Shown piece by piece: positions 1 to 64,000 of a stretch of 64,000 bases of DNA; positions within the stretch are counted from its first letter, which is position 1, and the number at the start of each line of letters is the position of its first letter. This DNA is from an uncultured Gemmatimonadales bacterium (GTDB lineage Bacteria > Gemmatimonadota > Gemmatimonadetes > Longimicrobiales > Gaopeijiaceae). Below the pieces are notes generated by a model. It was given only the letters and a program-made list of their open reading frames with translations. It made no database searches and was not told where the DNA came from. The stretch covers positions 1,050,123 to 1,114,122 of the forward strand of contig CAWELD010000010.1 of the NCBI GenBank assembly GCA_963809895.1, written 5' to 3'. The position numbers and the translations under genes are program-made.

Positions 1-399
1 GTCCGCTTCGTGAAGCTCGTCCAGGACCAGTGCGGTGCGGGGGGCGAGGAGGTCGGCCGACCTCGCCAGGGCGGCGCCCACGGCCCGAGCCTCGGGCGAG
101 ACCGCTTCCAGCCCGGCGCGCGCGGACCCGGCGGGTGCCCCCAGCCCCTCCAGCGCCGTCGCCGTTCGCCGGGCTGCGTCGGCCCATTCGTCGCCGGGCA
201 GGAGGGTGACCCAGCCCACGGCCTGCTTCCGGTGGTGCGCCCATCCGGCCAACGCCCAGCTCTTTCCCCATCCCCCCGCCGCCTCCACGGCCACCACCCT
301 CACCGGCTCCGGCGCCTCCAGGAGCGTCGAGATCCGCTCCCGGTGGACGTGGACAGGCGAAAGGGGCGGTGCCGACGTCAAGGGCCTCCCCCGGTACAC
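1..399 (-). CDS. MalT-like/AAA ATPase regulator, N-terminal fragment (runs off window start)
   Basis: Not in the ORF track. Manual translation gives HRERISTLL..RVVAVEAAGGWGKSWALAGWA..VGWVTL (Walker A-like) and ALVLDELHEAD (Walker B-like). Start is GTG 399 (GGAGG upstream) or TTG 381. Confidence 0.55.
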   Translation of the reverse strand, partial: MYRGRPLTSAPPLSPVHVHRERISTLLEAPEPVRVVAVEAAGGWGKSWALAGWAHHRKQAVGWVTLLPGDEWADAARRTATALEGLGAPAGSARAGLEAVSPEARAVGAALARSADLLAPRTALVLDELHEAD

Positions 400-517
400 G
401 CGATCACGATCCTCCTCCCGCACGACGAAGACGCCGGTCAGGCCCGGCGCGAGGCCGCCACGATACGAGCCGGCCCGGGAGGTGGGCAACGGCGACGAGC
501 CGGGTTCGACGCGAAGG

Positions 518-1036
518 TCAGCGCTCGTGACGAAAGACGGTGATGGCAGAATCTCCGACCAGATGGCGCTTGCCCCGACCCGGTAGCGGGTGTTCCGCGC
601 CGGTCTCCACCGTCAGCAACCCCGCCCAGGGCACCTCGCGCCAGAGCCGGACGATCCGGTCCGAAAGGCGCGAGGTGTAGGGTGGATCGCAGAGACAGAG
701 ATCGTACGCGCCGGGCTCCAGGCGCTCGATGAACGAGAGCGCGTCCATGCGGAAGATGCGGGTGCGCTCCTGGACGCGGAGCTTCGCCACGTTGGCCTTG
801 AGCGCGTGCAGCGCCCCCGGCCCGTTCTCCACGAAATCGACGGACGCCGCTCCGCGCGAGAGGGCCTCCAGGCCCAGGGCTCCCGTGCCGGCGAAGAGCT
901 CCAGGACGCGGGCGCCCTTGAGCTCCTTCTCCACCAGCGACATCCAGGCATCCCGCACGGGCTCGGCCGTGGGGCGCACGCGCCCCCCGGGGGACACGAG
1001 GTCGGTACCGGCCCAGCGGCCGCGAACGATGCGCAT
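518..1036 (-). CDS. rsmD: 16S rRNA m2G966 methyltransferase RsmD family
   Basis: MRIVRG..VRPT..VRDA, VLELFAGTGALGLEALSRGA, DPPY motif; start trimmed to ATG 1036. Confidence 0.9.
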   Translation of the reverse strand: MRIVRGRWAGTDLVSPGGRVRPTAEPVRDAWMSLVEKELKGARVLELFAGTGALGLEALSRGAASVDFVENGPGALHALKANVAKLRVQERTRIFRMDALSFIERLEPGAYDLCLCDPPYTSRLSDRIVRLWREVPWAGLLTVETGAEHPLPGRGKRHLVGDSAITVFRHER

Positions 1037-1198
1037 GGCAGGCAGTTCCTGGGGGGCGGAGCGGTGAGCCTTCCTCTTCAACGCTACCACCGGCCGGCGG
1101 CGACTCGCCATTCTCGCGTTTAACGCTCGCCGGGGCTCGGGCCTCCCACACTCGAACAGGCGACGACGCCACGGTACTCCCTCCCACCAGGAGGCCCA

Positions 1199-2470
1199 AT
1201 GGGCATCCGGCGACGCACTCCGTTCCTGCAGACACTCCTCATGGGTCTGGCGCCGGTGGCGTTGGGGGCCTGCGCCGATGGCGATTCCCCCGCCACGATC
1301 GGGGTGGACCTCCCGGATCCGGCCGCGGGCGCCGAGGCCTTCACCACGGCGTGCGCGGAGTGCCATGGGAGTGGCGACGGCTTCGATCTGGCCCTCTTCG
1401 GATTCGCGGACACGACCATCGTGCGCCGGGCCGTCGCTCACGTGGACACCGCGACGGCGCTGGACATCGTGGCGCACGTGAGGAGCCTCGGCGTGGCGTC
1501 CATGGGCGAGGAGCGGCGGCCCTTCCAGCCCGCGGTCCAGCCGGTAGCCGACGACGAAGCCTTCGCCGTGGCGCTCTTCGGAGACGACGCCTGGCCGGTG
1601 ATGGACGAAGGCACCCTGAGCGACATCGACCCGAGGGTGGTCGCGACGGCGGTGGCCTTCCCGCGCTGGTCCGACGAGGACAGCAACCTCGATTGGATGC
1701 CCGATGCGCCGCTACCTCCCGATCTGCTCGATGCTCGGGGTGGCATGGCCCGGGCCACGCTGGCGGGCTATTACGCGGCCCCCACCGATGACAACCTGGC
1801 CCGGACCGTCGGGTTGTTGCGCGCCCTGTCCAGAGACCCCGCCGGTGCCGGCGCCGCTTGTCGCCTGGACGAGGAGCGCCGGCTCGCGGATCCCGAAGCG
1901 TGTTTCGAGATCGACCGTTGGATCGCGGCCCTGGCGGCTCAGCACATGCTCCGCAACGGGCGTGAGCTCCAGGGGATGCCCGTCGTACGCGACGCCTTCT
2001 GGGACGTGGGCATGGCGGCGCGCCGGTCGCTGGTGTCGAACCTCGATCCGGTGGACAACGCCGAGGCCAACTGGGGCGTGTGGATGTACCTGGGGTGGAC
2101 GTTCGAGCCGGGCCGGCACGCGTCGGTCTACACGGCGTCGGCGCTGACCAGGGCGGGCCTGCCTCGGCACGCGACCTTCGTAGCGCTCCGCAGTCTGGTG
2201 GCCCGTCCCCCTGGGACACCCATGCCCTTCCAGGACCTGCGCGTCGCGGCGTCGAGCGCGCCGGACCGCTGGCTGGCGACAGCCTACGAGACCGGACTCT
2301 CGGCGCTGGAGGCTCGGGAGCGACGCGGCATGGGACCCGATGCTCCCGAGGCGCGGGCCGACGCGGCGGATGCCCTGGAGGGAGCCGCGGCCGTTCTCCG
2401 AAGGCGGCTGGGCGTCGACGCCTCGCGAACGCTGGTGGAGCGGACCCTGTCGCTGGTCAACGCGCTGTAG
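1199..2470 (+). CDS. Lipoprotein with a single c-type heme motif, function unknown
   Basis: AGGAGG RBS, lipobox LGAC, one CAECH motif, long C-terminal region I do not recognise. Confidence 0.7.
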   Translation: MGIRRRTPFLQTLLMGLAPVALGACADGDSPATIGVDLPDPAAGAEAFTTACAECHGSGDGFDLALFGFADTTIVRRAVAHVDTATALDIVAHVRSLGVASMGEERRPFQPAVQPVADDEAFAVALFGDDAWPVMDEGTLSDIDPRVVATAVAFPRWSDEDSNLDWMPDAPLPPDLLDARGGMARATLAGYYAAPTDDNLARTVGLLRALSRDPAGAGAACRLDEERRLADPEACFEIDRWIAALAAQHMLRNGRELQGMPVVRDAFWDVGMAARRSLVSNLDPVDNAEANWGVWMYLGWTFEPGRHASVYTASALTRAGLPRHATFVALRSLVARPPGTPMPFQDLRVAASSAPDRWLATAYETGLSALEARERRGMGPDAPEARADAADALEGAAAVLRRRLGVDASRTLVERTLSLVNAL

Positions 2471-5075
2471 CACCCGCGCCCCGGCCGGTGCCGCCACCCT
2501 CCGGAACGGCACCGGTATCGGGAGGGGTCGTGTCGGGACGCATGCGAAGACCCGCCGAATCGGGCATGGGGGCCGGCACGCTGTCGGTGCGCACCGGGCC
2601 GGGCCCGCCTCCGTTCAACGGCAGGCGCACCCGGGTGCGCACCCGGGCCTCGTCGCTGCCCCGGAGGGCGTCGGGCATGAGGCCGGCGGGTCGTTGGAAC
2701 GGTTCCCGCCCGATCCCGGGCAGGAGCCAGGGCCGCAGAAGCCTCTCGATCACCGTGAGCTCGACGGGGGTCGCGCCGGCGCCGGTGGTGATTCCCACCG
2801 CCACCGTGTCGCCCGGGGTGCCCCAGTGCAGGAGGGTGCGCACCGGCCCGCCCGCCGAGTCCGCCGGCGGAGGCACGGGCACGCCGTTCACCGACACGAA
2901 CGCGGCCTGGCTGCCTTCCTCGAGCTCCAGGACGAGCACTTCCGCGCCGATTCCCGAGGCCACCCCCACCACCAGTTCGCCCACCGAAGCCGCGCTGTCG
3001 GTACGGGAGACGATGGCCGGGGGGGGCGCCTGTAGCGCGGGGCCGGGGCCGGTGTGGAAGCGGCCGCGCAGGAGGAAGCCCGCAAGCGAATCCTGCTGCA
3101 CCAGCTCTCCCACCGCGCTCTGGGCCCATTCCAGGCCCGGATCACGGGATGCCCAGCGGGCCGTGCCCGCTTCCCGGTCCGCCACGTACAGCAGCGTGGT
3201 GGCCTGAGGTCGGGAGGGGCTGGGGCCCGCGCGCAGGATGCCGGTGGCCACGGCTCCGCCGGCCACGACCAGCGCGAGCACGGGCGCCCACCATCGGTTC
3301 GGCTCGTCGAGGCTGTCCAGTGCGGGGAGCAGCATCAGCAGGGTGAGCGCGGACAGGGCGCCCACGGCGGCGGCGACCTGGAATCCGAAGCCTCGCCACA
3401 CCAGCGCCGTCAGGGGGACCGTCAGGACCATCACCGGCACCGCGAGCAGGAGGGTGAGCACCCACACTGCCAGCGGGTGCTTGCGGCGCGGGCGGGGCAC
3501 GGCCACCAGCGCCGTGGCCAGGAGCGCCGCCGCCAGCGGAACCTGGAGGTTGACGGCGCCCAGGGGCACGGTCCAGGTGAGGGCCACGGTGGCGGCCAGC
3601 GGAACCACCAGGGCCCCGACCAGCAACCCACCCAGAGACATGCGGCGGCGGGCGAGGGTGAACAGCGACAGGACCAACACCAGGGCCACGGCCACGACCC
3701 CCAGCACATAGGGTCCCTCGCCGTAGAACGAGCCGGCGACCAGCGTGCCGTACTCGGCGTGCCGGGGACGGAGCCACTGGAACAGTCCCCACCCCGCGCC
3801 GGCGGCTCCCGCCACGGCCACGAGCCCGAGAACGAGCCCCGTGACCATCTCGCGCCAGGCCGCGCCTCGCGCCCGGGCCAGCGCGGCCACGGCGAGCAGC
3901 AGCACGGCCAGCCCCACGGTGATGGGAAGCGACCATCCGCCGGGGTAGTCCACCAGGCCCAGGAACGGCACCGTGAAGTAGGCTCGATCCGGTGCGTCGA
4001 CGTCGGACAGGTCGTCGTCGCCCAGGGCCCGCGTCAGAGCCAGCACCTGCAAGCCGTGGTGTTCCAGCGTGCCCTCGCTGACGTTCTCGGGCACGTCGGT
4101 GGCCTGATGGTAGATCTCGGGGCTGCCGATGGCGGCGAAGTTGAGTCCCTGCACACCGGACTCCCTCAGCGGCGTGAAGTCCGTGTCGTTCGGCATACGC
4201 CGATACAGGGCCACCGTCAGGGAGTTGGCGAAGGGACGGGGATCGGCGCCGGCCAGCGCCTGGATGATCCACCCGTTGTCGGCGCCGGTCTCGAACATGA
4301 TGGACGGGCCCGATCCCCCGCGCATCTCGACGGACAACGCGACGGAGACATCGGCCAGCCAGGGGTCGTCCCGTACGAAGGCCCGCGATCCGAGCAGGCC
4401 CAGCTCCTCGCCGTCGGTGATCAGGATGATCAGGTCGTTCCGGAGCGGCGGACCGGCCTGCATGGCCCGCAGCGTTTCCAGGATGGTGGCCACGCCCATG
4501 CCGTCGTCGCCGGCGCCGTGGGACAGCGGCACGGCGTCGTAGTGGGCCGTCAGCAGGACGGCACCGGTGGACGACGTGCCTGGCACCCGGGCCACGATGT
4601 CGTGCACCACCGCCGAGTGGACGGCGCCCCCCCGACGCACCACCGAGGTGGCGGAGTCGACCCGGGGATCGAGGCCCAGGGTGCGCAGGCGATCCACGAT
4701 GAGCTCGCGCACGCGAGCGTTCTCCGGCGAGCCCGTGGGGTGGGGCGCCCGGGCGATCTCCACCAGCTCGGCCATGGCGCGTCCCGACGAGAACACCGAG
4801 TCGGGAGCGTTGGCCGCCACCGGGGCCGGCACCGCCCGGCCCGGGCTCGACATCCACGCGGCTACCAACAGGACGACCAGCGTCACGGCTCCACGCCACG
4901 GGCTCCGCGCTTCCGGGGGAGGGGCCGCGGGCGCGGGTCGAGGGGGCTCGGACCCGGGAGGCGGCGTGGCCTCGCCGGAGGCCTCGTCGGCCCCGGGCTC
5001 CTCTTCGGAGAGCCCGGCGATTCCCAACTCCTCGTCGGATGGAAGCTCGGGAATCTTGTAGTCGTCGCTGCTCAT
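2457..5075 (-). CDS. Membrane-bound M28 family metallopeptidase
   Basis: AHYDAVP, GAGDDG, TDGEELG, EMRG and YHQ metal-ligand motifs followed by a multi-TM region. Confidence 0.88.
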   Translation of the reverse strand: MSSDDYKIPELPSDEELGIAGLSEEEPGADEASGEATPPPGSEPPRPAPAAPPPEARSPWRGAVTLVVLLVAAWMSSPGRAVPAPVAANAPDSVFSSGRAMAELVEIARAPHPTGSPENARVRELIVDRLRTLGLDPRVDSATSVVRRGGAVHSAVVHDIVARVPGTSSTGAVLLTAHYDAVPLSHGAGDDGMGVATILETLRAMQAGPPLRNDLIILITDGEELGLLGSRAFVRDDPWLADVSVALSVEMRGGSGPSIMFETGADNGWIIQALAGADPRPFANSLTVALYRRMPNDTDFTPLRESGVQGLNFAAIGSPEIYHQATDVPENVSEGTLEHHGLQVLALTRALGDDDLSDVDAPDRAYFTVPFLGLVDYPGGWSLPITVGLAVLLLAVAALARARGAAWREMVTGLVLGLVAVAGAAGAGWGLFQWLRPRHAEYGTLVAGSFYGEGPYVLGVVAVALVLVLSLFTLARRRMSLGGLLVGALVVPLAATVALTWTVPLGAVNLQVPLAAALLATALVAVPRPRRKHPLAVWVLTLLLAVPVMVLTVPLTALVWRGFGFQVAAAVGALSALTLLMLLPALDSLDEPNRWWAPVLALVVAGGAVATGILRAGPSPSRPQATTLLYVADREAGTARWASRDPGLEWAQSAVGELVQQDSLAGFLLRGRFHTGPGPALQAPPPAIVSRTDSAASVGELVVGVASGIGAEVLVLELEEGSQAAFVSVNGVPVPPPADSAGGPVRTLLHWGTPGDTVAVGITTGAGATPVELTVIERLLRPWLLPGIGREPFQRPAGLMPDALRGSDEARVRTRVRLPLNGGGPGPVRTDSVPAPMPDSAGLRMRPDTTPPDTGAVPEGGGTGRGAGATAR

Positions 5076-5237
5076 GGCCTGGGGTGGTGGCGGGGCGAGA
5101 GGGTCGGCACAGGTCCCTACGGATCATCCATGCGAATGGTGCCGACGCCGGGGTCGGGACGCCAGGGGAGCGGCCTCCTCTGCGGGCGACCTTCGGCCCG
5201 CCGTTCCGTCCGAGTCCGCGCCGTCGCCCGACCGCCT

Positions 5238-5267
5238 TTGACAATTGAGGTCGGTATGCGCGTATTG
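5238..5267 (+). promoter_or_regulatory. Candidate sigma70-type promoter for the DUF5916 gene
   Basis: Exact TTGACA at 5238-5243, with only a weak -10 (CGTATT/GTATTG) 17-18 nt downstream. Confidence 0.3.
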
Positions 5268-5308
5268 GGGGGTCCTCCAGACGTGGTTTCTTCGCAACTC
5301 CCGGTGGT

Positions 5309-7540
5309 ATGCGCCCCTTTCGCACACTCGTGGTCGTCGCCTGGACGGCGCTCCTGCTTCAACTCGCCGCGGGCGAGCTGGAGGCGTCGTCCGCCCCGCG
5401 ACTCGTGGCCGGATCCGACACCCTGGCCGCACTCCGCATCGATCCGGACCTCGAGGGTGGGGTCCACGTCGACGGCTTGCTGTCGGAGCCCTTCTGGCAA
5501 CGGGCGGCGGTGATCGACGGCTTCATGCAGAGGGAGCCCGAGGAAGGGGTGCCGGCCACGGAGACCACCGAGGTGCGAGTGGTCTACGACGACGATGCCC
5601 TCTATGTGGGGATCGTCGCCCGTGACTCGGAGCCCCAACGCATCGTCGCTCGATTGCTCCAGCGGGACCGCATCCTGTCCCGCGGAGGGTTCGGGGGATT
5701 CAGCTTCGCCGGCGACGACGCCGTGGCTCTTCTCCTCGATCCCTTCCACGATCACCGCAACGGCGTCGTGCTGGCCACCAATCCCAACGGAGCCCAGTAC
5801 GATGCCCTGGTCTCCGACGAGGGCTCGGAGATCAACACCGACTGGCGGGGGGTGTGGGAGGTGCGGGCGCAGCGCATCCCGGAGGGTTGGAGCGCCGAGT
5901 TCGCGATCCCCTGGCGCAGCCTCCGTTATCCCGGAGGCGGGCAGGACGGTGTGTGGGGATTCAACGTCTACCGCATGATCCAGCGAAAGAAGGAGGAGGT
6001 GCTGTGGCGCGGCTGGGAGCGCGAAGGGGGCGGCTTCCAGCGGGTCAGCCAGGCCGGCCACCTGGCGGGGCTCCACGACCTGCCGCGGCCGGGGCTCAAC
6101 GTCGAGGTCAAGCCGTTCGCGCTGGCCGAGACCACCCGGGCGCGTAGCGAAGTCGGGGACTACTCCAACGACAACCAGTTCGATGTGGGTCTGGACGTGA
6201 AGAGCGAGCTCCGGCCGGGGCTGGTCATGGACCTCACGGCCAATACCGACTTCGCGCAGGTCGAGGTGGACGATCAACAGGTCAACCTGACGCGCTTCAA
6301 CCTCTTCTTTCCCGAGAAGCGGGACTTCTTCCTGGAGAACGCCGGCATCTTCCAGTTCGGCCAGCCCGGCTTCATGGAGACCCCGCCCTACCTCATGTTC
6401 TTCAGCCGGCGCATCGGCATCGGCCCGGAGGGCGAGGTGCCGATCCTCGGCGGGGGTCGGGTCACCGGGCGCGTGGGCGGTCAGACCGTGGGCGCCATGA
6501 TGGTGGCCACCGACGATGCGTCGGGGCGGGACAAGGAGCTCTTCAGCGTGGCCCGCATCAAGCGCGACGTGGGCGAGAGCGACTACCTCGGTGCCATGCT
6601 CACCGACCGTCGCGGTGACGGTCCCGGCAATACCGTCGTGGGGTTGGACGGGCAATTCCACCTGCATCCGACGCTGACCCTGGCGGGCTTCATGGCCCGA
6701 AGCTTCACCGCGGGTGAGGGGGGTGACGGGCTGGCGTACCAGGGTTCACTGGACCTGACCACCGACCTTTGGGGCGGATACGCCCAGTTCTTTCGGGTGG
6801 ACCCCGAGGCCGTGGCACGCTCCGGCTTCATCACCCGCACCGACATCCAGCGGAGCCAGCTCTTCCTGCGTCGGCGGCTCAGGCCTGCTGGACTCGGCCT
6901 GCGGCTGGTGGACTTCCGGCTGAGCGGATCCTACCAGAGTCACACCGACGGCCGCTTCCAGGACTACAGCCTCGGAGCCACCGCGGCCCCCACCTGGAAC
7001 GCCGGCGACAACGTCTCGTTGGCCTACACCGCGGGTGAGACGCGCGTGGACGATCCCTTTCCCCTGGCCGACTCCCTGCCCGTGCCCGCGGGACGCTACG
7101 CCACGGACAACTGGTCGGCGTCGGCGAGCTCCAGCAGCGCCCGCCCCTGGGTGGTGAGCGGGAACTTGCGTGGTGCCGACTTCTACGGCGGCGATCTCCT
7201 GGCCTGGGGCGGGAGCCTCTCGGTCACCCCCACGCCCTCGCTATCACTCACCGGGAGCTTCAGCCGGAACGACGTCTCCATTCCGTCGGGGTCGTTCACC
7301 GCCGACATCGTGACGCTGCGAGGGATCTGGGCGCTGTCCACCCGGGTGACCACGAACGCGCTGGTCCAGTACAACCGTCTGACGGAAGATCTGATCACCA
7401 ACGTCCGCTTCAACTTCATTCACCGGCCCGGAAGCGACCTCTACGTGGTCTTCACCGAGGCGCGGGGCGTGGAGGGCGATCTCTGGACGCTGGGGGATCG
7501 CGGGCTGGTGGTGAAGCTGACCTGGCTGCAGCGCTTCTGA
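5309..7540 (+). CDS. CBM9-like + DUF5916 outer-membrane protein
   Basis: Signal peptide; IDPDLE..VDGLLSE..W, FMQREP, DPFHD..NPNG, NTDFAQVEVD..NLTRF.LFFPEKRDFFLE; C-terminal ..WLQRF. Confidence 0.85.
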   Translation: MRPFRTLVVVAWTALLLQLAAGELEASSAPRLVAGSDTLAALRIDPDLEGGVHVDGLLSEPFWQRAAVIDGFMQREPEEGVPATETTEVRVVYDDDALYVGIVARDSEPQRIVARLLQRDRILSRGGFGGFSFAGDDAVALLLDPFHDHRNGVVLATNPNGAQYDALVSDEGSEINTDWRGVWEVRAQRIPEGWSAEFAIPWRSLRYPGGGQDGVWGFNVYRMIQRKKEEVLWRGWEREGGGFQRVSQAGHLAGLHDLPRPGLNVEVKPFALAETTRARSEVGDYSNDNQFDVGLDVKSELRPGLVMDLTANTDFAQVEVDDQQVNLTRFNLFFPEKRDFFLENAGIFQFGQPGFMETPPYLMFFSRRIGIGPEGEVPILGGGRVTGRVGGQTVGAMMVATDDASGRDKELFSVARIKRDVGESDYLGAMLTDRRGDGPGNTVVGLDGQFHLHPTLTLAGFMARSFTAGEGGDGLAYQGSLDLTTDLWGGYAQFFRVDPEAVARSGFITRTDIQRSQLFLRRRLRPAGLGLRLVDFRLSGSYQSHTDGRFQDYSLGATAAPTWNAGDNVSLAYTAGETRVDDPFPLADSLPVPAGRYATDNWSASASSSSARPWVVSGNLRGADFYGGDLLAWGGSLSVTPTPSLSLTGSFSRNDVSIPSGSFTADIVTLRGIWALSTRVTTNALVQYNRLTEDLITNVRFNFIHRPGSDLYVVFTEARGVEGDLWTLGDRGLVVKLTWLQRF

Positions 7541-7552
7541 GCCCGCCGGGTT

Positions 7553-7744
7553 TCAGCCGACGCGCCCGTCTCCGTCCAGGTCCTCGCCGAACCGCGTCTC
7601 CAGGGCCTTCAACAACTGCATCAGGGCCTGATTCGTGCGCGTCAGCTCGTCCTCGAGCTCGGCCACACGGTATTCGAGTGACGCGGCGCGGTCTCGTGTC
7701 TCGTTGATCTGTCCGTGTTGGATCAGGTCCCAGATCAGGCCCAT
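7553..7744 (-). CDS. Small coiled-coil hypothetical protein
   Basis: 63 aa, GGAGG RBS, heptad pattern, ends DLDGDGRVG. Confidence 0.7.
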   Translation of the reverse strand: MGLIWDLIQHGQINETRDRAASLEYRVAELEDELTRTNQALMQLLKALETRFGEDLDGDGRVG

Positions 7745-7847
7745 GGCTCGCCTCCGGTGGGGAAGGTTCGTAATACGATCGGTCGTGCACTTCCGGTACG
7801 GGCGTCGCGCCTGGATTCATCGGTGGTGCGACTGCCCCGGCGCTTCC

Positions 7848-8222
7848 TCACAGCTGGGCGATGGCCATGCGCACCGGCTCCGCGCTGCGCACCGTGGTGG
7901 CGTGGCCCCGACCGGTGACGTCCTCCAGGAAGAGCACGTCACCACGACGGAAGGTGCGCACTTCACCGTCGCTCACCTGGATCTCGATCTCTCCGGACAG
8001 GAAGGCCACCCACTGACGGGTCGGTGTGGGATGCCAGTCGCCGAACCAGCCCCCCGGGGCCGTGACGAACGCGAAGCGCGAGACAGGCGTGAAGACGGAC
8101 AGGTGGAGGGGGGGCGCTGGAGGTGCGAACACCGAGGGCTCGAGGAGCGAGTCCACCTCCTGGAAGTGCGACTCGCCTGCGGCGTCGGCGAACACGCGCA
8201 GGTAGCTGGCGATCTCTGCCAT
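7848..8222 (-). CDS. Cupin-domain protein
   Basis: GESHF, DWHPTPTRQ..LSGEIE..VSDGEVR.F..GD..EDVTGRGH; start ATG 8222 with RBS. Confidence 0.85.
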   Translation of the reverse strand: MAEIASYLRVFADAAGESHFQEVDSLLEPSVFAPPAPPLHLSVFTPVSRFAFVTAPGGWFGDWHPTPTRQWVAFLSGEIEIQVSDGEVRTFRRGDVLFLEDVTGRGHATTVRSAEPVRMAIAQL

Positions 8223-8439
8223 TCCATCTCCGTGCGGGAAGGTATCGGGAGCGGGCGCTGACGAAACCGCGCATCCTGCCTCAGCGCCTGGAAATACGGC
8301 CTCGCAGCCGGCTATGGAAGGGGTGAGCGTCGGGAAGTCCCCCACAGTCGTCCACGAAGCGCTCCCCGCAGCATCGCCGGGGGCTCCTGGGGAGATTTGA
8401 AGCGTCGGGACCTGTGGACCCTGACTTCGAGACGATTTC

Positions 8440-10125
8440 ATGACCGTGGGACTTCCCGCGGTGGAGCATAGACCGGGCCTCTTCCTGGGTGACGAGGCCG
8501 TCGCCCTGGGCGCGCTGCACGCGGGCATCTCCGCCGCCTACGCATATCCTGGCACACCATCCACCGAGATCTTCGAGTTCCTGTCGGCCGCCGCCAGGCA
8601 CGACTCGAAGGTTGCCGCGCACTGGTGCGCCAACGAGAAGACCGCCCTGGAGCAGGCGCTGGGCGTGTCCATGATGAACCGGCGGGTCCTCGTGTCCATG
8701 AAGCACGTGGGCCTGAACGTGGCCATGGATCCGTTCGTAAACGCCGCCCTCGTGGGAATCCGCGGCGGTCTGGTCCTGGCCGTGGCCGACGACCCGGGCA
8801 TGCATTCATCGCAGAACGAGCAGGACAGCCGGATCCTGGCGGACTTCGCCCGCATTCCGATCCTGGAGCCCGCCGACCAGCAGGAGGCCTACGACATGAC
8901 ACGGGAGGCCTTCGAGCTGTCGGAGCGCTTCCAGGTGCCCGTGCTCGTTCGACTGGTCACCCGCCTCTGCCACAGCCGGGCCGCCCTCGAGACGGCTGCG
9001 CCCGCCCAGCAGCGACCTGCGGGCAAGGCGTCGGATCCTTCGGACTGGATCCTGCTGCCCGCGAACGCGCGCCGGCTGTGGAGGAACCACCTGGAGAAGC
9101 AGGAGGACCTTCTGGCGTGGTCGGAGGCCAGTGGCCACAACCGCGTCGAGCACGGCGGGGGCGAGGAGCTCGTCCCGCTCGGGGTGGTGACCACGGGGAT
9201 CGCCCGGGGCTACCTCCTGGAGAACCTGTCCGACCTGACGGATCCGTACCTGCACCTCCACGTGGGCGCGTATCCGCTGCCGGTGGAGCGCATCCGGTCG
9301 TTCGCGGGCAGGGTCGAGCGCATCCTGGTGCTGGAGGAGGGATACCCGCACCTCGAGCGCCTGCTGCGCGGAATCCTGCCGACGACGGCGGAGGTGCGTG
9401 GACGCATGTCCGGTCATCTGCCCGCCGACGGCGAGCTGACGCCCGACACCGTGCGCCTGGGTCTGGGACTGGAGCCGAGGCCGGCCCAGAGCTACGGCGG
9501 CCCGGGGATTCCCGCACGTCCGCCCCAGCTCTGCCAGGGCTGTCCTCACCGGGACTCCTACGGCGCGGTGCTGGAAGCCATCCAGGACTTCGAGACCCCC
9601 GTGGTGACCGGCGACATCGGATGCTACACGCTGGGGGCGCTGTCGCCGTTCCGCGCCATCGAGTCGTGTGTGTGCATGGGTGCCAGCATCGGCATGGCCA
9701 AGGGCGTGTCCGATGCCGGTGTTCGTCCCGTGCTGGCCGTGATCGGCGATTCCACCTTCCTGCATTCGGGGGTCACCGCCCTCATGGACGCCGCGGCCCG
9801 CGACACCGATATGACCGTCCTCATCCTGGACAACGAGACGGTGGGCATGACGGGCCAGCAGGACACGGTGCTCCCGGATTCCCGGATTCTCCCCATCGTG
9901 CTGGCGTTGGGAGTGGATCCCGCCCACGTGCACCAGGCCGAGGCCCATCCGCGCAAGACACAGGAGATGGCGGCCCTGCTCCGGAGAGAGATGGACCACC
10001 CGGGGCTGTCCGTGATCGTCGGCGTACGGGAGTGCATCGTCGCCGCACGCAAGCGCAAGGCCGAGATGAAACGCGCCGTCGACCAGCTCGTCGGCGCCGG
10101 CACAGCCAAGGAGAAAGAGCGTTGA
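8440..10125 (+). CDS. iorA: Indolepyruvate:ferredoxin oxidoreductase alpha subunit
   Basis: YPGTPSTEI, NEKTALE, MKHVGLNVA, RPPQLCQGCPHR, GDIGCYTLG, IGDSTF.HSG; no C-terminal ferredoxin domain. Confidence 0.92.
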   Translation: MTVGLPAVEHRPGLFLGDEAVALGALHAGISAAYAYPGTPSTEIFEFLSAAARHDSKVAAHWCANEKTALEQALGVSMMNRRVLVSMKHVGLNVAMDPFVNAALVGIRGGLVLAVADDPGMHSSQNEQDSRILADFARIPILEPADQQEAYDMTREAFELSERFQVPVLVRLVTRLCHSRAALETAAPAQQRPAGKASDPSDWILLPANARRLWRNHLEKQEDLLAWSEASGHNRVEHGGGEELVPLGVVTTGIARGYLLENLSDLTDPYLHLHVGAYPLPVERIRSFAGRVERILVLEEGYPHLERLLRGILPTTAEVRGRMSGHLPADGELTPDTVRLGLGLEPRPAQSYGGPGIPARPPQLCQGCPHRDSYGAVLEAIQDFETPVVTGDIGCYTLGALSPFRAIESCVCMGASIGMAKGVSDAGVRPVLAVIGDSTFLHSGVTALMDAAARDTDMTVLILDNETVGMTGQQDTVLPDSRILPIVLALGVDPAHVHQAEAHPRKTQEMAALLRREMDHPGLSVIVGVRECIVAARKRKAEMKRAVDQLVGAGTAKEKER

Positions 10126-10712
10126 AGACCGATGTGATCCTCGCCGGGGTGGGCGGCCAGGGCGTGTTGTCCGCCGCGGCCATCCTGGCCGAGACCGGGC
10201 TCCGTCAGGGGCTCCACGTGCGCCAGGGTGAGCTGCACGGCATGGCCCAGCGCGGCGGCGCCGTGCAGGCCTCGCTTCGCCTCTCGGACGAGGGCATTCC
10301 CAGCGACCTGGTGCCCCGGGGCGCCGCGACGCTGCTCCTGAGCATGGAGCCCCTGGAGGCGCTGCGATACGTGGATTGGCTGGCTCCCGACGGCGTTGTG
10401 CTGGCCGCGGCGGAGGCCTTCGAGAACATCCCGGACTATCCGTCGCTGGACGACGTGCACGCGCGCATCCGGACGCTTCCCGACGCCAGACTGGTCGAGG
10501 CGGGGCGGTTGGCGCGGGAGGCAGGCAACGCGCGTTCGGCGAACGTGGCCATGATCGGCGCCGCCATGCCCTTCCTGCCGCTGGACCCGACGCTGCTCCA
10601 GCGGGTGATCCGTGAGGCCTTCGCCGGCCGCGGTCCTCGGGTCGTGGAGGCGAACGTGGCCGCGTTCCTGGCCGGCATGGACGCCGTGGCACCCGCGGCC
10701 GCGGTGGTGTGA
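10122..10712 (+). CDS. iorB: Indolepyruvate oxidoreductase beta subunit
   Basis: TTG start overlaps the iorA stop; GVGGQG, ELHGMAQRGGAV, EP.EALR, NVAMIG. Confidence 0.92.
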   Translation: MKTDVILAGVGGQGVLSAAAILAETGLRQGLHVRQGELHGMAQRGGAVQASLRLSDEGIPSDLVPRGAATLLLSMEPLEALRYVDWLAPDGVVLAAAEAFENIPDYPSLDDVHARIRTLPDARLVEAGRLAREAGNARSANVAMIGAAMPFLPLDPTLLQRVIREAFAGRGPRVVEANVAAFLAGMDAVAPAAAVV

Positions 10713-10713
10713 C

Positions 10714-12945
10714 ATGGCCGACGGCACGCTGATGGCGGCGCCGTCCGGCTCCCACATCGGGCCCACCGAGCTGATCGAACGGGTCCGCGCACAGGGTCGG
10801 GCCGTCCTGGTCGAGGACGAAGCGCTCCTGCTGGCTGCCGGCCTGGGCCTGCGGACCCCGCGTCATCGGTCGGTGGTCGACGCCGCCGAGGCCCGGAGCC
10901 TGGAGCTCGCGAGCTTTCCCGGTAGCCACGTGGTCGTGAAGGTCCTGTCACCCCGCGTGCTCCACCGCAGCGACGTGGGAGCTGTACGGGTGGTGCCTCG
11001 TTGGGCCGACGAGGTCGCGTCGGCGGTGGCCGATCTGGAGCGCACCTTCGGCGGCGACGACGTGCGCTATCTCGTCGAGGAGCGGGTGGTGCGTGAAGCC
11101 CGTCCCGGAGACGAGCTTCTCCTGGGCATGCGCGTCACGCGGGAATTCGGACCCGTGGTCACCGTCGCTCCCGGAGGCCTGTTGGCCGAGACGCTCGCTC
11201 CGGCGCTGCGTCCCGACCAGGGGCCCGTCGTGTGGGCTCCGGACCTCGATCTGGAAGGCGCGCTCCGGCGCGAGCTGTCGAGGCGCCACTTCCTGGCGCC
11301 GGCGGTGGAGGGAGTCCGGGGACAGCCGCCGTTGCTCGGTCTGGACGCACTCGAGGCACTCGTGCGTCGCTTCGGCCACCTCGCGCGGGAGCTGATGGCT
11401 GCGGGCGTGGGCGAGCTGGAGTTCAATCCCGTGCTCCTCACGCCCGAGGGTCCGTGGGCCGTGGACGGACTGGGGCGGCTCGGTGAGCCGGGAATTCTCG
11501 AGGAGGCTCGCCCGCCGCGGCCCGGGGCCGCAATCGGCGCCCTGCTGCGTCCGCGCTCCATCGCAGTCATGGGGGTCTCGGAGCGCATGAATCCGGGCCG
11601 CGTGATCCTGCGCAACATTCTCGAGGCCGGGTTCGACGCCGGGGCCGTGACCGTGGTGAAGCCGGGGGTCCGGGAGCTCGACGGCTGCCGATGCGTGGCC
11701 ACGCTCTCGGACCTCCCGGAGCCTGTCGACCTCCTGGTGGTGAGCCTTGCCGCGGAGCAGGTGCCTCCGGTCCTGGAGGAGGTCACCGTCCGGGATCTCG
11801 CTGCCGCCGTCATCCTGGTCGCCGGCGGCATGGACGTGGACGGCCCCGGCGGCTCCCCGGCCCGGCAGGTCCGCCAGATCCTCGACCGGGCACGGGCCAG
11901 CGGCGGAGGACCCGTGGTCAACGGTCCCAACTGCCTGGGCATTCGCTCGGTTCCGGGCGGCTACGACACGCTCTTCATTCCGCGCCACAAGCTGCGCGTG
12001 TCGGACGGGGCGCCGGCGCCTGTCGCGGTGCTCAGCCAGAGCGGGGCGTTCGCCATCGCTCGCATGAGCCGTCTCCGCAACCTCAATCCGCGCTATGTCG
12101 TCACCCTCGGCAACCAGCTGGACCTGACGCTGGCCGACTATCTGGATCACCTCCTGGAGGATCCCGCGGTGGCTGTGGCCGCCTGCTACGTGGAGGGCTT
12201 CGTGCCCGGCGACGGCCGGGCGTTCCTGGCCTCGGCGAGACGGTGGTCGGAGGCCGGACGCCGCGTGCTCCTGTACCGGGCGGGCCGCAGCGAGGCCGGA
12301 GCCCGTGCGGCCGCGTCGCATACCGCCTCGGTGGCCGGGGACTACGCGGTGACCCGGGAGCTCTCCGGACTGGCAGGTGTCGAGGTCGCCCAGGACATCG
12401 AGGAATTCCAGGAACGCATGGCCGTCCTGGCCGCGTGGGCAGGGCGCGGGCCCGGGGGTCACCGGTTGGGCGTCGTCTCCAACGCCGGCTTCGAATGTGT
12501 GGCCATGGCCGACACCCTCGGCGGGCGCGAGCTGGCCGATCTGGCTCCCGCCACCCGGAGTGCGCTCGCGGACCTGCTGGCGGAAGCGCGCCTCGAGGAG
12601 ATCGTGGGCGTCGCCAATCCCCTGGACGTCACGCCCATCATGAGTGACGCGGGCTTCGTGGAAGCCGCGCGCCTCGTGCTGGCCGATCCCGGTGTGGACG
12701 TGGGCCTGGTCGGTTGCGTGCCCCTGACGCCGGCCTTGCAGACGCTGGCGGCGTCCGGAGAGCACGCGGAGGACCATGTCGCCGCCGACTCGGTGGTCTC
12801 GGGGCTCGTCCGGTTGTGGAACGAGACGAGCAAGCCCTGGGCGGTGGTGGTGGACTCGGGGCCGGACTACGAGCCCATGCGTCAAGCGCTGGAGCGGGCG
12901 GGAATCCCCGTACTCCGGAGCGCCAACGCGGCGCACCTCGGCTAA
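10714..12945 (+). CDS. ADP-forming acyl-CoA synthetase (acetate-CoA ligase family), ATP-grasp domain first
   Basis: N-terminal VVKVLS..LHRSDVGAV and LEFNPVL..VDG; then CoA-binding RSIAVMGVS, GPNCLG, SQSGA, and phospho-His motif AASHTAS. Confidence 0.88.
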   Translation: MADGTLMAAPSGSHIGPTELIERVRAQGRAVLVEDEALLLAAGLGLRTPRHRSVVDAAEARSLELASFPGSHVVVKVLSPRVLHRSDVGAVRVVPRWADEVASAVADLERTFGGDDVRYLVEERVVREARPGDELLLGMRVTREFGPVVTVAPGGLLAETLAPALRPDQGPVVWAPDLDLEGALRRELSRRHFLAPAVEGVRGQPPLLGLDALEALVRRFGHLARELMAAGVGELEFNPVLLTPEGPWAVDGLGRLGEPGILEEARPPRPGAAIGALLRPRSIAVMGVSERMNPGRVILRNILEAGFDAGAVTVVKPGVRELDGCRCVATLSDLPEPVDLLVVSLAAEQVPPVLEEVTVRDLAAAVILVAGGMDVDGPGGSPARQVRQILDRARASGGGPVVNGPNCLGIRSVPGGYDTLFIPRHKLRVSDGAPAPVAVLSQSGAFAIARMSRLRNLNPRYVVTLGNQLDLTLADYLDHLLEDPAVAVAACYVEGFVPGDGRAFLASARRWSEAGRRVLLYRAGRSEAGARAAASHTASVAGDYAVTRELSGLAGVEVAQDIEEFQERMAVLAAWAGRGPGGHRLGVVSNAGFECVAMADTLGGRELADLAPATRSALADLLAEARLEEIVGVANPLDVTPIMSDAGFVEAARLVLADPGVDVGLVGCVPLTPALQTLAASGEHAEDHVAADSVVSGLVRLWNETSKPWAVVVDSGPDYEPMRQALERAGIPVLRSANAAHLG

Positions 12946-13469
12946 CCGTTACGGTCTACGTCCGTCGCGATAATTCCCGCCATCTCTTCCCACAACGGAT
13001 CACACAGACCGGGTCGCTGCACCGCGGCCTGGAAGTCGTCGTGCTCCCGACGGTACATGCGCAAGAGATCCGCTCGCTCCCGCGCGACGCACGCCCTCAG
13101 ATTGGCCAACCGGTCGGCGGCCTTCACGACCAGCGCCAGGTGGTGGCGGTCGGGAGCCGCCGCCAGACGCACCAGGGTACGCGCCTTGCGCTCACGTCGA
13201 TTCCGGCCCGGGCGGTCCGTGACCAGATCGACGCAGGCGGCGACCCGTGCGCCGAATCCATCCTCCACCTCCTCCAACGACGTCTCGGTATCCTCGACGA
13301 TGTCGTGCAGGTACGCCACGACGCGTGCCCGGTCGCCGTACTCCTCGACGAGCCGCGCGACGTCGTCGAGGTGCGCCGTGTAGGGGAGGTCGCCGTACTG
13401 TTGGTTGGCGTGGCGCTCGGCGGCCAGCGCACGGGCGCGAGCCACAGCTCCGGGATCGAGGTCGTTCAT
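12942..13469 (-). CDS. Stand-alone HD-domain protein, RelA/SpoT hydrolase (MESH1/SAH)-like
   Basis: H..QQY..PY..H, LHDIVEDT, FG.RVA..V..VT, KAADRLAN. Confidence 0.85.
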   Translation of the reverse strand: MNDLDPGAVARARALAAERHANQQYGDLPYTAHLDDVARLVEEYGDRARVVAYLHDIVEDTETSLEEVEDGFGARVAACVDLVTDRPGRNRRERKARTLVRLAAAPDRHHLALVVKAADRLANLRACVARERADLLRMYRREHDDFQAAVQRPGLCDPLWEEMAGIIATDVDRNG

Positions 13470-13603
13470 CCGGGGTCCGTCCGAATTTCGTCGGTGACGT
13501 GGATGGGAATACTGTGGTCCCACACCGGGCCCGGGAACCCCCGCCCTCGCTCCCGGTATTGGACGGGTCCTGCGGTAGGACCGACTTCAGCGAGGAGACC
13601 TGT

Positions 13604-14191
13604 ATGAAGCGTGTCGTCACGCTCGGCCTGCTCGCGGGAGCGCTCACCCTGGGTCTGCCGGCTCCGTCGGCTGCCCAGGAGGGATCGGACTTCCTCCCCG
13701 TGGGCGAGATGGCCCCCGACATCCAGGTCGTGGGTGCCACCCGCTACGGAGTCCTGGAGGAGCCGCTCCACCTGAGCGACTTTCGCGGCGAGACCGTGGT
13801 TCTGGCTTTCTTCTTCCGCGCCCGATCGCGTGGGTGAACGGTGCAAATGCAGGCGTACCGTGATCAGTACGCGAGTCTTTTCCACGATGGCCAGAACGTG
13901 GTTCTCCTGGGCATCTCCAATGATTCCCCCGCAGAGCTGGCGTCCTGGGCCGAGGACGCCGACTTCCAGTTCCTGTTCGGCAGCGACTCCGAGGGTGCGG
14001 CCTACGCCGCCTTCGGTGGAGATCCCCGCGACGATGGGATGGTGGGGAGCCGGGCCGTGATCGTCGTCGATCCGGATGGTCGCATCGCCGAGGTCATCCC
14101 GCAGTTCAACCAGGTGGATCCGGCGGCCTACGAGCAGCTCGGCGCCGCCATCGACCGGGTGACCCCCGAGCCGGCGGGCGAGGACCGGTAG
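13604..14191 (+). CDS. Exported AhpC/TSA (BCP-like) peroxiredoxin with in-frame UGA, probable selenoprotein (195 aa)
   Basis: GAGGAG RBS and signal peptide; ..VVLAFFFRARSRG-UGA-TVQMQAYRD.. has UGA at the peroxidatic Cys position; the frame continues with VLLGISND and the conserved Arg (SRAVIVVDPDGRI). Confidence 0.8.
13853..13872 (+). promoter_or_regulatory. Candidate bacterial SECIS hairpin
   Basis: GCGTAC-CGTGATCA-GTACGC perfect 6-bp stem; loop begins 21 nt after the UGA at 13835-13837. Confidence 0.55.
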
Positions 14192-14218
14192 AGGTCCGAG
14201 CCCACCGGTGCGGTCCAC

Positions 14219-14252
14219 CGAGGCCCGGCGCGGGAGACCGCGCCGGGCCTCG
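14219..14252. terminator. Bidirectional hairpin between convergent prx and tlpA
   Basis: Perfect 15-bp stem CGAGGCCCGGCGCGG-GAGA-CCGCGCCGGGCCTCG. Confidence 0.7.
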
Positions 14253-14254
14253 TG

Positions 14255-14779
14255 TCATTGGGTGGCGAGCACCGCCCGCACCGCGCCCAGCAGATCCTGG
14301 TCGGCACCCACACCGGTGTAGGCTACACGTCCCTGGGCGTCGAGGATCACCACCACCGAGGTCGTGGGCGCCTTGAAGGCCCGCACCGCGTTGCCCTTGC
14401 CGTCCCACACGTAGGGATATCCCGGATCGTGATCCTCAACGTGGCGCCTGACCCGCCGCACCGACTGGGCGACGGCCACGGCGACCGCCACGACGTTCAT
14501 GCGGTCGCCGAATTCCGACTGGATCCGGTCCATCTGGGGCTGTAGTGCCTCGCACTTCTCGCACCAGGTGGCCCAGAACTCCACCAGGGCCGGCTTACCC
14601 CGTGTGTAGTCCATCAGCTCCACCGCGTTGCCGTCCAGATCCTCGACAGACGCCGAGGGTGCCTGGGAGCCCAACGCCGGCCCCACCTCGCCGGAGGCCT
14701 GTGCACGCAGGGTTCCGGGCCCGGCGAGGGCCAGCAGAGCGATGAGGACGGAACCGCCGGATCGGAGTTGAGAGGTCAT
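14255..14779 (-). CDS. TlpA/ResA-like exported thiol-disulfide oxidoreductase
   Basis: Signal peptide, LVEFWATWCEKC, start overlaps the ccdA stop. Confidence 0.88.
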   Translation of the reverse strand: MTSQLRSGGSVLIALLALAGPGTLRAQASGEVGPALGSQAPSASVEDLDGNAVELMDYTRGKPALVEFWATWCEKCEALQPQMDRIQSEFGDRMNVVAVAVAVAQSVRRVRRHVEDHDPGYPYVWDGKGNAVRAFKAPTTSVVVILDAQGRVAYTGVGADQDLLGAVRAVLATQ

Positions 14780-15507
14780 AGGTTGTACCCTGCGATGACG
14801 AAGTAGTATTCGGCCATTCCGAGCATGATCAGCGCCCCGATCCGCTTGGCCCACAGCATCCACGCGCCGGAGCGGGGCAGCAGTGTGACGGCTCCCGCGA
14901 AGATTCCCACCACCGCCAGGAGCGCCGTCATGCCCAGCGAGAAGGCGAACAGATAGACGAACCCCATCAAGCCGGCCTGGGTGGTCGCCACCCAGGTGAG
15001 GACCACCGCGAACGCCGGTGCGCCACAGGGGGCTGCTACGATCCCCGAGCTCGCGCCCAGCAGGAACACGGCGCCGTAGGACCCGCCGCCCTGGCGGCCG
15101 GCCCACGCGAGCAGCCGCCGGGGCACGGGCATGGGAATGACGTCGAGCATGATCAGCGCGAACAGCACCAGGACGTTGCCGATGGCGAACCTCACCCACG
15201 GGTTGGCGCTCACCGTGCCGAAGAGGGTGCCCGTGAGCCCGGCGAGGAGGCCCAGGAAGGCGTAGAGCAGTGCCATGCCCAGCACGTACGTCAGGGTCAG
15301 CGCCACCGTGCGCGCCCTGGTCTGCCGTTCCTGCGCCGTGCAGGTGATCACCGACGCGGTGATGGGAATCATGGGGTAGACGCAGGGCGTGAGGCTCGTC
15401 AGCACCCCGGCTCCGAAGAGCGTGGCGATGGCCACGAGGGGGCTCGCCGAGAGCGTCTGTGAGAGTCCGCCGGCGGACTCGGCCTGGATCAGCGCGAAGA
15501 GGGTCAT
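14776..15507 (-). CDS. ccdA: CcdA / DsbD-beta family disulfide transporter
   Basis: TSLTPCVYPMIP and AAPCGAP Cys motifs, about 6 TM helices; ATG 15507 with GGAGG. Confidence 0.9.
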   Translation of the reverse strand: MTLFALIQAESAGGLSQTLSASPLVAIATLFGAGVLTSLTPCVYPMIPITASVITCTAQERQTRARTVALTLTYVLGMALLYAFLGLLAGLTGTLFGTVSANPWVRFAIGNVLVLFALIMLDVIPMPVPRRLLAWAGRQGGGSYGAVFLLGASSGIVAAPCGAPAFAVVLTWVATTQAGLMGFVYLFAFSLGMTALLAVVGIFAGAVTLLPRSGAWMLWAKRIGALIMLGMAEYYFVIAGYNL

Positions 15508-15638
15508 GTCGGGCCCCTCCAACCCCCGCGGACCGCGGGAGGTTCCTGTTGGCGGTCACGGCATCCTTGATGCGTCGAGGGCCGAGCGCCCATGTTGCGC
15601 CACCAGCACGGAGGCTCCCCCCGGAACGAGAGGTTCCC

Positions 15639-16070
15639 ATGAAGAAGGCGACGGCACTGATCCTGGTCCCCCTCGGCATTGGCGCCACATTGGCGTGGTC
15701 TTCGCCGCCCGGTGCACGGGCGCTCGCCGACATCCCGGTGAGCGTCGCGGTTCAATGTCAGGAGGGGCAGCCGGTGGTGACGGTGAATCCGGACCAGGTC
15801 ACGGTGAACCGGGGAGACCAGGTGGTGTGGACCGCCACCGGCGCCGACTCGATCCAGATCGTGCCGGCCGGTGAGCAGTGGCCGTTCCCGGAGCTTCCTC
15901 CCAAGGCTCGGGGACGCGGGCCGGGGCAGGGCATCACCCGGTCCGGACAGCTCCCGCCCGGTCTGACTCGCGGGAATCGCTATCCGTACTCCGTGCGAGC
16001 ATTTGCGTGTGGGCAGCAAGCGGACCTCGACCCCGAGATCATCATCGGCGAGGATCAGGATCTCACGTAG
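15639..16070 (+). CDS. Small secreted beta-sandwich (cupredoxin-like) protein
   Basis: Signal peptide; VTVNPDQVTVNRGDQVVW..Y.YSV..LDPEIII pattern; two Cys. Confidence 0.65.
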   Translation: MKKATALILVPLGIGATLAWSSPPGARALADIPVSVAVQCQEGQPVVTVNPDQVTVNRGDQVVWTATGADSIQIVPAGEQWPFPELPPKARGRGPGQGITRSGQLPPGLTRGNRYPYSVRAFACGQQADLDPEIIIGEDQDLT

Positions 16071-16112
16071 TCGGGGGCTACGCTTCGATCATCCCCGGGG
16101 GGGCCGCTGGCG

Positions 16113-18374
16113 TCAGCCGCCGGCGGCCCCTTCCATCGCCTGGGCTTCGTCGTCCCGCCCCAGGGTGCGCAGAAGCCTCGCGAGGTCACGCCTGGTCTCC
16201 GCGATCTGCACGCTGTCCCCGTTGCTCTGCCGGATGGTGAGTGCCCGGCGATAGAGGGATTCCGCGTCCTGTGGACGTCCGGCGTCGCGATAGACGTTGG
16301 CCAGCCCGTTGAGGGTGATGGCCACCGAAGGATTGTCCGCGCCGTACGCGCGCTGCTTGATGTCCAGGGCCTTTTCGAACGCGGCTTCGGCCTCCTCGTA
16401 GCGCCCTTCGGCCCAGTAGGTCTCACCCAGGTTGTTCTCGATGGCCGCGATGCGCGGGTGGTCCGGCTCCAGCGTCGCGGTCCAGATGTCCCGTGCCTTC
16501 TCGTAGGCCTGCTCGGCCTCGGGGAACTTGCCCTGATACCAGTAGAGCGCACCGAGGTTGTTGTACGCCTGGGCCAGATCCGGATGGTCCGGCCCCAGCA
16601 ATCGCTGGCGGATGGCCATGGCCCGCTCGAGGGGTCCTTCCGCGTCGGCGAAGCGCTGCTGGCGCAGGTAGAGGCCGCCCAGGTTGTTGAGGGTCAGGGC
16701 CAGCGTGGCTTCATCCGTCTCGGGCGAGGCCTCCTGGCGGGCGAGTACGTCCTTGAGCAGCGGCTCGGCCTGGTCGAACCGTCCCGTCTCGACGTAGAGA
16801 TCGGCGAGACTGCGCAGGTAGCGCAGGACCGTGGCTTCATCGGGCTCCTCGGTGTCGCGCGCCAGACCCAATGCCCGCTCGAGCACCGGCTCGGCCTCGT
16901 CGTAGGCGCCCTGCTGGCGCAGGAGAATTCCCAGGCGCTGCAGCGTCTCGGCGAGCTCGGCGGGAGCGGCTCCGCTGGACTCGGCCAGCGCCGCGGCCCG
17001 CCGCAGCAGAGGCCGCGCGGCGTCGTACAGGCCCAGCTCCCGGTACACGTCACCCATGGTCCGCATGAGGCGCGCCTGAACGCGTGGTTGGTCCGCGAGC
17101 TCGGCATCGATGCGCTCCGCTCCGCGGTCCAGGATCTCCCGGGCCGTGATGGTGTTGCCGCGGGCCTCGCCGGGGTCGCTGACCTGGAAGAGATCGACCA
17201 GGAAGTCCGCCACGCGGCGGGCCGTCTCGGCCTCTTCTTCTGCGGTGACCTGGGCGTGGCGGGCCTGAAGCATGCCCATGGTGGCGGCCCCGGCGCCGCC
17301 GAGGACCGCCACCAGCGCAATGCAACCCGCGATCACCGCGGCCCGATTGCGCTCCACGAAGCGGTTGAGGCGGTACGCGGCGCTGGGGGGGCGAGCCATG
17401 ATCGGCTCCCGCCTCAGGTATCTCTCGAGATCCGCTGCCATGGCGTTGGCGGTCTCGTACCGGCGTGTACGATCCTTGTCCATGGCCTTGAGGATGATCC
17501 AGTCCAGGTCGCCCTTCAGCTCCCGGCGCAGGAACGAAGGCGTGGTGCGCCGCCGCCGAGCGATGGCGTCCTGGGTGTCACCCAGACTCGTCAGACGGGT
17601 GCTGGGCCGCGGAACGTCCCGCTCGCGGAGCGTCACCTGGATGGCCTGGTCGTGCTTCGACGTGAGATCGAAGGGAAGGCTCCCCACCAGCAGTTCGAAG
17701 AGAACCACGCCCAGCGAGTAGATGTCGGTGCGGGTATCCACATCGAGCCCCGACATCTCGGCCTGTTCGGGGCTCATGTACTCCGGCGTTCCCACCATCT
17801 GGCCCACGCGTGTGACCAGGGTGCGATCCGTGAGGTCGCGCCCTATGGCCTTGGCGATACCGAAATCGATGACCTTCACCAAGGGTCGTGACTCCCGCAC
17901 CGTGACCAGGATGTTGGAGGGCTTCAGGTCCCGGTGGATCACGCCCTTGTGATGCGCGTGCTGGATGGCGTGGCACACGTCCTGGAACAGCCGGATGCGC
18001 TCCTCGGTGCTCAGCTTGTGCGTGTCCGCGTACTCCGTGATCGGCGTCCCCTGGACCAGCTCCATGACGAAGTAGGGACGCCCGATCTCGGTGGCTCCCG
18101 CGTCGTAGACCTTGGCGATGTTGGGATGGTCCATGACCGCCAACGCCTGGCGCTCCGAGTCGAAGCGGGCCACGACGTGCTTCGTGTCCATCCCGATCTT
18201 GATGATCTTGAGCGCCACGCGGCGATGGACCGGGGCCGCCTGCTCGGCCAGGTAGACGATGCCCATGCCACCTTCGCCGAGCACGTCGAGGATCTTGTAC
18301 GGCCCGATCCGCGACGGTGGGCCCAGGGGGTCGCCCGGACCCGGGACCTTGGCGAAGGGATCGTCCTTGCTCAT
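16113..18374 (-). CDS. Ser/Thr protein kinase with TM helix and C-terminal TPR repeats
   Basis: LGEGGMG.VY, VALK, HRDLKPSN, DFG, GTPEYMSPEQ; repeated LA..LNNLG.LY TPR units. Confidence 0.93.
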   Translation of the reverse strand: MSKDDPFAKVPGPGDPLGPPSRIGPYKILDVLGEGGMGIVYLAEQAAPVHRRVALKIIKIGMDTKHVVARFDSERQALAVMDHPNIAKVYDAGATEIGRPYFVMELVQGTPITEYADTHKLSTEERIRLFQDVCHAIQHAHHKGVIHRDLKPSNILVTVRESRPLVKVIDFGIAKAIGRDLTDRTLVTRVGQMVGTPEYMSPEQAEMSGLDVDTRTDIYSLGVVLFELLVGSLPFDLTSKHDQAIQVTLRERDVPRPSTRLTSLGDTQDAIARRRRTTPSFLRRELKGDLDWIILKAMDKDRTRRYETANAMAADLERYLRREPIMARPPSAAYRLNRFVERNRAAVIAGCIALVAVLGGAGAATMGMLQARHAQVTAEEEAETARRVADFLVDLFQVSDPGEARGNTITAREILDRGAERIDAELADQPRVQARLMRTMGDVYRELGLYDAARPLLRRAAALAESSGAAPAELAETLQRLGILLRQQGAYDEAEPVLERALGLARDTEEPDEATVLRYLRSLADLYVETGRFDQAEPLLKDVLARQEASPETDEATLALTLNNLGGLYLRQQRFADAEGPLERAMAIRQRLLGPDHPDLAQAYNNLGALYWYQGKFPEAEQAYEKARDIWTATLEPDHPRIAAIENNLGETYWAEGRYEEAEAAFEKALDIKQRAYGADNPSVAITLNGLANVYRDAGRPQDAESLYRRALTIRQSNGDSVQIAETRRDLARLLRTLGRDDEAQAMEGAAGG

Positions 18375-18458
18375 GGGCCGTGTGCTCGGTGGGGGGCGGA
18401 CCAGTGATGGGATGCCGCAAGATTCCCCGGCAGGGGCGGCAAAGTCAACGCGCGGTCT

Positions 18459-18765
18459 CTAGCAGGTCGCTGAAGAAGGGGAGTACCCCGCGCGCAAGGC
18501 GCTTTCGCGCGTTCAGGCAAGGAAAGACGACGAGTCGTAGCAGCGCTACGGCGAGGAGGAGAGACGATGGATCAACCGCGGAACCGCCATGCGCCCATCC
18601 ATATGCGGCCTATGAACTTGGACGGCAGTGGGTTGGGGCGGCACGGCCCCTCCTCCGTCGTTGAAGCGCCTCGACGTAGCTTTGGCTATGCCTTCGTCAC
18701 TTCGCCTAGGATGAGGGGCCGTGGCGCTCCCAACGCGGGGTGCTCCCCTTCTTCAGCGACCTGCT
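18459..18765. repeat. Palindromic MITE-like element, copy 1
   Basis: 32-bp terminal inverted repeats (18461-18492 / 18734-18765, 31/32 match), left CTAG, internal hairpins, 27-mer identical to copy 2. Confidence 0.75.
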
Positions 18766-19499
18766 CGGTGCGGCGGAGCCTCGGGAGGGCCCCAACGGAT
18801 GCGGTATCCCACCTTCCGGACCGTCAGGATGTGAACCGGGTGCGCGGGATCTCCCTCGAGCTTGGCCCGGAGATTCGCGACGTGCGTGTCGATGGTGCGT
18901 GTCGGCACCGGGCGCTTGTATCCCCAGACCTCCCGGAGCAGCAGCTTGCGCGGCACCGCGGCACCCCGCGCGGCGAGGAGACGCACGAGCAGGTCGAACT
19001 CGCGGGGCGTGAGGTCCACGGGTCGGTCCATCCGCTCGACGGTGCGCGAGCCCAGGTGCACGGCCACCCGACCGAAGACCACCGGGTCGGGAAGGGTGCT
19101 TTCCACCGATGCCGGCTCGGGGGGGCGCACCCTGCGCAGGATCGCCTCCACGCGGGCGATGAGCTCCATGACGCCCACGGGCTTCACCACGTAGTCGTCG
19201 GCCCCCAAGCGGAAACCGCGGAGCTTGTCGAGCTGCTCCCCTCGCGCCGACAGGATGAGAACCGGGAGGTCGGACCCGCCGGCACGAAGATCCCGCAGCA
19301 GGTCGAGGCCGCTCCCTTCCGGCAACATGAGGTCGAGCACCAGGAGATTCGGCGCGGTCGTGGCCAGCAGCCTGCTGGCCGAGGGTCCGTCGTCGGCGAC
19401 GTCGACGCCAAATCCGGCGGCCTCCAGGCTGCGTTGGATGGCGAGGGCGAGGGAGCCGTTGTCCTCGACGATGAGGATCCGCTCTCGGAGGTCAGGCAT
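18753..19499 (-). CDS. OmpR-family response regulator
   Basis: ILIVEDN, LVLDLMLP, GADDYVVKP, RTIDTHVANLRAKLE..TVRKVGY. Confidence 0.93.
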   Translation of the reverse strand: MPDLRERILIVEDNGSLALAIQRSLEAAGFGVDVADDGPSASRLLATTAPNLLVLDLMLPEGSGLDLLRDLRAGGSDLPVLILSARGEQLDKLRGFRLGADDYVVKPVGVMELIARVEAILRRVRPPEPASVESTLPDPVVFGRVAVHLGSRTVERMDRPVDLTPREFDLLVRLLAARGAAVPRKLLLREVWGYKRPVPTRTIDTHVANLRAKLEGDPAHPVHILTVRKVGYRIRWGPPEAPPHRAGR

Positions 19500-21138
19500 C
19501 GGCGGGTTCCGTCCGGCTCCCGGTGGTGGCGGGCAGCTCCACCAGGAATCGCGCGCCGCCCGTGGGGGCGTCCTCGACGCAGGCGTGCCCTCCCGCACGC
19601 TCGGCGAGGTCTGCCACGATGGCCAGTCCCACGCCACTGCCCGTCGTGTGCGTCGCTTGAGCGTGTTCCAGACGGCGGAACGGCCGCCAGATGTCCGCGC
19701 GGGACGCGATCGGCACCCCGGGGCCCTCGTCGTCCACGACGAGCCGGACGGTCGACCCGGTCGCGGTCACCCGAATGTCGATGCGCTGCGCCTGCGGGCC
19801 GTACTTGAGGGCGTTGTCCAGGAGGTTGGACACGATCTGGCGAATGGCATCGGCGGGCGCCCGCGCCCAGGCACCGGGCGACCCGTGGAGTTGGAGGTCC
19901 GCCCCGTCGGCCAGACCCGATGCCTCGAAGCTTCGGACCGTCTCGAGGGCGACCTCGAACAGGTCCGCCTGCTCGTCCGGGTCCTGGCCGCGGTCTCCGC
20001 CTGCGAAATCCAGGAGCCGCTCCACCAGGCGGATCAGCCGCTGCGCTTCTCGCTCGATGACCTGCAGCGACGCCGCCTCCTCGCGCTGGGAGCGGAGCCC
20101 CCCCATGCGGAGCAGCTGGACGAACATGAGGATCTGCTGGAGGGGCGTGCGCAGTTCGTGGGAGACGTCGGCGACGAAGCGTTCTCGTGTATGCACCAGC
20201 GCCAATGCCCTGCGTACCTGGAGGACCGTGGCCACCAGGAGTGCACCGGCCAGGAGGACCAGCGCGGCGGTGAGCGGCAACCGCGACGGGGGAATCCCTC
20301 CGACGACCAACTGGTCGGCGACGGAGGGTCGCAGGGTGACGACGAAGGAGAGTCCGGCCAGCGGCCCGCTGGCGTCTGCCGTCCGGGTTCCCTCGAACGC
20401 GCTTCGCCATTCGACGGGTGAGCGAAAGACGGTTCGGCCCCGGGGGTCGAGAACGCGCAGGGACAGAATGGAGTCCGCTGGAGGATGCCCCACGAGGCCG
20501 GGAGGGAGGAGCACGGATGCCGATTCGGCCGTGGCGAATACGCTGCCGTTGCGCGTGGTGAAGCAGTGTGCGAGGGCGTAGGCTGCCACCGGGCGGCCGG
20601 TGGAATCGCTCTGGATGCGATAGGCAACCACACCCGGGTCCGGACCGGGAGGGAAGAGGTTGCCGTAGGGCGACACCATCGCGTTCGTACCGCGTACGAG
20701 CACGCTGAGCGTATCGGTCAGCCACGTACGCAGGTCGGTGGGGACGGGGCCCACGATCGTCAGCCCGCTGTCCCCCGGCAGGAGGCGCGCATACCACCTG
20801 CCGCCGGGGTAGTCGGCGGCGCAGCGTTCCGCCTCGGGGGGATTCGCCGCCAGAGCTTCCGCGGTCACCGGACCCGAGCCTCTGCGCTCCGCCTGATCCG
20901 CGGCGTAGAACGCGTAGAAGAGTGTCTGCTCCAGATCGGTGGTCGCCTCGGCGGCGAGGAGCGTCGCCGCGAAATCGGCATAGTCACGCACCGTCTGCTC
21001 GGCGGCGCGACGGTGCGTCCGCTCCGCGCTCCATGCTTGCCAACCCAGCGCCCCGGCGACGGCGAGACCAAGGGACAGCGGAACGAGAATGGTGCTCGTG
21101 CGTCGAGCATGGCGGGTGGAGGAACTCGACCGGGTCAT
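19492..21138 (-). CDS. Membrane sensor histidine kinase (HisKA)
   Basis: Two TM helices, VSHELRTPL, NLLDNALKY, DEGPG, GSGVGL. Confidence 0.9.
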   Translation of the reverse strand: MTRSSSSTRHARRTSTILVPLSLGLAVAGALGWQAWSAERTHRRAAEQTVRDYADFAATLLAAEATTDLEQTLFYAFYAADQAERRGSGPVTAEALAANPPEAERCAADYPGGRWYARLLPGDSGLTIVGPVPTDLRTWLTDTLSVLVRGTNAMVSPYGNLFPPGPDPGVVAYRIQSDSTGRPVAAYALAHCFTTRNGSVFATAESASVLLPPGLVGHPPADSILSLRVLDPRGRTVFRSPVEWRSAFEGTRTADASGPLAGLSFVVTLRPSVADQLVVGGIPPSRLPLTAALVLLAGALLVATVLQVRRALALVHTRERFVADVSHELRTPLQQILMFVQLLRMGGLRSQREEAASLQVIEREAQRLIRLVERLLDFAGGDRGQDPDEQADLFEVALETVRSFEASGLADGADLQLHGSPGAWARAPADAIRQIVSNLLDNALKYGPQAQRIDIRVTATGSTVRLVVDDEGPGVPIASRADIWRPFRRLEHAQATHTTGSGVGLAIVADLAERAGGHACVEDAPTGGARFLVELPATTGSRTEPADA

Positions 21139-21316
21139 GCCCTCAGCATCCGCCCGTTGCCGGCCCCGACGCAAGCGGATGCCAGGGCTCGCAGCGTCGT
21201 GCCTCGGGATCTTTGCGAATCCTTGACGTGGGATTCACGGATCATCGACTCGGGGAGGGACCGGGAGCGCGTAGGTTTCGGACGACCTTTCCACTCACCT
21301 CCGGGAGTCGTCGGCC

Positions 21317-22063
21317 ATGCGCGCTCCGCGTTTCCTTCTCGTTCTGCTGACGGGTCTGGGTTTGGGCATCCCGTGCGCTCTCACTGCACAGATCCCGTCG
21401 GAGTTCAAGAATCTGAAGGTCCTGCCCCGGGACATTTCCCGCGACAGTCTCGTCCTTCTCATGCGGTCCTTCTCCTTCGCCACGGGTCTCCGCTGCGAGG
21501 GGTGCCACGTCATGGGCGAAGGCGGCTCGTTCCAGGGAGCCCAGTTCGATCTCGACGACAAGGAGAACAAACGCAAGGCCCGGTTCATGCTGCGCATGGT
21601 GAACCGGCTCAATGCCGAGATCCTGCCCCAGCTTCCCGATCGGGATGACCCGCCCCTGGGGGTGGAGTGCAAGACGTGTCACCGGGGGCTCCAGAAGCCC
21701 TTCCTGCTGAGGACCGAGCTGCACCGGGTGGTGAACGAACAGGGCGTCGAGGCGGCGGTGGCGCGCTACCGGGAGTTGAGGGAAACGCGCATGGGCAAGG
21801 GCATCTACGATTTCGGCGAGTGGGAGACGAACGAACTGGGCCGCGAGCTGGAAAAGGACGGGAATATCCCGGCCGCCATCGCCATCATGGAGCTGAACGA
21901 GGAGTTCCACCCGCAGTCCAGCTCGATTCCCTTGACGCTCGGGCGCCTGTACGAGGCCACGGGGCGCCGCCAGGATGCCATCGCGGCCTACCGCCGGGTC
22001 CTCGAGCGGGATCCGAGCATCACCCGGGCGCAGGAGCGCCTCACGGCACTGGGAGGTGGGTGA
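21317..22063 (+). CDS. Exported diheme c-type cytochrome with C-terminal TPR
   Basis: Signal peptide; FKNLKVLP..MRSF..GLRCEGCH and VECKTCHRG; C-terminal TPR-like repeats. Confidence 0.8.
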   Translation: MRAPRFLLVLLTGLGLGIPCALTAQIPSEFKNLKVLPRDISRDSLVLLMRSFSFATGLRCEGCHVMGEGGSFQGAQFDLDDKENKRKARFMLRMVNRLNAEILPQLPDRDDPPLGVECKTCHRGLQKPFLLRTELHRVVNEQGVEAAVARYRELRETRMGKGIYDFGEWETNELGRELEKDGNIPAAIAIMELNEEFHPQSSSIPLTLGRLYEATGRRQDAIAAYRRVLERDPSITRAQERLTALGGG

Positions 22064-22085
22064 CGCTCACAGGTCTCAGGGCCCC

Positions 22086-23414
22086 TCAGGTGGGCGCGCC
22101 CACCACGCCCAGAAGATCCGTCAGGACCCACCACGCACCGACCGCCAGCATGGCCCCGGGGATCACGAATCGGATCCACATGCGCAGGAAGTGCGAGAGC
22201 CGGCCCGGAGGGTCGCCGCCCAACTGCCCCAGCGCCGTGCCGCGGTCCAACGCCCATCCGAAGGTGACGGCGGCGGTGAGGGCTCCCAACGTCTGCATGC
22301 CGGCGCCGAAGGTCAGGTCCCAAGGCACGAAGACCCGCATGTTGAGCATGGGAGGCACCGCCAGGACGAACACGGCCCCGGTCATGATCCAGGTGGCCCG
22401 GCGACGGGAGAGCTGGAGGTTGTCCACCAGCCCGGCTACCAGCACTTCCAGCGCGGCGATGGCGGACAGGAAGGCCGCTCCGCCCAGGGCCACGAAGAAG
22501 ACCAGACCGAACATCCACCCCAGGGGCACGCGGTCGAACACGGAGGGGAGTGTGGCGAAGATCAGGCCCGGTCCGCTTCCAGGCTCCATGCCCAGCGCGA
22601 AGACCGCGGGAAAGATGGCGAAGCCCGCCAGGAGCCCGGCGATGGTGTCGCCGGCCACCGTGCCCAGGGCGGCGGGACCCAGCCGCTCGCCGGCGTCGAG
22701 ATACGAGCCGTAGACCACCATGAAGGTGCCGCCCAGCGCGAGCGAAAAGACCATCTGCCCGAGACCCGCCAGTGCGACGCCGGCGGTGAGCTGGCCGGGA
22801 TCGAAGGCCAGGAGCCAGCGCACGCCGGCTCCGGCGCCGGGAAGCGTGACGGCTCGCAGCACCAGTACCAGGAGCCCGGCGAAGAGCAGCGGCGTCAGGA
22901 TCCGGCTGGCCCGCTCGATGCCACGGCGCAGCCCACGGACGAGTACGAGGGCGCACGCCGACAGCACGACGGCGGACCCGGCCACCTGGAGCAGGAAGGA
23001 GCGGGCGTCCAGCCCGCCGTCGGGTGGGAGGATCCAGTCGCCGCGCAGGGGGTGGCCCAACGGGGCGGTCAGCTCCACCAGGCCGTACCAGGTCACCCAG
23101 CCGATGACGTTGACGTAGTACGCGGTGGCGGCCGTCACCACACAGAAGAAGAACCAGCCGACCCAGCGCCCCGCGGGCAGCCCGGCCCGCTGGAAAGCTC
23201 CCACGGTGCCGCGTCGCGTGGCGCGCCCCAGCGACCACTCGCCCATGAGGGCGGGCACGCCCACCAGCACCGCGGCGCCGGCGTAGGCCACCACGAAGGC
23301 CGCCCCGCCGAAGCGGCCCACCATGTAGGGAAAGCGCCACACGTTCCCCAGCCCCACCGCCACCCCGATCATGCTCAGCAGCACGCCTACGCGGCTGGCG
23401 AAGGTCTCCCTCAC
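22086..23414 (-). CDS. Sodium-dependent transporter (SNF/NSS family)
   Basis: GTG start overlaps the upstream TGA; GVAVGLGNVWRFPY..GG.AF, GQMVFSL, GPGLIF.TLP. Confidence 0.9.
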   Translation of the reverse strand: MRETFASRVGVLLSMIGVAVGLGNVWRFPYMVGRFGGAAFVVAYAGAAVLVGVPALMGEWSLGRATRRGTVGAFQRAGLPAGRWVGWFFFCVVTAATAYYVNVIGWVTWYGLVELTAPLGHPLRGDWILPPDGGLDARSFLLQVAGSAVVLSACALVLVRGLRRGIERASRILTPLLFAGLLVLVLRAVTLPGAGAGVRWLLAFDPGQLTAGVALAGLGQMVFSLALGGTFMVVYGSYLDAGERLGPAALGTVAGDTIAGLLAGFAIFPAVFALGMEPGSGPGLIFATLPSVFDRVPLGWMFGLVFFVALGGAAFLSAIAALEVLVAGLVDNLQLSRRRATWIMTGAVFVLAVPPMLNMRVFVPWDLTFGAGMQTLGALTAAVTFGWALDRGTALGQLGGDPPGRLSHFLRMWIRFVIPGAMLAVGAWWVLTDLLGVVGAPT

Positions 23415-24569
23415 GCGAGCACTCGCGTGAGTGCATCCAGGGCGCGACCGATGTCGTCCAACGAGTTGTAGTAGTGGGGTGCGAGACGGATGGCGGGCCC
23501 GCGCGCCGAGGCGAGGATGCCCCTGGCCCGGAGCGCTTCTTCCACGGCGTGACTGTCCGGCACCCGGAAGGCGACGGTGGGCGCGCGGGCGTCGGGATCC
23601 GCGGGACCCATGAGCTCGAGGCCGCGCTCCAGGCCTTCGGTGACAAGGCGGCGGGCCAGGACACGATTCCAGGCGCCGATGGCCTCGAGGCCCAGCTTCC
23701 AGGAGTCCCTCGATCCCCGCCCGCGCCACGTAGGCCGGCAGGACGGGCGGCGTGCCGGAGTCCAGACGCCGCGCGGCCGGTGCCCAGTCCAGCGTATGGG
23801 CGTCGAAGGCGAAGGGGTCGGCCCGTCCGAACCAGCCGGTGACCGCCGGCTCGAGCTGCTCCGCCAACCCGCGTCGCACGTAGAGGAAGGCGATGCCCGG
23901 CGTGCCCATGAGGAACTTGAGGCACCCGGAGGCCAGCATGTCGAGCTCCAGCGCCTTCACGTCGAGGGGTGCGGTGCCCAGCGACTGATAGGCATCCACG
24001 AACAGCAGCGCGCCCGCGTCACGTGCGGCCCGAGCGGCACGGGGCAGGTCCAGGAGCGCCCCGGTCTGGTAATACCCGTGGGCCGCGCTCAGGAGCAGCA
24101 CGTCATCGTCCAGCGCCGCCTCCACGGCTCCGGGCGAGACCCGGCCGTTTCGCACGGGAATCCAGCGCAGGGGAGTGCCCCGCGCTTCTCGCGCCTTCCA
24201 GACGTGGGCCACCGTCGGGAACTCAGCTTCGGTGAGCGCCACCGTTCGGCGGCCGCGCGCCCGTGCCAGCGGAGCCAGGGCCGAGGCCACCGCCGCCGTG
24301 GCGTGGGACACCGAGCTGAAGACCGCCACCTCGTCGGGATCGGCTCCGATGAGGCGGGCGAAGGCGGCCCTGGCCCGTTCCACCTCGTCCATCCAGCCGT
24401 CCCAGTCCATGCCGGCGCTGCTCCACGAGTTCAGATAGCGCTCGGCGGCGGCTCGGGCGGCCGTGGTGAGCGGCGCCTGGGAGCAGGCGTTCAGAGGCAC
24501 GCCGCGGCGCAGGAACGGGATCTGGCTTCGCAGCTTCTCCAGGTCGTAGCCAGGCTCGGGAGCGGTCAT
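23411..24569 (-). CDS. Class V PLP aminotransferase/lyase (kynureninase-like), interrupted by a +1 indel near 23697
   Basis: VDAYQSLG, SGCLKFLMG (PLP Lys); the C-terminus IRLAPHYYN continues in another frame ending at 23411; span is 3n+1. Confidence 0.8.
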
Positions 24570-24591
24570 GCGCGGATCGCCGGCAGGGGGC

Positions 24592-24999
24592 TCAGCCCGT
24601 GGGCACCCGGTCCACCGCCACCACCTCGGACCGGTTGATGAAGATGCGGATGTTGTTGCTCGCCGGATCGACGGGGACCACGAAGAAGAAGGGCCGGTTC
24701 GGTGGAAAGCGGTTCGTCAGTCCCACGATCTCCTCCTGGTCCTTGAACTGCACGCGCACCAGCGTGGACCCGCGGGCCCTGGGATCTTCCGGATCCAGGG
24801 TGCGGGCGTCGTCGCGGGCGGGATCCCCCTCGAGGGACCGGACGAAGAACAGGGCCTTCAGCTCGTCGAGACGGACCTCGGCAACGGGGCCTTCGGGGGG
24901 CCGGACATGGAAGCTGGGGCGACCCGGAGCCACGTCGAGGCTCGTCCCCTTGAGAACGCGGCCGTCGCGGTAGCGGGCGACGACGAGATTGGCGGGCAT
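24592..24999 (-). CDS. Hypothetical protein with duplicated V..RDG..G beta motif (DUF6982-like, tentative)
   Basis: VVARYRDGRVLKG and VRVQFKDQEEIVG..FFVVPVDP.SNN.RIFIN. Confidence 0.65.
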   Translation of the reverse strand: MPANLVVARYRDGRVLKGTSLDVAPGRPSFHVRPPEGPVAEVRLDELKALFFVRSLEGDPARDDARTLDPEDPRARGSTLVRVQFKDQEEIVGLTNRFPPNRPFFFVVPVDPASNNIRIFINRSEVVAVDRVPTG

Positions 25000-25158
25000 G
25001 GTCTGGCTCCTGGCTGGAGTCGGCGGGCCATGGCGGTGCGGGGCAGGGCAGAATGCGCCACGGGGGGTGGTCGGACAAGCCCCGGTGCGCGGGTGCGGCG
25101 GCGGCGCCGGCACCCTACAATACCCTTCTCAGCCACACTGCCCCGGGAGGACGATCCC

Positions 25159-28100
25159 ATGTCTCCGTTCACCAACCTCTCGCTCCGGACCGTGGTCCCC
25201 ACGGCCCTTCTCGCCCTGACGCTGCCCGCGCCGCGGCCCGCCGCCGCACAGTCCACGGATCGCCTGGAACGTGCCGTGGCGAACATGGAGTGGCGCAACA
25301 TCGGGCCCACCATCGTGGGCGGGCGAGTCAGCGACTTCGCCGTCGTCGAGAGTCGCCCGTCGACCTTCTACGTAGGTACGGCCACCGGTGGCGTCTGGAA
25401 GACCACCAACAACGGCACCGACTTCACGCCGGTCTTCGACGGCCAGTCCACGTCGTCCATCGGCGACGTCACCGTGGCGCCCGGCAATCCCAACGTGGTG
25501 TGGGTGGGCACGGGCGAGCCCCAGAACCGGCAGAGCTCGCCCTGGGGCGACGGTGTCTATCGCTCCACCGACGCGGGCCGAAGCTGGAAGCACATGGGGT
25601 TGGAGGACACGCACCACATCTCCCGCATCCGCATCGATCCCCGGAACCCCGACGTGGTCTACGTCGCCGCGGTGGGCCACCTGTGGGGCCCCAACCCGGA
25701 CCGGGGCGTGTTCAAGACCACCGACGGGGGCGAGACCTGGGAGAAGGTGCTCTTCGTGAACGACAACACGGGTGCCATCGACCTGATCATGGATCCCGGC
25801 GATCCACAGACGCTGTTCGCCGCCATGTACCAGCGCCAGCGCACCACCTGGGGCTTCAACGGCGGCGGTCCGGGCAGCGGCATCTACCGCACCACTGATG
25901 GCGGCGCGACCTGGGAGGAGTTGCACGAGGGCCTGCCCGAGGGCGACATGGGGCGCATCGGGCTGGACGTCTACCGCGGTGACGGCAACCTGGTGTTCGC
26001 CGTCGTGGAGGCCGACGCCCGGGTGCCCGACCAGGGCTTCGGCGGTGGTGGGGGCGGCGACTCCCAGAGCGGCGTGTACCGGTCCACCGACCGGGGCGAG
26101 ACCTGGGAGCAGGTCAGCACCACGAACAACCGGCCCATGTACTACAGCCAGATCCGCGTGGATCCCAACGATCCCGAGCGCATCTACCTGGGCGGCTCCA
26201 ACCTGTACCGGTCATCCGACGGTGGCCACACCTTCACGCCCGACGCCTCCAGCGGCGTGCACTCCGACCATCACGCGCTCTGGATCGATCCCTCCAACTC
26301 CGATCACCTGCTGTTGGGCGGTGACGGCGGGGTCTCGACGTCGTGGGATCGCTCCGACTCCTGGCGTCAGCTGCGCAACCTTCCCATCGCGCAGTTCTAC
26401 GAGGTGGGCGTGGACATGCAGGAGCCCTATCACGTGTGCGGGGGTCTCCAGGACAACGGCTCCTGGTGCGCCCCCAGCGACACCTGGTCCGATCAGGGCA
26501 TCCGCACACGGGACTGGTACAACGTGGGCGGGGGTGACGGCTTCTTCACGGTCATGCACGCCGGCGATCCGCGCATCATGTTCGCCGAGTCCCAGAACGG
26601 AAACATCGCCCGGGTGGACCGGGTGACCGGCGAACAGCAGCGCATGCGCCCCATCGGACGTCCCGAGGCGGGCGAGGGCGAGCCCGAGCTGCGCTGGAAC
26701 TGGGACACGCCCGTGCTCCCGTCGGCCACCGATCCCAACACCATCTACATCGGGGCCAACGTGCTCTTCCGCTCCCGCGACCTGGGGACCACCTGGGAGC
26801 AGATCAGCCCCGACCTCACCCGCGACATCGATCGCAGCCAGCTCGAGATCATGGGCGTGAAGGGCACCGAGCCCATGATGTCTCCCCACGACGGCACCTC
26901 GTCGTACGGGAATCTGACGGCGCTGGCCGAGTCGCCCCTCGACGGACAGGTGCTCTACACGGGGAGCGACGACGGGCTGGTCCACGTGAGCCGGGACGGC
27001 GGTGAGAGCTGGACGGACGTGACGGCGAACGTCCCGGGGCTGCCGGATAAGACGTACGTGACCCGTCTGCTGGCGTCGCGGTTCGATGCGGGCACCGTGT
27101 ACGGGGTCTTCGACGGCCACCGCAGCGACGATTTCGCACCCTACGTCTACGTGAGCCGGGACTACGGCGCGTCCTGGCGGTCCATCGCGGCCGGGCTGCC
27201 GGCCACCTCGGTCAACGCCATCGCCCAGCACCCGCGGCGGGCCGACCTGCTCTTCGTGGGCAACGAGGTGGGCATCTGGTTCTCGGTGGACGATGGCGCC
27301 CACTGGGCCTCGCTGCAGACCAACCTGCCCACCGTGCCCGTGGACGACATCCTCATCCACCCGCGCGAGAACGACCTGGTCATCGGCACCCACGGGCGTG
27401 GCATCTGGATCATGGACGACATCGGCCCGCTGGAGCACCTGACGGCCGACGTGGTGGCCTCCGCCGCGCATCTGTTCCCCGTGCGGCGCGCCACGTCGTA
27501 CAACCCGTACACGCCGCAGGAGTGGAGTCCGGGGATCTTCCGGCTGCCCAACCCGCCGGCTGGAGCCCGCATCCGCTACTTCATGGGTGGGGGCGGGGCC
27601 ATGGTCACGGACGACGCCGCAGCCTCCGGTCCGTCGGCGTCGACAGCCGCGCCGGCCGACGACGACGAGGTCTCCATCGAGATCCTGGACAGCGAGGGCC
27701 ACACCCTGCGGACCCTGGAGGGGTCGTCGTCACCGGGTATCCAGGAGGTGATCTGGGATCTGCGCCTCGAGCCGCCGTACACCCCGGAGGCGTCGAACCA
27801 GGGCGGCGGAGGTGGCTTCCGCCGGGGAGCCCCGGAAGGCCCCAAGGTCCTGCCCGGCACCTATACCGTGCGGATGACGGCGGCGGGCGTCACCGAGGAA
27901 CAGCCGGTGGAAGTTCGCCTGGACCCGCGGGTCGACATCTCCCGTCAGGACCTGATGGCGCGTCAGGACGCCATGATGCGCTCCTACGGCCTGGCGGCCA
28001 CCGCCTACAACGCCGGACAGGCCGTGCAGCGGCTCACGGGCCTGCTGGACGGCGTCGATCGGGTCCTGAGAGCCAGCGGCGACGCGCCTCAGGCGCTCCG

Positions 28101-28392
28101 TGACGACGCCAGCGCGCTGCGCTCCGATCTGGAGGATCTGGGCCAGCGCATCAACGATGCCAGCGACGGAACGCGCGTGTACGGCCAGATCGAGTCGGTG
28201 ACGGCTCCTCCCACGGCGGATCAGCTCTGGCAGATCGAGCAGTCGTGGGCGAAGCTCCCGGGCCTGGTCCGGGAGTTGAACGCGGTGGTCACCACCCGTA
28301 TGCCGGCTCTGCTGGGCCGCGTGTATCAGAACGGCGTGGTGCCCGACGTCGGGGAGCCCGTGAGCGTCCCGCAGGGCGGCGGCATGGACTGA
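25159..28392 (+). CDS. Secreted BNR/Vps10 (sortilin-like) beta-propeller glycosyl hydrolase-like protein
   Basis: Signal peptide, WRNIGP..GGRV, many S/TxDGGxTW Asp-box repeats, HVCGGLQDNGSW, C-terminal coiled coil. Confidence 0.9.
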   Translation: MSPFTNLSLRTVVPTALLALTLPAPRPAAAQSTDRLERAVANMEWRNIGPTIVGGRVSDFAVVESRPSTFYVGTATGGVWKTTNNGTDFTPVFDGQSTSSIGDVTVAPGNPNVVWVGTGEPQNRQSSPWGDGVYRSTDAGRSWKHMGLEDTHHISRIRIDPRNPDVVYVAAVGHLWGPNPDRGVFKTTDGGETWEKVLFVNDNTGAIDLIMDPGDPQTLFAAMYQRQRTTWGFNGGGPGSGIYRTTDGGATWEELHEGLPEGDMGRIGLDVYRGDGNLVFAVVEADARVPDQGFGGGGGGDSQSGVYRSTDRGETWEQVSTTNNRPMYYSQIRVDPNDPERIYLGGSNLYRSSDGGHTFTPDASSGVHSDHHALWIDPSNSDHLLLGGDGGVSTSWDRSDSWRQLRNLPIAQFYEVGVDMQEPYHVCGGLQDNGSWCAPSDTWSDQGIRTRDWYNVGGGDGFFTVMHAGDPRIMFAESQNGNIARVDRVTGEQQRMRPIGRPEAGEGEPELRWNWDTPVLPSATDPNTIYIGANVLFRSRDLGTTWEQISPDLTRDIDRSQLEIMGVKGTEPMMSPHDGTSSYGNLTALAESPLDGQVLYTGSDDGLVHVSRDGGESWTDVTANVPGLPDKTYVTRLLASRFDAGTVYGVFDGHRSDDFAPYVYVSRDYGASWRSIAAGLPATSVNAIAQHPRRADLLFVGNEVGIWFSVDDGAHWASLQTNLPTVPVDDILIHPRENDLVIGTHGRGIWIMDDIGPLEHLTADVVASAAHLFPVRRATSYNPYTPQEWSPGIFRLPNPPAGARIRYFMGGGGAMVTDDAAASGPSASTAAPADDDEVSIEILDSEGHTLRTLEGSSSPGIQEVIWDLRLEPPYTPEASNQGGGGGFRRGAPEGPKVLPGTYTVRMTAAGVTEEQPVEVRLDPRVDISRQDLMARQDAMMRSYGLAATAYNAGQAVQRLTGLLDGVDRVLRASGDAPQALRDDASALRSDLEDLGQRINDASDGTRVYGQIESVTAPPTADQLWQIEQSWAKLPGLVRELNAVVTTRMPALLGRVYQNGVVPDVGEPVSVPQGGGMD

Positions 28393-28405
28393 CGGGGGCG
28401 CCGCT

Positions 28406-28669
28406 TCAGTCCGACGAGTCGACGGGGTCGGGGACCGGCGGGTCCCCGGCCTCGTCTTCTTCCTCCTTCCGCTCCACGCGCACTTCCTGCACCTGCTCCA
28501 TGCCGGGCTCGAAGATCGAGTGGAGCTCCAGCGTGTGGTAGATGGGCCCGGTGCGGCTGAGCCCGGTGCGCCGGTAGTTGATCCAGACCCGCTTTTCCAT
28601 CCACAGAAGGGCGCGATCCACCAGGAAGAGGACGATAGCGACGGCGGCGATCCACAGGGTCAGGCGCAT
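28406..28669 (-). CDS. Small membrane-anchored hypothetical protein (DUF6191-like, tentative)
   Basis: N-terminal TM helix, ELHSIFEPG, acidic tail ending GDPP. Confidence 0.65.
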   Translation of the reverse strand: MRLTLWIAAVAIVLFLVDRALLWMEKRVWINYRRTGLSRTGPIYHTLELHSIFEPGMEQVQEVRVERKEEEDEAGDPPVPDPVDSSD

Positions 28670-28930
28670 GCCCTACCGTCGGCTCCGGGGGGTCTCGTGG
28701 CAAGGATTCTCTTTCCAGGCAACCCTCCGGGCGGGTGTCGCATCCAAGCAAGGTTGTGGCCCCGGCGCCACTGCTTCGGGGCCTGATTCGATCAGGGTGT
28801 ACCGAAGTACATCGATACGCCCGGCGATTTGCTCGGCGCGCCGGAACCCGCCACGTGGGACCGCCTGCCCTTGTAGATGCCGTGCCGAGCCGTCGCTCGG
28901 CGTGGTGTCTCTTTCTGACAGGGGGTAGAC

Positions 28931-29929
28931 GTGATCTCCGTGGAGGGCGTGACCAAGCGATACGGTCCCGTTGTCGCCGTGGACGGGCTCAGCTTCGAGG
29001 TGGACCGAGGCGAGGTGGTGGGGTTCCTGGGGCCCAACGGTGCGGGCAAGACCACCACCATGAAGATGCTCACCGGCACCTTGCAGCCCGACCAGGGGCG
29101 GGTGCTCTTCGACGGCGAGCCCATCGCCGAGGATCTGACCTCGGCGAAGCGACGGGTCGGCTATCTGCCGGAGTCCAACCCGCTCTACGACGAGATGCTG
29201 GTCTCCGAGTATCTGGACTACGTGGCCGAGCTGCGGGAGCTCGGCGGCCGCGAGATGCGGAGCGGGCTCCAGGACGCGGTGGACGAGACCGGAATCCACG
29301 ATGTCTTCTACCGTCCCATCGGAGAGCTCTCCAAGGGATACCGTCAGCGCATCGGCATGGCCGCGGCCATCCTGCATCGGCCGGAGGTGCTGATCCTGGA
29401 CGAGCCCACCGAGGGGCTCGATCCCAATCAGCGAGTGGAGATCCGGCGCCTGGTGGGCGATCTGGGCCGCGAGCGCACGGTCCTGCTCAGCACGCACGTC
29501 ATGCAGGAGGTGGAGGCCACCTGCTCGCGGCTGCTGATCCTGCGCCGGGGCCGGTTGGTGGCCCGAGGCAGCGTCGAGGACCTGTTGGCCAGCGGAAGTG
29601 GCGCGGCGCGCTACGTGGTGGAGGTAGAGGGAGAGGGCGCGACCGCGGCCCTGGCGGGGCTGGACGGTGTCTCGTCGCACCACACCGAAGCCGTGGACGG
29701 CCGCACGCGTGTCCATCTGGAGACCGGCGGCGACCGGGAGCTGCGTCCGGTCATCTTCGAGCTGGCCCGCGAGCGCGGATGGACGCTCTGGGAGCTGCAC
29801 CGCGAACGCGTCTCGCTGGAGCAGGTGTTCCGCGATCTCACCGGGGATCAGTCGGAGGAATCGGAGCTCGTGGGCGTGGGGGCCGCAGCGGACGACGGGA
29901 GCTCGGCGGGCGAGGAGGTGGTCCGATGA
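28931..29929 (+). CDS. ABC transporter ATP-binding protein (GldA-like)
   Basis: GPNGAGKTT, LSKGYRQR, ILDEPT, STH. Confidence 0.93.
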   Translation: MISVEGVTKRYGPVVAVDGLSFEVDRGEVVGFLGPNGAGKTTTMKMLTGTLQPDQGRVLFDGEPIAEDLTSAKRRVGYLPESNPLYDEMLVSEYLDYVAELRELGGREMRSGLQDAVDETGIHDVFYRPIGELSKGYRQRIGMAAAILHRPEVLILDEPTEGLDPNQRVEIRRLVGDLGRERTVLLSTHVMQEVEATCSRLLILRRGRLVARGSVEDLLASGSGAARYVVEVEGEGATAALAGLDGVSSHHTEAVDGRTRVHLETGGDRELRPVIFELARERGWTLWELHRERVSLEQVFRDLTGDQSEESELVGVGAAADDGSSAGEEVVR

Positions 29930-32202
29930 TCCGTTCCGTCTGGACCGTGGCTCGCCGGGAGCTGCGGAGCTATTTCGACCATCCCACCGCGTACGTGCTG
30001 GCGGTGGCGTTCCTGGGGCTGTCGCTCTATCTGGCCTTCCGCAACATGTTCGCCTCGGATGTGGCCACCCTCCGGCCCCTCTTCGGCCTGTTGCCCATTC
30101 TGTTCTCCATCTTCATTCCGGCGGCCACCATGCGGAGTCTCGCCGAGGAGCGGCGGGGCCGCACGCTGGACTGGCTTCTCTCGCAGCCGGTGAGCGAAGC
30201 CGAGGTCGTCCTGGGCAAGTTCCTCGGGGACTGGCTCTTCGTGCTGGTGGCGCTCGCCGGGACGCTCCCCACGGCGCTGGGCCTGCTCGCGGTGTCCGAC
30301 GCCGATCCGGGCATCGTGCTGGCGCAGTACGTCGGGGCGTCGCTGCTGGCGGCGCAACTGGTGGCCCTGGGACTGTGGGCGTCGGCCATGACACGGAACC
30401 AGATCACCGCCTTCATCGTGGCGGCGGTCCTGAGCTTCGCCCTCTACCTCATTGGCCTGGACATCGTGCAGATCGGGCTACCACCGGCCATCTCGGGGGC
30501 GCTGGCGAGGCTCAGCGTGGTGGCCCACTTCGAGAATGTGGCCCGAGGCGTGGTCGACCTGCGCGACGTGCTCTATTTCGTGAGCACAGGCGCCCTCTTC
30601 CTCATGCTGGCCACCGGTGCCGTGAGTGGGGCGCGCCTCAGCCGGGAGCGGCCCGAGTTCCGGCGCCTGCGCACCGGGACCGCCGTGGCGGCGGCGCTGG
30701 TGCTGGTGGTGAACCTGCTGGGGAGTCACGTGCGCGGCCGTCTGGACCTCACCCGTGGCGACCTCTACACACTCGCTCCGGGCACGAAGCACCTCCTGGG
30801 CGGCCTGGACGACATCGTCCAGGTGAAGCTGTTCGCCTCGAAGGAGCTCCCACCCGAGGTGCAGCTCCAGCTTCGCGACGTGCGCGACCTGCTCTCGGAC
30901 ATGAAACGGGCCGGCGACGGCAAGCTGGTCGTGACCGAGCTCCACCCCGACGGCGACGAGGATGCCGCGCAGCAGGCCAGCTCCTACGGCATCCAGCCGG
31001 TGGAGTTCAACGTGCTCCGCAACGACGAGTTCCAGGTGCGCCGCGGCTACTACGGGCTGGCCGTGGTCTACGCGGACAAGCAGAAGGTCTTTCCGGTGAT
31101 CCGGGGCACCGACGATCTGGAGTACCAGCTGGCGTCGACGGTCGCGTCTCTCACCGCCGACACCAAGCCCGCGGTGGCGTTCGTGAGCGGGTACGGGGCC
31201 AAGAGCCAGTATCAGATCCCCAACCTTCAGGACGCGCTGGCGGACCGCTACACGCTCCGCAGCCTGCAGGTGGGCGACTCCGCACCCCCGATTCCCGGGG
31301 ATTCGGTGCAGGTGGTGGTGCTCGCCGGACCGACGCAGGCGCTGGACAGCGTGGCGGTGGGGCAGCTCGAGCGTTTCATCGACGGTGGCGGATCCGCGCT
31401 CCTGATGGTGGATCCGGTCCAACTCGACAACCAGTCTCCCACGGCCATTCCGGTGCGCTCCGGGCTGGAGCCGCTCCTGGAGCGCAGCGGCGTGAAGATG
31501 GACGCGGGCATGGTGTACGATCTGGCATCCAACGAGCGCGTCTCGCTGGGGCGGCGGGGGCTCTTCAACGTGGTGAGCGCCTATCCGTTGTGGCCGGTGG
31601 CCGTGCCCGTGGAGGGCCAGCCCCAGACCCGAGGACTGAACGCGCTGGACCTGGGCTGGGCCGGGGCGCTGGAGATCGAGGACTCGGTCCACGTGGTTCC
31701 CCTCTGGCAGACCACGGAGAACGCCGGGCTCAAACCGGCGGGCAGCCCCATCATGCCGGACCAGGACTGGGATGCCCCCCCTGAAGACCTGTCGGTGAGG
31801 ACCGTGGCGGTGGCCGTGGATCCCTCGGCCGGGTCCGGGAGTGGCTCCGGCGGCGACGGCACCAGCGACGCCTCGGGTGGTGGGTTGGACGCTGGAAAGG
31901 GGCGCATGGTGATCGTGGCCGACGCCAACTGGGCGGAGCAACAGTTCGTGCAGGCCAATCCCCAGAACCTGGTCTTCCTGGCCAACGCCATCGATTGGCT
32001 CGCCCAGGATGAGTCCCTGATTCGCATCCGCTCCAAGAACCGGACGCCGCCGGCGCTCGTGCTCCAGTCCGATCTGTCTCGCGGCCTGCTCAAGTGGGGC
32101 AACCTGGTGGGGGTCCCGCTGCTGCTCGTCCTGGCGGGCGTGGCCCGGGTCACCGGCCGGAAGCGGAGAGCCATGAATCGTTGGAAGGAGGTGGTGGCAT
32201 GA
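29926..32202 (+). CDS. Fused ABC-2 permease (GldF-like) + GldG/GIFT domain protein
   Basis: RRELRSYF..AY, MRSLAEERRG.TL..L..QP, HFENVARGVVD, then DLTRGDLYTL, LEYQL, FLANAIDWL and a C-terminal TM helix. Confidence 0.88.
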   Translation: MIRSVWTVARRELRSYFDHPTAYVLAVAFLGLSLYLAFRNMFASDVATLRPLFGLLPILFSIFIPAATMRSLAEERRGRTLDWLLSQPVSEAEVVLGKFLGDWLFVLVALAGTLPTALGLLAVSDADPGIVLAQYVGASLLAAQLVALGLWASAMTRNQITAFIVAAVLSFALYLIGLDIVQIGLPPAISGALARLSVVAHFENVARGVVDLRDVLYFVSTGALFLMLATGAVSGARLSRERPEFRRLRTGTAVAAALVLVVNLLGSHVRGRLDLTRGDLYTLAPGTKHLLGGLDDIVQVKLFASKELPPEVQLQLRDVRDLLSDMKRAGDGKLVVTELHPDGDEDAAQQASSYGIQPVEFNVLRNDEFQVRRGYYGLAVVYADKQKVFPVIRGTDDLEYQLASTVASLTADTKPAVAFVSGYGAKSQYQIPNLQDALADRYTLRSLQVGDSAPPIPGDSVQVVVLAGPTQALDSVAVGQLERFIDGGGSALLMVDPVQLDNQSPTAIPVRSGLEPLLERSGVKMDAGMVYDLASNERVSLGRRGLFNVVSAYPLWPVAVPVEGQPQTRGLNALDLGWAGALEIEDSVHVVPLWQTTENAGLKPAGSPIMPDQDWDAPPEDLSVRTVAVAVDPSAGSGSGSGGDGTSDASGGGLDAGKGRMVIVADANWAEQQFVQANPQNLVFLANAIDWLAQDESLIRIRSKNRTPPALVLQSDLSRGLLKWGNLVGVPLLLVLAGVARVTGRKRRAMNRWKEVVA

Positions 32203-33122
32203 GTCGCAAGACGCTGCGCCTCATGGTGCAGGCGCTGGTGCTCCTGATCGTGGTGTGGGCCGGAGTGACCTTCTTCTCCAATCGGGAGGCGGCCACCGCG
32301 CCGGCCAGCGGTGCCCTGGCCGAGCTGTTCCAGGGCGTGACGCCCGAGACCGTCTCCGCCGTGAAGATCCGGCCCCCCCGGGGATCCGAGGTGGCGCTGG
32401 AGCGCCAGGGCGCGGGTGCCTGGACAGTGAACGGGCTTCCCGCGGATTCCTCCGAGATCGCACGCCTCCTGGACGGCCTCGAGGGCGCCGCCATCGGCGA
32501 CCTCGTCGCCACCAATCCGGAGAATCACGCTCGCATGGGCGTCGCTGGGGACAGCGCGTGGCGCGTGGAGCTGGACGTGGATGGAGCTACGCGGACCGTG
32601 CTGCTCGGGAGCGCGGGCAGCCGGTACGGGACCACGTACGTCCGGGCTCCCGGAGAAGACCCGGTATACCTCATGACCGGGAACGTCCGCTCCCTGCTCA
32701 CGCGGGGTGCCGACGCCTGGCGCAACAAGCGCGTGGCTGCCGTGGACACGGCTGCGGTGGCCCGCATCGAGGTGGCTGCGGGTGACGACGCCTACCGGCT
32801 CCAACGACAGGACAGCACCTGGACTCTGGAGGGCGGCGGCAAGGCCGATGCGGCCACCGTGCGCTCGCTCCTGGGTGAGCTGGCCTCGGCGCGGGCGTCG
32901 GGATTCGTGGCGCCGGGGGATTCCCTGGCGCAGGTCCCGGCCCGGGACCGCGTGTTGGCGCTGTCCGCGACGGGAGATACGCTGGCCGCTCTGACCGTGG
33001 GCGGCGAGGGGGGGGATCGCTGGGTGCGCGCGCGGGGTGACGAAACGCTCTACCGGCTGCAATCGTACCGGGCGGACCGCCTGGCACCGGCCGAGGATAA
33101 GGTGACGGGCTCGGGATCCTGA
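32199..33122 (+). CDS. DUF4340-domain protein
   Basis: N-terminal TM helix, W.V..PAD, LLG..G..Y.R, WRNK; typical partner of Gld-like ABC genes; ATGA overlap. Confidence 0.82.
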   Translation: MSRKTLRLMVQALVLLIVVWAGVTFFSNREAATAPASGALAELFQGVTPETVSAVKIRPPRGSEVALERQGAGAWTVNGLPADSSEIARLLDGLEGAAIGDLVATNPENHARMGVAGDSAWRVELDVDGATRTVLLGSAGSRYGTTYVRAPGEDPVYLMTGNVRSLLTRGADAWRNKRVAAVDTAAVARIEVAAGDDAYRLQRQDSTWTLEGGGKADAATVRSLLGELASARASGFVAPGDSLAQVPARDRVLALSATGDTLAALTVGGEGGDRWVRARGDETLYRLQSYRADRLAPAEDKVTGSGS

Positions 33123-33130
33123 GGTGCCCT

Positions 33131-33409
33131 CTAGAGGGGTGTTGAAGAAGTGGGGTGCGGCCGCGCGCCAGGGTCTTGCGGGTGTCAGGGTAGGAAGAGT
33201 GGCGAAAGCGATGCCGTAGCATCGGTGAGTCGCTCTGACGACGCCTGATGCCGCAACCCCCTGGCGCCCGGAGGGTTGGGGCGGCATGGCCCCATCTTCG
33301 TCGTTGGCACGGCTCGACGTAGCTTTGGCTATGCCTTCGCCGCACCGCCTAGAATCTGGGGCCATGGCGCTCCCAACGCGGCTCGCCCCACTTCTTCAAC
33401 ACCCTCTAG
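33131..33409. repeat. Palindromic MITE-like element, copy 2
   Basis: CTAG at both ends (33131-34, 33406-09), ~33-bp imperfect terminal inverted repeats, right half aligns with copy 1. Confidence 0.75.
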
Positions 33410-33443
33410 CGGGACGGGGGAGGCCGGGCCCAGACTGCCTGCC

Positions 33444-34529
33444 ATGCCCGGCGCCTCCCGCATTCCCGTCATCGACGGCCACAACGACACGCTCACGCGC
33501 ATCCGGCGTGATCCCGAGGAGGGGCGCCGGAGTTTTCTCGAGCGCAGCGGCGAAGGACACATCGATCTGCCACGCGCGTTGGACGGTGGTTTGGCCGCGG
33601 GCTTCTTCGCCATTTTCACGGAGACCCCAGGCTACGAGCGGAGCCTCCAGCCGGTGCTGGACGAGTCCGGCACGCCGGTGGAGGGCAGCTACCGGGTGCC
33701 GCTGCCACGGCGCCTCCGCCGCATGGGGGCGCTGCGGAACGTCCTGGCGGTGATGTCGGATCTCTTTCGCCTCGAGCGGGCGTCGGGGGGGCAGGTGGCG
33801 GTCGTGCGCAGCGCCGCGGAGCTGGCAGCATGCATGGACGAGGGTCGGCTGGCCGCCATCCTCCACATCGAGGGCGCCGAGGCCGTGGACACCCGATTGG
33901 AGGCGCTGGACGTCTTCCATGCCGCGGGGCTGCGCTCACTGGGGCCGGTGTGGAGCCGCCCCAACGCGTTCGCGCACGGCGTGCCGTTCGACTTCCCCTC
34001 GGGACCCGACACGGGGCCGGGCCTCACCGCCGCCGGCCGCCGCCTGGTCCGAGCGTGCAACCGGCTGGGGATCCTGGTGGACCTGTCCCACCTGAACCAG
34101 GCCGGCTTCCAGGACGTGGCCGGGCTGTCGGACGCGCCGCTGGTGGCGACCCATTCGTGTGCCCACGCGCTGTGTCCGTCGCCCCGGAATCTCACCGATG
34201 CGCAGTTGGACACCATCGCAGCCAGCGGTGGCATCGTCGGGGTGAACTTCCACAAGGGCTTTCTGCGTGCCGACGGCGACCCCGAGGCCGAGACCTCGCT
34301 CACCGAGATCGTTCGCCACGCGCGCTACATGGCGGATCGCATGGGCGTCGAGCACGTGGGGCTGGGCTCGGACTTCGACGGAGCGCGCATGCCCGAAGAC
34401 CTGGGCGACGTCACCGGACTGCCGCGGCTCCTCCATGCGCTGTCGGACGCCGGGTTCGACGAAGACGACGTGGAGGCCATCGCACACGGGAACTGGCAGC
34501 GGGTGCTGGCGGAGACCTGGGGCGGCTGA
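33444..34529 (+). CDS. Membrane dipeptidase family (M19)
   Basis: IDGHND, HIEG, DLSH, ATHS, GLGSDFDG, GNW.RV. Confidence 0.93.
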   Translation: MPGASRIPVIDGHNDTLTRIRRDPEEGRRSFLERSGEGHIDLPRALDGGLAAGFFAIFTETPGYERSLQPVLDESGTPVEGSYRVPLPRRLRRMGALRNVLAVMSDLFRLERASGGQVAVVRSAAELAACMDEGRLAAILHIEGAEAVDTRLEALDVFHAAGLRSLGPVWSRPNAFAHGVPFDFPSGPDTGPGLTAAGRRLVRACNRLGILVDLSHLNQAGFQDVAGLSDAPLVATHSCAHALCPSPRNLTDAQLDTIAASGGIVGVNFHKGFLRADGDPEAETSLTEIVRHARYMADRMGVEHVGLGSDFDGARMPEDLGDVTGLPRLLHALSDAGFDEDDVEAIAHGNWQRVLAETWGG

Positions 34530-34570
34530 AGGGCTGTGGGGGGCGAACCCAGCGCCGCGGCCTGGCCTGG

Positions 34571-35919
34571 CTAGGAGCCCTGGGCCTGTTCCGAGAGGAT
34601 GCGTCGCGCGGCGGCCGCGGCGGCGGCTGCCCCCTGCTCGTTCACCTGCCAGTCGGCGTGGCGAAGGAGTTCCACCACCAGATAGGGCGGCACCGGCGCC
34701 AGATCCACTCGGCGCGCCATGACGGCCTCCATGTAGGCCTTCACCAGGCCACCGGGGTCGTCTCGGGCTCCAAGCTGGGGTTGTCCCCCGCTCACGCCGA
34801 GCCCCATGCCCGACCACAAGGTCTCCAGCGCCCGGACATAGTCCGACCTCACCTGGTCCCGCTCCGCGCCGGTGAGCTCCAGGCCCTCCTCCTCTACACG
34901 TCGCCAGAGGATCTCCTGGCGCGACACGTCCTGCACCACCGACGCGAGCTGGGCGGGCTGCGCCGACGCCAGACGAGCCAGGCTCGCCGCCGGCAGGACC
35001 ACGAGATAGCGAGCCAGCACACTGTCGTCGACGCTGCCGTCCCGATATCGCGAGACCACCGCTCCGTCGCGCAGCGCGCTCCAGGGATCCCTCGCCACCG
35101 TGCGGGCCTGGCTGTCCCAGCCATCGGCCAACGTCAACTTGCGGCGCTGGACGAGGGCCCGGATGCTGTCCGCACGCGCCGCCGCATCGCGCCGAGATGC
35201 CAGCCTGGCCGCGAAGATCGGCCGTACCTCCTCGAGGCGGGGACGATAGAGGATGTGAAAGCCCTGGCGGCCCTCCACGACCTTCGAGATGTCGCCGGGA
35301 CGCAGGTTGAAGACGGTGGCTTCCAGCGACGGGTCGAGCTCACCTCGCCCCACGAGGCCAATGAGCCCGTTGCGGTTCCTGGTCTCCGGATCCTGGCTCT
35401 GGGCCACCGCTTCTGACCAGCTGCCTCCGGCGCTCAGGGAGTCCCGGATGCGCTGCGCCTCCAGGCGCTGACGTTCGCGCTCCTCTGAGTCGGCTCCCGC
35501 GGACACGGCGCGGAGCACCTGAGCCACGAGCCGCAGCTCGCCGCTCTCGTAGGTCCGGGCGACGTCGGCCGGGGTCGGTTCCGGAACGTCCGTGCGAGCC
35601 GCCAGATAGCGGTTGGCGAGCAGTCGACGGCGCTCGGGCCAGGCGACCTTCTCGATGAGGCCCGGCGACGTCAGCGAGTCCCCCGGGCGAGCGCCTGGAC
35701 CACGGCCGTCACCTCGACCCAATGGCGCGCGAGTCCGTGGGCGGTGGCGCTGTCCAGGGGTAGTGGCTGGCCCAGGACCATCCAGTGGGCCAGCGCGTCG
35801 ACCGTCAACGTGCGCCCATCGATCCGCGCTGCGGGTGGCGCGTCCGACGGCGCTCGACAGCCCGCCAGGCACGAGAGCGCAAGGAGTCCCGCTGCGAGTT
35901 TCGCGGGCGCTAGTCGCAT
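34571..35919 (-). CDS. PpiC/SurA-like peptidyl-prolyl isomerase lipoprotein, with -1 indel at the C-run 35680-35684
   Basis: Lipobox LAGC in one frame; rotamase-like SQDP..NG.IG..G.L..LE..VF.L.PG.IS.VVE...GFHIL in the adjacent frame. Confidence 0.75.
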
Positions 35920-36108
35920 CGGAGGACTCCCATGAACACGCTCCTCTGGGAGGGCAGGGGGGTGGACCCATTGAAAGGCGCGCCCCATCGCTCGGCGAAG
36001 GGACAATGTATGGGCCGGGGCCGAGGACGACGAGTGTGGCCCTTGCGGTGCGGGGCACCGGGCGTCACTCATTGGCCCCTCCGTCGCATCTCTTCCCGAG
36101 CGATCCAC

Positions 36109-37464
36109 ATGACCCCATCGCGCCTGCAACGGTTTGTCCTGATCACCCTGATTGCCGGGCGCATTGTCGTTCATGCGGGGCCAGGCCCAGACCACGCGCA
36201 GCTCGACGCTGGCCTCGCTGGACTCCCTGGTGGGAGACACGCTGGACACGGCCTCCTTCTGGCGACGCGTCGAGGATGCCGGCTCGCCCCTCGTGGAGCC
36301 TTGTCAGCACCGATTCGGTGCTGGTGACCTTCCTGTGGCGGGGAGGACCGGAGACCCGGAACGTGGCCGTCTTCGGCGCGCTCACCGGATGGTTGGCGCC
36401 CGCCAACCTGATGGAGCGGCTCCCCCGTACCGATGTCTGGTACCGGAGCGTGGCGGCGAGCGCTCGCGTGCGCTTCACCTACCGGCTGTCGGAGAACGAC
36501 AACCTGCGCACGTACTGGGAGGATCCGGACTTCGCCCAGCGGAGCGCCGGCTTCCGTCCGGACCCGCTGAATCCGGACACGGTACCGTTGAACCCCGCGC
36601 AGGAGGCATCGCACTTCACCGGCCCCGGCTTCGTGTCGAACCGCTGGACGCCCGTGCGCACTCCCAAGGGCGGGCCACCGCGACTCTCTGTCGCTGTCGG
36701 GCCGGCTGGTGGTCGTGTACCTGCCACCGGCTGCCGAGGTGGCCGATGAGGTCGGGCTCGTGGTGGCGCTGGACGGCGGCGCGTACGATGCGCTGGTTTC
36801 GACGCCGGCCACGGTCGAGGCGCTGACCGATGAGGGTGCGATTCCGCCCGCGATCGCCGTCATGGTCCACAGCGCGGACAGGAACAGGGAGCTGCCGCCC
36901 AACCGGGCCTTCACGTCGTTCGTGGCCGATACGTTGCTTCCGGCGCTCAGGGCGCGGTATCCGGTGTCCGGAGATCCTGCGCGCAACGTCATCGTCGGCT
37001 CCAGTCTCGGAGGCCTGGCCGCCGCCTGGCTCGGGTACCGGCTGCCGTCGGTTTTCGGCAACGTCGTCGCCCAGTCGGGGGCGTACTGGTGGTCGCCTCC
37101 GGGAGGTGACGGCGCTCCCTGGCTGCCCTGGCGCTACGCCGTCGGCGAGGTCGAGCCTCTGCGGCTCTGGGTCGAGGCCGGAGCCCTCGAGACCCAGCCC
37201 GTACGGGGCGGGGTCAGCATGCTGCGCCTGACGCAGCACTTTCGCGACGTGCTGTGCGCGCGGGGCTACGAGGTGAGCTATTCCACCTTCCCGGGCGGGC
37301 ACGAGTACGAGAATTGGCGTGCCACGTTGCCGCAGGCACTCACCTGGATCTTCAGCGGTGAGCCCGGCGACAGCGGGACGCGCTGCGGTCGGTCCGGCAC
37401 CGAGGATGAACGGCAGGGTCGTGGGGTGGGATCAGGTTCCGGTGGGCCGTGCGGTACGACGTGA
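36109..37464 (+). pseudogene. Enterochelin esterase (Fes)-like DUF3327 + alpha/beta hydrolase, broken by about 3 frameshifts
   Basis: VTFLWRG, DVWYRS, FTYRLS, VVYLPP, LDG, GSSLGG nucleophile, SQSG.W, GGHEY spread across several frames (breaks near 36168, 36303, 36700). Confidence 0.75.
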
Positions 37465-37925
37465 CGGAGGTCAGCGTCCAGGCGCCGTTCCGTCTCTCCC
37501 AGGTCTCGGTCCAGGCGAACTCGGTTTCGGCCTGGACCGCGGGGCCGCCCTCCGCGGTCGTCTCGGTACGTACGAGCTTGTGCACCCAGACCACGGCCAT
37601 GCGTCCGTCGGGCGAGAGGTGGATCTCGGGGGGCGTGAGGTCGTCCCAGGCCAGCAGTGTCGAGCGCTGAAAATAGCCGCGGAAGCGCTCCAGGCTCTCG
37701 GCCCGCGTCGGGTGGGTGATGCGACCGTCCTGGACGCTCACGAAGTCGTCGGCGAAGAGCGACACGAGGAGCTCGGCGTCACCGTTCATGTGCGCGGCGC
37801 GCTCCGTCGCCTGCAGCTCGAGGATCTCCGCTCTGGCCGCAGCCGGTGCTCGGGCGGCCGCCGAGGGCCGCTGCGGACATCAGCGTCACGACGGCCCAGG
37901 CCGTGACGCTCTTTGACGCCTTCAC
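37352..37925 (-). CDS. NTF2/SnoaL-like (DUF4440) protein; N-terminus probably frameshifted
   Basis: EILELQ..AAH..GDAE..LFADDF, WTETWERRNGAW; in-frame stop at 37880-82, with the signal-like N-terminus in another frame. Confidence 0.65.
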
Positions 37926-38098
37926 GCGGCGTCACCCACCTCGTCGGCGTTCTTCACCAGGAGCACGACGACGGTGAAGACGTTGAGGATCATGCCCGCG
38001 AAGAACCACAGCCAGGCGTTGCGACGGGTGTTCTGTGCCCACAGGGCGCAGAAGGCTCCGAAGAGAAAGAGAACGAGTCCCGCGCCGGATTCTTCCAC
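37922..38098 (-). CDS. 58-aa two-helix membrane protein (not in ORF track)
   Basis: GGAGGG RBS + GTG; MEESGAGLVLFLFGAFCALWAQNTRRNAWLWFFAGMILNVFTVVVLLVKNADEVGDAA; stop overlaps the next start. Confidence 0.75.
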   Translation of the reverse strand: MEESGAGLVLFLFGAFCALWAQNTRRNAWLWFFAGMILNVFTVVVLLVKNADEVGDAA

Positions 38099-38156
38099 GA
38101 TTCCCTCCTGGTGGGAGTGTTGTTCGCTCGTGCCGCCGCCGAGTCCGGGAGGGGGC

Positions 38157-38474
38157 TCAGCGCAGCCGGACCACGAAGGCGCCGCCGCCGGAATCCAGGG
38201 CGAAGTCGTCGACGGTGCGCCCCAGCTCTTCCTCCAGCAGCGTCTCTACCATGTCGCGGAGCACCGGACCCTCCGAGGAGCGGTTGCCCCGGCCGGTGAT
38301 CACCCGGAGCACGGTGCCCGACCCGCGTTGGGACCAGGAGCGCAGGAAGCCCTGCACCCTGATCTCCGCGGCCGAGGCCCGCAGCCCGTGCAGGTCCAGC
38401 TCCGCCTCCGGCACCGAACCCCTGAGCGTGCGCACCCGGCTCTCGGACGGGTGGCCCACCCGGCGCTTACCCAT
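38157..38474 (-). CDS. Stand-alone Smr domain protein
   Basis: ELDLHGL, VITGRGNRS, GGGAF.V.L. Confidence 0.88.
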   Translation of the reverse strand: MGKRRVGHPSESRVRTLRGSVPEAELDLHGLRASAAEIRVQGFLRSWSQRGSGTVLRVITGRGNRSSEGPVLRDMVETLLEEELGRTVDDFALDSGGGAFVVRLR

Positions 38475-39009
38475 CGGTGAGCACGTCGTAGCCGAGCAGC
38501 ACGATGCCCCGCGGGTAGCGCGTCAGGTCGGCGAGCGCCAGCCGCGTGTCGCCCTCCCCGGGAGGGAGGAGCGGCAGCCCGCTACCGAGGAGCACCGGGG
38601 TGACCGCCACCTCGATCCGGTCCACGAGGTGCCGATCCAGGCAACTGCGGAAGAGCTGCCCTCCGCCCATGAGCCAGATGTCCTTGCCGGGGCGGTCGCG
38701 CAAGCCCGCGAGGACCTGCGCCGGATCCTCGCGCGCGATCCGCACCTCGGGGTGGTCCGAAGGGTCGAGGGTCCGTGAGAACACGAGGTGCTCCATGGCG
38801 GCCATGGGACCTTCGATGTCCTGCGACGCCAGGACCTCGTAGGTGTGGCGACCCATGAGCATGGTGTCGAAGCGACCCAGGAAGGCACCCCAATCGATGT
38901 CCGGCTCCTCCGGAATCCAATCGTAGCTACCGTCGTCGCGCGCGATGTAGCCGTCGAGGCTCGCGGCCACGGAGTAGATCAGGCGTCGTTGGACATCGGT
39001 GGCGGCCAC
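38467..39009 (-). CDS. Dihydrofolate reductase / RibD C-terminal family protein
   Basis: ASLDGYIA, LMGR.TYE, IWLMGGG.L, P.LLG.G.PL. Confidence 0.9.
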   Translation of the reverse strand: MAATDVQRRLIYSVAASLDGYIARDDGSYDWIPEEPDIDWGAFLGRFDTMLMGRHTYEVLASQDIEGPMAAMEHLVFSRTLDPSDHPEVRIAREDPAQVLAGLRDRPGKDIWLMGGGQLFRSCLDRHLVDRIEVAVTPVLLGSGLPLLPPGEGDTRLALADLTRYPRGIVLLGYDVLTDG

Positions 39010-39012
39010 GGC

Positions 39013-39246
39013 TCAGTCCCGGGACCAGGGGAGGTGCACGACATCGGCGACCACCAGCACGCTGCGGCCGTGGTAGTCCCGGACGATGTGCTCGCCGTCG
39101 ATGGTCACTACCTCGACCTGCCCGGCCGTCTCTTCGTCGCGGAGCTTGTACCACACGCCGACCTGGCCGGCGCCGCCACCGTAGAGCGTCCACGCATCGT
39201 CGAACTCGATGCGCTTGAAGCGCACCACCAGACTTCGCTCGGTCAC
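39013..39246 (-). CDS. Small beta-rich hypothetical protein (77 aa)
   Basis: GGAGGA RBS + GTG 39246; protein-like composition; co-oriented with the DHFR-like gene. Confidence 0.6.
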   Translation of the reverse strand: MTERSLVVRFKRIEFDDAWTLYGGGAGQVGVWYKLRDEETAGQVEVVTIDGEHIVRDYHGRSVLVVADVVHLPWSRD

Positions 39247-39468
39247 CGTGTCCTCCTGCGCCACCGCGTCGCGATCCGCCCTGGAGAGCTCCCCGGGGTC
39301 ACGCTCCGGACCTCGGACGGTGCACCCGGAGGAGAGGGCGCGCACAGTAGGCCCGCTCCCTCGGTGCTCGCAAGTACGGCCAGCCGGGCGCTTCGGCGGT
39401 GGCCCCGGTATGCAGAGCGGCCCCATAGCCCTACATTTCCCCTCCTCCCCCTCGAACAAGGATGCTTT

Positions 39469-40158
39469 ATGCGATTTCGTCTTGCCGCCGCCGCGACGGT
39501 GGCGATCCTGACGACGCTGGCAGGGTGCCAGCCGTCGGGTACGGGCAGCGCTTCACTGGACACGGACCAGCAGAAGTCCAGCTACGCGGTGGGCCTCAAC
39601 GTGGGCCGCAACCTGCAGGCCGCCGAGGGCTTGCTGGACATGGCCGCCTTCAGCCGGGGCGTCGAGGACGCCATGACGGGCGCCGATCCGGCCATGGAGC
39701 CGGCGGATCTGCAGGCCGCCCTCGAGGGCCTGAACACGCGCATCAACGACAAACGTCAGGCCGCCGGCGAGGAGAACAAGAGCGCTGGAGACGCCTACCT
39801 GGCCCAGAACGCCGAGAAGGAGGGGGTCACCACCACGGACTCCGGCCTCCAGTACGAGGTGTTGCAGGAAGGCGAGGGGGAGCATCCCGGTCCCGACGAT
39901 CAGGTGACCGTGAACTATCGCGGCACCCTCATCGACGGCACCGAGTTCGACAGCTCCTACGAGCGGGGTGAGCCGGCCCAGTTCCAGGTGGGCGGCGTGA
40001 TCCAGGGCTTCGCCGAGGGGCTGCAGCTCATGCAGCCCGGGGCCAAGTACCGCTTCGTCATCCCCTCGGACCTGGCCTACGGTCCCGGGGGCTCCGGCGG
40101 GGCCATCGGCCCGAATCAGACGCTGATCTTCGAGGTGGAGCTCATCTCCATCGACTGA
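39469..40158 (+). CDS. FKBP-type PPIase (FkpA/Mip-like lipoprotein)
   Basis: Lipobox LAGC, SYAVG, SGLQYEVL..G, VNYRGTL.DGTEFDSS, VI.GF.EGL, IP..LAYG, LIFEVEL. Confidence 0.93.
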   Translation: MRFRLAAAATVAILTTLAGCQPSGTGSASLDTDQQKSSYAVGLNVGRNLQAAEGLLDMAAFSRGVEDAMTGADPAMEPADLQAALEGLNTRINDKRQAAGEENKSAGDAYLAQNAEKEGVTTTDSGLQYEVLQEGEGEHPGPDDQVTVNYRGTLIDGTEFDSSYERGEPAQFQVGGVIQGFAEGLQLMQPGAKYRFVIPSDLAYGPGGSGGAIGPNQTLIFEVELISID

Positions 40159-40195
40159 CCGGAGGCGCCGGAGCGGCCGTTCCGGAGCAAAGCGT

Positions 40196-40229
40196 GAAGG
40201 GGACGGTCCGCCGAGGGCCGCCCCCTTCG
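40196..40229. terminator. Hairpin downstream of the FKBP gene
   Basis: GAAGGGG-ACGGTCC..GGGCCGC-CCCCTTC imperfect inverted repeat. Confidence 0.45.
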
Positions 40230-40384
40230 TCTTCTCAGGCCGCGGCGCCGGTGAGGGCACCGCGCCTCACGCCGACCATCATCGGACACGCCGCCGGCCG
40301 AACGCCAGGTCTTCGGGTGGCGCCCCCGAAGTCGCCGGGGCAGATTCTCCCTACACCACGCATCACCGACGAACAGGAGTCCCC

Positions 40385-43300
40385 ATGCGTCGCCTCGCCG
40401 CCACTCTCGGCCTGGTCGCTCTCGCCCTCGCACCCACCCACCCGCTGCCGGCCCAGGAAGCCGACGGCCCCCTGGCGCGGGCCGTCGAGGGTCTCGACTT
40501 CCGTGAGATCGGACCGGCCATCACCGGGGGTCGGGTTGCGGATATCGCCGTTCCTACGGGGGATTCCCGCACCTGGTACGTGGGTCTGGCCACCGGCGGA
40601 GTGTGGAAGACCACGAACCACGGCATGAGCTGGACCCCGCTCTTCGACGATCAGCGGGTGTCGTCCATCGGCGACGTGACGGTGGCGCCGTCCAATCCGA
40701 ACCTCGTGTGGGTGGGCACGGGCGAGCCCCAGAACCGGCAGTCTTCGCCCTACGGGGGCGGCGTCTTCAAGTCGCTGGACGCCGGTAAGACCTGGCAGGA
40801 CATGGGGCTCCACGAGACGCGACACGTGGGGCGCATCGTCATCCATCCCACCAATCCCGACGTCGTCTACGTGGCGGCGGTGGGCCACCTCTTCGGGCCC
40901 AACGAGGAGCGAGGCGTCTTCCGCACCACCGACGGTGGCGCAACCTGGGACAAGGTCCTCTACATCGACGAGAACACCGGCGCCATCGACCTCGCCATGG
41001 ATCCGGACGATCCCATGACGCTGTTCGCGGCCATGTACCAGCGTCGGCGTACGGCCTTCGGCTTCAGCGCGTCGGGCTCGGGTTCGGGGATCTACCGCAC
41101 CTACGACGGCGGCGACACGTGGACCGAGCTCACGGAGGGCCTGCCGGAGGGGGACAAGGGACGCATCGGGCTCGCCATCTATCGCCGTGACGGCAACCTG
41201 GTCTACGCTTCGGTCGAAGGCGAAGGCCGCGAGGCGCTGGGCCTCTACCGGTCCACCGACCGGGGCGATACCTGGGAGAAGGTCAGCGACAACAATCCCC
41301 GCCCCATGTACTTCTCGCAGGTCCGCATCGACCCCAACAATCCGGACCGCATCTACATGGGCGGCGTCTCGTTCCAGGTCTCCGACGACGGTGGTCACAC
41401 GTGGTGGGACCGGGACGGCGCCGAGAACATCCACGTGGATCACCACGCCATCTGGATCGATCCCGAGGACTCGAACCACCTGATCATCGGCAACGACGGA
41501 GGCATCGCCAGCTCGTGGGACGGTGCCCGGACCTGGCGCCACCACAACAATCTGGCCATCGGCCAGTTCTACGCCATCGGCGTCGACATGCGCGATCCCT
41601 ACTACGTATGCGGCGGGTTGCAGGACAACAGCTCGTGGTGCGGGCCGAGCCGTACGCTGGACGGCTACGGCATCGGCAACGACGACTGGTACGACGTCTC
41701 GGGGGGCGACGGGTTCTACAACCAGATCGATCCCAGCGACTGGCGCGTGGTCTACTCCGAGTCCCAGGGCGGCAACGTGAGTCGCGTGAACGTGGCTACC
41801 GGCGAGGCGGTGCGGATCCGTCCGGTCTACCGCGACGAGGACGAGCCCGAGGGAGCCGGAGGAGGAAGAGGCCGAAGAGGGGCGAGGAGGCGGAGGAGGA
41901 CGGCAGCTACGACTTCAACTGGAGCACGCCCATCGCCGTCTCGCAGCACGATCCCTCCACGGTGTATCTGGGCGCCAACGTGCTGCTGCGCTCCCGGGAC
42001 CGTGGCCAGACCTGGGAGGAGGCGAGTCCCGATCTCACGCGTGGGATCGACCGCGACACGCTGGAGATCTTCGGGCGGCCGCTGTCCGAGGACCACATCT
42101 CCAAGAACGACGGCCTCAGCGCCTACGGCACCATCACCACCATCGACGAATCTCCTCTGGACGCCAACGTGGTCTGGGTCGGTACCGATGACGGCAACGT
42201 GCAGGTGACCCAGGACGGGGGCGCCACCTGGACCAACGTGGTGGACAACGTCGAGGGCCTTCCTGGACGCCGCTACGTGAGCCGGGTCGAGGCCTCGGCG
42301 CAGGTGGCGGGCCGGGCGTACGCTACCTTCGACGGACACTTCGACGACGACTACCGGCCCTACGTCTATGTCACCGAGGATTTCGGCCAGAGCTGGCGAT
42401 CCATCGCCGCCGGTCTGCCGGACCAGTCGGTGAACGTGATCCGCGAGCACCCCCGCCAGCCGAACCTGCTCTTCGTGGGCGACGAGGTGGGGGTCTTCGT
42501 CAGCGTCGATCGCGGTGAGTCGTGGCTGCGCATGGACGGCGGGCTACCCACGGTACCGGTGGACGACATCGTCATCCATCCCCGGGACAACGACCTGGTG
42601 CTGGGCACCCACGGCCGCTCCATCTGGATCGCCGACGACATCACGCCGCTGGAGACGCTGTCGCGCGAGCTGGCCGGAAGGGCCGCACATCTCTTCCCGA
42701 TCCGGCGCGCCACGCTGTACGTGAGCAACGCGGGGTGGCCCTTCTGGGGCGACAAGTACTTCGGCACGAACCCCCCCGAGGGTGCGCTCATCCGCTACAA
42801 CCTGGCCGACGAGCTCGACCTCGAGTCGGTGGAGATGGTCGTACTGGATGCGGCGGGTGATACGATCCGCCATCTGGACGGTCCGGCCGCCGCCGGCCTG
42901 CACACGGTGGTGTGGGACATGCGCTACGACGCGCCCTACGAGGTCGACCGGGAAGGGGGCGGCGGTGGCGGCGGCGGGGGCTTCTTCGGAGCGCCTCAGG
43001 GTCCCACCGTCCTCCCGGGCACCTACAGCGTCCGTCTGGAGACGGCGGGCCTGGTCATGGATCAGTCCGTGGAGGTGAGGGTGGATCCCCGTGTGGAGAC
43101 CACCATGGCTGCGCTCCAGGCCCGTCAGCGCGCCCTCATGGACGGCTACGCGCTGGCCAAGCCCGTCTACGAGGCGCAGCAGCGCGTCCGCACGCTCACG
43201 GATCAGTTGAACGAGGCGCGTGACCTGCTCCGCGATCATCCGGCGGCCACGGACGAGCTGCGAGCACGGGTCGACTCGCTGCGCTCCGACGTGCGCGAGG

Positions 43301-43551
43301 TGAGCCAGGACCTGGGCGAGGTGAGCCGGGCGTCACGGGCGGGATTCGCCGTGGAAGGGTCGTTCGGCGCGCCCACCTCGGATCAGCGCTGGCAGATCGA
43401 CGAGGCGTGGAGCGACCTGCCCGAGGTCCTGGACGACCTCAACGGGCTCCTCACCACCGAGGTGCCCGCGCTCTACAGGGAATTGGATCGGCTGGGGATC
43501 CGCCCGGAGCCGGGAGAGCCGGTGGCCATACCGTCGCGGCCTGGAGGCTGA
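40385..43551 (+). CDS. Second BNR/Vps10 beta-propeller protein, frameshifted in an acidic linker (41850-41885)
   Basis: Collinear with 25159..28392; N-half in the 40385 frame, C-half in the 41401 frame; removing two extra G restores an E-rich linker. Confidence 0.85.
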
Positions 43552-43610
43552 CCCGGTGGCGTCGCCCGGTAGCCGGTGACGGAGAGACTCCCTGCGGCCG
43601 AGGTGGCACG

Positions 43611-44810
43611 ATGAGACCCCCGAAGTGGCTTGGCAGTCGGCGGCGCGCTCCGGCCCTGGTCCTGGCCCTGGCGGTGCCGGCCCTGGCGGGCGCCTGCGGC
43701 GATCCGGGACCCGCGGGGGGGCGGGCCGCCGCGCCGGCGGCCCCCAGCCGCCCGGCGATTCCCGACAGCCAGTGGGTCCGTCTCGTCGGCGAGCTCTCCG
43801 AGCCCGGCGGCTACTTCGACACCGACAACCTCATCAGCAACGAGACGGGCTACCTCGACGTCCTGGGGGCCATGCGGCGGCTGGGCGTGCGCGGCGGCGC
43901 GTACATCGGCGTGGGGCCCGATCAGAACTTCTCCTACATGGCCCAGGTGCGCCCGGAGCTGGCCTTCATCATCGACATCCGCCGGGACAATCTGCTGCAG
44001 CACCTGCTGTTCCGGGCCTTGTTCGAGCTCGCCGACACGCGCGTCGAGTACCTGTCACTGCTGCATGGCCGGCGGCCCCCGCCCGATCCGTCCAGGTGGA
44101 CGACGGCCTCGGTGGACAGCGTCCTCGCCTGGGTACGCTCCGCCCCCGGCGGCGCCGGCACGCCAGAAGGAATGGCGGCGGCACGGGCGGTGGACTCCCT
44201 CGTCGCGCGCTCGCCCCTTTCGCTGAGCGCCGCCGACCGCGCCACCATCCGGCGCTTCCACGGCGAGTTCATCCGCTACGGCCCGGCGCTCCGCTTCACC
44301 AGCTTCGGACGGGCTCCGAGGCCGTACTATCCGACCTACGGACAGCTCCTGGCGGCCACGGACCTCGAGGGCCGCACCGGCAGCTACCTGGCGAACGAGG
44401 ACGACTGGCGGTTCGTGAAGGAGCTTCAGACCCGCAATCGCGTCATCCCGGTCGTGGGCGACCTGGCGGGCGACCACGCGCTGCGCGCCATCGGCGAGGA
44501 GGTTCGTCGCCGCGACCTGGCCGTGTCGGTGCTGTACACGTCGAACGTGGAGTTCTACCTGTGGAGCGACGGTACCTTTCCGCGCTTCGCGGCCAACGTG
44601 GCGTCACTTCCGGCGGCAAACGAAGCCGTGGTGATCCGGAGCTATTTTCCGAACTTCGGGCGCCGCCACCCGTACGCCGTGTCCGGCTCCTATTCGACGC
44701 AGACCCTGCAGACGCTGGAGAGCTTCCGGGCCGCCGTCGAGGACGGGGGCTACGGCAGCTACTGGGATCTGGTGACCCGCGATGCCCTGGATCCCCGCCC
44801 CGGTGGCTGA
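43611..44810 (+). CDS. Conserved hypothetical lipoprotein (LIC_10091-like, tentative; methyltransferase-like fold)
   Basis: Lipobox LAGAC; LSE.GGYFDTDNLISNE, AYIGVGPDQNFSY, VVGDLAG, YTSNVEFYL. Confidence 0.7.
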   Translation: MRPPKWLGSRRRAPALVLALAVPALAGACGDPGPAGGRAAAPAAPSRPAIPDSQWVRLVGELSEPGGYFDTDNLISNETGYLDVLGAMRRLGVRGGAYIGVGPDQNFSYMAQVRPELAFIIDIRRDNLLQHLLFRALFELADTRVEYLSLLHGRRPPPDPSRWTTASVDSVLAWVRSAPGGAGTPEGMAAARAVDSLVARSPLSLSAADRATIRRFHGEFIRYGPALRFTSFGRAPRPYYPTYGQLLAATDLEGRTGSYLANEDDWRFVKELQTRNRVIPVVGDLAGDHALRAIGEEVRRRDLAVSVLYTSNVEFYLWSDGTFPRFAANVASLPAANEAVVIRSYFPNFGRRHPYAVSGSYSTQTLQTLESFRAAVEDGGYGSYWDLVTRDALDPRPGG

Positions 44811-44908
44811 CGCGGTTCGGCACCACCGTCGCGCATCGCGGAAACCTCGACGCCCGGCCGGACCGTAGTACCTGGTACCAACCCCACGCACTCCATCTGG
44901 AGATCCCC

Positions 44909-45223
44909 ATGAGCTACGATCCACCTCCCAACGACGACAGCCACGCCACGGGCGGGAGCACCGAGGCGGAGTCCGAAGAGCCGCGCCGCGAGACCCACCG
45001 GGTGTCCGGTGATCGCCTGCTGGAGACCGTGAAGCGCATCGTGCGTGAGGGCAATGCCCGCCGCATCGTCATCAAGAACGACGAGGGCCGCACGCTGCTC
45101 GAGTTCCCCATGACGGCAGGCGTGGTGGGCGCCGCGCTCCTGCCTGTGTGGGCGGCGGTGGGCGCCGTGGCCGCTCTGGTGACCAACTGCTCCATCGAGG
45201 TGGAGCGGCACCAGGACGATTGA
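44909..45223 (+). CDS. DUF4342-domain protein
   Basis: L.E.VK.IV.EGNARRIVIK..G.TLLEFP..GV.GA..A..T.CSIEVER. Confidence 0.85.
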   Translation: MSYDPPPNDDSHATGGSTEAESEEPRRETHRVSGDRLLETVKRIVREGNARRIVIKNDEGRTLLEFPMTAGVVGAALLPVWAAVGAVAALVTNCSIEVERHQDD

Positions 45224-45347
45224 GCGAGTGCCGCGAGGGGTTTCCTGACTCGCGTCTCGCGCGCACTTTGGGCTCGACGGGAGGGGCGGGGCGCAGCCAT
45301 CCCAACCGCCGGGCCCTGGAGCCCGGTCTCATGCCACGGAGGCTCGG

Positions 45348-45806
45348 ATGCTCAAGGAGTTCAAGAAGTTCGCCATGCGCGGCAACGTCGTCGACATGGC
45401 GGTCGGTATCATCATCGGCGGCGCCTTCGGGACCATCGTCAAGAGCCTCGTCGACGACGTACTCATGCCGCCCATCGGCATGCTGCTCGGCGGCGTGGAT
45501 TTCACCGACCTGTTCGCCGTGCTCCGGCAGGGCGCCGAGCAGCCCGGACCCTACGCGACGCTGGCCGATGCGCAGGCGGCGGGAGCGGTCACCATCAACT
45601 ACGGGCTCTTCGTCAACAACGTCGTGGCGTTCCTCATCGTGGCCTGGGCGGTGTTCATGGTCGTGAAGGGCATGAACGCCATGCAGCGGAAGGAGGAAGA
45701 GGCTCCGGCGGCGCCCACGACCAAGGCCTGCCCCTTCTGCGCCACGGACATTCCCATGGGCGCCACCCGCTGCCCCCACTGCACCTCGGAGCTGGCGACC
45801 GCCTGA
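45348..45806 (+). CDS. mscL: Large-conductance mechanosensitive channel with C-terminal zinc ribbon
   Basis: [33 protein letters not shown]; CPFC..CPHC tail. Confidence 0.95.
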
Positions 45807-45821
45807 GGAGGCGCCGACGCC

Positions 45822-46733
45822 GTGCCCGAGCTGCCCGAGGTCACGGCGTACGTCGAGGCGTTCCGCCGGCGCATCGTCGGTCGGACGCTGGAGCGGGTGC
45901 GGCTCCGTTCTCCTTCGCTCCTGCGCACCTGGGACCCGCCCCTCTCGGAGGTGGCGGGTCTCCGCGTGCAGGGTGTGGAACGTCTGGCCAAACGCGTGGT
46001 CTGGGCCCTGGAGTCGGACCTCTTCCTGGTCTTCCACCTCATGGTCACGGGCCGATTCCACCGGAAGGCCGCGGGAGCGCGGCTGCCCCGCAAGAACGTG
46101 CACGCGGCCTTCGACTTTCCCGCCGAGTCCTACTTCCTCACCGAGATGGCCCTGAAGAAGAAGGCTTCGCTGCACCTCATGCGGGGCCGCGAAGCGCTGG
46201 AGCGCATGGACCCCGGGGGGCTCGAGCCGCTGGGCGCCACGCCCGAGGCGTGGGCCCGCGCCCTGACCCGGGAGAACCGCACCCTCAAGCGGGCGCTCAC
46301 CGATCCGCGCATCCTCAGCGGCATCGGCAACGCGCACTCCGACGAGATCCTCCTGCGGGCCCGCCTGTCGCCGGTTCAGCGCACCGGCAATCTGGACGCC
46401 GAGGAGCTGGAGCGACTTCGCCAGGCGACGGTGAGCGAGCTGGAGCGCTTCACGCGGCTCCTCCGCGAGGAGACGGGCGAGGGGTTTCCCGAGAAGATCA
46501 CGGCCTTCCACCCGGCCATGGAGGTCCACGGGCGCTTCGGCCATCCGTGTCCCGTGTGCGGCGACCCCATCCAGCGCATCGTGTACGCCGATCGTGAGAC
46601 CAACTACTGCGCCACCTGCCAGACCGGGGGCAAGCTGCTGGCGGACCGGGCTCTGAGCCGACTGCTCCGCGAAGACTGGCCGCGCACGGTGGAGGAACTG
46701 GAGGAGCACCGGGAGACGCGCCGCCACGACTGA
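45822..46733 (+). CDS. Fpg/Nei family DNA glycosylase
   Basis: N-terminal MPELPEV, H2TH GIGNAHSDEIL, zinc finger CPVC..CATC. Confidence 0.9.
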   Translation: MPELPEVTAYVEAFRRRIVGRTLERVRLRSPSLLRTWDPPLSEVAGLRVQGVERLAKRVVWALESDLFLVFHLMVTGRFHRKAAGARLPRKNVHAAFDFPAESYFLTEMALKKKASLHLMRGREALERMDPGGLEPLGATPEAWARALTRENRTLKRALTDPRILSGIGNAHSDEILLRARLSPVQRTGNLDAEELERLRQATVSELERFTRLLREETGEGFPEKITAFHPAMEVHGRFGHPCPVCGDPIQRIVYADRETNYCATCQTGGKLLADRALSRLLREDWPRTVEELEEHRETRRHD

Positions 46734-46771
46734 TCCGGGGTGGCGCACCCCGAAACTCTTGCGCTCAGGTC

Positions 46772-46817
46772 ATCGTAATGTGTATCGTACGATATATCAC
46801 GATACTGATTCTACGAT
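46772..46817. promoter_or_regulatory. AT-rich nested palindrome, candidate PadR operator
   Basis: GTATCGT-N10-ACGATAC (46782-46805) nested inside ATCGTA..TACGAT (46772-46817), 60-110 nt upstream of padR. Confidence 0.6.
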
Positions 46818-46880
46818 CTGCCTGAGGAGTTGCCCGCGCAGCGGTAGCGGTGGGCCACCATGGCGAGACGGGGAGGGATC

Positions 46881-47423
46881 ATGAACTGGCAATGGGGATT
46901 TCCGTTCGACATGCCCGGATTCGGACCGCAGGGACCCTGGACGCGCGGGCGGGGGCCGAAGCGGGGTTTCTTCCGTTCCGGCGAGGTGCGGCTGGCGCTC
47001 CTGTCGCTGCTGGCCGAGGCGCCGGGTCACGGCTACGAGCTGATGAAACGGCTCGAGGAGCGGTCGGGAGGGCTCTACCAGGCCAGCGCCGGCACCGTGT
47101 ATCCGGTGCTTCAGCAGCTGGAGGACGAGGGTCTGGCGCGCTCCCGCGAGGAAGACGGTAAGAAGGTCTACGAGATCACCGAGGCCGGACGCGCCGAGGT
47201 GGAGGCCGCTTCGGAGCGGGTGGACAGGATCTGGAAGCGTGCCGGCCAGTGGCGCGAATGGAGCTGCCGCATGGGCCCCGATACGGTGGAGGTGGCCATG
47301 GTGTTCGGGCGTCTCGCCAAGGCGGCTTTTTCCGTGGCTTCCAGCGGTGGCCAGGACACGGGGGATCGGGTGGTCGAGATCCTCAACCGGGCTCGGCGCG
47401 AGATCGAGGAGCTGGGCGGTTGA
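46881..47423 (+). CDS. PadR family transcriptional regulator
   Basis: RLALLSLL...GHGYELM..LEE..GG.Y..S.GTVYP.LQ.LEDEGL, KKVYEIT..G. Confidence 0.92.
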   Translation: MNWQWGFPFDMPGFGPQGPWTRGRGPKRGFFRSGEVRLALLSLLAEAPGHGYELMKRLEERSGGLYQASAGTVYPVLQQLEDEGLARSREEDGKKVYEITEAGRAEVEAASERVDRIWKRAGQWREWSCRMGPDTVEVAMVFGRLAKAAFSVASSGGQDTGDRVVEILNRARREIEELGG

Positions 47424-47607
47424 GGGCGGGCGCGCCCTTCGTGCGGGGCCTGGTGTCGGGACGTGAAGCCGCCGACGACGAAGACGTGGCCCCGGAAGGG
47501 GTGGCGGACACCCCCTTTGCGCCGGAGTGGCGGAAGCGTCATCGTGGCCCATTCCGGGGGTCGCGCGAGGCCTCCGAGGAACACCTCCACCCGTTTCGGA
47601 GAACGTC

Positions 47608-48153
47608 GTGACCGAGACCCCCGACATGGAGACGCTGCGCTACCCGGTGGGCCGATTCGAGCCGGGCCCGCACCTGGACCCCCGTGCGCGCGAGCGGGCG
47701 ATGGAGAACATCGCCGCCACTCCCGCCAATCTGCGGCGGGCCGTCGCCGGCCTGACGCCGGAGCAGTTGAACACGCCGTACCGTCCCGACGGTTGGACGA
47801 TCCGCCAGGTCGTGCATCACGTGCCCGACAGCCACCTCAACGGGTACATGCGCTTCAAGCTGGGGCTCACGGAAGAGGTGCCGACCATCCGGACCTACGA
47901 GGAGGCCGCCTGGGCCGAGCTACCCGACAGCTTCATGGAGGACATCGAGGTGTCGCTGGCGCTGCTGGAGTCGCTGCACGAGCGCTGGGTCGTGCTCCTG
48001 GAGGCCCTCACTCCGGAGGACTGGCACCGGACGGTCTTCCACCCGGAGATGAACGCCGAGATCAGCCTCGACGCCCTGCTGCAACTCTACGACTGGCATG
48101 GCCGCCATCACGTCGCGCACATCACCGGCCTACGCGACAGGAAGGGTTGGTGA
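47608..48153 (+). CDS. YfiT/DinB family thiol (bacillithiol) S-transferase
   Basis: LRYPVGRF, L.TPYR.DGWT.RQVVHH..DSH.N, Y.WHGRHH.AHI. Confidence 0.9.
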   Translation: MTETPDMETLRYPVGRFEPGPHLDPRARERAMENIAATPANLRRAVAGLTPEQLNTPYRPDGWTIRQVVHHVPDSHLNGYMRFKLGLTEEVPTIRTYEEAAWAELPDSFMEDIEVSLALLESLHERWVVLLEALTPEDWHRTVFHPEMNAEISLDALLQLYDWHGRHHVAHITGLRDRKGW

Positions 48154-48749
48154 CTGTGGATCACCCGCGGGTCACGGTGGTGTCGGTGAACGTGGGGCGT
48201 GCCTCGGAGCTCACCTGGCGCGGCCGGACGGTGCGCACTGGGATCGGGAAGGAGCCCCAGAGCGTAGCCGTGCGTGTCGAGGCGCTGGGCCTGGAGGGCG
48301 ACGTCCAGGTGGATCGCCGGGTCCACGGCGGGACCATGAAGGCCGTCTATGCCTACCCCGGCGAGCACTACGAACGCTGGGCCGCGGAACTGGGCGTATC
48401 GCCGGACGCGCTCCCACCCGGCGCCTTCGGAGAGAACCTGACGCTGGAAGGGATCCTGGAAGACGACATCCGCCCCGGCGACGAACTGGTGTGTGAGGGG
48501 CGCGACGGCCTGCGCCTGGCGGTGACCGAGCCCCGCTACCCGTGCTCCACGCTGTCCGCCCGCTTCCAACGGGCCGACCTGCCGCGGCTGTTCGTGCGCG
48601 CGGCGCGGCCGGGGTTCTACCTGCGGGTCGTGACACCTGGACGGATCGGAGCGGGGGACACCTTGGAGCTGGTGCGCTCGGCCGCGGGCGGTGAGAGCAT
48701 CCGGGACATCTTCCGGCGCGTGGCCCGGGTGCCGGACGACACCGAATGA
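48150..48749 (+). CDS. MOSC domain protein (YiiM-like)
   Basis: GLEGD.Q.D.RVHGG..KAVY.Y..EHY, FGENL, EPRYPC, PGFYLRV..PG. Confidence 0.9.
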   Translation: MTVDHPRVTVVSVNVGRASELTWRGRTVRTGIGKEPQSVAVRVEALGLEGDVQVDRRVHGGTMKAVYAYPGEHYERWAAELGVSPDALPPGAFGENLTLEGILEDDIRPGDELVCEGRDGLRLAVTEPRYPCSTLSARFQRADLPRLFVRAARPGFYLRVVTPGRIGAGDTLELVRSAAGGESIRDIFRRVARVPDDTE

Positions 48750-49204
48750 GCGTCGGGGTACGCCGGGCGCGCGGCGCCGACCTGGCCGCCGCCGCGGACC
48801 TGGTGGCGGCGGCGGGACTTCCGCTGGCCGGCTTCCCTGACGACGCTCGCGTGATCCTGGTGGCGGAGCAGGCGTCCGGGCTGGTGGGTGTGGCGGCGCT
48901 GGAGCTTCACGAGGACGCCGCGCTGCTGCGGTCGGTGGCGGTTCCGGCGGAGTGGCGCGGCCAGGGCATCGGGGGCGCGCTGGTGACCGCGGCCCTGGAG
49001 GCGGCCTGGACCGAGGGCGCCTCGTCGGTGGCGCTGCTCACCGAGACCGCTGCGTCGTACTTTCCGGCCTTCGGCTTCCGGTCCGTGCCCAGATCGGCCC
49101 TGCCGTCGGCGTTGGCGGCCTCCCGGGAGCTGCGGGGCGCCTGCCCCGAGTCGGCGGTGGCCATGGTGCTGGAGCGGTCGAGTCGGCCGCCGAGCGCCAC
49201 ATAG
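48746..49204 (+). CDS. GNAT acetyltransferase, ArsN2-like
   Basis: LRSVAV..RGQGIG, LLTETA..YF..FGF, CP.SA..M. Confidence 0.82.
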   Translation: MSVGVRRARGADLAAAADLVAAAGLPLAGFPDDARVILVAEQASGLVGVAALELHEDAALLRSVAVPAEWRGQGIGGALVTAALEAAWTEGASSVALLTETAASYFPAFGFRSVPRSALPSALAASRELRGACPESAVAMVLERSSRPPSAT

Positions 49205-49214
49205 ACGGCGACCC

Positions 49215-50144
49215 TCAGTCCGGGATCTCCATGGTGGCGCGCGCGACCAGAACGGCGCTGCCGCCGACCCGGATGGCCGTGACCGCGCCGGCGTGCACGT
49301 CGGCTTCCACCCGGAGCAGCGAGGGCCGGCCCATCTCGAGTCCCTGCTCCACGAGCCAGTTGTGGGAGCCGTCGCCGGCACGGCGGCCCAGGTAGCCACC
49401 CAGCGCCGCGGCCGCGCTTCCCGTCGCCGGATCCTCGGGCACGCCGATCTCCGGGGCGAACATGCGCACGTGCAGGTTCACGTCCTCGCCGTGGCCTCCG
49501 GGCGCGATGACGTACACCATGCGCGACGGCGCATCGGGACCCAGAAGCTGCCGGAGAATCCCCTGATCCAGGGTCGCCCGCTCGGCGGCCTTCACCGAGC
49601 GCACGGGCACGGTGAGGAAGGGAAGGCCGGCGGATGCGAAGACCGGCTCCAGGGTGCCGGGCACGCCGGGCACCTCCGCCCCGATGTCTCCGGGGTCCAG
49701 CGAGATCATGCGCGCCAGATCGCCGGCGGCGAGATCGACGGCCTCCTCCGTGGGCGCCACCGCAGCGGTGAGGCGGGCCGCCACCGGCCGGCCCGACCGT
49801 AGCGCCACCTCCACGGGCACCGGGCCGACGCCCTCTTCCAGCACCACCGTGACCGCGTCCACGGCCACCGTGATGGCTCTGGACGCCACCAGAAAGAACG
49901 CCGTGCCCACCGTGGGATGCCCGGCGAACGGCACCTCGGCCCCGGGCGTGAAGATGCGCACGCGTCGCGTGGCCGACGGGGATTCGGCCGGCAGCACGAA
50001 TACGGTTTCCGACAGGTTCAACTCGCGCGCGATGGCTTGCATGCGCTCGGCAGAGAGCCCTCGCCCGTCGGGGAAGACGGCGAGAGGGTTGCCGCCGAAG
50101 ACCCGATCCGTGAATACGTCCAGCGTGTGGTACTCGAGGCGCAT
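49215..50144 (-). CDS. PhzF family isomerase/epimerase
   Basis: [41 protein letters not shown]. Confidence 0.92.
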
Positions 50145-50281
50145 ACTCCACGCTCCTGCCGGTGCGAGATGGATCCGTCCCCTCAAGGTACGCGCCCGGC
50201 GATCCGGGTCCAACGCCATGGAACCTGTCGGGCGGCGTATGGATAAGGGACATGAACACTCGCCCAATGGAGCCTGAATAC

Positions 50282-51253
<972 letters not shown>

Positions 51254-51294
51254 GCGTCCATCCAGACCCTCCCCTGGAGTCAGCACCCTTGGCG

Positions 51295-51949
51295 ATGACA
51301 CCCCGGCGCAGGGTTTTCCTGCTCAAGACGATGGTGTGGTTGGCGTGCCTCACCCCGCTGGGTTGGGTGGCCTACCGCTGGTATCTGGGTGACCACCTCA
51401 CCGCGAACCCCGTGGAGGCGCTGGAGCACTGGTCGGGGCTGTCGGCGTTCGTGATCCTCACGGCCTCGCTGGCGGTGACGCCGATCCGGCGGCTCACCGG
51501 ATGGAACGACATCCAGAAGGTCCGGCGCCTCGCCGGGCTGTGGGCGTTCGCCTACGCCGTCATCCATTTCGGCATCTACCTGGGGCTCGACCAGTTCTTC
51601 GGCTGGTCCTACATCCTCGAGGACATCACCGAGCGGCCCTTCATCATCTCCGGCACCCTGGCGCTTCTGTGCCTGCTGCCGCTGGCGCTCACGTCCACCC
51701 GGGCCTCCATCCGACGCCTGGGCAAGAACTGGGTGCGGCTGCACCGGCTGGTCTATGCGGCTGCGGGGCTGGCGCTCCTGCACTTCCTCTGGGGCCAGAA
51801 GGCGGACATCCGCAACCCCATCATCGGCGGGCGTGGTGCTGGGGGTGCTTCTGGGAGCTCGTCTGGTCTGGTGGTGGCAGCGGCGGCGGCGCCCGCCGCC
51901 CCGGCGGGAGCGCGCGAGGGCGGAGAGGGAGACGGCGGCGGTGGGGTGA
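51295..51949 (+). CDS. msrQ: MsrQ heme-binding membrane subunit (+1 indel near 51826)
   Basis: NPVE, SLAVTP, RRLAGLWAF.YA..H, ERP.I..G, LA.TS, W.RLHRL.Y, H; last TM helix in the adjacent frame. Confidence 0.88.
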
Positions 51950-51995
51950 CGCTACATTCCGTTACCCTCCTGCGCCCCTGACCATCTCTGGAGCC

Positions 51996-53009
51996 ATGTC
52001 ACCTCGACGTCCCATTCTGATCTCGGCCCTCCCTGCGTTCATGGTGGCGGCCTGTGCCACCGCTTCCTCTCCGGCCGCGCCCGGGCCCGGTCCCACGCCC
52101 GCCGCACAGGCGCCCGCACCCGAGGGTCCGCCACCTCTTCGCGAAGGCACGGACTTCGTGGTCTACCGCGCCGACGGCGCCCCTGCCTCGGTGGACGAGA
52201 TCGTGGAGGCCATGGCCGACGCCGATGCCGTGCTCGTGGGGGAGGAGCACAACGATCCCGTGACCCACCGGGTCGAGCTGCTCCTGGTGGAGCGGGCGTT
52301 CGTGGATCTGGGAGGACGCGGCGCCTCGGCCGCCGAGCTCCCCGCCGGGCACCCGCAGGTGGCGACACGCCAGGGCCGGCCCGTGATCCTGTCGTTGGAG
52401 ATGTTCGAGACCGATGTGCAGTACATCCTCGACGAATACCTCCACGACCTCATCACCGAGTCCCACTTCCGTGCCAGCGCGCGACCCTGGGACAACTACG
52501 AGACGGACTACCGGCCCATGGTCGAGTTCGCCAAGGCCCACGGCATGACCGTGGTCGCGGCCAACGCGCCTCGCCGATACGTGAACCGGGCCTCTCGCCT
52601 GGGACGCGCCAGCCTGCAGGAGCTCCCGCCCTCGGCGCTCCGCTATCTGCCACCGCTCCCGTATCCCCAGGCCAGCGACCGGTACCGTGGCCAGTGGGAC
52701 GCGCTCATGGGGGACGCCGCCCGGCACATGTCCGGCTCGCCGCTGGACGGCCAGACGTTGTGGGACGCCAGCATGGGTCACTCGGTCGCGCAGGCCCTGG
52801 ACGCCCATCCCGATGCGCTGGTTCTGCACATGGCCGGGGGATTCCACGTGGAAAAGGACACGGGGATCCCGGAAGCCCTGCGCCACTATCGGCCCTGGAC
52901 GCGCATCGTCACGGTGGCGGCGCGTCCCACCGAGGATCCGGGCACCTTCGACCCGCAGGAATTCGGTGGGCTGGGGACGTTCGTGGTCTTGACCCGCGCA
53001 CCTCGCTGA
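51996..53009 (+). CDS. ChaN family lipoprotein
   Basis: Lipobox VAAC; VLVGEEHND..H, SLEMFE.D.Q, Y.P..EFAK, AANAPR, Q.LWDASM, G.FH. Confidence 0.88.
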   Translation: MSPRRPILISALPAFMVAACATASSPAAPGPGPTPAAQAPAPEGPPPLREGTDFVVYRADGAPASVDEIVEAMADADAVLVGEEHNDPVTHRVELLLVERAFVDLGGRGASAAELPAGHPQVATRQGRPVILSLEMFETDVQYILDEYLHDLITESHFRASARPWDNYETDYRPMVEFAKAHGMTVVAANAPRRYVNRASRLGRASLQELPPSALRYLPPLPYPQASDRYRGQWDALMGDAARHMSGSPLDGQTLWDASMGHSVAQALDAHPDALVLHMAGGFHVEKDTGIPEALRHYRPWTRIVTVAARPTEDPGTFDPQEFGGLGTFVVLTRAPR

Positions 53010-53022
53010 CCAGCGCCCGACC

Positions 53023-53874
53023 GTGCTGTCCGAACAGGCCCGGCCCGGCGCCGTCCACCTGCGGGTCTCCCATGTCGGGGACAGCCTGGAATTCTGGCAG
53101 GATCAGCTCGGCCTGGAGGCACGCACCGCGGGCGAGGCCACGGCGTTGCACGCGGCGGGTGCGTCCGAGCCTCTGATCGTCCTCCACGCGGCCGGGGGGT
53201 CCCGGCGGAGTGCCGGCCGGGCGGGTCTCTACCATGTGGCGCTGCGCGTTCCCGCGCGGCGCGACCTGGCGCGCGTGCTGCTCAGGCTGGGCGATGCCGG
53301 CGTCGTCTTCCAGGGGGCCGCGGATCACGGGGTGAGCGAGGCGCTCTACCTGGCGGATCCCGAGGGGAACGGGGTGGAGCTGTACGTGGACCGGCCCGGG
53401 CGAGCATGGACACGTCCCGGTGACACGGTGGAGATGACCACGCTTCCGCTGGACGTACAGGGCCTCGTGGCCGAGGCGAACGGGGACCCGGCGCCTCTCC
53501 CCGTGGGTAGCGATGTCGGGCACGTGCACCTGCAGGTGGACGACCTGCAAGCGGCGGAAGCGTTCTACGGCCCGGAGGGCCTCGGCCTCGACGTGACCAC
53601 GCGCGCATACCCCGGTGCGCTCTTCCTGTCGGCCGGGGGCTACCACCACCACCTGGGCCTGAACACCTGGGGTGTCCGGGGCCCCGCCTCAGCCGATGCC
53701 CTGGGCCTCCTGGCCTGGACTCTGATGGTGCCCGAAGAGGGCGTGGAGGAGGCCGCGGCGCGCGTGGGCGCGGCACACGAGAACGGCGCCTGGCAGGCCC
53801 GCGATCCCGCCGGCAACCTTCTCCGGCTGGTGGCTGCTAGTACCGGAAAAGCGGAATCCCCACCTCGACCATGA
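53023..53874 (+). CDS. VOC family glyoxalase/catechol dioxygenase-like protein
   Basis: GLYHVA, DHGVSEALYL.DPEGNGVELY.DR, GHVHL.V, FLSAGGYHHHLGLNTW. Confidence 0.9.
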   Translation: MLSEQARPGAVHLRVSHVGDSLEFWQDQLGLEARTAGEATALHAAGASEPLIVLHAAGGSRRSAGRAGLYHVALRVPARRDLARVLLRLGDAGVVFQGAADHGVSEALYLADPEGNGVELYVDRPGRAWTRPGDTVEMTTLPLDVQGLVAEANGDPAPLPVGSDVGHVHLQVDDLQAAEAFYGPEGLGLDVTTRAYPGALFLSAGGYHHHLGLNTWGVRGPASADALGLLAWTLMVPEEGVEEAAARVGAAHENGAWQARDPAGNLLRLVAASTGKAESPPRP

Positions 53875-54346
53875 TCGTCATGGGGCGGAAATCCTCCACC
53901 CGCGCCCAGCGTAGCTCGAGCCCTCCGATCCACCAGCGGTCGCGGGTCGGTGTCCCCCCCAGGCCGATCACCAGCGAGTATCCGGTGCGGGTCTCCCGGG
54001 GGTCGTCGGGATTGTCCGACACGAAGACCGTGTTCCGGAAGACCGGCCCGCCACCGACGTAGACACCCACTCCGGAGCGCCAGAGGACGTCCAGGGCGAC
54101 CTGCCGCTCGGTGATCTTGCTCAGGAACGTGAAGTCCGCGGTGGATTGGAGCTCCACGGGAATCTTCGGCAGAGGCAGGCGCACGTACGCTCCGGCCACG
54201 AACGCGCTGAACTCGGTGTCGTAGCCGACCCGCGGGCCGAGGGTGAGGGCGCGCACGATGGGTGGGCCCTCCACCTGCGCGCGGACGGTGCCGGGCAACC
54301 CTGCCAGCGCGCAGCCCGCCAGCATCGCGAATGTCCGCAGCTTCAT
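53837..54346 (-). CDS. Small outer-membrane beta-barrel-like protein
   Basis: Signal peptide, alternating amphipathic strands, aromatic C-terminus ..GIPLFRY. Confidence 0.65.
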   Translation of the reverse strand: MKLRTFAMLAGCALAGLPGTVRAQVEGPPIVRALTLGPRVGYDTEFSAFVAGAYVRLPLPKIPVELQSTADFTFLSKITERQVALDVLWRSGVGVYVGGGPVFRNTVFVSDNPDDPRETRTGYSLVIGLGGTPTRDRWWIGGLELRWARVEDFRPMTIMVEVGIPLFRY

Positions 54347-54353
54347 GCGCGCC

Positions 54354-54929
54354 TCAACCGCCCACGTTCAGGTCGGTGGCGTCGAGGCGGTCGGCGAGCG
54401 CCTTCAACTCGGCGAACATCTCGTCGACCTCGGGATCGAGCTTCACCATCTCGACCATCATGGCATCCTGGAAGGCCTCGAGACGAGCCTTCATCTCCTC
54501 CTGCTCCAGGATCTCACCCTGTGCGTCCTGAAGCCGGCCCATGATCCCCTGGTACTCGTTCTGGAGCGCCTTCAGCTTGGCGGCGTCCTGTGCGGCCTGG
54601 GCAGCGGCGGCTTCCTGCTGGATCTCCGGCATGCGCTCCTTGAGCACCTGCTCCAGCTCGGGGTGGGCCTCGTAGACCGCGGCTTCCAGCGCGGACTGGA
54701 TGCTGTCCTGCTCCGCCTGGAGCTCGGGGCTGGCCTGGAGGGCTTGATTCTGGACTCCGTTCACCCGCGTCTCGAGCGTGCGGAAGCGGGTCAACGCGGC
54801 CTGCAGGCTGTCCTGGGGAACGGGGACCGCGGGGACGGAATCGGGCACGCGGTCCTGCGCGCGCGACGGCGCAGCGATCATGGAAAGGGCCAGGGCCAGC
54901 ACAGCCCCGGCTCTGAGCGAGCGCATCAT
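54354..54929 (-). CDS. Secreted all-helical coiled-coil protein
   Basis: Signal peptide ending SRA-Q; Q/E/A-rich heptads; co-oriented with the barrel gene. Confidence 0.7.
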   Translation of the reverse strand: MMRSLRAGAVLALALSMIAAPSRAQDRVPDSVPAVPVPQDSLQAALTRFRTLETRVNGVQNQALQASPELQAEQDSIQSALEAAVYEAHPELEQVLKERMPEIQQEAAAAQAAQDAAKLKALQNEYQGIMGRLQDAQGEILEQEEMKARLEAFQDAMMVEMVKLDPEVDEMFAELKALADRLDATDLNVGG

Positions 54930-55028
54930 TCAGGTACTCCGTGGAGTCGATGTCGAAGTCGAGGACTGGACACGAACCTCACACGGAGGCGACGCGGCCA
55001 TCCTGGCGTCGTGACGCTGAATCTGTCC

Positions 55029-55625
55029 TCAGATGAGCCCGCCGGCCAGGGCGCGGAGCACATCCATCGTGGTGACGATACCCAGGAGACGGCCGTCTTC
55101 CAGGACCACGGCCCGGTGGATGCGCCCCCTCACCAGAAAGTCCGCCAGTTCACGGAAGGAGGCGTCGGGAGGCACCGAGAACGACACCGGCGTCATGATA
55201 TCGGACACCGTGAGCCGGTCGAGAGGTCCCTCGTCTTCGCTCTCCCGGCTCCACTCGGGTGTCAGCAGGGGCGCGTCTTCGGGGAGGAAGAAGTCGGTGA
55301 ACGGGTCGTCTGCCTGATCCTCCGGATCGGGGATCTCGGGCGCCCCGACCGGCACCCAGCGAGCGCTGGACAGGCGCACCTCCTGCTCCTCGGCCGTGAG
55401 CCGTACCACATCGGACGACGACACCACCCCGAGAACCTCGCCGGAGGCCGTGGTTACGGGCATGCCGCTGATGCCTTCGTCGGCCAGCGTCCTGGCCAGC
55501 TCGCGCACCGACATCTCGGGGGTCGCCGTCACCACCTCGCTCTGCATGAGGTCACGGACGGTCACCATGCTTCCTCCCGCGCTGGATTGCATGAGGGGGG
55601 CCTTCGGGCTTCGTTGGTCGGTCAT
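55029..55625 (-). CDS. CBS domain-containing protein
   Basis: VRDLM..VVT..G.SGMPV..GVVS and VSDIMTP..IHR.VV..GIVT..D. Confidence 0.9.
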   Translation of the reverse strand: MTDQRSPKAPLMQSSAGGSMVTVRDLMQSEVVTATPEMSVRELARTLADEGISGMPVTTASGEVLGVVSSSDVVRLTAEEQEVRLSSARWVPVGAPEIPDPEDQADDPFTDFFLPEDAPLLTPEWSRESEDEGPLDRLTVSDIMTPVSFSVPPDASFRELADFLVRGRIHRAVVLEDGRLLGIVTTMDVLRALAGGLI

Positions 55626-56524
55626 TCCTCGGGACTCTCTGGCCGCTGCACCAGGATCGGTACGTGCACGGCCCGGATCACCTTGTCCGTGGTGCTGCCG
55701 AGAAGGGCCCGCTGAAGCCCTCCGCGACCGTGCGTGGCCATGACCACGAGTTGAGCGTCGAGCTCCTCGACCTCGCGTGCGACGGCGTGACCCGCCTGGG
55801 TATCCACCGTGACGTGCACCGTGGCCTCCACGCCCTCAGCGGTGATGCGGGCGGCGATACGCTCCAGGTAGGCACGCGCCGCGTCCCTCGCCTCTTCCAC
55901 CACCTTCTGATTCATCTGGACCGTGTGGGGCAGGTACGGCGAGGCGATTTCCATGGGGTACGCCACGACGCGCAGGAGACGGATCTGGCTCCCATAGAGC
56001 TTGGCCATGCCGATGGCCAGGTCGAGGACGGACTCGGACAGCTCCGAGCCGTCCAGGGGCACGACGATACGCTGCACCTCGGGCTCCACCGTGGGGTCCG
56101 GATGGTCGTCCTCGGGTCGCACGAGAAGGATCGGCTGGTGCGCGTGGCGCACGAAGCCGTCGGCCACGCTGCCGAGCCAGGCCCGGGTGAGGGCGCCGCG
56201 GCCGTGGGTCGCCATGACCACGAGGTCGGCCTCGGTGGAATCGGCCCGGCTCATGAGGAGCTCCACGACCCGGCCGGTACCCACCCAGGCATGGACCTCT
56301 CCGTCGGTCCGCTGGCGGATCTGCTCACGCACGTTGCGCAGGTAGTCTTCGGACCACTGCCAGGCGGCGGACTCCCACTCGTCGTACGCGAAAGACGGCA
56401 CGGGCTCGTGCACCGAGGCGAGCTGCAGGGCGGCGTGGGTCCTGCGACTCAGGCCCAGCGCCCAGGGAAGCGCCGCCTCGGAGAATGCGGAGCCGTCCAG
56501 CGGGACCAGGATCGTGCGGAACAT
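55622..56524 (-). CDS. Tandem universal stress protein
   Basis: Two units: ILVPLDGS..SE..LVVMATHGRG..LGS. Confidence 0.93.
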   Translation of the reverse strand: MFRTILVPLDGSAFSEAALPWALGLSRRTHAALQLASVHEPVPSFAYDEWESAAWQWSEDYLRNVREQIRQRTDGEVHAWVGTGRVVELLMSRADSTEADLVVMATHGRGALTRAWLGSVADGFVRHAHQPILLVRPEDDHPDPTVEPEVQRIVVPLDGSELSESVLDLAIGMAKLYGSQIRLLRVVAYPMEIASPYLPHTVQMNQKVVEEARDAARAYLERIAARITAEGVEATVHVTVDTQAGHAVAREVEELDAQLVVMATHGRGGLQRALLGSTTDKVIRAVHVPILVQRPESPEE

Positions 56525-56580
56525 GATGGCTCCCGTGTGTCGAGGAAGGCGGTGCTCCGGGTGCGGCGTCGCGCCGACGC

Positions 56581-57735
56581 TCAGCCCGTGGCCCCCGCCG
56601 GTATCATTCGTTCGGGCGGCGGGCTCGAAAGCGGGTCGCCCCCGGGCGGCTCGTCGCCGGCCGCCCAGGGCAGCACCAGGCGTAGGCGTGTGCCCCGGCC
56701 CGGTCGCGAGTCCACCGTGAGCGATCCACCGGCATAACCGGCCCGTTCCTCCATACCCATCAAGCCCAGGCCCGCTCCGCCGGCGAAGGAAAGCGTGGTC
56801 TGGTCGAAGCCCTGTCCGTCGTCCTCGATCTCGGTCACGAGGCCGTCGGCCGCGCCGAAGAAGCGCGTGTGCACGTGGCCGGCTCCGGCGTGGCGGGCGG
56901 CGTTGGTCAGGGCCTCCTGAACGATACGGAAGAGCGCCAGCCGCACGCCGTCGCTGAGGTCCGCCTCCGGAATCTGGCCCAGGAATTCCATGCGCAGGGT
57001 CCGGGACTCGGTGAGTCGCCGGGCGTGCGCTTCCAGGGCCGCGCGCACACCCAGCTCGTCCAACTCGGGGGGACGCAGGCGTCGTGCCACACCACGGATC
57101 TCCTCCAGCGCCTGGCGGATCTCGGTGGTGACCTCGTCCATGCGGCTACACGGGGAATCCTCCGGCTCCTGCCGGGAAAGGATGCGTAACCGCACCAGGA
57201 CCCCCGCCAGCGTCTGGGCGGTGCCGGAATAGAGCTCGTGGGCGATACGCTCCCGCTCCCGTTCTTCGGCTTCGAGCACACGCCGGGCCAACTCGCGCTG
57301 GCGGCGCTGCGCCGCCGAGACCGTGTCCAACATGTCGTTGAAGGTGTGGCTCAAGCGGTCGAGGCGGTCGTCGGCCAGCACCGAGTGGGGGACGCGCGAG
57401 GCCATGTCTCCGTTCCGGACCCGAAAGGCCGTGTCGGTCAGGGTGTCGACGGGGCGCAACGCCAATCGTACCACGGCGGCGTTCGCCAGCGCGGCAAGGG
57501 TGACCATGGCCACCGACACGCCGGCGACCACGGGAAGGACGGGGGCGTGCACGCGGTCGAGGAAGAGCGCCACGGTGGCTCCGGCGGCCGCCACCAGGAC
57601 CACGTTCGCCAGCAGGAGCTTCCAGAACAGCGGGACGCGCAGGATCGACGTCGCCCAAAGCGGTACCCTGGGCGGCCGCGTCGCCAGCGGCTGCCCGGTG
57701 TCGTGCCCCGCGTCGTGGGAGGGCGGTGCGTCCAT
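56581..57735 (-). CDS. 2-TM HAMP + HisKA_3-like kinase lacking the canonical phospho-His
   Basis: H-box reads RIAHELYSGTAQ; N/G1/G2 boxes intact (QEALTNAARHA, EDDGQGF, GLGLMGMEERA). Confidence 0.85.
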   Translation of the reverse strand: MDAPPSHDAGHDTGQPLATRPPRVPLWATSILRVPLFWKLLLANVVLVAAAGATVALFLDRVHAPVLPVVAGVSVAMVTLAALANAAVVRLALRPVDTLTDTAFRVRNGDMASRVPHSVLADDRLDRLSHTFNDMLDTVSAAQRRQRELARRVLEAEERERERIAHELYSGTAQTLAGVLVRLRILSRQEPEDSPCSRMDEVTTEIRQALEEIRGVARRLRPPELDELGVRAALEAHARRLTESRTLRMEFLGQIPEADLSDGVRLALFRIVQEALTNAARHAGAGHVHTRFFGAADGLVTEIEDDGQGFDQTTLSFAGGAGLGLMGMEERAGYAGGSLTVDSRPGRGTRLRLVLPWAAGDEPPGGDPLSSPPPERMIPAGATG

Positions 57736-57835
57736 GTGGCGGATATCCGGACCTGAGAAAACGACACCGCGAGAGCCACATTTTCGGCATGCCCCTCGCG
57801 GTTGCCTCGAATGGACCTAAATTGGAGGGGGCACC

Positions 57836-57888
57836 ACAGACCGTCTGTAGGGATAGGTTGGCGCGCGCCTGTGGGAGTTTCCTTGACA
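57836..57888. promoter_or_regulatory. Candidate regulator sites in the divergent promoter
   Basis: ACAGAC-C-GTCTGT palindrome (57836-48) and TGTGGGA-N5-CTTGACA (57870-88). Confidence 0.35.
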
Positions 57889-57920
57889 CACCCTCCTGAA
57901 CCACGACGAGCGGCTCGGCT

Positions 57921-58949
57921 GTGACCAACGAGTACTATCGCGCGATCTTCGACTTTTCTCCCGACGGCATCCTGGTCGTGGACGACGACGGGATCATATG
58001 CCGTGTGAACCCGCGCGCCGAGGAGCTCTTCGGCTTCGAGCCCGGGGCGCTGGCGGGTCAGTCCGTCGAGATGCTGGTGCCCGACGCGCTGCGACCGGGT
58101 CATGTGCAGCACCGCAAGGCCTACGTCGCCGACTCGGCTCGCCGGCCCATGGGAATCGGGCTCGAGCTTCGTGCGCGCCGCTCCGACGGCACGGAGTTCC
58201 CGGTGGAGATCTCCCTGAGCCCGGTGGACACCGAGGACGGGCGCCACACGTTGGCCACTGTGCGCGACGTCACGCAGCGCAAGCGCCTGCGGGACTTCGG
58301 TGCCGGCGCCTTGCGGGCGTCGGAAGACGAACGCGCGCGCATCGCACGAGAGCTTCACGACGACACGGCGCAGCGTCTCGCCACCACGCTGTTGAGGCTT
58401 CGCATCCTGGAGCGCATGGTGGAGGGTGAGGAGCGCCTGGAGGTCATCGAGGAACTCCGCGACTCGCTCCAGCAGACCGCGGAGGGCGTGAGGCGCATCG
58501 CCCGTGGGCTGCGGCCGCCGGAGCTTCAGGACGCCGGTCTCACCACGGCTCTGCGGTCCTACGCGCGCAGCCTGCTGGACGGTCGAGGCCTCAAGGTCGA
58601 CCTTGACGTCGAGCCCGTCGACGAGTACCTGACGGCCGATGGGAAGCTGGTGGTCTATCGCGTCGTGCAGGAGGCGCTCAACAACGTTTCGCGCCATGCC
58701 GACGCCAGTGCGGCCCGGGTCCTCCTCCGGAAGTCCGGAGGCCACATCGTCGCCGAGGTCGAGGATGAAGGGCGTGGCTTCTCGCCCCACCGGGTCCAGA
58801 ACGACGGCGGCGGCCTCGGGCTGCTGGGAATGCAGGAGCGTGCAGCCATGGTGGGAGGATTGGTTACCGTGGATTCCAGGCCCGGCGAAGGCACCCGCGT
58901 GGTGATCCGGGTCCCTGTGGAGATCGAGAGAGAGGTGGAGCGTGTCTGA
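57921..58949 (+). CDS. Cytoplasmic PAS + HisKA_3 sensor histidine kinase
   Basis: PAS (NPRAEELFG..LVP..RPGH..RRSDGTEFPVEISL), RIARELHDDTAQ, QEALNNV.RHA, DEG.GF, GLLGMQERA. Confidence 0.92.
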   Translation: MTNEYYRAIFDFSPDGILVVDDDGIICRVNPRAEELFGFEPGALAGQSVEMLVPDALRPGHVQHRKAYVADSARRPMGIGLELRARRSDGTEFPVEISLSPVDTEDGRHTLATVRDVTQRKRLRDFGAGALRASEDERARIARELHDDTAQRLATTLLRLRILERMVEGEERLEVIEELRDSLQQTAEGVRRIARGLRPPELQDAGLTTALRSYARSLLDGRGLKVDLDVEPVDEYLTADGKLVVYRVVQEALNNVSRHADASAARVLLRKSGGHIVAEVEDEGRGFSPHRVQNDGGGLGLLGMQERAAMVGGLVTVDSRPGEGTRVVIRVPVEIEREVERV

Positions 58950-59595
58950 GACCCGGATTCTTCTTGTCGACGACCACGCCATGTTCCGGGCGGGGATCAA
59001 GTCCCTGCTGGAGTCGGAGGAACGCCTGACCGTGATCGGTGAGGCGTCCACCGGTGACGAGGCCGTGGACCAGGTCCGGGCGCTCAAGCCCGACGTGGTG
59101 GTGATGGACCTCTCCATGCCCGGATCCAACGGGCTGGAGGCGACCCGCCGCATCGCGGCACTGGGCCTCGACACGCGGGTGCTGGTCCTCACCGTGCATG
59201 CCGAGGAGGAGTACCTGGTGCCCGTGGTGGAGGCCGGCGCCAGCGGATACCTGACCAAGACCAGCGCGGACCGTGACCTCATCGAGGCCATCAAGGTGGT
59301 CTCCCGCGGTGAGGTGTATCTGCCACCGAAGGCCACGCGGCTCCTGTTGCAGCAATACCGCTCGGCCGAGGCCAACCCCGATCTGGCCGATCTCCACGAG
59401 CTGAGCTCGCGGGAGCAGGAAGTGCTGGCTCTCACCGCAGAGGGCTTCAGCTCGCGAGAGATCGGCAAGAAGCTCTTCATCTCGCCCAAGACCGTGGACA
59501 CGTACCGGGCTCGCATCATGGAGAAACTGAGCCTGAACCACCGATCCGAGTTGGTGCGCTTCGCCCTGCGCGTGGGCCTTCTGAAGGAGATGTAA
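58942..59595 (+). CDS. NarL/LuxR family response regulator
   Basis: LVDDH, VMDLSMP, LSSREQEVL, IG..LFIS.KTV.TYR..IM.KL. Confidence 0.94.
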   Translation: MSETRILLVDDHAMFRAGIKSLLESEERLTVIGEASTGDEAVDQVRALKPDVVVMDLSMPGSNGLEATRRIAALGLDTRVLVLTVHAEEEYLVPVVEAGASGYLTKTSADRDLIEAIKVVSRGEVYLPPKATRLLLQQYRSAEANPDLADLHELSSREQEVLALTAEGFSSREIGKKLFISPKTVDTYRARIMEKLSLNHRSELVRFALRVGLLKEM

Positions 59596-59614
59596 CCCCC
59601 GCCGCGCCTCCGGC

Positions 59615-59684
59615 TGTGGGGGTCCTCCCCACACGAATCGTGGCACCCTTCCTGACAGAGCGCCGCTTTCCGCGGCCGTAGTAT
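59615..59684 (+). promoter_or_regulatory. Candidate activator sites and promoter for the tauE-cco operon
   Basis: Perfect TGTGGGG-N5-CCCCACA (59615-33), degenerate CGTGGCA-N5-CCTGACA (59639-57), TAGTAT (59679-84). The first site could instead be a terminator hairpin. Confidence 0.4.
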
Positions 59685-59749
59685 TGGGGCCGTCATGGGT
59701 ACCGCCCACCGAGCGGGGCGAGGCCCGACCCTCCCGGACCCCACGACGC

Positions 59750-60460
59750 ATGCTCGCCTCTCTCAGCGCCGCCTTTCTTGCCGGCTTCGTCGGCAGTCCT
59801 CACTGCATGGGCATGTGCGGAGGTTTCGCCGTTGCGTGCGGTGGAGCCCGTCGTGGGCTCGCCTGGCACGCGGGGCGCATCACCACCTACGCCCTGCTGG
59901 GCGCCGCCGCCGGGGCTTTCGGCCGCGTGCTTCCAGGACCGACCTGGGTGGCCACCGTCGTTTCCGTCGCCCTGTTGGTGTGGTTCGCGGCCGCCCTGGC
60001 GGGCCTGGTTCGTGAGCCGGCGCTGAAGATTCCCGGGCTCGGGCGGCTCATGGCCCGGGCTTCCGGCGACGCCGGGGCCGGCTCCCGGGTGGTCATGGGA
60101 CTGGCCACGGGCCTGCTCCCCTGCGGGTTGCTGTACGCCGCGCTGGCGTTGCCCGTGGCATCGGGAAGCGCCGTCGTCGGGGCCTCGGCCATGGTGGCGT
60201 TCGGGCTCGGCACGGCTCCGGCGCTCGTGGCGCTCACCCTGGGCGCCCGCCAGGTGATCCTCCGCGACCTGCGTGTCCGTCGGCTCATGGCCGCGGGCGT
60301 CCTGGTGCTGGGGCTCGTGTCCATGGGCATGCGCCAGGGCGCGACGGCTGGAATGGACCACGGCGCGGGGCACGAAGGCCCCGCGACTTCGCAGGTGACC
60401 CCGGACCTCCCGGCGTCGCCGACTTCGCTTCCCGCCCCGGCCCACGCGTCCGGCGGCTGA
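59750..60460 (+). CDS. Sulfite exporter TauE/SafE-like (DsbD_2) cbb3-associated membrane protein
   Basis: GFVGSPHCMGMCG, GRI.TY..LG, GLLPCGLLY, FGLGT.P. Confidence 0.88.
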   Translation: MLASLSAAFLAGFVGSPHCMGMCGGFAVACGGARRGLAWHAGRITTYALLGAAAGAFGRVLPGPTWVATVVSVALLVWFAAALAGLVREPALKIPGLGRLMARASGDAGAGSRVVMGLATGLLPCGLLYAALALPVASGSAVVGASAMVAFGLGTAPALVALTLGARQVILRDLRVRRLMAAGVLVLGLVSMGMRQGATAGMDHGAGHEGPATSQVTPDLPASPTSLPAPAHASGG

Positions 60461-60493
60461 GGGTCCCCTCTCCTTCTTCTCCGAGGAACGCCA

Positions 60494-61957
60494 ATGGCTC
60501 TCGACGCGACCGCCCCCCGGCCCGCCGGGGAGGCCACCGCCACGGCGGCCACGCCGAACTACGACGACGCGGTGGTGAAGATGTTCTTCACCGCCACCGT
60601 CGTCTGGGCTCTCGTGGGCATGCTCGTGGGCGTGATCATCGCCCTGCAGCTCGCCTGGTGGCCCGCCAATCTCGGCCTGCCCTGGACGACCTTCGGCCGT
60701 CTGCGCCCCCTGCACACCAACGCGGTGATCTTCGCGTTCGCCGGCAACGTGTGCTTCACCGGCATCTACCACTCGACGCAGCGACTCCTGAAGACGCGCA
60801 TGTTCAGCGACGTGCTCTCCAGGATCCATTTCTGGGGATGGCAGACGATCATCGTGGGGGCCGCCATCACGCTGCCCCTCGGGATGACGCAGTCCAAGGA
60901 ATACGCCGAGCTGATCTGGCCCATCGACGTGGCCATCACGCTGGTGTGGGTGGTTTTCGCCGTGAACTTCTTCGGCACCCTGGCCATCCGGAAGGTGAAG
61001 CACCTGTACGTGGCGCTGTGGTTCTACATGTCGTTCGTCATCACCATCGCGGTGCTCCACATCGTGAACAGCCTGGCGATCCCGGCTACGCTCTTCCGCT
61101 CGTATCCGATCTACGCCGGGCTCACCGACGCGCTGGTGCAGTGGTGGTACGGGCACAACGCGGTGGGCTTCTTCCTGACCACGCCGTTCCTGGGGCTGAT
61201 GTACTACTACCTGCCCCGGGCGGCGGAGCGCCCCGTCTACAGCTACCGGCTCTCCATCATCCACTTCTGGGGACTGGTGTTCCTGTACATCTGGGCCGGA
61301 CCGCACCACCTGCTCTATTCGGCGTTGCCGGAATGGGCGCAGACGCTGGGCATGGTGTTCAGCATCATGCTGCTGGCGCCGTCGTGGGGCGGCATGCTCA
61401 ACGGGCTCCTCACGCTCAAGGGAGCCTGGAACAAGCTCCGCACCGACCCGGTGCTCAAGTTCATGGTGGTGGCCGTGAGCTTCTACGGCATGAGCACCTT
61501 CGAAGGGCCCATGATGTCGATCCGGGCCGTGAACGGGCTGGCTCACTACACCAACTGGGTGATCGGCCACGTGCATTCCGGTGCCCTGGGCTGGGTGGGG
61601 ATGATCTCCTTCGGGATGCTGTACTGGCTGGCGCCACGGCTCTTCAACAAGCCGCTCGCCTATCCCAACGGGCCCACGCAGCACTTCTGGCTGGCCACCA
61701 TCGGCATCGTGCTCTACACGGTGGCGATGTGGGCGGCGGGACTCATGGAGGGGCTCCAGTGGCGCGCCATCAACGACACGGGCCAGCTCGCCAACCCGAT
61801 CTTCCTGGACATCGTCCACCGGCTGCAGCCCTTCCTCTGGCTGCGGGTGCTGGGCGGGGCCCTGTACCTCACCGGAGCGATCATGATGGCGGTGAACTTC
61901 TGGAAGACCATCCGCGGACCCGAGCGCCCGGCCGAGGCCGTGGCGGCAACGGCGTGA
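60494..61957 (+). CDS. ccoN: cbb3-type cytochrome c oxidase subunit I
   Basis: [42 protein letters not shown]. Confidence 0.97.
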
Positions 61958-61969
61958 GGGGAGGATACC

Positions 61970-62764
61970 ATGGCTGACAACAACCAGACGCACGAGTCCG
62001 AGAAGGCCTACGGCCGCATCCACCGACGCATCTTCGAGGGAAAAGCGGCGGTCTTCGCCGTGGCCACCACGGTGGCGATCTCCATCGGTGGGCTCGTGGA
62101 GATCACTCCGATGTTCACCGCGACCCTGGGGCCGGAGCGCTCGGAGGCGGTGACGCCGTACACGCCCCTCGAGGTGGCCGGGCGCGACATCTACATCCGC
62201 GAGGGCTGCTACCTGTGCCACTCGCAGATGGTGCGGCCCATGCGCGCCGAGATCCTGCGCTACGGGGAATGGACGCGGGCGTGGGAGTATGCCTACGACC
62301 GCCCCTTCCTGTTGGGCTCGCGCCGCATCGGGCCCGATCTGCAGCGCGTCGGCGGCAAGTATCCCGACGCGTGGCACTACGAGCACATGCGCGATCCCCG
62401 CTCCGTATCGCCGGGCAGCATCATGCCACCCTATCCGTGGCTCCTGAAGTGGACTGTGGACCCGGCGGACATCACCGCGTCGGTGCGGGCACTGAGCAAG
62501 GTGGGCACACCCTACGAGAGCACCGATCAGGAATGGGTCGCGGCCCAGCTCCAGTCGCAGGGGCAGGGCATCGTGACCGCGCTGTCGCAGACGGGTATCG
62601 AGACCACCTGGGACCGGGAGATCGTGGCCCTCATCGCCTATCTGCAGCGGCTCGGCGTGGACGGCAAGCGCATCCTGCAGGAGCAGGAGCGGGCCCAGGG
62701 CGGAGCCACCGCTTCGGCCACCACGCCGGCGGACGCTGGCGCCGGCCCGGAGGGAACCCCGTGA
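61970..62764 (+). CDS. ccoO: cbb3 oxidase subunit II
   Basis: PYTPLE..GRDIY.REGCYLCHSQM.RP, GS.R.GPDL, WHY.HM.DP, S.MP.Y. Confidence 0.96.
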   Translation: MADNNQTHESEKAYGRIHRRIFEGKAAVFAVATTVAISIGGLVEITPMFTATLGPERSEAVTPYTPLEVAGRDIYIREGCYLCHSQMVRPMRAEILRYGEWTRAWEYAYDRPFLLGSRRIGPDLQRVGGKYPDAWHYEHMRDPRSVSPGSIMPPYPWLLKWTVDPADITASVRALSKVGTPYESTDQEWVAAQLQSQGQGIVTALSQTGIETTWDREIVALIAYLQRLGVDGKRILQEQERAQGGATASATTPADAGAGPEGTP

Positions 62765-62940
62765 ATCCTCTCCTTCGCGAGGCCGCCGGCTCGGTGGAGA
62801 TGGGCTGGCTGCTGGGCCTCATGACGCTGGTGTTCCTGGCCTTCTTCATCGGTTGGGCCTGGTGGGCGTATTCGCCCAAGCACAGGGAGATCATGGAAGA
62901 GGCATCGCGCATGCCGTTCACGGATGGAGGAGCAGAGTGA
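62761..62940 (+). CDS. ccoQ: cbb3 oxidase small subunit
   Basis: 59 aa, one TM helix, WWAY..K...E.A..PF; GTGA overlaps at both ends. Confidence 0.85.
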   Translation: MNPLLREAAGSVEMGWLLGLMTLVFLAFFIGWAWWAYSPKHREIMEEASRMPFTDGGAE

Positions 62941-63605
62941 GCAAGGAAACCAACCGGCTCATGGGCCACGCCGACGAGGCGGACGGCATCGAGGAATACG
63001 ACAACCCCTTGCCGGACTGGTGGCTGGGCCTGTTCTGGTTCACCATCGTCTGGGCCATCGGCTACGGGGTCCATTACCACTTCATCGCCCACCGCTCGCA
63101 GGTGAAGCACCTGGCGGCGGAGATGGCCGCGGCCGACGCTCGCTGGCCGGCGCAGCTACAGGCCAACGTGTCGTTCGCGTTCACGCCCGAGGCGATCCAG
63201 GCCGGGGAACAGGTGTTCGCCCAGAACTGCGCCCCCTGCCACGGGGCCGACCTCAAGGGCAACATCGGCCCGTCGTTCCTGGACGACGAGTGGCTGCACG
63301 GGGGCCAGGTGTCGCAGGTGCTGAACACCATCCGCCACGGTGTGCTGGACAAGGGTATGGTGGCATGGGAGGGGATCCTGAGCCCCGAGCAGATCAACGA
63401 CGTGGCCGCGTACGTGCTCTCCAAGCACGCCGAGGCCACGGGGCGCTCGTACGAAGACATCCTGAAGCCGCCGGCGGACAGCGCCGGAGCGGCCGGCGAC
63501 AGTGCCGGCGTGGCGGGGGACAGCGCCGGAGTGGCCGGTGACACCGCCGCTGCGTCCGGAGGCGCCGCGGCAGGCGCTCGGTCCGGCGCCGACTCGGGCC
63601 GGTAA
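62937..63605 (+). CDS. ccoP: cbb3 oxidase subunit III (single heme)
   Basis: H.ADGIEEYDNPLPDWW..LF, one CAPCHG, W.HGG, G.L.KGM.AW. Confidence 0.93.
   Translation: MSKETNRLMGHADEADGIEEYDNPLPDWWLGLFWFTIVWAIGYGVHYHFIAHRSQVKHLAAEMAAADARWPAQLQANVSFAFTPEAIQAGEQVFAQNCAPCHGADLKGNIGPSFLDDEWLHGGQVSQVLNTIRHGVLDKGMVAWEGILSPEQINDVAAYVLSKHAEATGRSYEDILKPPADSAGAAGDSAGVAGDSAGVAGDTAAASGGAAAGARSGADSGR
63478..63561 (+). repeat. Four 21-bp tandem units encoding a DSAG(A/V)AG tail in ccoP
   Basis: GACAGCGCCGGAGCGGCCGGC-like unit repeated four times with degeneration. Confidence 0.75.
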
Positions 63606-63635
63606 CCGCCGGATCCGGAGGGGGTAGCAGAGATC

Positions 63636-64000
63636 ATGTTGGGATTCAGCCGCACCCGCGAGTGGGTCTATCCCCAGTCCATCCAGGGGAGCTTCATGAC
63701 GCTCCGCCGGTGGACCTTCGCGGGATTGCACGTGGTGCTCTTCGTAGCGCCGTGGCTCATGGTGGCGGGGCATCCGGCCGTACAGATCGATCTGCCCCAC
63801 CGGCGGATCTTCCTGTTCGGTGCCATCTTCAGCGCCGCCGACACGATCTTCCTGCTCCTTCTCCTCCTCTTCCTGGCCTTCAGCCTCTTCTTCTTCACGG
63901 CGGTGTTCGGGCGGGTCTGGTGCGGCTACGCCTGCCCCCAGACGGTCTTCCTGGAGAGCTGGATCCGTCCGCTGGAGCTCTGGATCGAGGGAGACCGGAC
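63636..64000 (+). CDS. ccoG: cbb3 oxidase accessory ferredoxin-like protein (5' part)
   Basis: WVYP..G.F..LR, GRVWCGYACPQTVF.E; runs off the window end. Confidence 0.9.
   Translation, partial: MLGFSRTREWVYPQSIQGSFMTLRRWTFAGLHVVLFVAPWLMVAGHPAVQIDLPHRRIFLFGAIFSAADTIFLLLLLLFLAFSLFFFTAVFGRVWCGYACPQTVFLESWIRPLELWIEGDR

What the first reader, a model, noticed from the sequence alone, without database searches (positions are those of the whole stretch)
13604..14191. Probable secreted, Cys-free selenoperoxiredoxin hidden as two ORFs
Seen: the ORF track splits this gene at one TGA (13835-37), and the frame is unbroken on both sides. The TGA falls exactly at the Prx peroxidatic position (..SRG-U-T.., cf. 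TxxC). The catalytic Arg region is kept, the joined protein has no Cys at all, it has a signal peptide, and a 6-bp hairpin starts 15 nt after the UGA. Known: bacterial Sec insertion uses UGA plus an immediately downstream SECIS, and Sec-containing Prx-like proteins exist. Inference: an exported 1-Sec peroxidase that pipelines would miscall as a pseudogene.
Basis: partly seen in the sequence, partly recalled or inferred. Interest (0 to 1): 0.75.

Follow-up and report, generated by a model that had tools for sequence, protein, structure and literature searches.

The report
Exported selenocysteine peroxiredoxin of Gemmatimonadota
The apparent stop codon inside this peroxide-destroying enzyme gene almost certainly encodes selenocysteine at the catalytic site, giving one intact exported selenium enzyme that is kept across a whole bacterial phylum, belongs to a selenoprotein family known since 2001, and is routinely cut in two by public annotation.

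Summary
Observation confirmed and interpretation supported. Window 13604-14191 (+) is one 195-codon gene with a single in-frame TGA (13835-13837). It encodes an AhpC/TSA (BCP/PrxQ-like) peroxiredoxin with the TGA at the peroxidatic position (S-R-G-U-T).

The genome has selA, selB, selD (itself with a Sec-TGA) and tRNA-Sec. TGA is otherwise its main stop codon.

The same TGA is in about 125 sequence-checked relatives, and "1 TGA" is reported for nearly all listed hits in 240 of 301 genomes of the phylum. A few relatives carry TGC (Cys) instead.

Fifteen bases after the TGA lies a 6-bp/8-nt-loop hairpin. It is letter-for-letter identical in 120 of 124 Sec forms despite 46-75% protein identity, gains a covarying 7th pair in distant clades, and decays (3-9 of 20 changes) in Cys forms.

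The protein has a signal peptide and no Cys at all. In about 80% of loci it faces a conserved ccdA-tlpA pair, the likely reductant supply.

Sec-containing Prx (TxxU) is an established family, so this is a variant of a known kind: exported, 1-Sec, and lacking the canonical Pro of PxxxTxxC. A tree shows at least 4 Sec-to-Cys reversions; the older clades carry Pro.

The parts
13592..13597 (+). Shine-Dalgarno-like GAGGAG, 6 nt before the ATG
   Evidence: Read directly from the sequence.
13604..14191 (+). Complete selenoperoxiredoxin gene: 195 codons plus TAG, with U78 encoded by TGA
   Evidence: Orthologues with 1 TGA. AF2 model has mean pLDDT 83 and a BCP/Prx fold.
13604..13675 (+). Signal peptide, residues 1-24 (MKR / VVTLGLLAGALTLGL / PAPSAA), with predicted cleavage A24|Q25
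   Evidence: The n/h/c layout and the small-x-A|Q junction are conserved in all aligned orthologues. Residues 1-26 have pLDDT below 50, and the folded domain starts near residue 30. No dedicated signal-peptide predictor was available.
13814..13816 (+). F71, which takes the place of the canonical Pro of the PxxxTxxC peroxiredoxin motif
   Evidence: Residue -7 is F (95) or Y (3) in the 98 Sec forms tallied. V (1) and I (2) also occur among the 20 distant Sec forms. It is never P. It is P in 17 of 18 Cys forms of this family.
13826..13828 (+). S75, the T/S of the T/S-x-x-U active-site motif
   Evidence: Thr in most orthologues. The motif definition is from PMC1794560.
13835..13837 (+). TGA read as selenocysteine (U78), the peroxidatic residue, in the first turn of helix 76-87
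   Evidence: The Cys forms carry TGC at this column.
13853..13872 (+). SECIS element: 6-bp stem (13853-58 with 13867-72) and 8-nt loop CGUGAUCA (13859-66)
   Evidence: Identical in 120 of 124 Sec forms, with the four variants changed only in the loop. Codon entropy is zero at codons 84-89. A covarying 7th pair is present in the distant clade. The element decays in Cys forms. It meets the bSECIS model. Hairpin energy is -7.0 kcal/mol alone and -11.5 in a 50-nt context.
14051..14053 (+). R150, the conserved catalytic Arg of peroxiredoxins
   Evidence: Invariant in alignment A1. It aligns with the Arg of solved BCPs 3hjp and 2ywn.
14220..14251 (.). Perfect 14-bp inverted repeat with a GAGA loop, lying between the convergent stop codons of prx and tlpA. 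Probably a two-way transcription terminator or RNA-end hairpin.
   Evidence: Read from the sequence. It has no T-run, so the consensus scan did not list it. The function is inferred.
14255..14779 (-). TlpA/ResA-like exported thioredoxin (WCEKC motif, own signal peptide), the proposed direct reductant
   Evidence: Pfam AhpC-TSA, Redoxin and Thioredoxin hits. It lies convergent next to prx in about 20 of 30 and about 65 of 80 loci. Its start was read.
14776..15507 (-). CcdA (DsbD_TM) membrane thiol-disulfide electron transporter. Its TGA stop overlaps the tlpA ATG (ATGA).
   Evidence: Pfam DsbD_TM at 6.7e-45. The synteny is conserved. The overlap and the start codon were read.

Best explanation
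One intact gene encodes an exported, single-selenocysteine peroxiredoxin of the BCP/PrxQ branch.

Shown or strongly supported:
- During translation, SelB carrying Sec-tRNA(Sec) recognises the 6-bp/8-nt-loop SECIS hairpin 15 nt after UGA-78 and inserts selenocysteine at the peroxidatic position.

Inferred from sequence:
- The 24-residue signal peptide sends the chain through the Sec translocon into the periplasm of this diderm Gemmatimonadota (Longimicrobiales-type) bacterium.

Inferred from family chemistry:
- The selenolate, positioned by S/T75 and R150, attacks H2O2 or an organic hydroperoxide and becomes a selenenic acid.
- There is no resolving Cys, so a partner thiol must regenerate it.

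Inferred from conserved gene neighbourhood only:
- That partner is the neighbouring exported TlpA-like thioredoxin (WCEKC), acting through a Se-S intermediate.
- TlpA is re-reduced by the membrane protein CcdA with electrons from cytoplasmic thioredoxin.
- This would parallel the ScsB-TlpA-PprX envelope pathway of Caulobacter.
For: Recoding:
- selA, selB, selC and selD are all present, and selD itself carries a Sec-TGA.
- TGA terminates 878 of 1145 long high-GC3 frames, so the genetic code is standard.
- The TGA sits at the same column in about 125 sequence-checked relatives at 46-75% identity. The protein is conserved on both sides of it.
- A phylum survey found a hit in 240 of 301 genomes, and nearly all listed hits have exactly 1 TGA.
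- Cys (TGC) homologues exist at the same column.
- selA is present in 7 of 7 TGA-form genomes tested and absent from 3 of 5 Cys-form genomes. No genome lacking selA had the TGA form.

SECIS:
- The 20-nt hairpin is identical in 120 of 124 Sec forms.
- Codons 84-89 have zero synonymous variation, against 1-2 bits at other invariant residues. The codons CGT and GAT are fixed in a 69% G+C genome.
- A 7th pair covaries in the distant clade (G-C 11, C-G 7, U-A 3, A-U 1, U-G 1; 23 of 24 paired). Over all 102 unique sequences 23 are paired, against 12.1 +/- 2.5 in shuffles, and 0 of 10000 shuffles reached that number.
- The hairpin has 3-9 of 20 changes in the five Cys-form DNAs.
- All bSECIS criteria are met.

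Enzyme:
- The protein matches Pfam AhpC-TSA.
- The AF2 model has a Prx/BCP fold with U78 at the helix N-terminus.
- The T/S-x-x-U motif and the Arg are kept.

Export:
- A signal peptide is conserved in all orthologues.
- The N-terminus has low pLDDT.

Relay:
- The ccdA-tlpA pair is convergent next to prx in about 80% of loci, while the upstream neighbour is not conserved.
- The precedent is PprX-TlpA-ScsB (PMC3322552).
Against: - There is no physical evidence of selenium incorporation.
- The canonical Pro of PxxxTxxC is missing (F71), so full peroxidase competence is assumed, not shown.
- No signal-peptide predictor was available. Many orthologues start MRR.., so a Tat route is not strictly excluded.
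- tlpA and ccdA are convergent with prx, not co-transcribed.
- The genome has two further DsbD_TM paralogues and no ResB. This pair could therefore serve cytochrome c or cuproenzyme maturation and sit next to prx for another reason.
- About 15-20% of loci lack the pair.
- The 6-bp stem alone gives -7.0 kcal/mol, just short of the -7.5 model threshold unless flanks are included.
Confidence: 0.85

Rival explanations
1. The protein is a real, exported selenoprotein, but peroxide is not its physiological substrate. It would be a selenol-based envelope oxidoreductase, for example one that reduces sulfenylated or disulfide-bonded envelope proteins, or that handles S/Se/metal species. The Prx scaffold would be re-used for this.
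For: The 'absolutely conserved' Pro of the Prx active site is replaced by Phe, Tyr, Val or Ile in every Sec form. Scores against curated peroxidase equivalogs are far below cut-off: BCP 55 against 140, and PrxU 29 against 270. Caulobacter PrxL, a Prx-like ScsB substrate, has no detectable peroxidase activity (PMC3322552). The neighbours are general envelope reductases.
Against: The T/S-x-x-U motif and the catalytic Arg, which activate the peroxide, are invariant. The fold and the position of U78 are those of BCP. Cys-form descendants carry the full PxxxTxxC signature, which argues that the ancestral job is that of a peroxiredoxin.
Confidence: 0.1
2. The TGA is read mainly by near-cognate suppression (Trp or Cys) or simply leaks. 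On this reading Sec is not the functional residue.
For: None is specific to this gene. Low-level UGA read-through is known in bacteria (general knowledge).
Against: A Trp at the peroxidatic position would be inactive. If Cys were the intended residue, TGC would be used, as it is in the revertants. The invariant hairpin, its loss in Cys forms, and the co-occurrence with selA are all unexplained by leakage.
Confidence: 0.03
3. The gene is broken or truly split. A 77-aa N-terminal peptide and a separate 114-aa C-terminal protein would be made, as public annotation implies.
For: Gene callers output the C-terminal ORF alone in hundreds of records. A GTG (13841) and an ATG (13847) follow the TGA.
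Against: The fragment would lack the signal peptide, three core strands and the catalytic residue. The TGA and both flanks are conserved in frame across a phylum. A pseudogene would not keep one and only one stop at the catalytic column.
Confidence: 0.02

Closest known systems
Sec-containing peroxiredoxin, the 'Prx (PF00578 / COG1225 Bcp, TxxU)' selenoprotein family. The founding member is PrxU of Eubacterium acidaminophilum (Sohling et al. 2001). The family is catalogued in PMC1088965, PMC1794560, PMC9312934 and PMC13188914.
   Same: It has the AhpC/TSA fold and Sec at the peroxidatic position in a T/S-x-x-U motif. It has Cys homologues and a SECIS immediately downstream of the UGA within the coding region.
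   Different: The catalogued family is described with a conserved PxxxTxxU motif (PMC13188914), whereas this clade never has the Pro. It carries a signal peptide. It has no second Cys or Sec. It scores far below the NCBIfam PrxU and BCP cut-offs. It is a phylum-wide gene of Gemmatimonadota, a group not mentioned in those surveys as held in the library. The 2006 survey inferred only Cys-to-Sec events for Prx, whereas here the tree needs at least 4 Sec-to-Cys events.
PprX of Caulobacter crescentus with TlpA and ScsB, the first described envelope peroxide-reduction pathway (PMC3322552).
   Same: It is a BCP/PrxQ-type peroxiredoxin with an N-terminal signal sequence. A TlpA-like exported thioredoxin is the (proposed) direct reductant. 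A DsbD-superfamily membrane protein brings electrons from the cytoplasm.
   Different: PprX uses Cys, keeps PxxxTxxC and has a resolving Cys. Here the enzyme has Sec, no Pro and no resolving residue. The membrane component here is the minimal CcdA (DsbD_TM only), not ScsB. The electron path here is inferred from synteny, not shown.
1-Cys BCP/AhpE-type peroxiredoxins (for example Sulfolobus Bcp4 3hjp, Aeropyrum 2cx3, M. tuberculosis AhpE 1xvw).
   Same: They are the best sequence and structure matches. They have a monomer-size Prx fold and a single redox-active residue that needs an external reductant.
   Different: They are cytoplasmic, use Cys, and keep the canonical Pro. Identity is only about 25%.

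Membership tests
Bacterial selenoprotein (SelB/SECIS-dependent UGA recoding) | An in-frame UGA conserved at one column in orthologues, with coding conservation on both sides | tested here: met
   About 125 sequence-checked relatives carry it. In the phylum survey 240 of 301 genomes have a hit, and nearly all listed hits have exactly 1 TGA.
Bacterial selenoprotein (SelB/SECIS-dependent UGA recoding) | Cys-containing homologues aligned at the Sec column | tested here: met
   TGC in L047 and L157-L160. Thirteen full-length database proteins carry GCT at that site.
Bacterial selenoprotein (SelB/SECIS-dependent UGA recoding) | A bSECIS with a 3-9 nt apical loop, a 4-16 bp stem, a G in the first two loop positions, 16-37 nt from the UGA to the loop, and MFE of -7.5 kcal/mol or lower (PMC13188914) | tested here: met
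   The loop is 8 nt (CGUGAUCA, with G at position 2 followed by U). The stem is 6 bp, or 7 bp in the distant clade. The spacing is 21 nt. The energy is -7.0 for the bare hairpin and -11.5 in a 50-nt context.
Bacterial selenoprotein (SelB/SECIS-dependent UGA recoding) | selA, selB, selC and selD present in the genome | tested here: met
   selA co-occurs with the TGA form across genomes.
Bacterial selenoprotein (SelB/SECIS-dependent UGA recoding) | Selenium physically present in the polypeptide | not testable with these tools
   This needs 75Se labelling or mass spectrometry.
Peroxiredoxin (AhpC/TSA, BCP/PrxQ branch) | A Pfam PF00578 match above the gathering score, and a Prx fold | tested here: met
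   72.6 bits against a cut-off of 26. The AF2 model has pLDDT 83. The top PDB matches are BCPs, with target-normalised TM-score (TMt) 0.82 and E about 1e-12.
Peroxiredoxin (AhpC/TSA, BCP/PrxQ branch) | The T/S-x-x-C(U) peroxidatic motif and the conserved Arg | tested here: met
   S75-R-G-U78 (T in most orthologues). R150 is invariant and aligns with the BCP Arg.
Peroxiredoxin (AhpC/TSA, BCP/PrxQ branch) | The Pro of PxxxTxxC, called 'absolutely conserved' in PMC3322552; the Sec form is written PxxxTxxU in PMC13188914 | tested here: not met
   F71 in the window. The residue is F, Y, V or I in all Sec forms examined and never P. P is present in 17 of 18 Cys forms.
Peroxiredoxin (AhpC/TSA, BCP/PrxQ branch) | Equivalog-level match to a characterised peroxidase (NCBIfam BCP PRK09437, PrxQ, PrxU) | tested here: not met
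   55.4 against 140, 30.6 against 260, and 28.9 against 270 bits. No curated model covers this clade.
Peroxiredoxin (AhpC/TSA, BCP/PrxQ branch) | Thiol-dependent peroxidase activity | not testable with these tools
   This needs an enzyme assay.
PprX-type envelope peroxide-reduction pathway | Export signal on the peroxiredoxin | tested here: inconclusive
   The n/h/c layout and the A|Q junction are conserved in all orthologues, and the N-terminus has low pLDDT. No SignalP-type tool or localisation data were available.
PprX-type envelope peroxide-reduction pathway | A TlpA-like thioredoxin and a DsbD-family membrane reductase that supply electrons | tested here: inconclusive
   Both genes are adjacent and the synteny is conserved in about 80% of loci. 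The orientation is convergent, paralogues exist, and electron transfer itself is not testable here.
PprX-type envelope peroxide-reduction pathway | A two-Cys (peroxidatic plus resolving) mechanism | tested here: not met
   No Cys was found outside the Sec column in 98 of 98 Sec forms. None was found in the 5 Cys forms with DNA. The 13 full-length database Cys forms also show a single Cys.

The most novel reading that the evidence does not exclude
Selenium and the canonical active-site proline may be functionally interchangeable in this enzyme. In this reading the ancestral Gemmatimonadota envelope peroxiredoxin used Sec with an aromatic or aliphatic residue at -7. Lineages that replaced Sec by Cys, often after losing selA, then carry Pro: all the older Cys clades have Pro (up to 3 gains on the tree), and only the youngest revertant still has Phe. 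If so, this would be a natural, replicated experiment on what Sec buys a thiol peroxidase. The protein would also be the catalytic end of a dedicated CcdA-TlpA-SecPrx relay, the first selenium-based peroxide defence of a bacterial envelope.
Probability: 0.3. Interest if true: 0.55.

Novelty: new variant of a known kind. Interest (0 to 1): 0.4.

Why it matters
1. Annotation. Hundreds of public records from NCBI, JGI and ENA carry only a 111-116 aa fragment of this gene. No NCBIfam model covers it. One profile flagged as a selenoprotein would repair a phylum-wide error and add a selenoprotein to nearly every Sec-using Gemmatimonadota genome.

2. Biology. Gemmatimonadota are abundant, mostly aerobic soil and marine bacteria. 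A universally kept exported selenoperoxidase implies a selenium requirement for their envelope oxidative defence. It is also a counter-example to the view that Prx selenoproteins arise only by Cys-to-Sec change.

3. Enzymology. The Sec/non-Pro against Cys/Pro pattern offers a ready-made comparative system for asking why Sec is used. The short, invariant SECIS is a compact recoding signal that could be useful for engineering.

Tried and rejected
- Rfam scan of the window at gathering thresholds found nothing. Rfam did not flag the hairpin.
- ARAGORN on the window found no tRNA. tRNA-Sec lies on another contig.
- I looked for selA and selB next to selC in L009. The high-G+C ORF noise was unhelpful, so I used family searches instead.
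- A home-made genome-wide scan for other in-frame TGAs, using GC3 filters, mostly returned adjacent same-frame genes. It missed both prx and selD, so it is not a usable selenoproteome census. It did give one plausible AhpD-like candidate.
- A genetic-code change (TGA as Trp or Gly) was rejected, because TGA is the commonest terminal stop and many orthologues end in TGA.
- A lipoprotein was rejected for this protein, because it has no Cys.
- A Tat signal was considered. There was no TIGR01409 hit and the n-region is only 3 residues, so I judged it unlikely but not excluded.
- A search for ResB, to see whether ccdA-tlpA belongs to a System II cytochrome c operon, found no ResB in the genome. This neither supports nor refutes a dedicated relay.
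- The consensus scan flagged the SECIS hairpin as terminator-like because of the following TCTTTTC. I rejected this because the site is in the middle of a conserved coding region and the tail varies in orthologues.

Full report
**1. The observation**

Window 13604-14191 (+) reads as one frame. ATG is at 13604, preceded by GAGGAG at 13592-13597. There is a single in-frame TGA at 13835-13837, and TAG at 14189-14191. The mechanical ORF list splits it into 13247..13837 and 13841..14191.

With TGA read as U the product is 195 aa and has no Cys. It matches Pfam AhpC-TSA (3.5e-20, 72.6 bits, residues 33-163) and Redoxin (1e-15). Both matches span the TGA. The TGA lies in ..VVLAFFFRARSRG-U-TVQM.., the peroxidatic position of a peroxiredoxin.

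An AlphaFold2 model built on a 10-sequence alignment has mean pLDDT 83 and pTM 0.78. U78 sits in the first turn of helix 76-87, and residues 1-26 are below pLDDT 50. Its best PDB matches are BCP-type peroxiredoxins: 9a4d_B and 3hjp_A, with E about 1e-12 and target-normalised TM-score (TMt) 0.82. The sequence search agrees and aligns R150 with the catalytic Arg.

**2. Is the TGA a selenocysteine codon?**

The genome is 5.33 Mb, 69% G+C, 11 contigs and 95% complete.

- It carries tRNA-Sec (ARAGORN anticodon tca; Rfam RF01852, 76.6 bits).
- It carries selD (374 bits), which itself has an in-frame TGA at HGAG-U-ACK followed by its own hairpin.
- It carries selA (540 bits) and selB (322 bits).
- TGA ends 878 of 1145 long, high-GC3 frames, so the code is standard.

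Six-frame searches of relatives give a match with exactly one TGA in almost every case. All hits at the level of the orthologue in the 41 nearest genomes do so, except one with no stop (G026) and two C-terminal pieces cut at contig ends. In a phylum-wide sample, 240 of 301 genomes have a hit at E of 1e-25 or lower. Nearly all of the 150 listed rows show '1 TGA' and only six show no stop.

After extraction and translation, the TGA is at the same alignment column in three sets:

- 23 of 24 full-length relatives;
- 79 of 80 named MAG loci titled Gemmatimonadota, Longimicrobiales or Candidatus Palauibacter;
- 20 of 20 distant relatives at 46-55% identity.

The exceptions carry TGC (Cys): L047 and L157-L160. 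So do 13 full-length proteins in the public protein collection.

Across genomes, selA was present in 7 of 7 TGA-form genomes tested. It was absent from 3 of 5 Cys-form genomes and from 5 of 6 genomes without the gene. No selA-less genome had the TGA form.

**3. The SECIS**

Fifteen nucleotides after the TGA lies GCGUAC-CGUGAUCA-GUACGC (13853-13872).

- In 23 Sec-form orthologues, codons 84-89 (A Y R D Q Y = GCG TAC CGT GAT CAG TAC) and the GC that opens the next codon show no synonymous change at all. Other invariant residues have 1-2 bits of codon entropy.
- CGT and GAT are fixed although Arg and Asp codons vary freely elsewhere in the gene.
- Over all 124 Sec-form sequences collected, 120 have the identical 20-mer. 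The four variants differ only in the loop, at position 3 (U to G) or position 6 (U to C).
- In the more distant families a 7th base pair is added and covaries: G-C 11, C-G 7, U-A 3, A-U 1, U-G 1, so 23 of 24 are paired. In the window's own clade that position is unpaired (A/A, G/G, A/C, C/C).
- Over all 102 unique sequences the observed pairing is 23, against 12.1 +/- 2.5 in 10000 shuffles. No shuffle reached 23.
- In the five Cys-form DNAs the 20-mer has 3-9 changes, including amino-acid changes (SYRDRYQ, SYREKYA). The constraint therefore disappears together with the UGA.

The element meets all published bSECIS model criteria (PMC13188914). The loop is 8 nt, the stem is 6-7 bp, G is at loop position 2 followed by U, and the spacing from the UGA to the loop is 21 nt. 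The energy is -7.0 kcal/mol for the bare hairpin and -11.5 in a 50-nt context.

I regard Sec insertion as established as far as sequence analysis can take it.

**4. Export and the single redox residue**

All orthologues start with M-(K/R)-R, then a hydrophobic stretch of about 12-15 residues, then a small-x-A|Q junction. In the window this is PSAA|QE, with predicted cleavage after A24. The N-terminus is unstructured in the model.

There is no lipobox Cys and no Tat-signal hit. No dedicated predictor was available, so export by the Sec pathway to the periplasm is an inference, though a strong one.

None of the 98 distinct Sec forms has any Cys from 45 residues before the Sec to the C-terminus. 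The Cys forms also have a single Cys. The enzyme is therefore a 1-Sec (or 1-Cys) peroxiredoxin that needs an external reductant.

**5. Neighbourhood**

Convergent with prx, and separated from it by a perfect 14-bp hairpin (14220-14251), lie two genes:

- a TlpA/ResA-like exported thioredoxin with a WCEKC motif (14255-14779, - strand);
- upstream of it, CcdA (DsbD_TM, 6.7e-45; 14776-15507, - strand).

The two are joined by an ATGA overlap. This pair lies directly downstream of prx in about 20 of 30 nearest loci and about 65 of 80 named loci, including other families. The gene upstream of prx (an HD-domain protein here) is not conserved.

The precedent is Caulobacter, where ScsB reduces TlpA and TlpA reduces the exported PrxQ-type PprX (PMC3322552).

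There are caveats. The genes are convergent rather than co-transcribed. The genome has two more DsbD_TM paralogues and no ResB. About a fifth of loci lack the pair. I give the relay about 55%.

**6. Comparison with what is known**

Sec-containing peroxiredoxins with a T/S-x-x-U site are an established family. PrxU of Eubacterium acidaminophilum was described in 2001. There were 43 genes in the Sargasso Sea survey and 12 in complete genomes by 2006. The family is listed as PF00578/COG1225 'TxxU' in the 2022 and 2026 reviews. The core claim is therefore not new in kind.

The differences are these:

- (a) The family is described with a conserved PxxxTxxU motif, and Pro is called absolutely conserved in Prxs. 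This clade never has it: residue -7 is F, Y, V or I.
- (b) It has a signal peptide.
- (c) It has no resolving residue.
- (d) It scores far below all curated NCBIfam peroxidase models.
- (e) It is a near-universal gene of Gemmatimonadota. I found no description of selenoproteins for that phylum in the held literature. Absence from this library is not proof of absence.

Earlier agents of this scan reached the same verdict on sister genes in other genomes.

**7. Evolution**

A maximum-likelihood tree of 62 Sec and 16 Cys forms places the Cys forms inside Sec clades at four or more separate places, with starred support. Examples are L047 with L044, the P0003 group with L113, and P0002 deep in the window's clade. 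The tree needs 5 label changes.

All Sec forms share one homologous SECIS, so Sec is ancestral and Cys is derived repeatedly. This is the opposite of the Cys-to-Sec direction inferred for Prx in 2006.

All the older Cys clades have Pro at -7 (FFP.). Only the youngest revertant (P0002, FFF.GC) keeps Phe. This replicated pattern suggests that Pro is needed for a thiolate but not for a selenolate. That is a hypothesis. Phylogenetic sampling of Cys forms is thin.

**8. Verdict**

This is a real, intact, exported selenoperoxiredoxin that public annotation truncates in hundreds of records. In novelty terms it is a variant of a known selenoprotein family, of moderate interest.

Noticed in passing
G000 contig C3:3207042-3207965 (+), locus L010 (outside the window): selD of this genome is itself a selenoprotein. 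It has an in-frame TGA at HGAG-U-ACKLG, followed 11 nt later by a 7-bp hairpin AGCUCGG-GAUGA-CCGAGCU.
   Followed up: partly
G000 contig C3, + strand, TGA at 0-based offset 841606 (outside the window): A candidate third selenoprotein. The frame is open and has high GC3 on both sides of a TGA in ..AANDCFY-U-INHHGAG.., an AhpD/CMD-like CxxU motif. A hairpin ACGGAG-CGGGC-CUCCGU starts 10 nt after the TGA. No family search was run.
   Followed up: no
window 14220-14251: A perfect 14-bp inverted repeat (GAGGCCCGGCGCGG GAGA CCGCGCCGGGCCTC) lies in the 63-nt gap between the convergent stops of prx and tlpA. It has no T-run. It is probably a two-way terminator in this high-G+C genome.
   Followed up: no
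window 14776-14779 (- strand): The ccdA stop and the tlpA start overlap as ATGA, which suggests translational coupling of the two-gene operon. ccdA most likely starts at ATG 15507, with GGAGG 8 nt upstream, rather than at the TTG at 15522 that the ORF lister gives.
   Followed up: partly
L086 (PBUX01000064.1, 106 kb contig): A record titled 'Methanobacteriota archaeon isolate RS442' carries a typical Gemmatimonadota Sec-prx with the identical SECIS and the tlpA-ccdA neighbours. The contig or bin is probably mislabelled.
   Followed up: no
G087 (C64 and C153); G022, G149, G315, G178: One genome holds both a Sec copy and a Cys copy of the gene, which could be a back-up for selenium scarcity. Several genomes hold two Sec copies, in tandem in G315.
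   Followed up: no
window 13852 and 13873, and the same positions in 78 near-clade orthologues: The two nucleotides flanking the 6-bp SECIS stem are never complementary in the window's clade, and are usually identical (A/A 56, G/G 10, C/C 4). In distant clades they form a covarying pair. This may be lineage G+C drift, or a preference for a closing mismatch.
   Followed up: partly
window 13853-13882: The consensus scan lists the SECIS hairpin plus the following GAGTCTTTTC as the only 'terminator-like' site in 13300-14400. It lies inside the coding region, and the tail is not conserved in orthologues.
   Followed up: yes
G000 whole genome: There are three DsbD_TM (CcdA-like) paralogues over the Pfam cut-off: C10 next to prx, C3:1930908 and C4:163785. 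There is no ResB match, so cytochrome c maturation is probably not by System II.
   Followed up: partly

What the first reader, a model, noticed from the sequence alone, without database searches (positions are those of the whole stretch)
18459..18765. Multicopy ~300-bp palindromic element with compensatory base changes (second copy 33131-33409)
Seen: two intergenic copies 15 kb apart share an identical 27-mer CTCGACGTAGCTTTGGCTATGCCTTCG (18670-96, 33313-39). Each copy keeps its own long terminal inverted repeat around a TGAAGAAG core although the two copies have diverged. An inner stem covaries: CACGGCCCCTC/GAGGGGCCGTG versus CATGGCCCCA/TGGGGCCATG. Each left arm has a mirror hairpin (CGTAGC-AGC-GCTACG; CGATGC-CGTA-GCATCG). 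CTAG bounds both ends of copy 2 and the left end of copy 1. Inference: structure is under selection, so this is either a non-autonomous mobile element mobilised in trans (CTAG recalls IS5-type targets; GTAG hairpins recall REP/RAYT) or a structured ncRNA. It resembles multicopy repeats I recall from deltaproteobacterial genomes (unverified).
Basis: partly seen in the sequence, partly recalled or inferred. Interest (0 to 1): 0.62.

Follow-up and report, generated by a model that had tools for sequence, protein, structure and literature searches.

The report
IS5-type jumping hairpin element (MITE)
The two look-alike intergenic sequences are copies of a small non-coding "jumping" DNA element (a MITE) that is common in Gemmatimonadota; this is an ordinary kind of selfish DNA, but its folded Y-shaped interior is unusually well conserved and it sits more often in one orientation relative to neighbouring genes.

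Summary
Copy 1 (18463-18763, 301 bp) and copy 2 (33135-33405, 271 bp) are two subfamilies of one repeat family. The genome holds 11 full copies, one truncated copy and several end remnants. Related copies occur in 26 of 61 related Gemmatimonadota genomes.

Each copy has 20-35-bp terminal inverted repeats and CTAG-type flanks. Where the flanks are non-canonical and match, they read CTAA/CTAA or TTAG/TTAG, which fits the YTAR target of IS5.

In sister lineages the outer repeat equals the ends of real insertion sequences. One is IS1182-type (17/17 bases) and one is IS5-type (17/18). So this is a MITE of the IS5/IS1182 kind. No transposase with the window copies' own TGAAGAAG ends was found.

All copies fold into a Y: a closing stem plus two hairpin arms. 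Across 27 lineages 95% of pair cells stay paired, and 68 of 84 pairs changed on both sides.

Three G-T wobble pairs are fixed or common on one strand. Sense orientation between same-direction genes is favoured 24:7. These two results hint at a strand-specific constraint, possibly at RNA level, which I could not test. There is no Rfam match and no RAYT gene. This is a new family of a known kind.

The parts
18459..18462 (.). Copy 1, left flanking CTAG (target-site duplication).
   Evidence: The same CTAG/CTAA flank is seen at most genome copies.
18463..18763 (+). Copy 1: MITE of subfamily 1, 301 bp (CAGGTCGCTGAAGAAG...CTTCTTCAGCGACCTG).
   Evidence: It matches 8 other full copies in the genome at 84-99% identity. 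The family HMM scores it at 283 bits.
18463..18492 (+). Copy 1, left terminal inverted repeat (closing stem P1, 5' side).
   Evidence: (repeat I1, 97% complementary) and the fold.
18492..18593 (+). Copy 1, left-arm hairpin. The tip is CGTAGC-AGC-GCTACG at 18536-18550. The stem is built of C-G pairs spaced by GA/AG steps (ACGACGACGAG / CGAGGAGGAG).
   Evidence: Folds; pair table (left arm 96% paired, 20 of 25 pairs changed on both sides).
18632..18733 (+). Copy 1, right-arm hairpin, the best-conserved part. It holds the 27-mer tip (18670-18696) and an internal CTAG (18706-18709).
18734..18763 (+). Copy 1, right terminal inverted repeat.
18764..18767 (.). Copy 1, right flank CTCG, a decayed copy of the CTAG duplication.
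18753..19637 (-). OmpR-type response-regulator gene. Its reading frame runs across the target site into the right repeat and stops at the TGA of GCTGAAG, so the last residues and the stop codon come from the element.
   Evidence: searches (ORF; Response_reg + Trans_reg_C) and the sequence.
16113..18374 (-). Ser/Thr kinase-TPR gene. Its start codon lies 85 bp from the left end of copy 1.
33131..33134 (.). Copy 2, left CTAG duplication.
33135..33405 (+). Copy 2: MITE of subfamily 2, 271 bp (AGGGGTGTTGAAGAAG...CTTCTTCAACACCCT). The left arm is of the other type, with tip CGATGC-CGTA-GCATCG at 33209-33224. The right arm is shared with copy 1 (27-mer at 33313-33339, internal CTAG at 33349-33352).
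   Evidence: There is a second genome copy at C3:476653, 92% identical. HMM score 218 bits.
33406..33409 (.). Copy 2, right CTAG duplication.
32094..33122 (+). Upstream DUF4340 gene. Its TGA stop lies 8 nt before the left CTAG of copy 2.
33444..34529 (+). Downstream M19 dipeptidase gene. It starts 35 nt after copy 2.

Best explanation
Both sequences are copies of a miniature inverted-repeat transposable element (MITE). A MITE is a non-coding DNA transposon that a DDE transposase encoded elsewhere cuts out and pastes in.

The family belongs to the IS5/IS1182 type. The transposase would bind the ~20-nt outer part of the terminal inverted repeats and insert the element into CTAG-like (YTAR) sites, duplicating the target. 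Because YTAR contains TAG or TAA, many copies land exactly on a stop codon and leave the gene intact.

The interior is a conserved Y-shaped fold made of a closing stem and two hairpin arms. It is inherited along the lineages that keep spreading.

Shown here: the repeat family, its ends, its flanks, its copy numbers, its fold and compensatory changes, and the identity of sister-lineage ends with the ends of real IS5- and IS1182-family elements.

Inferred: mobilisation in trans, the 4-bp size of the duplication, and that the window's own TGAAGAAG-type ends belong to a not-yet-found IS5-group element.
For: 1. Copy number and spread. There are 11 full copies plus one truncated copy in the 5.33-Mb genome, in unrelated contexts. 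The closest pair is 99.7% identical. Related copies are in 26 of 61 related genomes, and the search scored at most 12 candidate places per genome. One genome has about 58 matches to its end repeat at up to 2 mismatches and another about 72 at up to 1 mismatch.

2. Ends. The flanks are CTAG in most copies. Matched non-canonical pairs are CTAA/CTAA (C3:3480903, L057) and TTAG/TTAG (L054, L055). This is the 4-bp YTAR duplication reported for IS5 (PMC5009759).

3. Ends that equal real insertion sequences.
- Copies in G036 carry GGAGCCTGTCCGAGTAA. This matches 17/17 the ends of a 1503-bp IS1182-family element of this genome (C10:1011483-1012985; NF033551, 264 bits).
- A copy in G005 carries GGGAAGCTCTGCACAAGT. 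This matches 17/18 the ends of a 1175-bp IS5-family element (NF033581, 324 bits). About 70 metagenomic relatives of that element have the same ends and CTAG flanks.
- E. coli IS5 IRL aligns with the GAAGGCTGTTGAAGAAGTGGGG end at 17 identities; 109 of 5000 shuffles score as well.

4. Deletion derivatives that keep both tips occur (G000 C3:1679878; L100, L102, L106), as expected from interrupted gap repair after excision.

5. Other insertion sequences have landed inside copies: IS630-type in L097 and IS256-type in L131.

6. There is no Rfam family, no promoter or terminator pattern and no conserved ORF.
Against: No element with a transposase gene and the window copies' own ends (CAGGTCGCTGAAGAAG or AGGGGTGTTGAAGAAG) was found. 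I looked in this genome, in 60 relatives and among 70 metagenomic IS5 relatives.

The only IS1182-type element of this genome is frameshifted and has different ends.

The copy-rich, nearly complete genomes G028 and G060 have no DDE_Tnp_1 or DDE_Tnp_1_2 transposase at all.

No empty site could be shown, because the genomes of this genus share only about 70% DNA identity and lack synteny at the copy 1 locus.

Several flank pairs do not match (GTAG/CTAG, TTAG/CTAG, CTAG/CTAA). A 2-bp TA duplication is therefore not excluded.

The interior is as conserved as the ends and the orientation is biased. A plain MITE model does not predict either.
Confidence: 0.8

Rival explanations
1. The conserved Y-shaped interior is a functional, strand-specific RNA carried on a mobile element. 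When co-transcribed with the upstream gene it might act as a 3'-end stabiliser, a processing site or a regulator. Selection on that RNA, not only on transposition, would keep the fold. This can hold together with the MITE reading.
For: Across 27 lineages 95.1% of pair cells are paired, against 40-47% when partners are slid. 68 of 84 pairs changed on both sides, against 25-32 when slid.

Three G-T wobble pairs are kept on the + strand, in 27/27, 21/27 and 12/27 lineages.

The + strand RNA folds better than the - strand (-186.5 vs -172.1 kcal/mol).

Unpaired tip sequences are conserved (CTCGACGTAGC...GGCTATGCCTTCG).

Between same-direction genes the sense orientation is favoured 24 to 7 (p = 0.003).
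Against: There is no Rfam match and no promoter or terminator of its own.

Outside the three recurrent wobble pairs, G-T (42) and A-C (43) mismatches are equal, so ongoing decay shows no strand preference.

The gene strands were called from GC periodicity, not from annotation.

Compensatory change can arise in DNA palindromes without selection.

Confidence: 0.2
2. The element is mobilised by the resident IS630-family transposase, which inserts at the TA of CTAG and duplicates TA, as proposed for RUP in pneumococcus.
For: This genome has three nearly identical (99.7%) 1.15-kb IS630-type copies, all sitting in CTAG with TA at each end. G028 has 23 such copies together with many MITE copies. Flank pairs such as GTAG/CTAG and TTAG/CTAG fit a 2-bp TA duplication better than a 4-bp one.
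Against: The IS630 ends (GTGTACTGTTACAAAAGT, GTGTAGTGTCGC...) match the MITE ends at only 8-11 of 20-21 positions.

G060 has an estimated 30-35 MITE copies but only a 63-aa IS630 remnant, and G035, G036, G005, G014, G011 and G003 have none. The IS630-rich genomes G024 and G051 have no MITE.

Matched CTAA/CTAA and TTAG/TTAG flanks fit a 4-bp duplication.
Confidence: 0.12
3. The element is a REPIN/BIME-like repeat moved as folded single-stranded DNA by a Y1 (RAYT / IS200-type) transposase, with the GTAGC hairpin tips as recognition sites.
For: Both arm tips carry GTAGC-loop-GCTA(C/T) hairpins. Complementarity rather than sequence is kept in the stems. The orientation is biased.
Against: PF01797 (Y1_Tnp) is absent from this genome and from 10 of 11 other copy-rich genomes, while the control genomes score. 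The element has true terminal inverted repeats and target duplications, which REP elements lack. Its ends equal DDE-type IS ends in sister lineages.
Confidence: 0.02

Closest known systems
IS5 (E. coli) and MITEs derived from IS5-family elements
   Same: The target is CTAG/CTAA/TTAG, i.e. YTAR (PMC5009759). The terminal repeat has the GGAAG.../...AAG type. E. coli IS5 IRL GGAAGGTGCGAATAAGCGGGGA aligns with GAAGGCTGTTGAAGAAGTGGGG. A sister lineage carries the exact ends of an IS5-family element.
   Different: Only the ~18-nt tips are shared with the insertion sequences. The interior is not a deletion remnant of the IS. It is a separate conserved double-hairpin module found behind at least five different end types. 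The parent of the window copies' own ends is unknown.
IS1182-family insertion sequences (NCBIfam NF033551)
   Same: The 1503-bp IS1182-type element of this genome has TA/CTAG-type flanks. Its 17-nt tip is identical to that of the G036 MITE lineage. IS1182-type elements in related genomes all sit in CTAG.
   Different: The resident copy is frameshifted. Its ends match the window copies at only about 11 of 20 positions.
RUP (pneumococcus) and Correia/NEMIS (Neisseria), MITEs linked to IS630-type transposition (from my own knowledge)
   Same: They are small, hairpin-forming, intergenic, insert at TA and are often co-transcribed with neighbouring genes.
   Different: The ends do not resemble the resident IS630 ends. 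The matched non-canonical flanks point to a 4-bp duplication. The element is longer and Y-shaped.
ERIC/IRU and REPIN/BIME repeats of Proteobacteria (from my own knowledge)
   Same: They are intergenic imperfect palindromes conserved across genera, with stems kept by paired changes.
   Different: There is no RAYT gene. True terminal repeats and target duplications are present. There is no sequence similarity and no Rfam or plasmid match.

Membership tests
MITE (generic) | Short (under about 600 bp) with no coding capacity. | tested here: met
   The copies are 271-351 bp. The start codon present in copy 1 is not conserved in other lineages.
MITE (generic) | Terminal inverted repeats. | tested here: met
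   Arms of 19-32 nt at 97-100% complementarity in the window copies; 18-22 of 22 positions in all but a few mis-trimmed copies.
MITE (generic) | Target-site duplication. | tested here: met
   CTAG or YTAR lies on both sides in most copies, and matched CTAA/CTAA and TTAG/TTAG pairs occur. Whether 2 or 4 bp are duplicated is not settled.
MITE (generic) | Many dispersed copies in unrelated contexts. | tested here: met
   11 full copies in this genome and dozens in G028 and G060.
MITE (generic) | Ends match those of an autonomous insertion sequence. | tested here: inconclusive
   Met for two sister lineages: 17/17 with an IS1182-type element and 17/18 with an IS5-type element. Not met for the TGAAGAAG ends of the two window copies.
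MITE (generic) | Presence/absence polymorphism (empty sites). | tested here: inconclusive
   The genus is too divergent and lacks synteny at copy 1.
IS5-family derivative | 4-bp YTAR duplication. | tested here: inconclusive
   Four matched non-canonical YTAR pairs support it. Six or more mismatched pairs may be later mutations or may point to TA only (PMC5009759).
IS5-family derivative | A cognate transposase in the same genome. | tested here: not met
   This genome has no IS5-group transposase. Its PF01609 hits are the IS1182-type element and unrelated insertion sequences with other ends.
IS630-derived MITE (RUP-like) | Ends resemble those of the IS630-type element. | tested here: not met
   8-11 of 20-21 positions match.
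REPIN / RAYT system | A Y1 (RAYT) transposase gene in the genome. | tested here: not met
   PF01797 is absent from this genome and from 10 of 11 other copy-rich genomes.
Described RNA families (Rfam 15) | A match at or near a family's gathering score. | tested here: not met
   The best hits score 15.6 and 25.5 bits against thresholds of 50-55.

The most novel reading that the evidence does not exclude
The unit under selection may be the conserved double-hairpin core itself: a strand-specific folded nucleic acid, either RNA or single-stranded DNA. On this reading the core changes its outer repeat "heads" step by step, always on both arms, to match whichever IS5/IS1182-type transposase is at hand. 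It is also better tolerated, or useful, when transcribed in the sense direction behind a gene. That would make it a mobile structured module rather than a mere deletion remnant of an insertion sequence.
Probability: 0.2. Interest if true: 0.7.

Novelty: new member of a known kind. Interest (0 to 1): 0.4.

Why it matters
For annotation, this family explains many long intergenic palindromes in Gemmatimonadota. It also explains some altered gene ends. Here a response regulator takes its last residues and its stop codon from the element. In 29 of 72 copies a flanking TAG or TAA serves as the stop codon of a long ORF.

For mobile-element biology, the family is a clean case in which one folded interior appears behind at least five end types, two of which equal the ends of real IS5- and IS1182-family elements. 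The ends change on both arms together. If the orientation bias and the fixed wobble pairs hold up, the family would allow a direct test of whether a MITE interior is selected as RNA.

Tried and rejected
- **Rfam.** Scans of both copies gave only chance-level hits.
- **Plasmids.** Search of the plasmid collection gave no match.
- **Harbinger-like DDE_Tnp_4.** Absent from this genome.
- **IS427-type DDE_Tnp_1_2.** Absent from this genome and from all copy-rich relatives.
- **Y1/RAYT.** Absent.
- **Homologues of the resident IS1182-type transposase.** Present in 7 of 61 genomes, none of them copy-rich. The five public relatives all carry the GGAGCCTGTCCGAGTAA ends, not TGAAGAAG ends.
- **Long candidates bounded by MITE ends.**
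  - G028 2643764-2645422 is two fragments around an unrelated gene.
  - G028 4502256-4503703 is a MITE split by an IS630-type element.
  - G060 C3:412743-414505 is a MITE split by an IS256-type element.
- **A GCAGGCCGTTGAAGAC motif in G051.** It lies inside an insertion sequence, not at its end.
- **Similarity of the MITE interior to the IS1182-type or IS630-type element.** None.
- **Empty-site search for copy 1 in the genus.** Only the kinase-side flank matched, at about 70% identity, with no synteny.
- **Sequencing-run tool.** It was closed, so neither expression nor population polymorphism could be examined.
- **Hammerhead-like reading of CUGAAGA.** Rejected: the motif simply pairs with the other repeat arm and no ribozyme model matched.

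Full report
**What is in the window.**
Copy 1 reads CTAG|CAGGTCGCTGAAGAAGGGGAG...CTCCCCTTCTTCAGCGACCTG|CTCG (element 18463-18763). Copy 2 reads CTAG|AGGGGTGTTGAAGAAGTGGGG...CCCCACTTCTTCAACACCCT|CTAG (element 33135-33405).
- The repeat finder gives 32-nt arms at 97% complementarity for copy 1 and a perfect 19-nt pair for copy 2.
- The two copies align at 80% column identity. The right half is nearly identical, including the 27-mer at 18670-18696 and 33313-33339, which no shuffle reproduces.
- Both copies are intergenic. Copy 1 lies between an OmpR-type response regulator and a Ser/Thr kinase-TPR gene, both on the minus strand. Copy 2 lies between a DUF4340 gene and an M19 dipeptidase gene, both on the plus strand.

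**Copy number.**
The window is C10:1050123-1114122 of a 5.33-Mb, 69% G+C assembly of 11 contigs. Earlier notes of this scan place the genome in Gemmatimonadota, and the named public relatives of its IS1182-type element agree.
- BLAST and a family HMM find nine full copies of the copy-1 type (84-100% identical to copy 1; the closest pair is 99.7% identical). They also find two copies of the copy-2 type (92%) and one truncated copy. Only two copies are in the window.
- Short remnants also occur. One is C3:1679878, CAGGTCGCTGAAGAAGGGGAG-CGACCTG, which keeps both tips.

**Distribution.**
Of 61 related genomes, 26 have matches, and the search scored at most 12 candidate places per genome.
- The complete genome G028 has 58 matches to its end repeat at up to two mismatches. 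G060 has about 72 at up to one mismatch, which I estimate as 30-35 elements.
- Median identity within a genome is 91-96%.
- Identity between genomes does not follow relatedness. A copy in another genus (G035) is 87% identical to copy 1, while same-genus genomes hold copies only 67-71% identical. This fits horizontal spread.

**Ends and target.**
Most copies have CTAG on both sides.
- Informative non-canonical flanks are mixed. CTAA/CTAA (G000 C3:3480903, L057) and TTAG/TTAG (L054, L055) match on both sides. GTAG/CTAG, TTAG/CTAG and CTAG/CTAA do not.
- Since nearly all insertions are into CTAG, one-sided deviations are expected from later mutation. The matched pairs are exactly the YTAR set reported for the 4-bp duplication of IS5 (PMC5009759).
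- I therefore favour a 4-bp YTAR duplication, but a 2-bp TA duplication remains possible.
- In 29 of 72 copies the TAG or TAA of a flank is the stop codon of an ORF of at least 150 codons. Two genome copies sit on the stops of paralogous genes ending ...KVNYWLGL* and ...KVNYWFTP*.

**Link to transposases.**
The outer ~17-20 nt of the terminal repeat (the "head") differs between lineages while the interior stays alignable. Two heads equal the ends of real insertion sequences.
- G036 copies carry GGAGCCTGTCCGAGTAA. This is identical over 17 nt to both ends of a 1503-bp element of this genome at C10:1011483-1012985. That element has TA flanks and a DUF772 + DDE_Tnp_1 + DDE_Tnp_1_6 transposase that scores 264 bits on the IS1182 model.
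- The resident copy is frameshifted. Its relatives in other assemblies, with the same ends, have one intact ORF of 430-442 aa.
- A G005 copy carries GGGAAGCTCTGCACAAGT. This matches 17/18 the ends of a 1175-bp element in G036, whose transposase scores 324 bits on an IS5-family model.
- About 70 metagenomic relatives of that transposase all have CTAG|GGAA(G/C)CTCTGCACA ends.
- IS1182-type elements in related genomes also sit in CTAG.
- The ends of E. coli IS5, read from MG1655, align with the GAAGGCTGTTGAAGAAGTGGGG head at 17 identities with two 1-nt gaps. 109 of 5000 shuffles do as well, so this is only modest support.

**What was not found.**
No element with the TGAAGAAG-type heads of the two window copies encloses a transposase gene.
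- The copy-rich genomes G028 (one contig) and G060 (five contigs) have no DDE_Tnp_1 or DDE_Tnp_1_2 hit.
- IS630-type elements are present: three copies here and 23 in G028, always in CTAG with TA at each end. But their ends match the MITE ends at only 8-11 of 20-21 positions, and their presence does not track the MITE across genomes.
- Y1/RAYT genes are absent.
- The long candidates bounded by MITE ends all turned out to be MITEs split by other insertion sequences, or paired fragments.

**Fold and covariation.**
Both copies fold into a Y: a closing stem of about 30-35 bp formed by the terminal repeats, a left-arm hairpin and a right-arm hairpin. Copy 1 has a small extra hairpin at the junction.
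- Z-scores against shuffles are -7.7 for DNA and -9.6 to -11.8 for RNA.
- I reduced 66 full copies to 27 lineage consensus sequences and predicted a consensus structure of 84 pairs.
- 95.1% of pair cells are Watson-Crick or G-T, against 40-47% when the 3' partners are slid by 1-3 columns. 68 pairs show changes on both sides, against 25-32 when slid.
- Examples: columns 178-249 are GC in 13 lineages and CG in 11. Columns 78-89 are TA in 17 and AT in 10. Columns 196-232 are CG in 13 and AT in 10.
- Among the 12 copies within G028 there are 18 fully compensated double changes. Thirteen of these are in the outer 17 bp of the repeats. There are 53 one-sided changes.
- Heads, necks, left-arm types and right-tip types occur in many combinations. 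Intermediates link the CAGGTCGCTGAAGAA and AAGGCTGTTGAAGAA heads within one genome, G060.
- Mean conservation of the interior (0.73-0.82) equals that of the repeats (0.78-0.80).
- The interior shows no similarity to the interiors of the IS1182-type or IS630-type elements.

**What the covariation means.**
It shows that the lineages which spread keep the fold. It does not by itself show selection on an RNA. Imperfect DNA palindromes are corrected by template switching during replication and by conversion between arms. This is established mutational biology and my own inference here; it was not tested.

Two observations argue for some real constraint.
- Three G-T wobble pairs persist on the strand I call plus. 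They are at columns 192-235 (27/27 lineages), 23-273 (21/27) and 26-271 (12/27). Correction toward perfect pairing would have erased them.
- The other mismatches are equally G-T (42) and A-C (43), which shows no strand preference in ongoing decay.

**Orientation.**
I called the strand of flanking genes from the GC periodicity of 450-nt flanks. This method is symmetric with respect to the element.
- After removing duplicates, the element lies in sense between same-direction genes 24 times and in antisense 7 times (p = 0.003).
- The gene on its left reads toward it 36 times and away 14 times (p = 0.003).
- A stop-codon-based count shows a weaker, non-significant trend in the same direction (20 vs 12).
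- Symmetric ends and a palindromic target predict 50:50.
- This may reflect RNA-level selection after insertion or a strand-coupled insertion step.

**Verdict.**
The finding is a genuine, recently active MITE family of the IS5/IS1182 type in Gemmatimonadota. It has two subfamilies in the window. It is a new family of a well-known kind.

The unusual points are the conserved Y-shaped interior behind exchangeable heads, the paired evolution of both repeat arms, the recurrent wobble pairs and the orientation bias.

Earlier AI notes from this scan describe the same kind of CTAG-targeting hairpin element with a conserved core in other genomes. I treated these as leads. The IS5/IS1182 link and the multiple end types were re-derived here from this genome and its relatives.

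Noticed in passing
window 18753-18767: The response-regulator ORF (18753-19637, minus strand) crosses the decayed target site into the right repeat of copy 1 and ends ...PPHRAGR* at the TGA of GCTGAAG. Without the element, the joined flanks would read ...PPHLETAR*. The insertion therefore replaced the last few residues and the stop codon.
   Followed up: partly
G000 C10:1011483-1012985 (38.6 kb upstream of the window): A single 1503-bp IS1182-family element with perfect 20-bp ends TAGGAGCCTGTCCGAGTAAT. Its transposase is split by a frameshift, whereas relatives have one intact ORF of 430-442 aa.
   Followed up: yes
G000 C3:660058-661209, C3:3677084 region and C8:16483-17632: Three 99.7%-identical copies of a 1.15-kb IS630-family element, each in CTAG with TA at both ends. 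Two of them lie next to copies of another 1.2-kb DDE_Tnp_1 element.
   Followed up: partly
G028 loci L099, L104, L107, L110, L113: Solo ~26-30-nt end repeats (GAAGGCTGTTGAAGGAGTACAGCGGG...) sit directly upstream of start codons. Their GGAG lies 8-12 nt before ATG/GTG, like a ribosome-binding site donated by an element remnant.
   Followed up: no
L097 (G028 C1:4502000-4503950) and L131 (G060 C3:412400-414850): MITE copies split by later insertions: an IS630-type element in the right arm just after the conserved CCTAGG, and an IS256-type element near one end.
   Followed up: yes
window 18520-18565 and the same columns in relatives: The left arm is built of C-G pairs spaced by GA/AG steps (ACGACGACGAG opposite CGAGGAGGAG). 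This could form runs of tandem G-A pairs. The motif is conserved in the type-A left arm across genera.
   Followed up: no
loci L080, L085, L087, L089, L090 (G024): IS1182-type copies sit in extended palindromic targets (CCTAGG, GCTAGC, CACTAGTG), so the inverted symmetry continues beyond CTAG into the flanks.
   Followed up: no
G000 C3:3480903 and C3:2766406: Two copies are inserted exactly on the stop codons (CTAA, GTAG) of paralogous genes ending ...KVNYWLGL* and ...KVNYWFTP*.
   Followed up: partly

What the first reader, a model, noticed from the sequence alone, without database searches (positions are those of the whole stretch)
56581..59595. His-less pseudo-kinase divergent from an intact PAS kinase: possible two-input oxygen switch
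Seen: the membrane kinase has ELYS (TAT TCC, 57226-31) where the neighbouring kinase has ELHD. This is a multi-base change, not an indel error. Its ATP-binding boxes are intact, and its DHp closely parallels the PAS kinase (TAQ.LA..L.RLRIL; R..AR.LRPPEL). Only one response regulator is present. Known: HisKA_3 kinases autophosphorylate on the ELHD His. Inference: the His-less protein acts as a phosphatase, an inhibitor or a trans-acting ATPase in a heterodimer, adding a membrane signal to the control of the USP/CBS and cbb3 genes. The His three residues upstream (AHEL) is an alternative acceptor to test.
Basis: partly seen in the sequence, partly recalled or inferred. Interest (0 to 1): 0.65.

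Follow-up and report, generated by a model that had tools for sequence, protein, structure and literature searches.

The report
Conserved histidine-less sensor kinase paralog
A membrane sensor protein that looks like a bacterial histidine kinase but has tyrosine where the phosphorylated histidine should be is not a broken gene: it is an old, conserved partner of a neighbouring oxygen-sensor-like kinase and their single shared regulator in many Gemmatimonadota, and it most likely switches that regulator off.

Summary
ORF 56581-57735(-) is a TM-HAMP-HisKA_3-HATPase_c protein. Its H-box reads AHELYSGTAQ (Tyr169, TAT at 57229-57231), where the divergent PAS kinase reads ARELHDDTAQ.

This is not strain decay. 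Among the 120 closest homologues the site is Tyr in 115 and Phe in 5, never His. The phosphatase Gln174 and the ATP-box residues examined are invariant.

On a 150-protein tree the protein sits in a supported His-less clade of 59 rows (Y 40, F 9, mostly Leu 8, His 2). I examined 42 gene neighbourhoods that carry the module, covering at least 16 genera and including members only about 40% identical. In every one the protein lies back-to-back with a FixL-like PAS-HisKA_3 kinase (His kept) and one NarL-type regulator.

Other families of the order have one canonical membrane His-kinase next to the orthologous regulator and no PAS kinase.

USP and cbb3 adjacency is lineage-specific. The upstream His166 is not conserved. 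One sub-lineage has lost the ATP-binding residues.

Best reading: a kinase-dead accessory sensor, most likely locked in the phosphatase or regulator-docking state. Laboratory DesK H188V is the precedent. A DivL-like non-catalytic role is the main rival.

It is a new variant of the pseudo-histidine-kinase kind. No experiments exist.

The parts
56581..57735 (-). His-less sensor-kinase paralogue ('YK'), 384 aa: TM hairpin, HAMP, HisKA_3 DHp, HATPase_c
   Evidence: ORF. Pfam. AF2 model with pLDDT 84. Foldseek hits VraS CA and DesK.
57469..57630 (-). Two transmembrane helices (residues ~36-61 and 66-~89) joined by a loop of about 4-6 residues. A conserved juxtamembrane motif R-x-P-L-F-W-K-I-x-L-A-N sits at the start of TM1. 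The topology is that of an intramembrane sensor.
   Evidence: AF2 secondary structure. Column conservation: L32, F37, W38, K39, A43 and N44. The motif is also present in outer clade members.
57319..57474 (-). HAMP domain (residues 88-139)
   Evidence: Pfam PF00672, E 0.0011, below the gathering score. P95, G109, R114, D122 and N133 are invariant.
57061..57258 (-). HisKA_3 DHp domain (residues 160-225)
   Evidence: Pfam PF07730, E 2.3e-9. Aligned to the DesK DHp.
57229..57231 (-). Tyr169 codon (TAT) at the position of the phospho-accepting His
   Evidence: Y 115, F 5, H 0 in 120 homologues. Aligned with DesK His188.
57226..57228 (-). Ser170 codon (TCC), where HisKA_3 kinases have the Asp of the H-D-x-x-x-Q motif
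   Evidence: S 67, A 49, Q 3, D 1 in 120 homologues. Basal His-less members keep Asp.
57214..57216 (-). Gln174 codon, the phosphatase Gln of the DxxxQ motif (NarX Gln, DesK Gln193)
   Evidence: 120 of 120 invariant and essentially invariant in about 145 cluster representatives. Its role is described in PMC3510030 and PMC5231405.
57238..57240 (-). It is not conserved.
   Evidence: H in 99 of 120, otherwise G/R/S/A/N/Q. It varies across the wider clade.
56665..56946 (-). HATPase_c catalytic domain (residues 264-357) with intact N box (N278, 56902-56904), G1 (D305-G309, 56809-56823) and G2 (G322-G327, 56755-56772)
   Evidence: Pfam E 4.3e-15. N278, D305, G307, G309, G324, E330, R331 and G348 are invariant in 120 homologues. 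The CA domain superposes on VraS with TM 0.82.
57736..57920 (.). Divergent intergenic region with blocks conserved across the genus: CCCCTCGCG, CTAAATTG, and GTCTGT(A/C)GGGA ... TGTGGG(G)AG (window ~57843-57886). These are probably promoter or operator elements.
   Evidence: MAFFT alignment of 13 syntenic intergenic regions. The motif is not enriched elsewhere in the window.
57921..58949 (+). PAS-HisKA_3-HATPase_c kinase ('PASK'), 342 aa. It has a FixL/DosP-like PAS domain (residues 4-122), an aligned proximal His61 (58101-58103) and the phospho-acceptor His146 (58356-58358).
   Evidence: Pfam. PDB phmmer hits: FixL 3.6e-14, DosP 1.8e-10, 10jx 3.8e-18. Coordinates.
58942..59595 (+). NarL/FixJ-type response regulator (REC + GerE HTH). 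It overlaps the PASK stop codon by 8 nt.
   Evidence: Pfam. It is 80-92% identical across the module's genomes, far more conserved than either kinase.
55622..56524 (-). Tandem-USP protein, 56 bp downstream of YK on the same strand
   Evidence: Pfam Usp x2, E 5.4e-53. It follows YK in most of the core clade but not in G015, P0220 or the outer members.
55029..55625 (-). CBS-pair protein, overlapping the USP stop
   Evidence: Pfam CBS x2. It is present in only some genomes.
59684..63605 (+). DsbD_2-family membrane protein followed by ccoN, ccoO and ccoP (cbb3 oxidase) downstream of the regulator. This adjacency is specific to the genus.
   Evidence: Pfam. Synteny by tblastn in G004, G006, G009, G012, G015 and G017 (G007's contig ends within ccoN, G001's within the DsbD_2 gene). 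Absent next to the module in L035-L042.

Best explanation
YK is a conserved, kinase-dead paralogue of a membrane HAMP-HisKA_3 sensor kinase. Together with the adjacent FixL-like PAS kinase and the single NarL-type regulator it forms a three-protein signalling module.

Shown:
- The acceptor His has been replaced by Tyr, Phe or Leu throughout a large clade.
- The regulator-docking helix, the phosphatase Gln and, in most members, the ATP-binding site are under strong purifying selection.
- The PAS kinase and regulator are always next door.

Inferred:
- YK cannot autophosphorylate on the canonical site.
- It still docks the shared regulator through its ancestral DHp surface.
- It acts as a dedicated phosphatase, or at least a sink, for the phosphorylated regulator. 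Its DHp would be held in the 'His-buried' phosphatase conformation by the hydrophobic or aromatic residue, as in the laboratory mutant DesK H188V.
- Kinase and phosphatase activities of one ancestral bifunctional sensor would thus be split between two paralogues with separate inputs: a cytoplasmic heme-PAS/O2 input drives phosphorylation, and an intramembrane TM-HAMP input drives dephosphorylation.
For: 1. Tyr/Phe is fixed: 115 Y and 5 F of 120, with no frame damage at 49-68% identity.
2. The His-less clade is supported (SH-aLRT 95, 59 rows: Y 40, F 9, L/S/V 8, H 2). The window's subclade has support 99. The replacements are almost all hydrophobic or aromatic. The Phe and Leu members sit in the same module (L037, L043, L041, L058-L067), so the Tyr hydroxyl is dispensable.
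3. Gln174 is invariant. Helix alpha1, G171-R184 (GTAQTLAGVLVRLR), is invariant or nearly so. It matches TAQTLAGLLIRLR of the canonical G038 kinase that sits beside the orthologous regulator.
4. Basal His-less members keep the complete x-D-x-x-x-Q phosphatase motif.
5. All 42 neighbourhoods that carry the module have PASK with ELHDD plus one regulator. The module was found at 18 of the 21 His-less loci of the family sample that had enough flank.
6. His loss is associated with a PASK neighbour: 18/3 against 3/10, Fisher p = 6.5e-4, not corrected for phylogeny.
7. Other families of the order have one membrane His-kinase beside the regulator orthologue and no PAS kinase. This fits duplication followed by subfunctionalisation.
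8. YK has no regulator of its own in the genome.
9. Literature: the HisKA_3 phosphatase reaction uses the Gln. In the DesK phosphatase state His188 is buried and more than 18 A from the regulator's Asp. DesK H188V is a 'phosphatase-trapped species' that still binds DesR (PMC5231405; PMC3510030).
Against: - No biochemistry exists for any member.
- In the core clade, including the window, the Asp of DxxxQ is Ser, Ala or Gly. NarX was reported to need both Asp and Gln (PMC3510030).
- The best-studied Tyr-for-His protein, DivL, has neither kinase nor phosphatase activity (PMC4211667).
- Invariant ATP boxes are not required by a pure phosphatase. A nucleotide cofactor effect on phosphatase activity is known for other kinases, but that rests on my own knowledge and was not tested here.
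- A direct YK-regulator interaction is inferred only from conservation and synteny.
- The relationship of YK, PASK and the canonical membrane kinases is an unresolved trichotomy, so the duplication scenario is not proven.
Confidence: 0.45

Rival explanations
1. DivL-like non-catalytic sensor or scaffold. YK binds the regulator, perhaps specifically its phosphorylated form, or binds the PAS kinase. It then allosterically raises or lowers PASK kinase/phosphatase output without catalysing anything itself.
For: The Tyr-for-His substitution is the same as DivL Tyr550, and DivL Y550F still binds DivK~P (PMC4211667). The Asp of DxxxQ is lost in the core clade. A sub-lineage has lost the ATP-binding residues yet keeps the module. 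RocA is a membrane pseudokinase that tunes CovS (PMC7380576 and PMC7028121).
Against: Unlike DivL and PsmA, the examined ATP-box residues and the phosphatase Gln are invariant in 120 of 120 close homologues. That is hard to explain for a pure scaffold. The DHp subfamily (HisKA_3 against HisKA) and the sensor (TM-HAMP against PAS) also differ from DivL.
Confidence: 0.27
2. Heterodimer partner of the PAS kinase. The YK and PASK DHp helices pair, and the intact YK ATPase domain trans-phosphorylates PASK His146. Alternatively YK poisons PASK dimers, as RetS does to GacS.
For: The two proteins are each other's closest paralogues in the genome (40% identity). They share TAQ.LA..L.RLRIL and R.(I/V)AR.LRPPEL. 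ATP boxes are conserved in most members. The two genes are always adjacent (the same 42 contexts).
Against: YK alpha1 is nearly invariant across the clade, whereas PASK alpha1 varies at the corresponding positions (RLATTLL, QLSAHLL, RLATVL). Members with degenerate ATP sites keep the module. One protein is membrane-anchored through HAMP and the other is cytoplasmic, with different helical inputs. No multimer model could be run.
Confidence: 0.13
3. Non-canonical phospho-acceptor. YK autophosphorylates on Tyr169, His166 or His237 and passes or holds the phosphate.
For: The ATP site is intact. His237 is invariant in the 120 closest homologues. A natural His169 form (G001, DLHD) is nested inside the Tyr clade, which suggests the scaffold can still be a kinase.
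Against: Phe, Leu and Val replace Tyr169 in members of the same module. His166 is variable. Position 237 is H, Y, L, E, Q, R or F across the wider clade, and also H, Y or L in canonical kinases. By the DesK alignment it lies in the first helix of the CA domain, not on the DHp.
Confidence: 0.07
4. Strain-specific decay or assembly error of an ordinary kinase.
For: His to Tyr needs only one transition. An earlier scan note (e1-5258899) reports a private His-to-Tyr variant in another genome.
Against: 115 Tyr and 5 Phe of 120 homologues. The trait is conserved in at least 18 genera, the ORFs are intact and the functional motifs are invariant.
Confidence: 0.01

Closest known systems
DivL of Caulobacter crescentus (pseudo-histidine kinase, Tyr550)
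   Same: Tyr replaces the phospho-accepting His in a DHp-CA protein. The substitution is conserved. The protein works as an accessory to a true kinase pathway by docking a response regulator. Phe can substitute for Tyr in binding (PMC4211667).
   Different: DivL has a HisKA-type DHp, multiple PAS sensor domains, weak ATP binding and no phosphatase activity. YK has a HisKA_3 DHp, a TM-HAMP sensor, invariant ATP-box residues and the invariant HisKA_3 phosphatase Gln. It is encoded back-to-back with its presumed partner kinase and regulator.
DesK H188V (laboratory mutant of the Bacillus subtilis HisKA_3 thermosensor)
   Same: Same DHp subfamily. The acceptor His is replaced by a hydrophobic residue. 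The mutant is described as a phosphatase-trapped species and still binds the regulator DesR. In the DesK phosphatase state the His is buried and Gln193 positions the water (PMC5231405). YK Tyr169 aligns with His188 and Gln174 with Gln193.
   Different: It is an engineered mutant of a bifunctional kinase, not a natural paralogue. DesK keeps Asp189, whereas YK has Ser170.
DosS/DosT-DosR (DevS/DosT-DevR) of Mycobacterium tuberculosis
   Same: Two HisKA_3 sensor proteins converge on one NarL-type regulator. The input is gas/redox sensing through heme. Tandem-USP and CBS-pair genes belong to the regulon (own knowledge). The YK and PASK CA domains hit the DevS and DosT CA structures.
   Different: Both Dos kinases keep the acceptor His and are cytoplasmic GAF-heme proteins. 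Here one partner is His-less and membrane-anchored.
FixL-FixJ (rhizobia), with anti-kinase FixT
   Same: The PAS domain of PASK is most similar to the FixL/DosP heme-PAS and the proximal His aligns. The regulator is of the FixJ/NarL type. In the window's genus cbb3 (fixNOP-like) genes lie next to the regulator. An accessory protein modulates the pathway (FixT; own knowledge).
   Different: FixL has a HisKA-type transmitter. FixT is a receiver-like protein, not a kinase paralogue. Heme binding by PASK is untested.
RocA-CovS-CovR (group A Streptococcus) and RetS-GacS (Pseudomonas)
   Same: A membrane kinase-like accessory protein that does not use its own phosphorylation site modulates the kinase/phosphatase balance of a true sensor kinase acting on one regulator (PMC7380576 and PMC7028121; RetS from own knowledge).
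   Different: RocA has a degenerate catalytic domain and is encoded away from covRS. RetS is a hybrid kinase that keeps its His. Neither belongs to HisKA_3.
PsmA of Streptomyces (histidine pseudokinase)
   Same: A conserved kinase-like protein whose H-box residue varies (E, D, Q, V, Y) and which lacks autokinase activity (PMC12963549).
   Different: PsmA has lost the ATP-binding motifs and the phosphatase motif, and it acts on the polarisome rather than a regulator. YK keeps both motifs.

Membership tests
Canonical HisKA_3 sensor histidine kinase (NarX/DesK/LiaS type) | HisKA_3 DHp domain followed by an HATPase_c domain | tested here: met
   Pfam PF07730 E 2.3e-9 and PF02518 E 4.3e-15. The AF2 model matches DesK and VraS.
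Canonical HisKA_3 sensor histidine kinase (NarX/DesK/LiaS type) | Phospho-accepting His in the H-box (E-L-H-D) | tested here: not met
   Tyr169 aligns with DesK His188. 0 of 120 close homologues have His.
Canonical HisKA_3 sensor histidine kinase (NarX/DesK/LiaS type) | N, G1 and G2 ATP-binding boxes | tested here: met
   N278, D305xG307xG309 and G322-G327 are present, and N278, D305, G307, G309 and G324 are invariant in 120 homologues.
Canonical HisKA_3 sensor histidine kinase (NarX/DesK/LiaS type) | ATP-dependent autophosphorylation and transfer to a cognate regulator | not testable with these tools
   Needs a [gamma-32P]ATP assay.
HisKA_3 transmitter phosphatase (DxxxQ mechanism) | Gln five residues after the acceptor position | tested here: met
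   Gln174 is 120 of 120. Its role is given in PMC3510030 and PMC5231405.
HisKA_3 transmitter phosphatase (DxxxQ mechanism) | Asp immediately after the acceptor position | tested here: not met
   The window has Ser170. The core clade has S 67, A 49 and D 1. Basal members of the His-less clade do keep Asp.
HisKA_3 transmitter phosphatase (DxxxQ mechanism) | Acceleration of regulator~P hydrolysis | not testable with these tools
   Needs a regulator~P half-life assay.
DivL-type pseudo-histidine kinase | Conserved Tyr in place of the acceptor His | tested here: met
DivL-type pseudo-histidine kinase | HisKA-type DHp with cytoplasmic multi-PAS sensor | tested here: not met
   HisKA_3 DHp, two TM helices plus HAMP, and no PAS domain.
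DivL-type pseudo-histidine kinase | Impaired ATP binding and no catalytic motifs required | tested here: not met
   The ATP boxes are invariant in the window's close relatives. The feature is met only in the G015/P0153/P0220 sub-lineage.
DivL-type pseudo-histidine kinase | Phospho-specific binding of a regulator and control of a partner kinase | not testable with these tools
   Only synteny with PASK and the regulator in the 42 module-bearing contexts bears on this.
FixL-type heme-PAS oxygen sensor kinase (for the neighbour PASK) | PAS fold homologous to the FixL/DosP heme-PAS with a proximal His | tested here: met
   phmmer against PDB: FixL 3.6e-14, DosP 1.8e-10. PASK His61 aligns with the FixL heme His (the identity of the FixL ligand is from own knowledge).
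FixL-type heme-PAS oxygen sensor kinase (for the neighbour PASK) | HisKA-type transmitter; heme b binding; O2-inhibited kinase | tested here: inconclusive
   The transmitter is HisKA_3, not HisKA. Heme binding and the O2 response cannot be tested here.
DosS/DosT-DosR-type two-kinase, one-regulator system | Two HisKA_3 kinases, both with an acceptor His, feeding one NarL-type regulator | tested here: not met
   There is one regulator and two HisKA_3 proteins, but only PASK has the His.

The most novel reading that the evidence does not exclude
The module is a natural split of a bifunctional sensor kinase into two paralogues. One is kinase-only in effect: the cytoplasmic FixL-like PAS kinase. 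The other is a genetically hard-wired, phosphatase-locked membrane sensor, in which His is replaced by Tyr, Phe or Leu to hold the HisKA_3 DHp in the His-buried state. Phosphorylation and dephosphorylation of one regulator would then be gated by two independent inputs (O2 and a membrane signal). This would be the first natural, dedicated 'histidine-kinase-fold phosphatase' family. Rare nested His forms (G001 DLHD, genus g159 ELHN) would offer natural revertants for testing.
Probability: 0.4. Interest if true: 0.75.

Novelty: new variant of a known kind. Interest (0 to 1): 0.6.

Why it matters
Pseudo-histidine kinases are known from a handful of cases (DivL, RocA, PsmA). In each of these the catalytic apparatus is degenerate.

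Here a whole clade has removed only the phospho-acceptor. It spans at least 18 genera of one Gemmatimonadota family and more than 100 sequence clusters at 90% identity. It keeps the ATP site, the phosphatase glutamine and the regulator-docking helix. In every neighbourhood where the module was found, a His-competent PAS kinase and a single regulator lie beside it.

That makes it a clean natural system for three questions:
- Can kinase and phosphatase functions of two-component sensors be partitioned between paralogues?
- What is the nucleotide site for when no autophosphorylation occurs?
- How does the HisKA_3 'buried His' phosphatase conformation work?

It also matters for annotation. Sources call these proteins 'sensor histidine kinase', 'ATP-binding protein' or 'UhpB'.

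The nearest representatives also show many other His-less HAMP-HisKA_3 proteins with Gln, Glu or Asn at the site. Loss of the acceptor may therefore be more common in this subfamily than is recognised.

Tried and rejected
1. A strict back-translated H-box pattern scanned over 401 genomes of the phylum found only 5 genomes. It was too strict: it misses ELYARTAQ, ELYDD, ELLD and others. The sample also held few genomes of the relevant genera. I replaced it with protein searches at relatives and family level.

2. I looked for a regulator-binding motif shared by the YK/PASK, USP and cbb3 promoters. The conserved intergenic block GTCTGTNGGRA is not enriched in the window: 6 matches against 7.8 expected. 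No regulon could be defined.

3. I tested the idea that the intact ATP site is tied to the downstream USP gene. G015 and P0220 (degenerate CA) lack USP, but P0153 (degenerate CA) has it. Outer members with an intact CA lack USP. The idea was dropped.

4. His166 and His237 as relocated acceptors were rejected on conservation and position.

5. The AF2 monomer confirms the fold but says nothing about dimer or heterodimer geometry.

6. Literature searches for His-less HisKA_3 proteins or for this module in Gemmatimonadota found nothing.

7. Cluster look-ups gave no taxonomic names for the outer clade members.

Full report
**1. What is in the sequence**

ORF 56581-57735 on the minus strand encodes 384 aa. 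Pfam finds a weak HAMP (residues 88-139), HisKA_3 (160-225, E 2.3e-9) and HATPase_c (264-357, E 4.3e-15).

An AlphaFold2 model built on 53 homologues has mean pLDDT 84. It shows two transmembrane helices (36-61 and 66 to about 89) joined by a very short loop. These are followed by HAMP, a long DHp helix alpha1 (123-189), alpha2 (197-220) and an alpha/beta catalytic domain. Foldseek returns the VraS catalytic domain (TM 0.82 on the target) and many DesK structures.

The H-box reads ERERIAHELYSGTAQTLAG. HMMER aligns Tyr169 with the phospho-accepting His188 of DesK and Gln174 with DesK Gln193.

The divergent gene 57921-58949(+) is a PAS-HisKA_3-HATPase_c kinase with ERARIARELHDDTAQ (His146). Gene 58942-59595(+), overlapping it by 8 nt, is a REC-GerE (NarL/FixJ-type) regulator.

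The two kinase-like proteins are 40% identical over 228 residues (E 1e-38).

The genome holds only four HisKA_3 proteins. The other two each have their own adjacent NarL-type regulator, so the Tyr protein (YK below) has none of its own.

**2. Not decay: the substitution is a clade character**

The 120 best homologues are 49-68% identical. All are metagenomic or MAG proteins, and the sources that name them call them Gemmatimonadota or Longimicrobiales. At position 169 they have Tyr 115 times, Phe 5 times and His never.

Position 170 is Ser 67, Ala 49, Gln 3 and Asp 1. Gln174 is 120 of 120. The ATP-binding residues N278, D305, G307, G309, G324, E330, R331 and G348 are all 120 of 120. The stretch G171-R184 of alpha1 is invariant or nearly so.

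An exhaustive HMMER search of 1.84 billion cluster representatives gave 1,168 hits at E <= 1e-30. About 145 of the 150 best were under 600 aa and were aligned. Of these, 67 have His, 33 Tyr, 14 Gln, 7 Phe, 6 Leu and 4 Glu, plus a few Ser, Asn, Thr, Arg and Val. Gln174 and the N and G1 boxes are kept in nearly all.

A maximum-likelihood tree of 150 proteins places the window's protein in a subclade with support 99 (33 rows: Y 27, F 5, H 1). That subclade lies inside a clade with support 95 (59 rows: Y 40, F 9, Leu/Ser/Val 8, H 2). The rest of the tree is mainly His (68 of 91). At least 17 His/non-His changes are needed on the whole tree.

The replacements inside the clade are almost all aromatic or aliphatic.

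**3. The conserved unit is a three-gene module**

In the window's genus the whole neighbourhood is syntenic. The order is OMP, coiled-coil protein, CBS, tandem USP and YK on one strand, then PASK, regulator, DsbD_2-family protein and ccoNOP on the other. Contig ends or the short 4-kb loci cut some of these neighbourhoods short.

More distant members lose the outer genes but not the core. L035-L039 are 42-53% identical and L040-L042 about 40% identical, with Y-D or L-D boxes. Each still has a PAS-HisKA_3 kinase with ELHDD and a REC-GerE regulator, divergently transcribed from the His-less gene. The gene downstream of YK becomes an FAD oxidoreductase, an alcohol dehydrogenase or nothing. cbb3 genes are not adjacent.

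I then sampled 121 genomes of the family. 42 genomes in 31 of 81 genera had a hit at E <= 1e-40, and I read the best 29 loci. Excluding L056, which sits at a contig end:
- 18 His-less loci (Y, F or L) have the FixL-like PAS kinase next door.
- 3 His-less loci do not, within the 1.5-kb flank (L052, L053, L071).
- 3 loci of one genus have ELHN together with the PAS kinase.
- 4 canonical ELHD loci have no PAS kinase.

I added the six canonical His loci fetched at 14-15 kb from the other families (L021-L024, L033, L034), none of which has a PAS kinase. The association of His loss with a PAS-kinase neighbour is then 18/3 against 3/10. Fisher p is 6.5e-4, not phylogenetically corrected.

Altogether 42 neighbourhoods show the module: 13 in the genus, 8 metagenomic and 21 in the family sample. 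In 38 of them the membrane partner lacks His.

The regulator is 80-92% identical across these genomes, much more conserved than either kinase.

**4. Origin**

In two other families of the same order there is no PAS kinase. Searches with PASK hit only its transmitter domain, and the hit falls on the same gene that is the best YK hit. That gene is a membrane HAMP-HisKA_3 kinase with ELHD(E/G)TAQ. In several genomes it is immediately followed by the regulator's orthologue (63-68% identity).

A transmitter-only tree gives YK as one clade (98/95) and PASK as another (100/99). Both form an unresolved trichotomy with these canonical kinases.

YK retains the alpha1 surface TAQTLAG(V/L)L(V/I)RLR of the canonical G038 kinase.

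The simplest history is an inference. An ordinary membrane kinase-regulator pair was duplicated. One copy acquired a FixL-like PAS input and kept the His. The other kept the TM-HAMP input and lost the His.

The single His form in the window's genus (G001, DLHD) is nested with strong support beside G007 (DLYD) inside the Tyr clade. This looks like a reversion.

**5. Mechanism**

It is shown that the canonical acceptor is absent. It is also shown that the Tyr hydroxyl is not essential, because Phe and Leu members occupy the same module.

His166 is not conserved. His237 is invariant only among close relatives. By the DesK alignment and the model, it lies in the first helix of the catalytic domain. 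A relocated acceptor is therefore unlikely.

What selection keeps is informative. The Gln that positions the hydrolytic water in the HisKA_3 phosphatase reaction is kept (NarX, and DesK Gln193; PMC3510030 and PMC5231405). The regulator-docking face of alpha1 is kept. In basal members the whole x-D-x-x-x-Q motif is kept.

In DesK the phosphatase state buries His188 in the helical bundle, more than 18 A from the regulator's Asp. The hydrophobic mutant H188V is described as a 'phosphatase-trapped species' that still binds DesR.

A natural His to Tyr, Phe or Leu change is therefore expected to give a kinase-minus protein biased to the phosphatase, regulator-docking conformation. I take this as the best explanation (0.45). 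YK would be a membrane-signal-gated phosphatase or sink for the regulator that the PAS kinase phosphorylates.

Several points argue against it:
- The Asp of DxxxQ is Ser, Ala or Gly in the core clade.
- DivL, the classic Tyr-for-His protein, has no phosphatase activity.
- Strictly conserved ATP boxes need another reason. A nucleotide cofactor effect is known for other sensor phosphatases, but this is my own knowledge and untested here.

The rivals are:
- a DivL/RocA-like non-catalytic modulator (0.27);
- a heterodimer or trans-phosphorylation partner of PASK (0.13), weakened by the sub-lineage that has lost the N-box Asn and the G1 Asp yet keeps the module (G015, P0153, P0220 and others);
- a non-canonical acceptor (0.07);
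- decay (0.01).

**6. The 'oxygen switch' part**

The PAS domain of PASK is most similar to a PAS domain of a deposited 'multi-sensor signal transduction histidine kinase' (10jx, 3.8e-18). The next hits are the FixL heme-PAS domains (3.6e-14 and weaker) and DosP (1.8e-10). His61 of PASK aligns with the FixL heme-ligating His (the ligand identity is from my own knowledge).

In the window's genus the regulator is followed by a cbb3 oxidase cluster, and YK by tandem-USP and CBS-pair genes. This recalls FixLJ-fixNOQP and the DosR regulon (own knowledge).

An O2 input is therefore plausible. However, cbb3 and USP/CBS are lineage-specific neighbours, not part of the conserved module. No shared operator could be found.

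**7. Comparison and novelty**

YK fails the defining test of a canonical HisKA_3 kinase, because it has no His. It is also not a DivL family member: the DHp subfamily differs, the sensor differs and the ATP site is intact. It works most like DesK H188V or DivL.

Searches of the paper library found no description of His-less HisKA_3 proteins or of this module.

Earlier notes of this scan report what looks like the same module in another genome (e1-3911162). They also report independent His-less kinase paralogues beside NarL-type regulators in other phyla (e1-362486 and e1-942289). I treat these as unchecked leads. They suggest the phenomenon is recurrent.

Verdict: a real, conserved feature and a new variant of the pseudo-histidine-kinase kind. 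Interest is 0.6.

Noticed in passing
L025 (G001:C328) 2088-4304: In the same-genus genome G001 the YK orthologue carries a restored DLHD box. Its reading frame also runs without a stop into the downstream tandem-USP gene, giving 739 codons stop-to-stop. The USP ATG and an apparent ribosome-binding site are still present. This is either a natural kinase-USP fusion or a lost stop or assembly error in a 400-contig MAG.
   Followed up: partly
window 57780-57890 (intergenic 57736-57920): Blocks conserved across 13 syntenic genomes in the divergent promoter region: CCCCTCGCG, CTAAATTG, GTCTGT(A/C)GGGA, and about 17 nt further TGTGGG(G)AG..TTCC.CAC. They are candidate promoter or operator elements. 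They are not enriched elsewhere in the window.
   Followed up: partly
L032 (G015:C1:2316615-2317676), L038, L039; proteins P0151, P0153, P0189, P0220, P0221: A sub-lineage of the Tyr/Phe clade has additionally lost the N-box Asn and the G1 Asp, and Pfam no longer detects HATPase_c. It still sits divergently from the PAS kinase and regulator. This looks like a second step of pseudo-enzyme evolution.
   Followed up: partly
cluster representatives P0137, P0148, P0158, P0167, P0180, P0200, P0214, P0231, P0232, P0236, P0240, P0242 and others: Outside the Tyr clade, many otherwise canonical HAMP-HisKA_3 proteins have Gln, Glu, Asn, Thr or Arg at the acceptor position (22 of 91 rows). They keep the Gln and the ATP boxes. 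Their gene contexts were not examined. Acceptor loss may be common in this subfamily.
   Followed up: no
window 57619-57642 (residues 32-39) and homologues: A strongly conserved juxtamembrane motif L-R-x-P-L-F-W-K-(I/L)-x-L-A-N lies at the cytoplasmic start of TM1. It is present throughout the His-less clade (RTPLYFKLLLPN, RVPLFYKILIAN). The periplasmic loop and TM2 are variable. It is a possible interaction or sensing site.
   Followed up: no
window 57025-57027 (His237, ALEAHAR): His237 is invariant in the 120 closest homologues. The PAS kinase has Tyr at the aligned position (ALRSYAR), an apparent His/Tyr swap relative to the H-box. Across the wider clade the position is H, Y, L, E, Q, R or F, so the swap is probably coincidental.
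   Followed up: partly
L055, L057, L064 (genus g159): The membrane partner of the module in this genus has ELHNELAQ: His is present and Asn replaces the Asp. It is nested among Tyr-Asp relatives. This is a second possible reversion or retention.
   Followed up: no
L035 3093-3710, L037 5484-6062: A DUF411 (CopG-like) gene lies next to the regulator in two distant module loci. This matches an earlier first-reader note from another genome.
   Followed up: no
window 59684-60460: A DsbD_2-family (PF13386) membrane protein is encoded between the regulator and ccoN. It is conserved at that place in the genus, and its role in cbb3 biogenesis is unknown.
   Followed up: no
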